This document shows, one piece after another, positions 1 to 20,240 of a DNA stretch of 20,240 nt. Each line of letters begins with the position of its first letter. The stretch's first letter is position 1. This stretch comes from Armatimonadota bacterium (GTDB lineage Bacteria; Armatimonadota; Armatimonadia; Armatimonadales; Armatimonadaceae): positions 1 through 20,240 of the forward strand of contig JAYUUO010000312.1 in assembly GCA_043754515.1 (NCBI GenBank), in the 5' to 3' direction. A program made the translations under genes and the position numbers. The notes under the pieces were generated by a model. That model was not told the origin of the DNA. It did not search any database and saw nothing but the letters and a program-made list of their open reading frames with translations.

Positions 1-99
1 CTGATCAACCCGATCGCGATGGAGGAGGGGCTGCGGTTCGCGATCCGCGAGGGCGGCCACACCGTGGGCGCCGGCGTCGTCGCAAAGGTCCTACTGTAG
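1..99 (+). CDS. tuf: Elongation factor Tu, C-terminal 32 codons (partial, cut by window start)
   Basis: Frame 1 reads [32 protein letters not shown], the canonical EF-Tu C-terminus. It lies directly upstream of rpsJ. Confidence 0.97.
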
Positions 100-107
100 A
101 GTTAGTT

Positions 108-149
108 AAAGCGAGGTCTCCCGGCCTGGTGCCGGGAACCTCGCTTTTT
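108..149 (+). terminator. Rho-independent terminator-like hairpin after tuf
   Basis: AAAGCGAGGT(C)TCCCGGC (108-125) pairs with GCCGGGAACCTCGCTTT (131-147), with a T5 tract at 145-149. Confidence 0.8.
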
Positions 150-192
150 CGTGCGTGCGACAGAACCGCGCGACCGTTCAACGAAAGAAGCT

Positions 193-507
193 ATGCGAAA
201 AGATACAAACAAAGTCCGCATCCGTTTACGCGCTTTTGACCACCGTTTGCTGGATCAATCGGCGGAGAAGATCGTGGAAACCGTGCGACGAACCGGCGCG
301 CGTATTAGCGGCCCGGTGTTGCTACCGACCGAAAAGCGGCGATTCACCGTCCAGCGCTCCGCCACCATTGACAAAGAGTCCATGGAGCACTTCGAGTTGC
401 GGACACACAAGCGACTGATAGACATACTCAGCCCCGGCCCGAAGACCATTGACGCCCTGATGCGCTTGGATCTGCCGAGCGGCGTTGACATCGAGATCAA
501 ACTTTAA
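193..507 (+). CDS. rpsJ: 30S ribosomal protein S10 (uS10)
   Basis: [18 protein letters not shown]...[13 protein letters not shown]...[16 protein letters not shown] at 193 gives the typical length of 104 aa. Confidence 0.98.
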
Positions 508-611
508 CAAGGAAAGAACCGCGTCACGCAGGGAACCGCTTTCCGCCATTCTTTAGAGCTAAGAGAAATGTGGTCGGCTGGTCTCCTCAGGTGCGCCGTG
601 GAGGATAGAGA

Positions 612-1295
612 ATGGCTGTACGTGGGATGCTCGGCAAAAAAGTCGGCATGACACAGATTTTTGATACGGATGGCAAGGTGATCCCGGTGACGGTGGTGGC
701 GACCGAGCCGAACGTGATCTCCCAGGTGAGGACTGTTGAGAAGGATGGGTATTCCGCCGCGCAACTCGCCTACCAGGAGATCAAGGTGACCCGACTGACC
801 CGCCCGGCGCAGGGGCACTTCGCCGCCGCCGGGATCGCGCCGATGAAGTATCTGTGCGAGTTCGACATTCAAGAGGGTTCGACAGCGACCGTGGGAGAGA
901 CGATCACGCCGACCGATGTTTTCACGGTCGGGGAGCGAATTCAAATCGCGGGTGTGTCGAAGGGTAAGGGCTTCGCGGGCGTCGTGAAGCGGTACCACTT
1001 CCGGGGCCAGGAAGCGTCGCACGGCTCGTCCTTGAACGGGCGTAAGCCGATGTCGTCGGGCGCGACCGACGCCGCGCGTACCTTCAAAGGCACGCGCAAA
1101 CCGGGCCGCATGGGCAACGAACGCGTCACCCAACAGGGCTTGAAGCTGATCCAGATTGATGCTGACCGCAACATCGTTCTGATTAAGGGAGCGATCCCCG
1201 GCGCGAACGGCGGCCTAGTGTATCTAGAGAAGATGCACCGCGTGATCCGCGAGCCGCAGCAGGCGGTTCAGGTCAAATCCAGCAAGAAGAAATAA
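612..1295 (+). CDS. rplC: 50S ribosomal protein L3 (uL3)
   Basis: [35 protein letters not shown] and KGAIPG motifs; SD GGAGGA upstream. Confidence 0.98.
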
Positions 1296-1314
1296 TCTTC
1301 CTGCTTCCTGCCGC

Positions 1315-1460
1315 GAGCGGCGTGTGTCACGCCGCTCCTTACAGCCGGGCGCACTTTCGCGTCCGGCGGGCGGGGATGCCGACCAACCGTCGGCGTTCTC
1401 GTCCCCTCAAGCGGATAGCTCACGGCGGCGGTTGCGAAATCAACCGACGTCGGTATCCGC
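1315..1460 (+). other. Array of four consecutive RNA hairpins in the ~265-nt rplC-rplD spacer
   Basis: Stems at 1315-1337 (10 bp perfect), 1344-1367 (9 bp), 1368-1404 (16 bp including G-U) and 1411-1460 (GCGGATA/TATCCGC enclosing CGGTTG/CAACCG). Confidence 0.6.
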
Positions 1461-1560
1461 GCCGTGCTGAAAGCCGCGCCTCCAGCCGGATCGCTCATCC
1501 CGATTCGGTACGCCGCGACTGTCGTATACGGCTTATGCTGACTACAATGGAGAAATGAAT

Positions 1561-2277
1561 ATGCCTACCGTGGCAATAAAAACGAAGGACGGCTCGTCCG
1601 CCGGGGAGATCGTTCTATCGGAACGAGTCTTCGGCGCGAAGCTGAACATCCCCCTGATTCACCAGGCGGTGAAGGCGGAACTAGAAAATAAACGACAGGG
1701 CACGAAAAACTCGCTCGGTCGTTCCGACATGGACTCGGGCGGCGCGAAGCCGTATAAGCAAAAGGGAACCGGCCGCGCCCGACAGGGTTCGACCGCCGCG
1801 CCGCACTACCGACATGGTGGCAAGGCGTTGTCTTTCCACCCTCGCGATATGGGGCACGCCTTCCCGAAGAAGATGCGCCGCGGAGCGATCCGCTCCGCGC
1901 TGTCCGCGAAACTCGCCGACGGCGAGATGTTCATCGTGGAAGAAGTGCCGCTGAACGGCGTGATCTCGACCAAGGTCGCGGCGGCGTTTCTGAGCGGCGT
2001 CACTTCAAACGCCCGGAAGAGTCTAGTCGTCGTGGAGTCGCACGGAGACATCGTGATTAAGTCGGTGCGTAACATCGCCGGTGTGACCGTCCGGGTCGCG
2101 CCGGAGTTCTCGGCGCGCGACGTCGTGGACGGCGGCGTGGTGATAATGACGCGCGGCGCGGTCGCGAAGATCGAAGCACTGCTCGGCGACAAGATCGAAG
2201 CGGAGCCGAATGGCGAGTCCGGGATTGTTGCCTCGACTGAAACGCTTATCGCCACGGAAGGGGAAACCAATGCCTGA
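1561..2277 (+). CDS. rplD: 50S ribosomal protein L4 (uL4) with acidic C-terminal tail
   Basis: RQGT...GGAKPYKQKGTGRARQGS...GG...PKKMRRGAIRSALS. Start is 1561 (GGAG 8 nt upstream) or 1555. Confidence 0.97.
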   Translation: MPTVAIKTKDGSSAGEIVLSERVFGAKLNIPLIHQAVKAELENKRQGTKNSLGRSDMDSGGAKPYKQKGTGRARQGSTAAPHYRHGGKALSFHPRDMGHAFPKKMRRGAIRSALSAKLADGEMFIVEEVPLNGVISTKVAAAFLSGVTSNARKSLVVVESHGDIVIKSVRNIAGVTVRVAPEFSARDVVDGGVVIMTRGAVAKIEALLGDKIEAEPNGESGIVASTETLIATEGETNA

Positions 2278-2587
2278 TCTTTATCAGATTATCGAGCGTC
2301 CGCTCATCACGGAAAAGGCGTTGAGCCTTTCCAGCAAGAACCAGTACGCCTTCGTGGTTCACAAGAACGCGAACAAGCACCAGATCAAGGAAGCCGTCGA
2401 GTCGCTGTTCACGCAACCGAACGGTGAGAAACTTACCGTCGCGACGGTGAACACGATCAACCTCAAGCCCAAGGTGAAGCGGTTCCGCGCCTTCGGTCGG
2501 GTGACGGTCGGCAAGGCGGGTGGCATCAAGAAAGCCTTTGTCACGCTTGTCGCCGGTCAGACGATTCAGATATACGAGGGGGTTTAA
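2270..2587 (+). CDS. rplW: 50S ribosomal protein L23 (uL23)
   Basis: IIERPLITEKA...YAFVVHKNANKHQIKEAVESLF...VNTIN...KKAFVTL. The ATG overlaps the rplD end. Confidence 0.96.
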   Translation: MPDLYQIIERPLITEKALSLSSKNQYAFVVHKNANKHQIKEAVESLFTQPNGEKLTVATVNTINLKPKVKRFRAFGRVTVGKAGGIKKAFVTLVAGQTIQIYEGV

Positions 2588-2592
2588 CGTAA

Positions 2593-3426
2593 ATGGCTGT
2601 ACGAAAATACAAACCCGTAACGCCCGGTCGGCGCTTCATGGCGATCGCCTCTTACAAAGAGATCACGAAGGGCAAGCCGGAGAAGGCTCTTGTCGCGCCG
2701 CTCAGGAAGTTCGGCGGACGTAACAACACGGGCAAGATGACGATCCGCAACCACGGCGGTGGCAACAAGCGGATGTACCGCCTGATTGACTTCAAACGGC
2801 AGAAGGACGGCATGATGGCGGATGTGATCGCGATCGAGTATGATCCGAACCGCACTTCGCGCATCGCGCTGATCCAGTACGCGGATGGCCAGAAGTCTTA
2901 CATCATCGCTCCGAACGGCGTCACGGTCGGGGACAAAATCTCCTCCGGCGCGGACGCGGATATCAAGCCGGGTTGCGCTCTACCGCTCCAGAATATCCCG
3001 GTCGGGACGCTGATCCACAATGTGGAACTGCATCCGGGCCGGGGCGGTCAGATGGCGCGATCGGCGGGGAACTACGCGCAGTTGATGGCGAAGGAAGAAA
3101 GATACGCGCTTCTGCGTCTGCCTTCGAGCGAAATGCGCCGTGTGCTCATCGTCTGCCGCGCGACCGTCGGTCAGGTCGGCAATCTGGACCACGAGAACGA
3201 GAAGATGGGAAAAGCAGGCAAGAACCGCTGGCTAGGTCGGACGCCACACACCCGTGGCGTCGTGATGAACCCACGAGACCACCCGCATGGTGGTGGCGAG
3301 GGTAAGTCGCCGGTCGGTCGGAAGAAGGGACCTGTTTCGGCGACGGGCGTGTTGGCACTCGGTTTCAAGACCCGGCGCAACAAGTCCACTGATAAGTACA
3401 TCGTCAAGCGACGCAACTCTAAGTAA
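2593..3426 (+). CDS. rplB: 50S ribosomal protein L2 (uL2)
   Basis: [23 protein letters not shown] and [17 protein letters not shown] motifs. Confidence 0.99.
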
Positions 3427-3566
3427 TCCCACCGGGGCACGCTGGTTGCGTCCATGTTGGCAGGTATGGTTTAGGCCGCCTGACCACGCGGAAAACGGCG
3501 GGGTTTCCTGTTCCCTTTTGCTATGTGCGAGGGGGGGGGATCCGCCGGACACCGCAGGAGAATATT

Positions 3567-3854
3567 ATGGGACGTTCTTTAAAGAAGGGTCCGTTCGCGG
3601 AACCGAAATTACTCGAAAAGATAGAGGGGATGAATGAGCGGGGCGAGAAGCGCATCGTGAAGACGTGGTCGCGCCGCTCTACTATTTTTCCCCAGTTCAT
3701 CGGGCACACGTTCGCCGTCCATGACGGCAAGAAACATATCCCCGTTCTGGTGACGGAGAATATGGTTGGCCACAAACTAGGCGAGTTCGCCCAGACGCGC
3801 CCCTTTAAGGGACACGCGGGTGGCACCGGTCAATCATCGAAAGTGCGGAAGTAA
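3567..3854 (+). CDS. rpsS: 30S ribosomal protein S19 (uS19)
   Basis: [10 protein letters not shown]...[11 protein letters not shown]...[16 protein letters not shown] upstream of ATG 3567. Confidence 0.98.
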
Positions 3855-3872
3855 GGAGCGACAGACACTACT

Positions 3873-4427
3873 ATGGAAGCAAAAGCCACCGCGAAGTATG
3901 TCCGTGCCACTCCGCGCAAAGTACGATTTGTTCTGCAAACGATCAAAGGCAAGTATGCGCAAGACGCATTGAACATGCTCCGCTTTATCCCGAACCAGGC
4001 CGCCGACGAGATCGCGAACGTCCTGAAGTCAGCCATGGCGAACGCCGTCACGAACCACGGCATGTCGGGCGAGTACCTAATGGTCGCGAACTCGTTCGTT
4101 GACCCAGGTCCGACGCAGAAGCGTGTCCAGCCGCGTGCGCAAGGGCGGGCGTACCGCATCCTGAAGCGCACGAGCCATATCACGGTTATCGTCGAGGAGG
4201 GCACGCCGCCCCCGACCACTGGACAGCGCGAGTTGGAGATCAAGCGACGCGGGCCGAAGCCGCCGTTGCTCGCCATGATCGCGTCACCCGTGATAGCCCC
4301 GGCTCCGGAAGCTGCGCCGGTCGAGGAGATCGCGCCGGTCGCGACGGATACGATAACCGAAGTCGCGGATGCGACTACAGACGCCGCCCCGGTCGCCGAG
4401 CACACGGCCACGGAAGGGCAGGAGTAA
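3873..4427 (+). CDS. rplV: 50S ribosomal protein L22 (uL22) with ~70-aa Pro/Ala/acidic C-terminal extension
   Basis: PRKVR...SAMANA...GPTQKRVQPRAQGRAYRILKRTSHITV core, followed by a low-complexity tail. Confidence 0.97.
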   Translation: MEAKATAKYVRATPRKVRFVLQTIKGKYAQDALNMLRFIPNQAADEIANVLKSAMANAVTNHGMSGEYLMVANSFVDPGPTQKRVQPRAQGRAYRILKRTSHITVIVEEGTPPPTTGQRELEIKRRGPKPPLLAMIASPVIAPAPEAAPVEEIAPVATDTITEVADATTDAAPVAEHTATEGQE

Positions 4428-4430
4428 CGC

Positions 4431-5477
4431 ATGGGACATAAAATTAACCCGATCGGGTTCCGCATAGGTGTGATTCGGGATGCGGACAGCAAGTGGTACG
4501 CGGATAAGAAAAACCTGCCACGTCTGCTTCGCGAAGATTATGACATCCGTCTGATCGTGAAGAAGCGCAAGGGATGGGACAACGCGGCCATCGCGAAGAC
4601 GGAGATTGAGCGACAGGCGAACCAGGTAACCGTCACGCTCCACACCGCGAAGCCTGGTATCATCATCGGGCGCGGCGGCAAGGGTATTGACGATCTGAAG
4701 GCGGACCTCGAGAAGCTGACCAAAAAAGTGGTGCGCGTCAATGTCCAGGAGATTCGCCACCTGGAGACGAACGCGCAACTGGTCGCGGAATCTATCGCGC
4801 AACAGATCGAAAAGCGTATCGGTTACAAGCGTGCCATGCGGCAGGCCGTAACCCGCGCCATGAAACTCGGCGTTCGTGGAATCCGGTGCGCGTGTGCCGG
4901 TCGTTTGGGCGGCGCGGAAATGGCTCGGCGCGAGCAGGATCGTCAGGGGAAGATCCCATTGCACACGCTCCGCGCGGACATTGACTACGGCTTCGACGAG
5001 GCGTTGACCCAGTACGGTCACATCGGCGTTAAGGTCTGGATCTATAAGGGCGACATCCTCCCCGGTGCGCGGCGTCCGGTCGAGGCACCGGCGGCTCCGC
5101 GACCGGAACGGCGTGATGATCGCCGTGATCGGCGCGACGGTGGTCGTGATGGGGGCCGCGACGGCGGCGGGCGTGACGGCGGACGCGGCGGCTATGGCGG
5201 CGGCGGGCGTGACGGCGGTGGCGGCGGTCGCCCCGGCGGCGGGTACGGCGGCGGTGGCAGCGGCCGTCCTGGTGGCGGTGGCGGATTCGGCGGCGGTGGA
5301 TATGGCGGCGGCGGTCGCCCCGGTGGCGGCGGCGGGTTCGGCGGTAACCGCGGGCCGGGCAACGGCATGGGCGGCGGCCCACGTCCTCAGGGCGGCGGGG
5401 ACCGCGCCGGCGGGACATATACGGGTGGCGGTTCGTACACGACAGCCGCGCCTCCCACTACGGGCGGCGAAGGCTAA
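4431..5477 (+). CDS. rpsC: 30S ribosomal protein S3 (uS3) with long Gly/Arg-rich tail
   Basis: [45 protein letters not shown] and GVKVWIYKG motifs. Confidence 0.98.
5101..5440 (+). repeat. GGC-rich low-complexity coding repeats ([21 protein letters not shown] units) in the rpsC tail
   Basis: Imperfect direct repeats visible in both DNA and protein. Confidence 0.85.
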
Positions 5478-5497
5478 ACGAAAGGAAACTATAGCAA

Positions 5498-5992
5498 ATG
5501 CCATTACTTTCTCCCAAGCGTGTCAAGTTCCGCCGTATGCACCGCGGACACCGGCGTGGTAAAGCGTCGGGAGGCACGGCGGTGAGTTTCGGGGATTACG
5601 GGATGCAGGCACTCGAATCTTGCTGGATGACGGCGAACCAGATCGAGTCTGCGCGTATCGCGATGACCCGCAAGATCCGGCGCGGCGGAAAGATCTGGAT
5701 TCGGATCTTCCCCGACAAGTCGTATACAAAGAAGCCAGCGGAGACCCGCATGGGTTCCGGTAAGGGTGCGCCCGAGGGCTGGGTCGCGGTGATCAAGCCG
5801 GGGCGCATCCTGTTCGAGATGGCGGGAGTTACCGAGGAGCTAGCAAAAGAGGCGATGCGGCTAGCGTCGCACAAACTTCCGATCAGCGTGAAGTTTGTTT
5901 CCAAGAAGGACATGGAAGCGGGCGCGGCGGCGAAGGCGGTCGCGGAGTTGACCGGCACGAACGACGGCACCGCGACGGAAACGGAAGGATAA
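5498..5992 (+). CDS. rplP: 50S ribosomal protein L16 (uL16) with C-terminal extension
   Basis: [41 protein letters not shown] and KLP motifs. Confidence 0.98.
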
Positions 5993-5998
5993 GAGCAA

Positions 5999-6256
5999 AT
6001 GGCGGACGAGAAACTTTCCGTGATTATCAAGAAACAGCGCGAGGAGTTCGCGGCCATGGACGCCGCTGCTCTGAGAGCGCGGCTGGACGCCGAGAAGAGG
6101 ACGCACTGGACCCTGAAGTTTACACAGGGCAAGCGGATGCTCACCGACACCGCGTCGCTCACCAATTCGCGTAAGACGATAGCGCGGCTGAACATGTATA
6201 TACACCAGATAACCGAGGCCGCTAAAGTAGCGGCGTTCACGGAGGCGGCTGACTAG
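5999..6256 (+). CDS. rpmC: 50S ribosomal protein L29 (uL29), divergent, with terminal extensions
   Basis: Position between rplP and rpsQ; helical pattern ending ...LKFTQG...RKTIARLN, typical of L29. Confidence 0.88.
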
Positions 6257-6258
6257 CG

Positions 6259-6549
6259 ATGGAAGAAACAACAACTGTGGCCACGCAACCCGCGCTCGAG
6301 CGGAACTCCCGGCGCACGTTGCGCGGGGTGGTGACGTCCGACAAGATGATGCAAACCATCGTGATCACGGTCACCCGCACCAAGCAACACCCGCTGTACG
6401 GACGGACGATGAAATCGTCCAAGAAGTACAAGGCGCACGACGAGCACGGCGAGGGCGGCGTCGGCGACACCGTGGAGATCATGGCGTGCCGACCGATCTC
6501 GAAAGAGAAGTCGTGGCGCCTCCTGCGGATACTGGATAAGGCGAAGTAA
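6259..6549 (+). CDS. rpsQ: 30S ribosomal protein S17 (uS17)
   Basis: GVVTSDKM...HPLYG...KKYKAHDE...[16 protein letters not shown]. Confidence 0.98.
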
Positions 6550-6663
6550 TTTGCCCCGCGCCGCCGGTTCTTCCGGCGGTGCCGGGACCGTACGCCGTCC
6601 CCCATTAGACGGGGCGGTAAATGACGGGGCAACCCGCCCGCGTCATTGAAGGAAATATAAACG

Positions 6664-7041
6664 ATGATTATGCAATACACCCGCCTGAAGGCGGCGGACA
6701 ATTCCGGAGCGCGAACGCTTCTGGTGATCCGGATTCTGAAAGGCTCGACCACACATGTCGGGCATGTAGGCGATGTGGTCGTCGCCGCCGTTAAGTCGGC
6801 GACGCCGGGCGCGAACGTGAAAAAGGGCGACGTGGTGAAGGCGGTCATTGTCCGCACAAAGTACCCTATCAAGCGTTCCGACGGCTCGACATTGCGCTTC
6901 GATGAGAACGCCGCCGTGGTACTCAAAGCCAATCTGGAGCCGCAGGGCACCCGCGTTTTCGGCCCGATAGCTCGTGAACTGCGCGAAGCGAGCCGCGCCG
7001 GTGGCATGAAGATCATCTCGCTCGCACCGGAGGTACTGTAA
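6664..7041 (+). CDS. rplN: 50S ribosomal protein L14 (uL14)
   Basis: [41 protein letters not shown] and [10 protein letters not shown] motifs. Confidence 0.98.
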
Positions 7042-7042
7042 A

Positions 7043-7459
7043 ATGCCGAAGCAACCGATCCCTTACGCGGGAAAAATGCGCATCAAGACCGGCGATAACG
7101 TGATGATTATCTCCGGCAGAGACAAGGGAAAGACCGGCAAGGTCATCCAGGTTTTCCCGACACAGGGCAAACTGATCATCGTTGACGAGGTGAACACCCG
7201 CACCGATGAACAGGGCGTTTCCTCGCCGACGCCGCTCAACTCGGCGATCAAGCACGTCAAGGGCCAGCCGACCGCACAGGACCCGAACCCGGTCGGCGGG
7301 CGGATCACGATCCCGCTCCCGATAGCGGTCTGCAAGGTCGCCCTAGTGAACTCGGAAGGCAAGCCGACCCGCATCCGCATCCATGTCGCGGAAGACGGCA
7401 CCCGATCCCGCGTCGCGGTTAAGGGCGGTCAACCGATCCCCGACCCGGCACGCGCTTAA
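7043..7459 (+). CDS. rplX: 50S ribosomal protein L24 (uL24), with insertion
   Basis: KOW motif [21 protein letters not shown]; position between rplN and rplE. Confidence 0.95.
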
Positions 7460-7545
7460 CACCCCTCGCGCCGATGGGCGAACAGTCCAGCGGCGCGAGA
7501 CGACCCTTCGCTTGGAAACCGAAGGAAAGGAATAGATAAACACCG

Positions 7546-8187
7546 ATGGCACGAAAAGACGCGGCTCCCACGGGACCGCAAAACGAACCGGATAACTACG
7601 TTCCGAACTTGCTGAGCTTCTACCGCGACCGCGTGGTGGCCTCCGTGACGAAGGAGTTCGGTTACAAGAATGTGATGCAGGTCCCGAAGATTGACAAGGT
7701 CGTGATCAACATGGGCGTCGGGCAGGCGGGTCAAACCGGCGGCGACGCGAAGCTACTCGACAACGCGATCCGCGACCTGACGCTGATCTCTGGGCAGAAG
7801 CCTGCTGTCTGCGTGGCGAAGAAATCTATCGCTAACTTCCGCCTGCGAGAAGGCGCGAAGATCGGCGCGAAGGTGACGCTACGTGGCACCCGCATGTACG
7901 AGTTCCTCGACCGGCTGTTCAACATCACGCTCCCCCGTGTGCGTGACTTCCAGGGCATCAACCCGAACTCGTTCGACGGGCGCGGCAACTTCGCGATGGG
8001 CATGAAGGAGCAGCTGGTATTCCCCGAGATCGAGTACGACAAGATAGACAAGATCCGCGGCATGGACATCATCATCTGCACCACGGCCATAAACGATGTC
8101 GAAGCGCGGTTCCTGCTCAAGGAGATGGGTCTTCCCTTCCGCCAAGCAGGCGCGACCGGCTCCGGCGGCGCGGTTCGCATGTTGTAG
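7546..8187 (+). CDS. rplE: 50S ribosomal protein L5 (uL5) with short terminal extensions
   Basis: [49 protein letters not shown] and GMDI motifs. Confidence 0.98.
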
Positions 8188-8212
8188 GTAGCGGTTCCGA
8201 TTCGCTTACGAT

Positions 8213-8248
8213 GGCGCGCGGCAGTTCTGCCGCGCGCCCTCGTCGTTT
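8213..8248 (+). terminator. Strong GC-rich hairpin closing the ribosomal protein cluster (probable terminator)
   Basis: GGCGCGCGGCAG-TT-CTGCCGCGCGCC perfect inverted repeat at 8213-8238, about 25 nt after the rplE stop. Only a weak T tract follows. Confidence 0.6.
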
Positions 8249-8322
8249 AACCGGGTATACGGAGTCTCCCTTCGCGCGTTCGCGCCTACCGCCGGGTAAA
8301 ATAGCGGGAGGAGTATCTTTCC

Positions 8323-11152
8323 ATGCGAATCAGTAGGCGCGAGGTTATCCGGGGCGGCGTAGTCGTGGTTGGGGCGGTAGCACTAAGCGGTACGTTAGAG
8401 CGGGAGGCGTCGGCACGGGCCGAGGGATATCCGACTGTCCCGCCCGACAACCCCTCCACTTTACCGGCGTGTCTTCCCTTCCTGGACTGGAATCCATCGG
8501 AGCGTGGGACTCTACTCATTGTCGCGCCGGAGAAGGCGTTGCTACCTAGTATCGAGGTGGTTAATCTAAATGGTACTCAGATGAGTCTGACCAGTCCTGA
8601 TGCTACTACAAATCCGATACATGCCGGCAGAAACGGGTTCCGCGTCGCGACTATCAGCCCGCGCTTCCATCGCAAACTGATCGCTGTCGGTTCTATATCG
8701 GCGGTGGTGCCCGAGGACATGGCCGTGCTCCGGTACAAAAATCTCCCCGAGCCAGATCTGCTACAGGGCGTGAGCATGGAAAGCCGCCCGCAAAATCCTC
8801 CTCGCCACGCTCACGCGCGCGCAGTGGGGACGCCTGATGTCGCCCGAGGGCATCGCGATGGGCGATCTAAATCACGACCAGCAATCACTATTTTCGGGGC
8901 TATTTCCGTCAGGCACGAAATTGATTCGTCAGAGTCCTGGCGCGACGGCTTTGGCTAAACAGAATGAGGTCGCGGCACCTAATGTTATGGATGCTAACCC
9001 GCGCCTACGACTTTATCGTGACCTGATTTAGAGGTTCCGGTTTAAAGACTCTAAGGATGGAACACTCAGTATGCGTGACGAGGATGATGGGGAAACACCG
9101 TTTTCTCTATCATATTCCCCCGATCCCAAGGCTTACACCGCCCCCGAAGATGTTACCCGTGGTCCCTTCGGCGGCTTCCCGGTCGCCTTCGGGGTCAATC
9201 TGCTGGAGTCGCTGCCCAACCGCCCGAAGCCGTCCGACGTGGACTGCGGCTCGCCCGCCTGGGACGCGGGCGTGTCAAATGGACGGGGCGAAAACAGTCG
9301 GCGACCTGATGGCCCGCATCCGCGCCGTCACCGGAGTCGAGATCTACGCGGACCGGCGGTACGCGGAACTTGACGTATATTCCCGGTCAGGTGTGAACGT
9401 ACTGATACGGGCGGGGGACCTGCTCAAGACCCTCGCGCTCTCTGTGACGGGGACGTGTCGGCGCGTGGCGTCCGGCGCGGATGCCGCGTTCGTACTGACG
9501 GACGACCGCGTCGGCTCCGGCATCCGGCTCACGCTCATCGGCATTGGATCGAAAACGCTACGGCACGTCTGCGTGAGGAGCAACAGAAGTTGTCCGACGG
9601 TACTCGGGAGGCGGACGTGACGGAAAAAGCACAGTGGGTTCCGCGAGAGGGGATGGTCCCCTCGCCCTCGCCTCTCGCGAGACTTTCCGCCAAACGAAGC
9701 GCGGTGGCAACCCAGTCCGATAAGTCACCGGAAAATCTGACTCCCGTTTCTGAACTACCGCCTGGAATACAGGCGCAGGTACAATCTCAACAACGCCACT
9801 GGCGCGATCAGATCGCGGATAAGGGCGGAGTTGATTACGCCCCCCTGCGTGAAGACAGCGTCACTCTTGAGGTTGAACCGAAGCTATCGGTGATCGTGCC
9901 GGGCGTGGGAATCATCCCGTTTCCTGGTGAAGTCAATTTCAACCCGAGTGACTTGAGCTACATGGAAAAGGGCGACTCAGCCTGGGCCAGCTACAATCTG
10001 ATCCCTCCCGACCTGAAAGCGGCACTACCAGTACGCATCTCCGGACACCGTTTTGAGCGGCGCGTCCTCGCTACGTCCGCGCGAAACGAGACGGAGTATC
10101 GAGACGCCGCGCTCCTTGCCTGATCGCACGGTTTCAATGGCCTTATGTTAACGGTCGGCCTGGAGACGGATACACAAGTCGCCGCCTGCCTAGCCGCCGT
10201 GCGGGATGCCGCGCCGGAGCTAGAGACGTGGCTCCGCGTCCCGGCGTTGCGGCTGGCAACTAGCGCGGGTGGGATGGATGGCGGGCGGCTACTCGACTGT
10301 GACATTACCGGGCGGACGTGCCGTGCCTCCAAACGCCACCCGCCCCTCTGCCGCGATGGGCATGAGCTACGTCGGTGACTATCTAGAGGTCAGCGATAAG
10401 GACGCTCTGCGGGTAGCGCGTGCCCGTCTTGTCGCGCTCGCGGCATCCGCCCGACACTGCGCGGGTCTTATTGTCGTGGATATGGACCCCCAGGGTACTC
10501 CGGCGAGCACAGCGAAATGTTCGTAAACGACCTCCGGCGCGAACAGGAGTTGGGCTATAATCCCGCGTGCCGTCTCGCATTCCTACGTGAAACGGAGACG
10601 GACCCGGTTGACATGTCGCCGTTTGGCGATTTCCGGCGAGACGATTCGACTCCGAACATCAGCCGCAAAGTTACCCGGTTGCCGCTCCCCTTCTTCCTGG
10701 ACGCGGGTCCCGGTGAGATGACTAGTGCTCAAAATATCTACTCTCACTGGTACAAATTCCGGGCGAAACAGCTCGCCGCCGCGCATGGCTCCCTCCGCGA
10801 GGCACTCAAAGAGGCGAACCCGAAAGGCGAGTTTTTCGGTGGGTTTGTGCCCTGGATTTCGCCAGTAGTGGATAATGTCGCCGCTCACCAGGGCAAAGAC
10901 GAAACGCCTCCTGCCTTTGTGTGCGTGTCACATGTCTACGGCACCCAGGTGCCGACTGGAACCAGGGTGAGCAACGCAGAGCGTTTTGCTCGTCAACTTG
11001 CCCCCGCCTTCAACTGGATGAACACCCCGCCAGAGACGCTACGGGCGAAGACGTTCCTCGCGCACACCAGGTTTGGCCTTCTGTTTGAATTGGCATACGC
11101 CCCGCTCACGGAAGTAGAGGGGTTACTGTCGCACGTTGTTATCGAGCTATAG
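8323..11152 (+). pseudogene. Disrupted large (~940 codons) Tat-exported protein; C-terminal part resembles family-10 glycosyl hydrolase-like (DUF187/YddW-type) domains
   Basis: SD GGAGGAG and Tat-type signal MRISRREVI...ASARA. Coding-like segments continue through about five frame switches (~8778, ~9278, ~9538, ~10340, ~10495) and two in-frame stops (TAG 9029-9031, TGA 10121-10123). The C-terminal GYNPACRLAFLRETETDP...WYKFR pattern was recognised from memory only. Confidence 0.7.
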
Positions 11153-11299
11153 GTTGTGGTCCGAAGTGACGGGCATGGCGCGTGATTTCTCCGCGAGTAG
11201 TGAATGAGCCGCGTCCGGTTGCGTCGCGACATGGTGCCGTTCGTCTGGAACCTTTGTTCAGGGCCGCGCCGTCTTTAGCACCAGAAGGAAATTATTTAT

Positions 11300-12121
11300 A
11301 TGCCATCACCCTTTCCCGGAATGGACCCTTATATGGAGAACGTAATCTACTGGAAGAGCATCCATGGACTACTGATTCCGTTCATAACCCTTGCTCTAAA
11401 CAATTCTCTTCCGGACGCCTTCGTCGCCCGGATGGAAGCGCGGTCGTACATCCTCCCCGACCACGAGTTAGTTTATCCCGACGCGATACTGGTTCGCGCG
11501 CCGAGCGCGGAGTACCCTGCTTACTCGCCCGGCGGCGTCGCCGTGTTGGAGCAACGAGGTACCGCGACCGCGCCGCTCGTTTTCGAGTACACCACTCAGG
11601 AAATCGAGGAGCGGTATGTGAATATACTCTCAGTGGACAGTGAAGAAGTGATAGCGGTGATCGAGGTGTTGAGTCCAACTAACAAATCCCCTGAAAGCAC
11701 CGGTCGCGAGGAGTACTTGAAGAAGCAACGGGAAATTTTAGCGAGCTCAGCGCACCTGATCGAGATTGACTTGCTCCGGGGTGGGATGCACACGGCCGCT
11801 ATCGGGCGGGCCGCCGTTCTGTCGCGCACCGGTTATGATTATCTCGTGAGTCTACGCCGCGCCGGAACCCGCAAATCGCGCTTCGAGGTGTGGGCGTGGT
11901 CCGTGCGCGACCGGATGCCAACCATCTCCGTGCCGCTCCTGCCCGGCTGGGCGGATGTGCCGCTTGATCTGCAAACCGTCTGGGACGACACATACCGAGG
12001 CGGACGGTGGGACAGAACCATGAACTATCGACACCCGCCCGAACCGCCGCTATTCCCCGAGGAAGCCGCGTGGGCTGACGCGTTGCTCCGCGAAAAAGGG
12101 GCGCGTCCCCGCGACTCCTAA
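11300..12121 (+). CDS. DUF4058 family protein (putative PD-(D/E)XK-like fold)
   Basis: Diagnostic N-terminus MPSPFPGMDPYME, plus PD, IEVLSPTNK, HLIEIDLLRGG and PLDLQ motifs. Confidence 0.88.
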   Translation: MPSPFPGMDPYMENVIYWKSIHGLLIPFITLALNNSLPDAFVARMEARSYILPDHELVYPDAILVRAPSAEYPAYSPGGVAVLEQRGTATAPLVFEYTTQEIEERYVNILSVDSEEVIAVIEVLSPTNKSPESTGREEYLKKQREILASSAHLIEIDLLRGGMHTAAIGRAAVLSRTGYDYLVSLRRAGTRKSRFEVWAWSVRDRMPTISVPLLPGWADVPLDLQTVWDDTYRGGRWDRTMNYRHPPEPPLFPEEAAWADALLREKGARPRDS

Positions 12122-13905
12122 ATATTAGCCGATCTATCGCGGAGCGCACTGAGTTCAACACGAAGCTCCCTAGGAATACGGTCTCCGAAGCGGGTGTAAT
12201 GGGACTCAATGCTATCCGCTTCGTCCATGAACTCGGCGGGCGAGACGGCGAGCGCGGCTTCGAGACGCTCGCGCGGGAGGGTCAGCCCCTCGGAATGTAA
12301 CGCGGACACGGGTGGTACCAGCCCAAACGCGGTCTCGTTCGCTACGGCGTTGCCGCGTAGCCGCTCGCGCATCCAGATCAGGGCGCGGACGTTGTCGCCG
12401 TATCCAGGCCAGAGAAGGTCGCCGTCGTCATCCCGACGGAACCAGTTGACGTGGAATATCGCGGGCGGGTTCGGGGTCTTCTCGCCCATTTCGAGCCAGT
12501 GTCGGAAGTAATCGCCCATGTGGTAGCCGCAAAACGGCAACATGGCGAACGGATCGCGCCGCAACACGCCTTTGGCCCCTTCCGCCGCCGCCGTGGTTTC
12601 GGATGCCATAACCGACCCGAGGAAGACGCCGTGTGTCCACGAATAGGCTTGCGCGACGAGCGGGATGGTGCTACGCCGCCGACCACCGAGCAATATCGCC
12701 GCGATCGGTACCCCTTCGGGCGAATCGAACTCCGGGGAAATGGAGGGGCACTGGGCGGCTGCCACCGTGAAGCGCGAGTTGGGGTGCGCGAACGGCTCCG
12801 ATGTGTCGGTGGTCGGTCGCCGGTTGTTCTTCCAGTCGGTCAGGTAGGGCGTCGGCGGCTCGTCCGTCAGCCCTTCCCACCACGGTTCGCCTTCATCCGT
12901 GACGGCGACGTTGGTGAAAATAGTGTTCGTCCGCACCGTGGCTATCGCGTTCGGGTTCGTGCGCGGCGAAGTCCCCGGCGCGACTCCGAAGAAGCCCGCC
13001 TCCGGGTTGATCGCCCACAACCTGCCGTCCGCGCCGATTCGTAGCCAGGCGATGTCGTCGCCGACGGTGCGTACGCCCCACCCCTGTGCTTCGAGCGCGG
13101 GCGGCACCACCAGCATCGCGAGGTTGGTTTTGCCGCAGGCGGACGGGAACGCCCCCGCGAAGTACGTTCTCTCACCCTCCGGGTCGGATAGTTCCAGCAA
13201 GAGCATGTGTTCGGCGAGCCAGCCCTCGTTTCGAGCAATCGCGGATCCGATCCGGAGCGCGAAGCATTTCTTGCCGAGTAAGGCATTGCCGCCGTAATTA
13301 GATCCCACCGACCAGATCATACGCTCCGATGGGAAGTGACAGATGTAGCGGTTCGTCGGGTTCAGGTCGCCGGTCGCGTGAAGCCCCGGCACGAACGTTC
13401 CGTCGGTTCTGAGCGCGTCCAGAGCGGGCGTGCCCATCCGGGTCATAACACCCATAGAAATAACGACATACGGCGAGTCGGTGATTTCGACGCCGACCCG
13501 CGCGGACGGCGAGCCGACCGGCCCCATAAGGTAGGGCACGACGTAAAGAGTTTTGCCGCGCATGGAACCGGCGAAAAGGGGGCGTAGTAGTGCCTTAGCA
13601 TCGTCGGGGGACATCCAGTTGTTAGTCGGACCCGCGTCCTCCTGTCGGGGCGAGCAGATGAAGGTGCGATCCTCGACCCGTGCCACGTCCCGCGGGTCGC
13701 TACGGTGCAGGTAGCAGCCGGGGTGCGTGCCCTGATTCAGCAGCTGGAGGGTGCCGCCTGCGACCATCAGCGCGATCAGTTTCGCCCTCTCTACCTCGGT
13801 ACCGTCACAGACGAAAACGCGTTCGGCTTCCGTGAGCCGGGCACACTCGGTAATCCAGAGGTTCAGTTGGGGGTGGTTCGTGACGGAGTCGAATAATTCG
13901 CGCAA
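12118..13905 (-). CDS. pckG: Phosphoenolpyruvate carboxykinase (GTP)
   Basis: DVARVEDRTFIC, YGGNALLGKKCFALR, WLAEHM, FPSACGKTNLAM, VGDDIAW, HPNSRF and DPFAMLPFCGY motifs. Start is revised to TTG 13905 (GAAAGG upstream) because the ORF-track start at 13965 is the promoter -35 box. Confidence 0.96.
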   Translation of the reverse strand: MRELFDSVTNHPQLNLWITECARLTEAERVFVCDGTEVERAKLIALMVAGGTLQLLNQGTHPGCYLHRSDPRDVARVEDRTFICSPRQEDAGPTNNWMSPDDAKALLRPLFAGSMRGKTLYVVPYLMGPVGSPSARVGVEITDSPYVVISMGVMTRMGTPALDALRTDGTFVPGLHATGDLNPTNRYICHFPSERMIWSVGSNYGGNALLGKKCFALRIGSAIARNEGWLAEHMLLLELSDPEGERTYFAGAFPSACGKTNLAMLVVPPALEAQGWGVRTVGDDIAWLRIGADGRLWAINPEAGFFGVAPGTSPRTNPNAIATVRTNTIFTNVAVTDEGEPWWEGLTDEPPTPYLTDWKNNRRPTTDTSEPFAHPNSRFTVAAAQCPSISPEFDSPEGVPIAAILLGGRRRSTIPLVAQAYSWTHGVFLGSVMASETTAAAEGAKGVLRRDPFAMLPFCGYHMGDYFRHWLEMGEKTPNPPAIFHVNWFRRDDDGDLLWPGYGDNVRALIWMRERLRGNAVANETAFGLVPPVSALHSEGLTLPRERLEAALAVSPAEFMDEADSIESHYTRFGDRIPRELRVELSALRDRSANI

Positions 13906-13936
13906 AGATGGATGAAGCCTTTCGGATGATAGCAGT

Positions 13937-13965
13937 ATTGTAAAGGGGAGCGGGGGTGGTGTCAA
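13937..13965 (-). promoter_or_regulatory. Near-consensus sigma70 promoter of pckG
   Basis: Minus strand TTGACA (13965-13960), 17-nt spacer, TACAAT (13942-13937). Confidence 0.85.
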
Positions 13966-13984
13966 CCGAGCGCGCGCGGCTGCG

Positions 13985-14014
13985 TTGGCGTTTCGTGTGT
14001 GTTTGTGTTATTCT
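13985..14014 (+). promoter_or_regulatory. Putative extended -10 promoter for a leaderless CBM-like gene
   Basis: TTGGCG, 18-nt spacer, TGnTATTCT (14006-14014), 6 nt before ATG 14021; no SD present. Confidence 0.5.
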
Positions 14015-14020
14015 TTACTA

Positions 14021-14617
14021 ATGAAGCAGTCCATAAAAATCGCCGTGACATTGCTTTGTGTCGGCTTGGCGATAGCTCTGTATCGAACGCTCTCACCGGG
14101 GGGCGTTCCGCCTACGACACCCAGGGTCGCGCGCCCTGCCGCTATCGGAACCCCGCGCGCTCCTTCCGCCGGTGCCGTAATTCATCCGCTCGGTGAAAAG
14201 TGGGTGCTACGCCAGCAGGCTCCGGCGCGAGCCACGATCGAGGAGTCGGTCGCGAATGACCTACCGACTGCAAATAAGCATGATGTCCACCTCATCGTCA
14301 CTGCGGTAGACCCGCGCAAGTTCTGGGCGGCTCAGATGGTCAAGGTGGTTCCGCAACCGCTGAAAGCCAGACGACAGATGGTGGTGCGGTTTTGGGGGCG
14401 TTCCGCGCAAAGCACGCCCGTTTGGGTCATCTTCGAGGAAGGTAGATCCCCGCACACGCCCGATCTACAGAAATTGGTCACACTGACGCCGGAGTGGCGC
14501 GAGTATTCCCTGCCGTTCCGCACGTCCCGCGACCATGTTGACCCCCACGCCAACTTCTGCATCAAAGCCGGCATCAAGCCCGGCGAGATAGAAGTCGCCG
14601 ACATCCGTGTGGACTGA
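14021..14617 (+). CDS. Exported or membrane-anchored protein with carbohydrate-binding module-like (CBM4/9-type beta-sandwich) domain
   Basis: Hydrophobic N-terminus, Pro-rich linker, then WAAQ...VVRFWGRS...LTPEWREYSLPF...GEIEVADIRV, a pattern typical of CBM4/9-like modules. Confidence 0.62.
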   Translation: MKQSIKIAVTLLCVGLAIALYRTLSPGGVPPTTPRVARPAAIGTPRAPSAGAVIHPLGEKWVLRQQAPARATIEESVANDLPTANKHDVHLIVTAVDPRKFWAAQMVKVVPQPLKARRQMVVRFWGRSAQSTPVWVIFEEGRSPHTPDLQKLVTLTPEWREYSLPFRTSRDHVDPHANFCIKAGIKPGEIEVADIRVD

Positions 14618-14649
14618 TCACGCCCGACGCCCCCGCATCGTTACGAGCC

Positions 14650-14686
14650 GTCCCACACCGGGCAGAAGTCCCACACCGGGCAGAAG
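14650..14686. repeat. Perfect 18-bp tandem duplication
   Basis: GTCCCACACCGGGCAGAA occurs twice, at 14650-14667 and 14668-14685. Confidence 0.9.
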
Positions 14687-14812
14687 AAGGTGCCGCTTCC
14701 CCACGATTCACATACCAACGCCGCGTTACTTCGCGCACTGTTACCTCGGACTACTCCGTGGGTACACCCTTGTTTGGCCCGTGGGCCGGAGCATCATGGA
14801 CGAGGAAACTGT

Positions 14813-15609
14813 ATGACATTGAAGCAACGCGTTTATGAAGCACTCCAGGAGGACGCCAATGTACTCGGCCTAGCGGGTTGCGCGGCCCTATCCCTGTCAC
14901 TCCTCAGCCCCTCACCCCTGCTGATCGCGTTCGTCGCGGAGGTCGTCTATCTTCTCTATGTCCCGGACTCGCACTGGTACGCGAACCGCGTCGCTAGACG
15001 GCATGACTCCCTGATCAATGATCATCAGGGGGCGGGATGAACCTCGGTTACGGATTCTCCCAGAGCCGCTCGGGTGCGAGATCTAAGGAGACTACGCTCC
15101 GTCATTCTCGCGCGCGACGGTTCAGAATCAGAGACTTTGATGGGATTCCTGCAAAAGTTAGATGATCTCCTTGAGATATAATCGCGTACTTTGAGCGTGG
15201 TGGACGCAATCGAAAGACACATCACCCCGGAGGGTAGCCCCGTGGGAGTAGTGTCGCCGCGTCGTTCGGGGATGAAATGCTCAACGGGATGACGCCGGGG
15301 GCACCGCGGCGGGGGGCGCGAAATCCCACGGGAGCCGAGTGCGGGGTCGCCGTCCAGAGCGACCCTATTCAGGGAAGATGCTGGCAGGAAGGCACGCGGG
15401 GTGAATCGTTCGAGGTTACCGTCGCCCGCCATCTGACCAAGTCCGCGAACACTATAGCGGACGGCGTGAAGAAGCTACTGGAGGCAGAGGCTAGGGCGGA
15501 TGCCGATCAAGACGGCATCGGACCGTGGGACGCCGAGGCGCGACGGTTGACGCAGGAGTCCGAGAGTGCCGAGCACCGATTATCGGACTGGATCAAGTTG
15601 AACCGTTAA
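14813..15609 (+). pseudogene. Disrupted membrane-anchored helical protein of unknown function
   Basis: SD GAGGA and ATG 14813, with two hydrophobic segments (NVLGLAG...LLYVPDS). The same frame continues past TGA 15038-15040 (...LQKLDDLLEI) and TAA 15179-15181. A helical-looking tail in another frame ends at 15609; whether it belongs to the same gene is uncertain. Confidence 0.55.
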
Positions 15610-16142
15610 TCAGGAAGGGACGCTAAGTCCGCGCCTGAGCGACTCGCGAGTGCCGTCACGGTCTTGGCGTACACCTGGTCGAGCGTTTCCGGCATCACCT
15701 TCACGTCGCCGATAACCGGCATGAAGTTCGTGTCGCCGCTCCAGCGCGGCACGATATGAAGATGGAGGTGCGCCGCGATCCCCGCTCCCGCCGCCGCCCC
15801 GACATTCATGCCGACGTTAAACCCATGCGGGCGGAAAACCTCGCCGAGCACATCGCACAGGAACGCGCACAGCCGCATCATCTCCGCGCCTTCCACATCT
15901 GTCAGTTCGACCGGCGACGCGATGTGCCGGTAAGGGAGCACCATCACGTGACCATTGCTGTAGGGGAACGCGTTCAGAATCACATAGCATGATTCGCCGC
16001 GTAACATGATGTAGTTCGACGCGTCGCCCGCCGCGCCCTCCGCGGGTTTGTCACAAAAGATACACGAACCGGGTGACGGGGGCGGCGCACCGCCTTCGTC
16101 CTTGATGTAGGCTAGCCGCCATGGGGCGTAAAGTCGTTCCAC
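15606..16142 (-). CDS. HIT-family nucleotide hydrolase/phosphorylase (Ap4A phosphorylase-like)
   Basis: LYAPWR, CIFC, LNAFPYSNGHVMV, GFNVGMNVG.AAGAG and the histidine triad HLHLHIVPRW.GDTNFMP. GTG start at 16142. Confidence 0.92.
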   Translation of the reverse strand: MERLYAPWRLAYIKDEGGAPPPSPGSCIFCDKPAEGAAGDASNYIMLRGESCYVILNAFPYSNGHVMVLPYRHIASPVELTDVEGAEMMRLCAFLCDVLGEVFRPHGFNVGMNVGAAAGAGIAAHLHLHIVPRWSGDTNFMPVIGDVKVMPETLDQVYAKTVTALASRSGADLASLPD

Positions 16143-16256
16143 ACCGCTGATTGTACCGCGTTGAGCGAACAACTCCCCCTCGACGTCCGAGTAGCCGCGA
16201 TCTCGCGTCGGTGGCATGAGCAAGTAGCCGTTATGACAGGTGTTGCAGGCGAATGA

Positions 16257-16535
16257 TCCTGACTTCCTGTCCACGTCGAACTTGACGCCCGAAAAGACGA
16301 CGATTTGATCGTCCATACCCCCCCGAATTTCCAGCAAAATGGGAGCGACTATGAACTCGGGGCGGGCCTTCCCGCTCGCGATGCCGGATAGAATCGGTTG
16401 CCCCCGTGCTAGAACAGATCGCAGCGTTTCGCTGGGCGAGATCGGGCTGACGGCGGCGTAGTCGTCGGCCGTTCATACGAACGTAAGGGCGAACCGCTCC
16501 CGCAACAGATCCAGTGTGAACGATTCGTAAGCTAT
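16257..16535 (-). pseudogene. 5' remnant of a conserved hypothetical gene (MAYxxFTL...EKARSEFIIAPILLE...FSG.FDVD family, familiar from cyanobacteria)
   Basis: Reads IAYESFTLDLLRERFALTFV*TADD...KARPEFIVAPILLEIR...VFSGVKFDVDRKSG. The start appears decayed to ATA (16535), there is an in-frame TGA (16475-16473), and the 3' half is missing. Confidence 0.72.
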
Positions 16536-16590
16536 GCGCCGAGTATATCGCGTAGCAGGCAACTGAACGCAGTTGCCGCGACGGGGTTTG

Positions 16591-17682
16591 TTAATCCGCC
16601 TCGGGGTAGGAACCCAGGATCGTGACGAAAAGGCTCTGCTCTTCCAGCATCTTCAGCGCGTGTGCCACCCGGTCGTTCGTGCTATGGCCCTGAAAGTCTA
16701 TGAAGAACACGTACTCCCACGGCATCTGCTTAGTCGGGCGCGACTCGATCATCGTCAGGTTGATGTTATGCGCGTCGAATGCCGCCATCGCCCGCATGAG
16801 GGCACCCGCCTTATGACGGACCGAGAAGTAGATGCTGGTCTTATCCTTGCCCGACGGCTTCGGCTCGTTCTCGCCGATCACCAGGAACCGGGTGCGGTTG
16901 TGCGGCGAATCCTCGATGTGTTGCGCCACGACCGGCACCTGATATATTTCGGCGGCGATGTCGGTGCAGATGGCGGCGGATTCAGTGTCCACGGCGGCCA
17001 GTTGCGCCGACTTACTGTTCGAGGTGGCCTCGATAATCTCTACCCTCGGCAGATTCTCGCGTAGCCAGGCACGGCTCTGCGCGGACGACTGCGGGTGGGC
17101 ATACAGCCGCTTGACGTCGCGCCAGTTTTCGGCCTTGCTCGCCAAATGATGGTGTACTGGGACGAATACCTCGGCGCAAACTTTGAGCGCGGTTTTGCTG
17201 AACATGTCCAGCGTGTACGGCACGACGCCTTCCGTGCTGTTCTCGACCGGAACGATTCCGTAGTCGGTCGCGCCGCGTTCGACCTGTCCGAAAACGTCGG
17301 GGATCGTGTCGGTCGGCATCAGTTCGGACGCGGTGCCGAACTTCGCCAGCGCGGCGCGATGCGAAAACGTCCCGGCGGGTCCTAGATAGGCGACGCGGAT
17401 GGGTGCCTCTAGCGCGCGGCAGGCGGAGATGATCTCGCGGAACACGGCGCGGACGGCGACGGGGGATAGCGGGCCGGGGTTCTGAGCGGCGAGCCGCTCG
17501 AAGATCTGCCGCTCGCGTTCGGGGGCGAAGAAGCGGGTCGTCGTCTTCTCCTTACGTTGCCCTATCTCGCGGGCGGCGTCGGCGCGGCGCGAGATCAGGG
17601 ACAATACTTCGGCGTCAATCGCGTCAATGCGTCCGCGCAGATCGTCGAGTGTCGGCTCTTCATCGGGGTTAAACAGGCTCAT
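16591..17682 (-). CDS. pheA: Bifunctional chorismate mutase/prephenate dehydratase (P-protein)
   Basis: N-terminal AroQ domain (LRGRIDAID...PERE), PDT motifs YLGPAGTFS, VPVENSTEG and NRTRF, and ACT domain INLTMIESRP...YVFFIDF...LGSYP. Confidence 0.97.
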   Translation of the reverse strand: MSLFNPDEEPTLDDLRGRIDAIDAEVLSLISRRADAAREIGQRKEKTTTRFFAPERERQIFERLAAQNPGPLSPVAVRAVFREIISACRALEAPIRVAYLGPAGTFSHRAALAKFGTASELMPTDTIPDVFGQVERGATDYGIVPVENSTEGVVPYTLDMFSKTALKVCAEVFVPVHHHLASKAENWRDVKRLYAHPQSSAQSRAWLRENLPRVEIIEATSNSKSAQLAAVDTESAAICTDIAAEIYQVPVVAQHIEDSPHNRTRFLVIGENEPKPSGKDKTSIYFSVRHKAGALMRAMAAFDAHNINLTMIESRPTKQMPWEYVFFIDFQGHSTNDRVAHALKMLEEQSLFVTILGSYPEAD

Positions 17683-17704
17683 GGGAGGTACCAGGTACGG
17701 TCAA

Positions 17705-17713
17705 AGTATATCA
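17705..17713 (-). promoter_or_regulatory. Putative extended -10 element for pheA
   Basis: Minus strand TG-A-TATACT, 22 nt upstream of the ATG. Confidence 0.5.
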
Positions 17714-17755
17714 CGACGCCCTACTAGTTCGACGCACGCGATTCGCGGGACTGCC

Positions 17756-19687
17756 CTACGACGCGAGGCGTAGCACGACGCGCCCCCATCGCCCCTCGCT
17801 CGTCGTGGACCGCTCCAGGTCTACGAACAGGGCGGGCGCGTCGCCGAGCGGCGGCACCGTGGCGCGAAACCGCGCGGTGTCGTCCGGCTCGGTAGTGACT
17901 TCGAATCGCACCGGCGGCACCCCTGTCGTGGTCGCCTTGCCCGACTTAATGCGGAGCGCGTCCGGCGTTTCCAGAGTCGCTTCGAGTAGGACCGCGGCCC
18001 CGACGTCGCCCGACTCGCGTACCACCAGTCGGAGCGTTGTCGCGTCTTCCGGCGCGGTGTCGGGGGTCAGCGATTCGAGGATCAGGATCGGCGCGTCCGC
18101 CTTTGCTCCCGCGTGCGTGCCGGGATTCTCCGCGCGTAGCCGCCGCGTCTCCGTCGCCGCCGTGCGGATCTCCAGGGTCAGCGCGGGCCCATTCCCGTTG
18201 CCGCCGACCTGCGCCCGTAGCGTCAGCACCGCGACCTCGGCGGTCGCGGGTAGCAGTTCGAGAGACACATCGGGACGGTACATTTCGAGGACAACGGGGG
18301 CGGGCATGACTTCTCCAATCGGGGCGGGGGCGGTGCCCGCTGTTCCTGCCACTCCGAACTCCGTCGTTCCCTGGGAGCGGGCACTGGTACTGGTAGCGCG
18401 GATCGGGGCGGATGTGTAGGTCGGTACAGATTCAATGGGGACGGCTCGCCGGGCATCACGTCGCGTCCTCTCCCCCGACACAGGAACAGGCGCAGACAGG
18501 AACGAGGGGCGCGCCGCCTCTTCCTCCGCTTCCCTAACGGGTGAGGGGATGGCGACCACTTTCTCCTCTTCATCAGACGACACGGCAATCGCTTCCGGCG
18601 TGATCGTCGGCACGGCAGTCTCCTCTTCAGTAGCCGCGAACGGTACGGTACTCGCGAGTGGCGCGGTGGTTGGCTCGGCCGTGATCGAAGGGTTAGGCAG
18701 GGAGGTTGCGAGTGGCGGCGTCGGCGCGGCTTCCGGCACCGCTTCCCGGATGATTTCCTGCGTTTTCAGAGAGGTAGTGGGGGACACTTCCGCCACGACC
18801 GAGTCGCTGTTCGAAAATGACGCGGGGGGCGCGACGATAGCACCGACTTGCGGCACCCGAATTGCCTCCAATTTTTCCAGAGCCTCGGTATCACTCTCCG
18901 CGCTGAATTGCGACGGATAGGCGACCAGTACTCCGTCCATGCGCGGCAACATGTCCACGTTTCGCACGGCGGCCTCCGGCGCGAACACGGGCGGTGCGGC
19001 GACCAACACGATATCGGCGAGGGGAGCGGCGAGACGAAGAAGGCGATCCCACCGAGTGCCGCTCGTCAAAACTTCCTCTGCCTTTCTGAACACCCCCGCC
19101 GGTAGGAGAAGTAGTCCTTCCGTTCGCTGGGCGAGTTTCAGGAGTGGTTCCAATCGCGTCACGTCACCGCGCAGAAAATCAACGAGTCCCGCAGGCGGAC
19201 CTGAGACCTCTGCCTCCTCTCGTGGCACGAAAAGAGGCAGGTTGTGGAGGAGGGGGTAAGCCACGTCGGCATCGAACACCAGCACCCGGTAGCCGCGCAC
19301 CGCGGCGTCACGCGCTAGGTCGCACACGACTCTCGCCGCCGAGTCGCGCCCTGCCGGGGCGGCATCGAACGCGGTCACCGCGAAGAACCGGGTGGGTTGG
19401 TCGCCCGCCATTGCCTGATCCGGGAGCGAGAGCGCGTCCCAAACCTGCTGGCAGGCATCCTCATTGACAGCCTCCTCCCAGCCCCCCCCTGGCTCAAAAA
19501 CCGCCAGCACCGGGAGCGTCGCGCTGTCTTCGTCCTCATACTCCTGGGAGTCGTCCGCGGCGGGGGGGGGGATCGGCTCTGGATCGGGCGGCGGCACGGG
19601 CTTGCGTTTGCCGAACGAAAAAATAGCGGAGGCAGCGGTACCGACGGCGGTCAGCGCGAGAGGGAGTAAGTAAGGGGCGTGCGGCAT
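17756..19687 (-). CDS. Membrane-anchored protein with degenerate CpsD/CapB (BY-kinase)/MinD-ParA-like P-loop domain, long acidic Pro/Ala/Thr linker and unknown beta-rich C-terminal domain
   Basis: N-terminal hydrophobic helix; RVLVFDAD...P.LH, GLVDFL, LLLLPAG, DIVLVAAPPV and DGVLV follow the BY-kinase motif order. ATG 19687 is preferred because GTG 19699 abuts a -10 box. Confidence 0.72.
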   Translation of the reverse strand: MPHAPYLLPLALTAVGTAASAIFSFGKRKPVPPPDPEPIPPPAADDSQEYEDEDSATLPVLAVFEPGGGWEEAVNEDACQQVWDALSLPDQAMAGDQPTRFFAVTAFDAAPAGRDSAARVVCDLARDAAVRGYRVLVFDADVAYPLLHNLPLFVPREEAEVSGPPAGLVDFLRGDVTRLEPLLKLAQRTEGLLLLPAGVFRKAEEVLTSGTRWDRLLRLAAPLADIVLVAAPPVFAPEAAVRNVDMLPRMDGVLVAYPSQFSAESDTEALEKLEAIRVPQVGAIVAPPASFSNSDSVVAEVSPTTSLKTQEIIREAVPEAAPTPPLATSLPNPSITAEPTTAPLASTVPFAATEEETAVPTITPEAIAVSSDEEEKVVAIPSPVREAEEEAARPSFLSAPVPVSGERTRRDARRAVPIESVPTYTSAPIRATSTSARSQGTTEFGVAGTAGTAPAPIGEVMPAPVVLEMYRPDVSLELLPATAEVAVLTLRAQVGGNGNGPALTLEIRTAATETRRLRAENPGTHAGAKADAPILILESLTPDTAPEDATTLRLVVRESGDVGAAVLLEATLETPDALRIKSGKATTTGVPPVRFEVTTEPDDTARFRATVPPLGDAPALFVDLERSTTSEGRWGRVVLRLAS

Positions 19688-19700
19688 ATCGTTATCCACG

Positions 19701-19730
19701 ATTGTAAACGAAAGAGGGTATCCAACGCAA
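19701..19730 (-). promoter_or_regulatory. Putative sigma70 promoter of the BY-kinase-like gene
   Basis: Minus strand TTGCGT (19730-19725), 18-nt spacer, TACAAT (19706-19701). Confidence 0.55.
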
Positions 19731-19792
19731 GCACTCGCACCCCTATTTTAGCAAGGCCGCATTCCTTGTATGATGGCCTAGCGGGCCGAGTC

Positions 19793-19895
19793 CGGGCGAC
19801 CGAACTCATATAGAGCATTGGTTTCCCGCTCCAGATCCTAAACCCGTCAGGTCGCGTGAGAAAGCGATATGGGGATGAACCAGAACTTGCGCCCG
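19793..19895 (+). ncRNA. Candidate structured RNA with partial resemblance to SRP RNA domain IV
   Basis: Closing stem CGGGCG/CGCCCG, inner TGGTT-TCCC/GGGA-AACCA stem, and apical AACCCGTCAGGTC-GC-GTGA-GAA-AGCGAT. Possible -10 TATGAT at 19769-19774. Confidence 0.3.
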
Positions 19896-19910
19896 AATGC
19901 GGCGAAACCT

Positions 19911-19939
19911 TTGCACGGAGCGTCGAAAGGTGGTATATC
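19911..19939 (+). promoter_or_regulatory. Putative sigma70 promoter for the second tuf
   Basis: TTGCAC (19911-19916), 17-nt spacer ending TGG, TATATC (19934-19939). Confidence 0.6.
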
Positions 19940-19946
19940 AGTCCGG

Positions 19947-20033
19947 CGTGTTGCCTCCTTTTTGGTGAAGGGTCGTTACTCATTTTCTTTGAACGACCGC
20001 TGGTTCGATTCCGGCACGGCGATCGCGAACACG
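19947..20033 (+). ncRNA. tRNA-like cloverleaf element in the tuf 5' leader (not a canonical tRNA)
   Basis: D-like arm CCTTTT-TGGT-GAAGGG (19957-19972), middle stem TCGTT/AACGA with a 14-nt loop, T-arm GCTGG-TTCGATT-CCGGC (19999-20015), and closing stem GTTGCC/GGCGAT or CGTGTT/AACACG. No CCA end. Confidence 0.55.
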
Positions 20034-20057
20034 GACGGAACATTGGTTCCGTCTTCT
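20033..20057 (+). terminator. Leader hairpin, possible attenuator or pause site upstream of tuf
   Basis: GGACGGAAC-ATTG-GTTCCGTCT 9-bp stem followed by only a short pyrimidine run. Confidence 0.35.
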
Positions 20058-20144
20058 GGCTATCGTGCGGGGCTACTGGATAGGGGCACCTGCATAATCT
20101 GAATGACACAGATCGCGCCCGCATACGGCGCGAGGAGCAAACAA

Positions 20145-20240
20145 ATGGCGAAGGCGAAATTCGAGCGTAGCAAGCCACACGTGAACATCGGCACGATCGG
20201 CCACGTGGACCATGGGAAGACGTCCCTGACTGCGGCGATC
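20145..20240 (+). CDS. tuf: Elongation factor Tu, N-terminal 32 codons (partial, cut by window end)
   Basis: [32 protein letters not shown] containing the P-loop [16 protein letters not shown] at 20132-20137. Confidence 0.97.

Follow-up and report, generated by a model that had tools for sequence, protein, structure and literature searches.

Previous work on plant mitochondria has described t-elements, which are non-canonical cloverleaves with a conserved T-arm that lie upstream of mRNAs and do not decode (Forner et al., 2007, PMC1920247). In the Salmonella arrangement thrU-tyrU-glyT-thrT-tufB, a tRNA-Thr(GGT) gene stands directly before tufB (PMC6134099), and tufB control in this organism has been attributed to ribosome speed and Rho (PMC12360218). 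The translation-inactivated tRNA gene tRNA-Other of Bacillus cereus flanks a genomic island and has been proposed to be a structural element in a longer RNA and to act in trans (PMC3399842). Finally, a tRNA-Sec nested in selB links a tRNA or its remnant in cis with the gene of an elongation factor, whose control has been proposed to work through processing (PMC8124441).

Anatomy and identity of the tufB leader element

The window, that is, the whole stretch of 20,240 nucleotides that was analyzed, corresponds to the complete contig C312 of a 5.13-Mb genome that is 92.7% complete. At its 5' end the contig carries the last part of a tuf gene and then rpsJ; its 3' end lies 96 nt into another tuf. 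BLAST in the own genome showed that an identical second tuf start closes contig C277, and contig C211 opens with a tuf end followed by tRNA-Trp; from these contig ends we infer that the tuf starting at 20145 is the tufB-type of two copies. The 647-amino-acid ORF on the opposite strand is divergent, so that no other tRNA genes precede the element, which must have a promoter to itself. The features of the region are the following, with the evidence for each in brackets.

17756 to 19699, minus strand: divergent 647-aa ORF with no Pfam match (ORF list, Pfam scan)
19911 to 19939, plus strand: probable promoter with -35 TTGCAC (19911-19916), a 17-nt spacer and an extended -10 TG-n-TATATC (19934-19939) (sequence, identity in the congener G002)
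19950 to 20023, plus strand: non-decoding tRNA-like structure from the tRNA-Thr(GGT) locus (fold, orthologous-site survey, conservation, locus similarity)
19950 to 19955, plus strand: acceptor-like 5' strand (positions -1 to 5), pairing with 20018-20023 (sequence, fold)
19957 to 19972, plus strand: D-like hairpin of 6 bp, two of them G-U, with a UGGU loop (sequence; pairs kept in G002)
19973 to 19996, plus strand: middle arm at the anticodon-arm position, 5 bp with a U-rich 14-nt loop (sequence; pairs kept in G002)
19999 to 20015, plus strand: T-arm of 5 bp with the loop UUCGAUU (sequence; pairs kept in G002; base rate)
20033 to 20054, plus strand: 9-bp hairpin 3' of the element (fold z -5.19; 7-bp hairpin at the same place in G002)
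20071 to 20099, plus strand: conserved leader block (25/29 identical in G002; 54-55% in the adjoining sequence on both sides)
20113 to 20137, plus strand: 7-bp hairpin (20113-20133) reaching two bases into the Shine-Dalgarno sequence GAGGAG (20132-20137) (alignment, fold)
20145 to 20240, plus strand: start of tuf, tufB-type copy, cut by the contig end (Pfam GTP_EFTU; BLAST in the own genome)

The cloverleaf at 19950-20023 and the tuf ATG at 20145 were read directly from the sequence. An earlier note on this DNA had described a cloverleaf in canonical tRNA order lacking both CCA and a 7-nt anticodon loop, and sequence and fold confirmed it; the 9-bp hairpin reported there was recovered as well. 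The minimum-energy and centroid folds of 19950-20023 both form a four-way junction (z -2.15; 6/200 shuffles as good), and the fold including the flanks (19945-20035) is no better than shuffles (z -1.07; 25/200). The acceptor stem consists only of the pairs -1:73 and 1-5, positions 6-7/66-67 being open, with two unpaired bases between acceptor stem and T-stem, and the element ends with G-1, U1:A72 and U73, with no CCA after position 73. Outside tRNA and tmRNA genes, the 5.13-Mb genome contains 46 T-arms of 5 bp with a T-loop, which corresponds to about 0.0009 expected per 200 nt on one strand; the bare 11-nt T-arm motif is not rare by chance (23/100 shuffles of the 20-kb window).

As for the sigma70-like promoter that the same note had placed upstream, a strict consensus scan of the window returned no site, the last base of the -10 being C. 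The conservation of these positions spoke for it, with 22/29 identical in the congener compared to 50% further upstream. Transcription is predicted to start near 19946, about 4 nt before the element begins. Assembled RNA contigs start at 19971-19972, and a DNA contig starts at 19973 too, which makes them uninformative on the start site. One RNA contig (19971-20178) spans the element into tuf, although it comes from a single sample and may be DNA, and no terminator was found between the element and tuf.

The element at 19950-20023 is not a working tRNA: ARAGORN found no gene in the window, and none at this locus even with relaxed thresholds, Rfam gave no family in the window, canonical tRNA (RF00005) included, and both an anticodon loop and CCA are lacking. 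Compared with RF00005, it has a 14-nt loop in place of the 7-nt anticodon loop on a 5-bp stem, and the T-stem has its 5 bp, but 5/7 acceptor pairs fall short of a 7-bp acceptor stacked on the T-stem. The likeness to tRNA-Sec that had been pointed out earlier turned out to be superficial. The 6-bp D-stem with a 4-nt loop is present, but not the combination of a UCA anticodon, a long acceptor stem, a long variable arm and a score above the cut-off; the window gave no match to RF01852, a search that the note had itself proposed. The congener scored 25.5 bits against a cut-off of 47, and no SelB match exceeded its cut-off in this genome (92.7% complete). A tRNA-Sec identity was rejected on this sub-cut-off score and the absence of a SelB match. 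The free, aminoacylatable CCA end of an EF-Tu-binding tRNA mimic of the tmRNA type is also absent from the window. The form of a t-element is present: the window has a non-canonical cloverleaf whose T-arm fits GGTTCRANYCC, the motif used to screen for t-elements (PMC1920247).

Some further observations concern the tuf copies and tRNA genes. Within 151-8187 of the window, the S10/spc ribosomal cluster ends after rplE and unrelated genes come next, so the cluster is split here; in genome G008 the other tuf copy heads the S10 operon. At this other tuf copy, a strongly conserved leader motif is located 46-95 nt 5' of the start (G000:C277:2403-2425, locus L030, as well as 20 other loci in family f1). 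Its core, ACCTT(G/C)A-N-AA, was found in 21 loci and is preceded by GTCCTCCGGC in 19 of them, and Rfam gave no match at the motif in the six such loci scanned. Judging by likeness, it may be a boxA-like or ribosomal-protein feedback site; the two ends of the 20071-20099 block loosely resemble its two halves. An array of 14 tRNA genes, all on one strand, is located at G000:C219:1249-3101, and ARAGORN called a CUA-anticodon tRNA on contig C138.

The tRNA-Thr(GGT) locus in front of tufB and its relics

We searched 71 genomes of the order, 64 of which had at least one readable region upstream of a tuf start. A tufB-type leader was readable in 53, no such copy being assembled in the other 11; G001 and G003 lack an assembled tufB copy. 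An intact tRNA-Thr(GGT) lies directly 5' of tufB in 29 of the 53 genomes (18 genera), a non-decoding tRNA-like structure without anticodon loop in 20, and neither tRNA nor relic in four. tufB is thereby shown to have been ancestrally co-transcribed behind tRNA-Thr(GGT). All 20 carriers of the relic possess an intact tRNA-Thr(GGT) elsewhere. In G005, G016 and G047 it has a separate promoter and lies about 300 nt upstream; in G045 the upstream distance is 2.4 kb, and in the genome analyzed here it is found on contig C140. Decoding is thus shown to have been taken over by a second tRNA-Thr(GGT) copy in this lineage. Of the 50 genomes sampled outside the order, 30 carry the intact tRNA no more than 300 nt from a tuf; in the sample of 83 loci from these 50 genomes, a non-fusA tuf was never preceded by an orphan T-arm.

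Promoter, leader and T-arm of the relic loci are similar to those of intact tRNA-Thr(GGT) loci, for the window the intact loci of its genus (matched by only 0-3 of 500 shuffles), and the likeness in promoter and leader points to duplication of the whole locus. CCA is encoded in none of the 21 displaced intact copies, in 20/29 in-place copies and in 11/14 relics of family f2, a pattern from which the f2 relic is probably the original copy. In the window, the first hairpin (19957-19972) aligned to the Thr anticodon arm with a score of 20.5 and to the D-arm with 8.0; the ancestry of the first two hairpins is ambiguous, and the cloverleaf may have been partly rebuilt. Resemblance of this hairpin to the Thr anticodon arm, as well as a loop identical in both members of genus g1, would be expected if threonyl-tRNA synthetase read the UGGU loop as a mimic of the Thr anticodon and linked tufB to threonine supply. 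We find this hardly credible, as the GGU loop is missing from most other elements, counts 4 nt and not 7, and contains a UGG that is equally a D-loop feature.

The displaced tRNA-Thr(GGT) is a putative integration site, with phage integrases encoded just 3' of it at L272 (G061) and L265 (G068), that is, in two of the three ORFs scanned; partial second copies of tRNA-Thr(GGT) are found in G068, G029, G040 and G056. A leftover of integration, made up of the 3' half only, is possible in principle and less favoured than whole-locus duplication because of the likeness in promoter and leader. That the element is functionless, as such a leftover or as a neutrally decaying pseudo-tRNA, would fit the intact copy present in every carrier, its loss in four genomes, the integrases beside the tRNA in G061 and G068 and the eroded acceptor stem in G002. 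Nevertheless, we consider this very improbable: the resemblance of promoter and leader to the tRNA locus argues for duplication of the whole locus, and the stems change only by pair-keeping substitutions while four-fold sites are 45-70% identical. The alternative of a decayed tRNA raised in the earlier note therefore held in that the element is a relic of the tRNA that stands intact there in 29/53 genomes, and failed in that it is not simply decaying.

In a tree built on five ribosomal proteins and covering 30 genomes (G005 was left out for want of an rplB match), carriers occupy three separate places: genera g1 and g3 together (support 100), G045 and G047 inside g5 (100), and g14, which belongs to another family. 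One genome with an intact tRNA is nested among the g14 carriers with weak support (54-71). Loss of decoding with retention of the shape is thus placed by the tree as having arisen separately in at least three related lineages. Covariance models recovered a single strong copy in each training genome, located at tufB; most weaker matches are intact tRNA-Thr(GGT), and nine others that were checked are ordinary tRNAs. A two-sequence model run over 32 genomes of the family returned only its two training sequences and one marginal match. One metagenome pattern gave no match of the window's own type, and a looser one gave 21 matches, of which four are tuf starts and two of these the same leaders as in G005 and G016.

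Two peculiarities of the tRNA-Thr(GGT) genes were also recorded. Position 55 of the T-loop is C, not U, in all 32 intact copies read (e.g., L056:773-844), and the canonical U is found at this position in several relics, the one in the window included. At L102 (G062), the only tRNA-Thr(GGT) found in the genome stands in place before tufB, nested among relic-bearing species, and has one mismatched acceptor pair (6/7).

Conservation of the shape and its possible role in processing

The element of the window is 58/74 identical (78%) to that of its congener G002, compared to 50-55% in the flanks and 59% at four-fold sites of rplB. None of the 16 pairs in the D-like, middle and T-stems is lost, although five vary, two of them on both sides; the shuffle control on this pair is uninformative with only two sequences (114/500). 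The D-like hairpin keeps its 6/6 pairs, with two G-U turned into Watson-Crick pairs and an identical loop, and the middle arm and the T-arm each keep 5/5 pairs with one double change. The 14-nt middle loop is 12/14 identical, and the acceptor stem is poorly kept (3/7 pairs in register). In the 14 species of g14 (family f2), 96.9% of 196 cells are paired, a figure that overstates the pairing because the structure was derived from the same alignment and the species are related; 5/14 pairs show double changes, none of 500 shuffles was as high, and slid controls gave 36-60%. In G005, where the anticodon loop has grown to 16 nt, the relic differs from its paralogue 300 nt away by four double changes, with none of 16 pairs broken. 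Covariation shows the tRNA-like shape to be under purifying selection. The idea that the elbow parts are kept while decoding is lost was borne out by these compensating changes (window and G002, g14, G005).

The best-kept parts are the T-loop, a loop that contains GG, and the acceptor end. The elements of family f2 have U-1 and a purine at 73 in 14/14 cases and all end in CCA or UCA (CCA in 11/14), and the distance from the T-loop to position 73 is 12 nt in 13/14. Pair 49:65 is broken in 9/14 of them, and the T-stem is reduced to 3 bp in G045 and G047. Positions -1 and 73 are paired in 20/20 elements as against 3/53 intact copies and 26/68 tRNAs of the genome, a contrast that is mild evidence, since it comes from only three or four independent lineages.

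EF-Tu contacts the T-stem and the aminoacyl end of a tRNA and is not known to touch the T-loop. The earlier note had proposed that the element senses EF-Tu, with RNase P as another option; as a feedback sensor, surplus EF-Tu would bind its acceptor/T-stem and lower tufB expression. A single strong copy in each genome, confined to the site before tufB and arisen three times, would suit such a sensor, and so would the autoregulation of tufB in Salmonella (PMC12360218), the coupling of an elongation-factor gene to its own tRNA proposed for selB/selC (PMC8124441) and the high abundance of EF-Tu (PMC6134099). The results did not bear the proposal out, and we regard it as unlikely. The position before tufB is already accounted for by ancestry, the contact pair 49:65 is broken in most f2 elements and the T-stem shortened in G045 and G047, and the best-kept part is the T-loop, which is not a known EF-Tu contact. 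The tmRNA binds EF-Tu after aminoacylation (PMC3985003), whereas an embedded, CCA-less element cannot be charged, and the Salmonella mechanism works through ribosome speed and Rho, not through binding (PMC12360218).

Folding 20 leaders with and without the element gave no consistent change in the accessibility of the Shine-Dalgarno sequence and AUG; a thermodynamic switch at the ribosome-binding site was rejected on these grounds, and the result speaks against an EF-Tu sensor as well. Regarding a Rho-site switch of the Salmonella type, thermodynamic folding of the 20 leaders revealed no consistent leader-CDS pairing and no C-rich trailer, and the search for leader-CDS duplexes returned only long, inconsistent pairings. 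Pairing of the window's CCUCCU with the Shine-Dalgarno sequence and of the 14-nt loop with the start region were discarded too, neither being kept in G002.

The reading that we favour, with about even confidence and by analogy, is that the element would be a bacterial counterpart of t-elements, setting the ends or the stability of the tufB mRNA. The ancestral tRNA-Thr(GGT) preceded tufB, a second copy assumed decoding, and the copy in front of tufB lost its anticodon while purifying selection preserved its elbow and a top half of tRNA-like form. The fold would be recognised by tRNA-processing nucleases, RNase P on the 5' side and RNase Z or E on the 3' side, and this recognition would fix the 5' end and lifetime of the tufB mRNA, as the tRNA did in cis. 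The kept T-loop, GG loop and acceptor end match what these nucleases read, and genes for RNase P RNA, RNase Z, RNase E/G, RNase J and Rho are present in the genome. RNase P is described as recognising the T-stem/loop, the RCC end and base -1 (PMC10465520) and as cutting non-tRNA substrates and mRNAs also (PMC11143913); the D/T-loop elbow is described in PMC10424219.

Several observations weigh on the processing reading. With its irregular acceptor (the G-1, U1:A72 and U73 end, no CCA, and 6-7/66-67 open), and with 3/7 pairs in G002, the element of the window would be a poor textbook substrate of RNase P. Pairing of -1 with 73 can lower access of RNase P to the 3' end (PMC10465520), so that its presence in all 20 elements may slow cutting. 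The RNA contig that runs across the element into tuf suggests that uncut RNA may exist, with the proviso that this single sample may be DNA. The four genomes with neither tRNA nor relic indicate that the element is dispensable, the 3' ends vary between clades in such a way that a single mechanism may not cover all of them, and the conserved 14-nt loop of the window is left unexplained by processing.

Uncut RNA would be the rule if the fold were no nuclease substrate and stayed on the mRNA as a shield, guarding the 5' end from RNase J or E or barring Rho. Its start about 4 nt past the predicted transcription start, the -1:73 pair in 20/20 elements, the RNA contig covering element and tuf and the presence of RNase J, RNase E/G and Rho all agree with a shield of this kind, which we nevertheless hold to be improbable, as any hairpin would do; the kept T-loop, the 12-nt spacing and the CCA of f2 would go unexplained, many f2 leaders have a separate 5' hairpin ahead of the element, and trailers are not C-rich. 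The opposite fate, excision as an uncharged tRNA-like small RNA acting in trans, with the position at tufB only tying its level to growth rate, could account for the CCA/UCA ends in 14/14 f2 elements and the 12/14 identity of the 14-nt loop in the congener, and a regulatory pseudo-tRNA has been described in Bacillus cereus (PMC3399842). This is quite unlikely in our judgement: the middle arm varies in length and sequence between and within clades, and the covariance-model searches found no copy away from tufB.

Relation to described systems and significance

The linkage of tRNA-Thr to tufB is old and widespread and is usually taken as co-expression. The repeated retention of the tRNA shape after decoding had moved suggests an additional cis action of the tRNA on the tufB mRNA. 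We tentatively propose, as one possibility, that the tRNA before tufB both decodes and serves the EF-Tu message in cis, that these two functions have repeatedly been split by duplication, and that the leftover fold lets tRNA-handling capacity tune EF-Tu output. This capacity could consist in competition for RNase P/Z or in EF-Tu itself. If so, nature would offer in these elements a series of minimal tRNA mimics, from which one could tell for which features of the tRNA bacteria keep the tRNA-tufB linkage. The 20 natural variants, which range from a full cloverleaf with a swollen anticodon loop over forms with a reduced D-arm to the rebuilt form of the window, make a cis role directly testable, and they would be bacterial t-element counterparts missed by tRNA finders and Rfam.

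No description of a tRNA-like or t-element tuf leader was found in the openly licensed papers and preprints searched. The new points are that such elements originated repeatedly, that the window has a rebuilt form without CCA, and that the -1:73 pair is convergent. Comparison with the four described systems places the element as follows. With Salmonella it shares the ancestral arrangement of tRNA-Thr(GGT) directly before tufB (PMC6134099), but the tRNA is here non-decoding, and no switch matching control by ribosome speed and Rho (PMC12360218) was found. Like tRNA-Other of Bacillus cereus (PMC3399842), it is an inactivated tRNA gene within a longer RNA, whereas it occupies a housekeeping mRNA leader and shows cross-species covariation. 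The selB case (PMC8124441) shares the tie in cis to an elongation-factor gene; there, a mostly functional tRNA lies inside the 3' end of the ORF, whereas here a non-decoding one lies in the 5' leader. With the plant-mitochondrial t-elements (PMC1920247) it shares the form of a non-decoding cloverleaf upstream of an mRNA; the present elements differ from these in that they are bacterial, go back to a single tRNA gene of the same locus and have arisen repeatedly, and in that their cleavage is a prediction.
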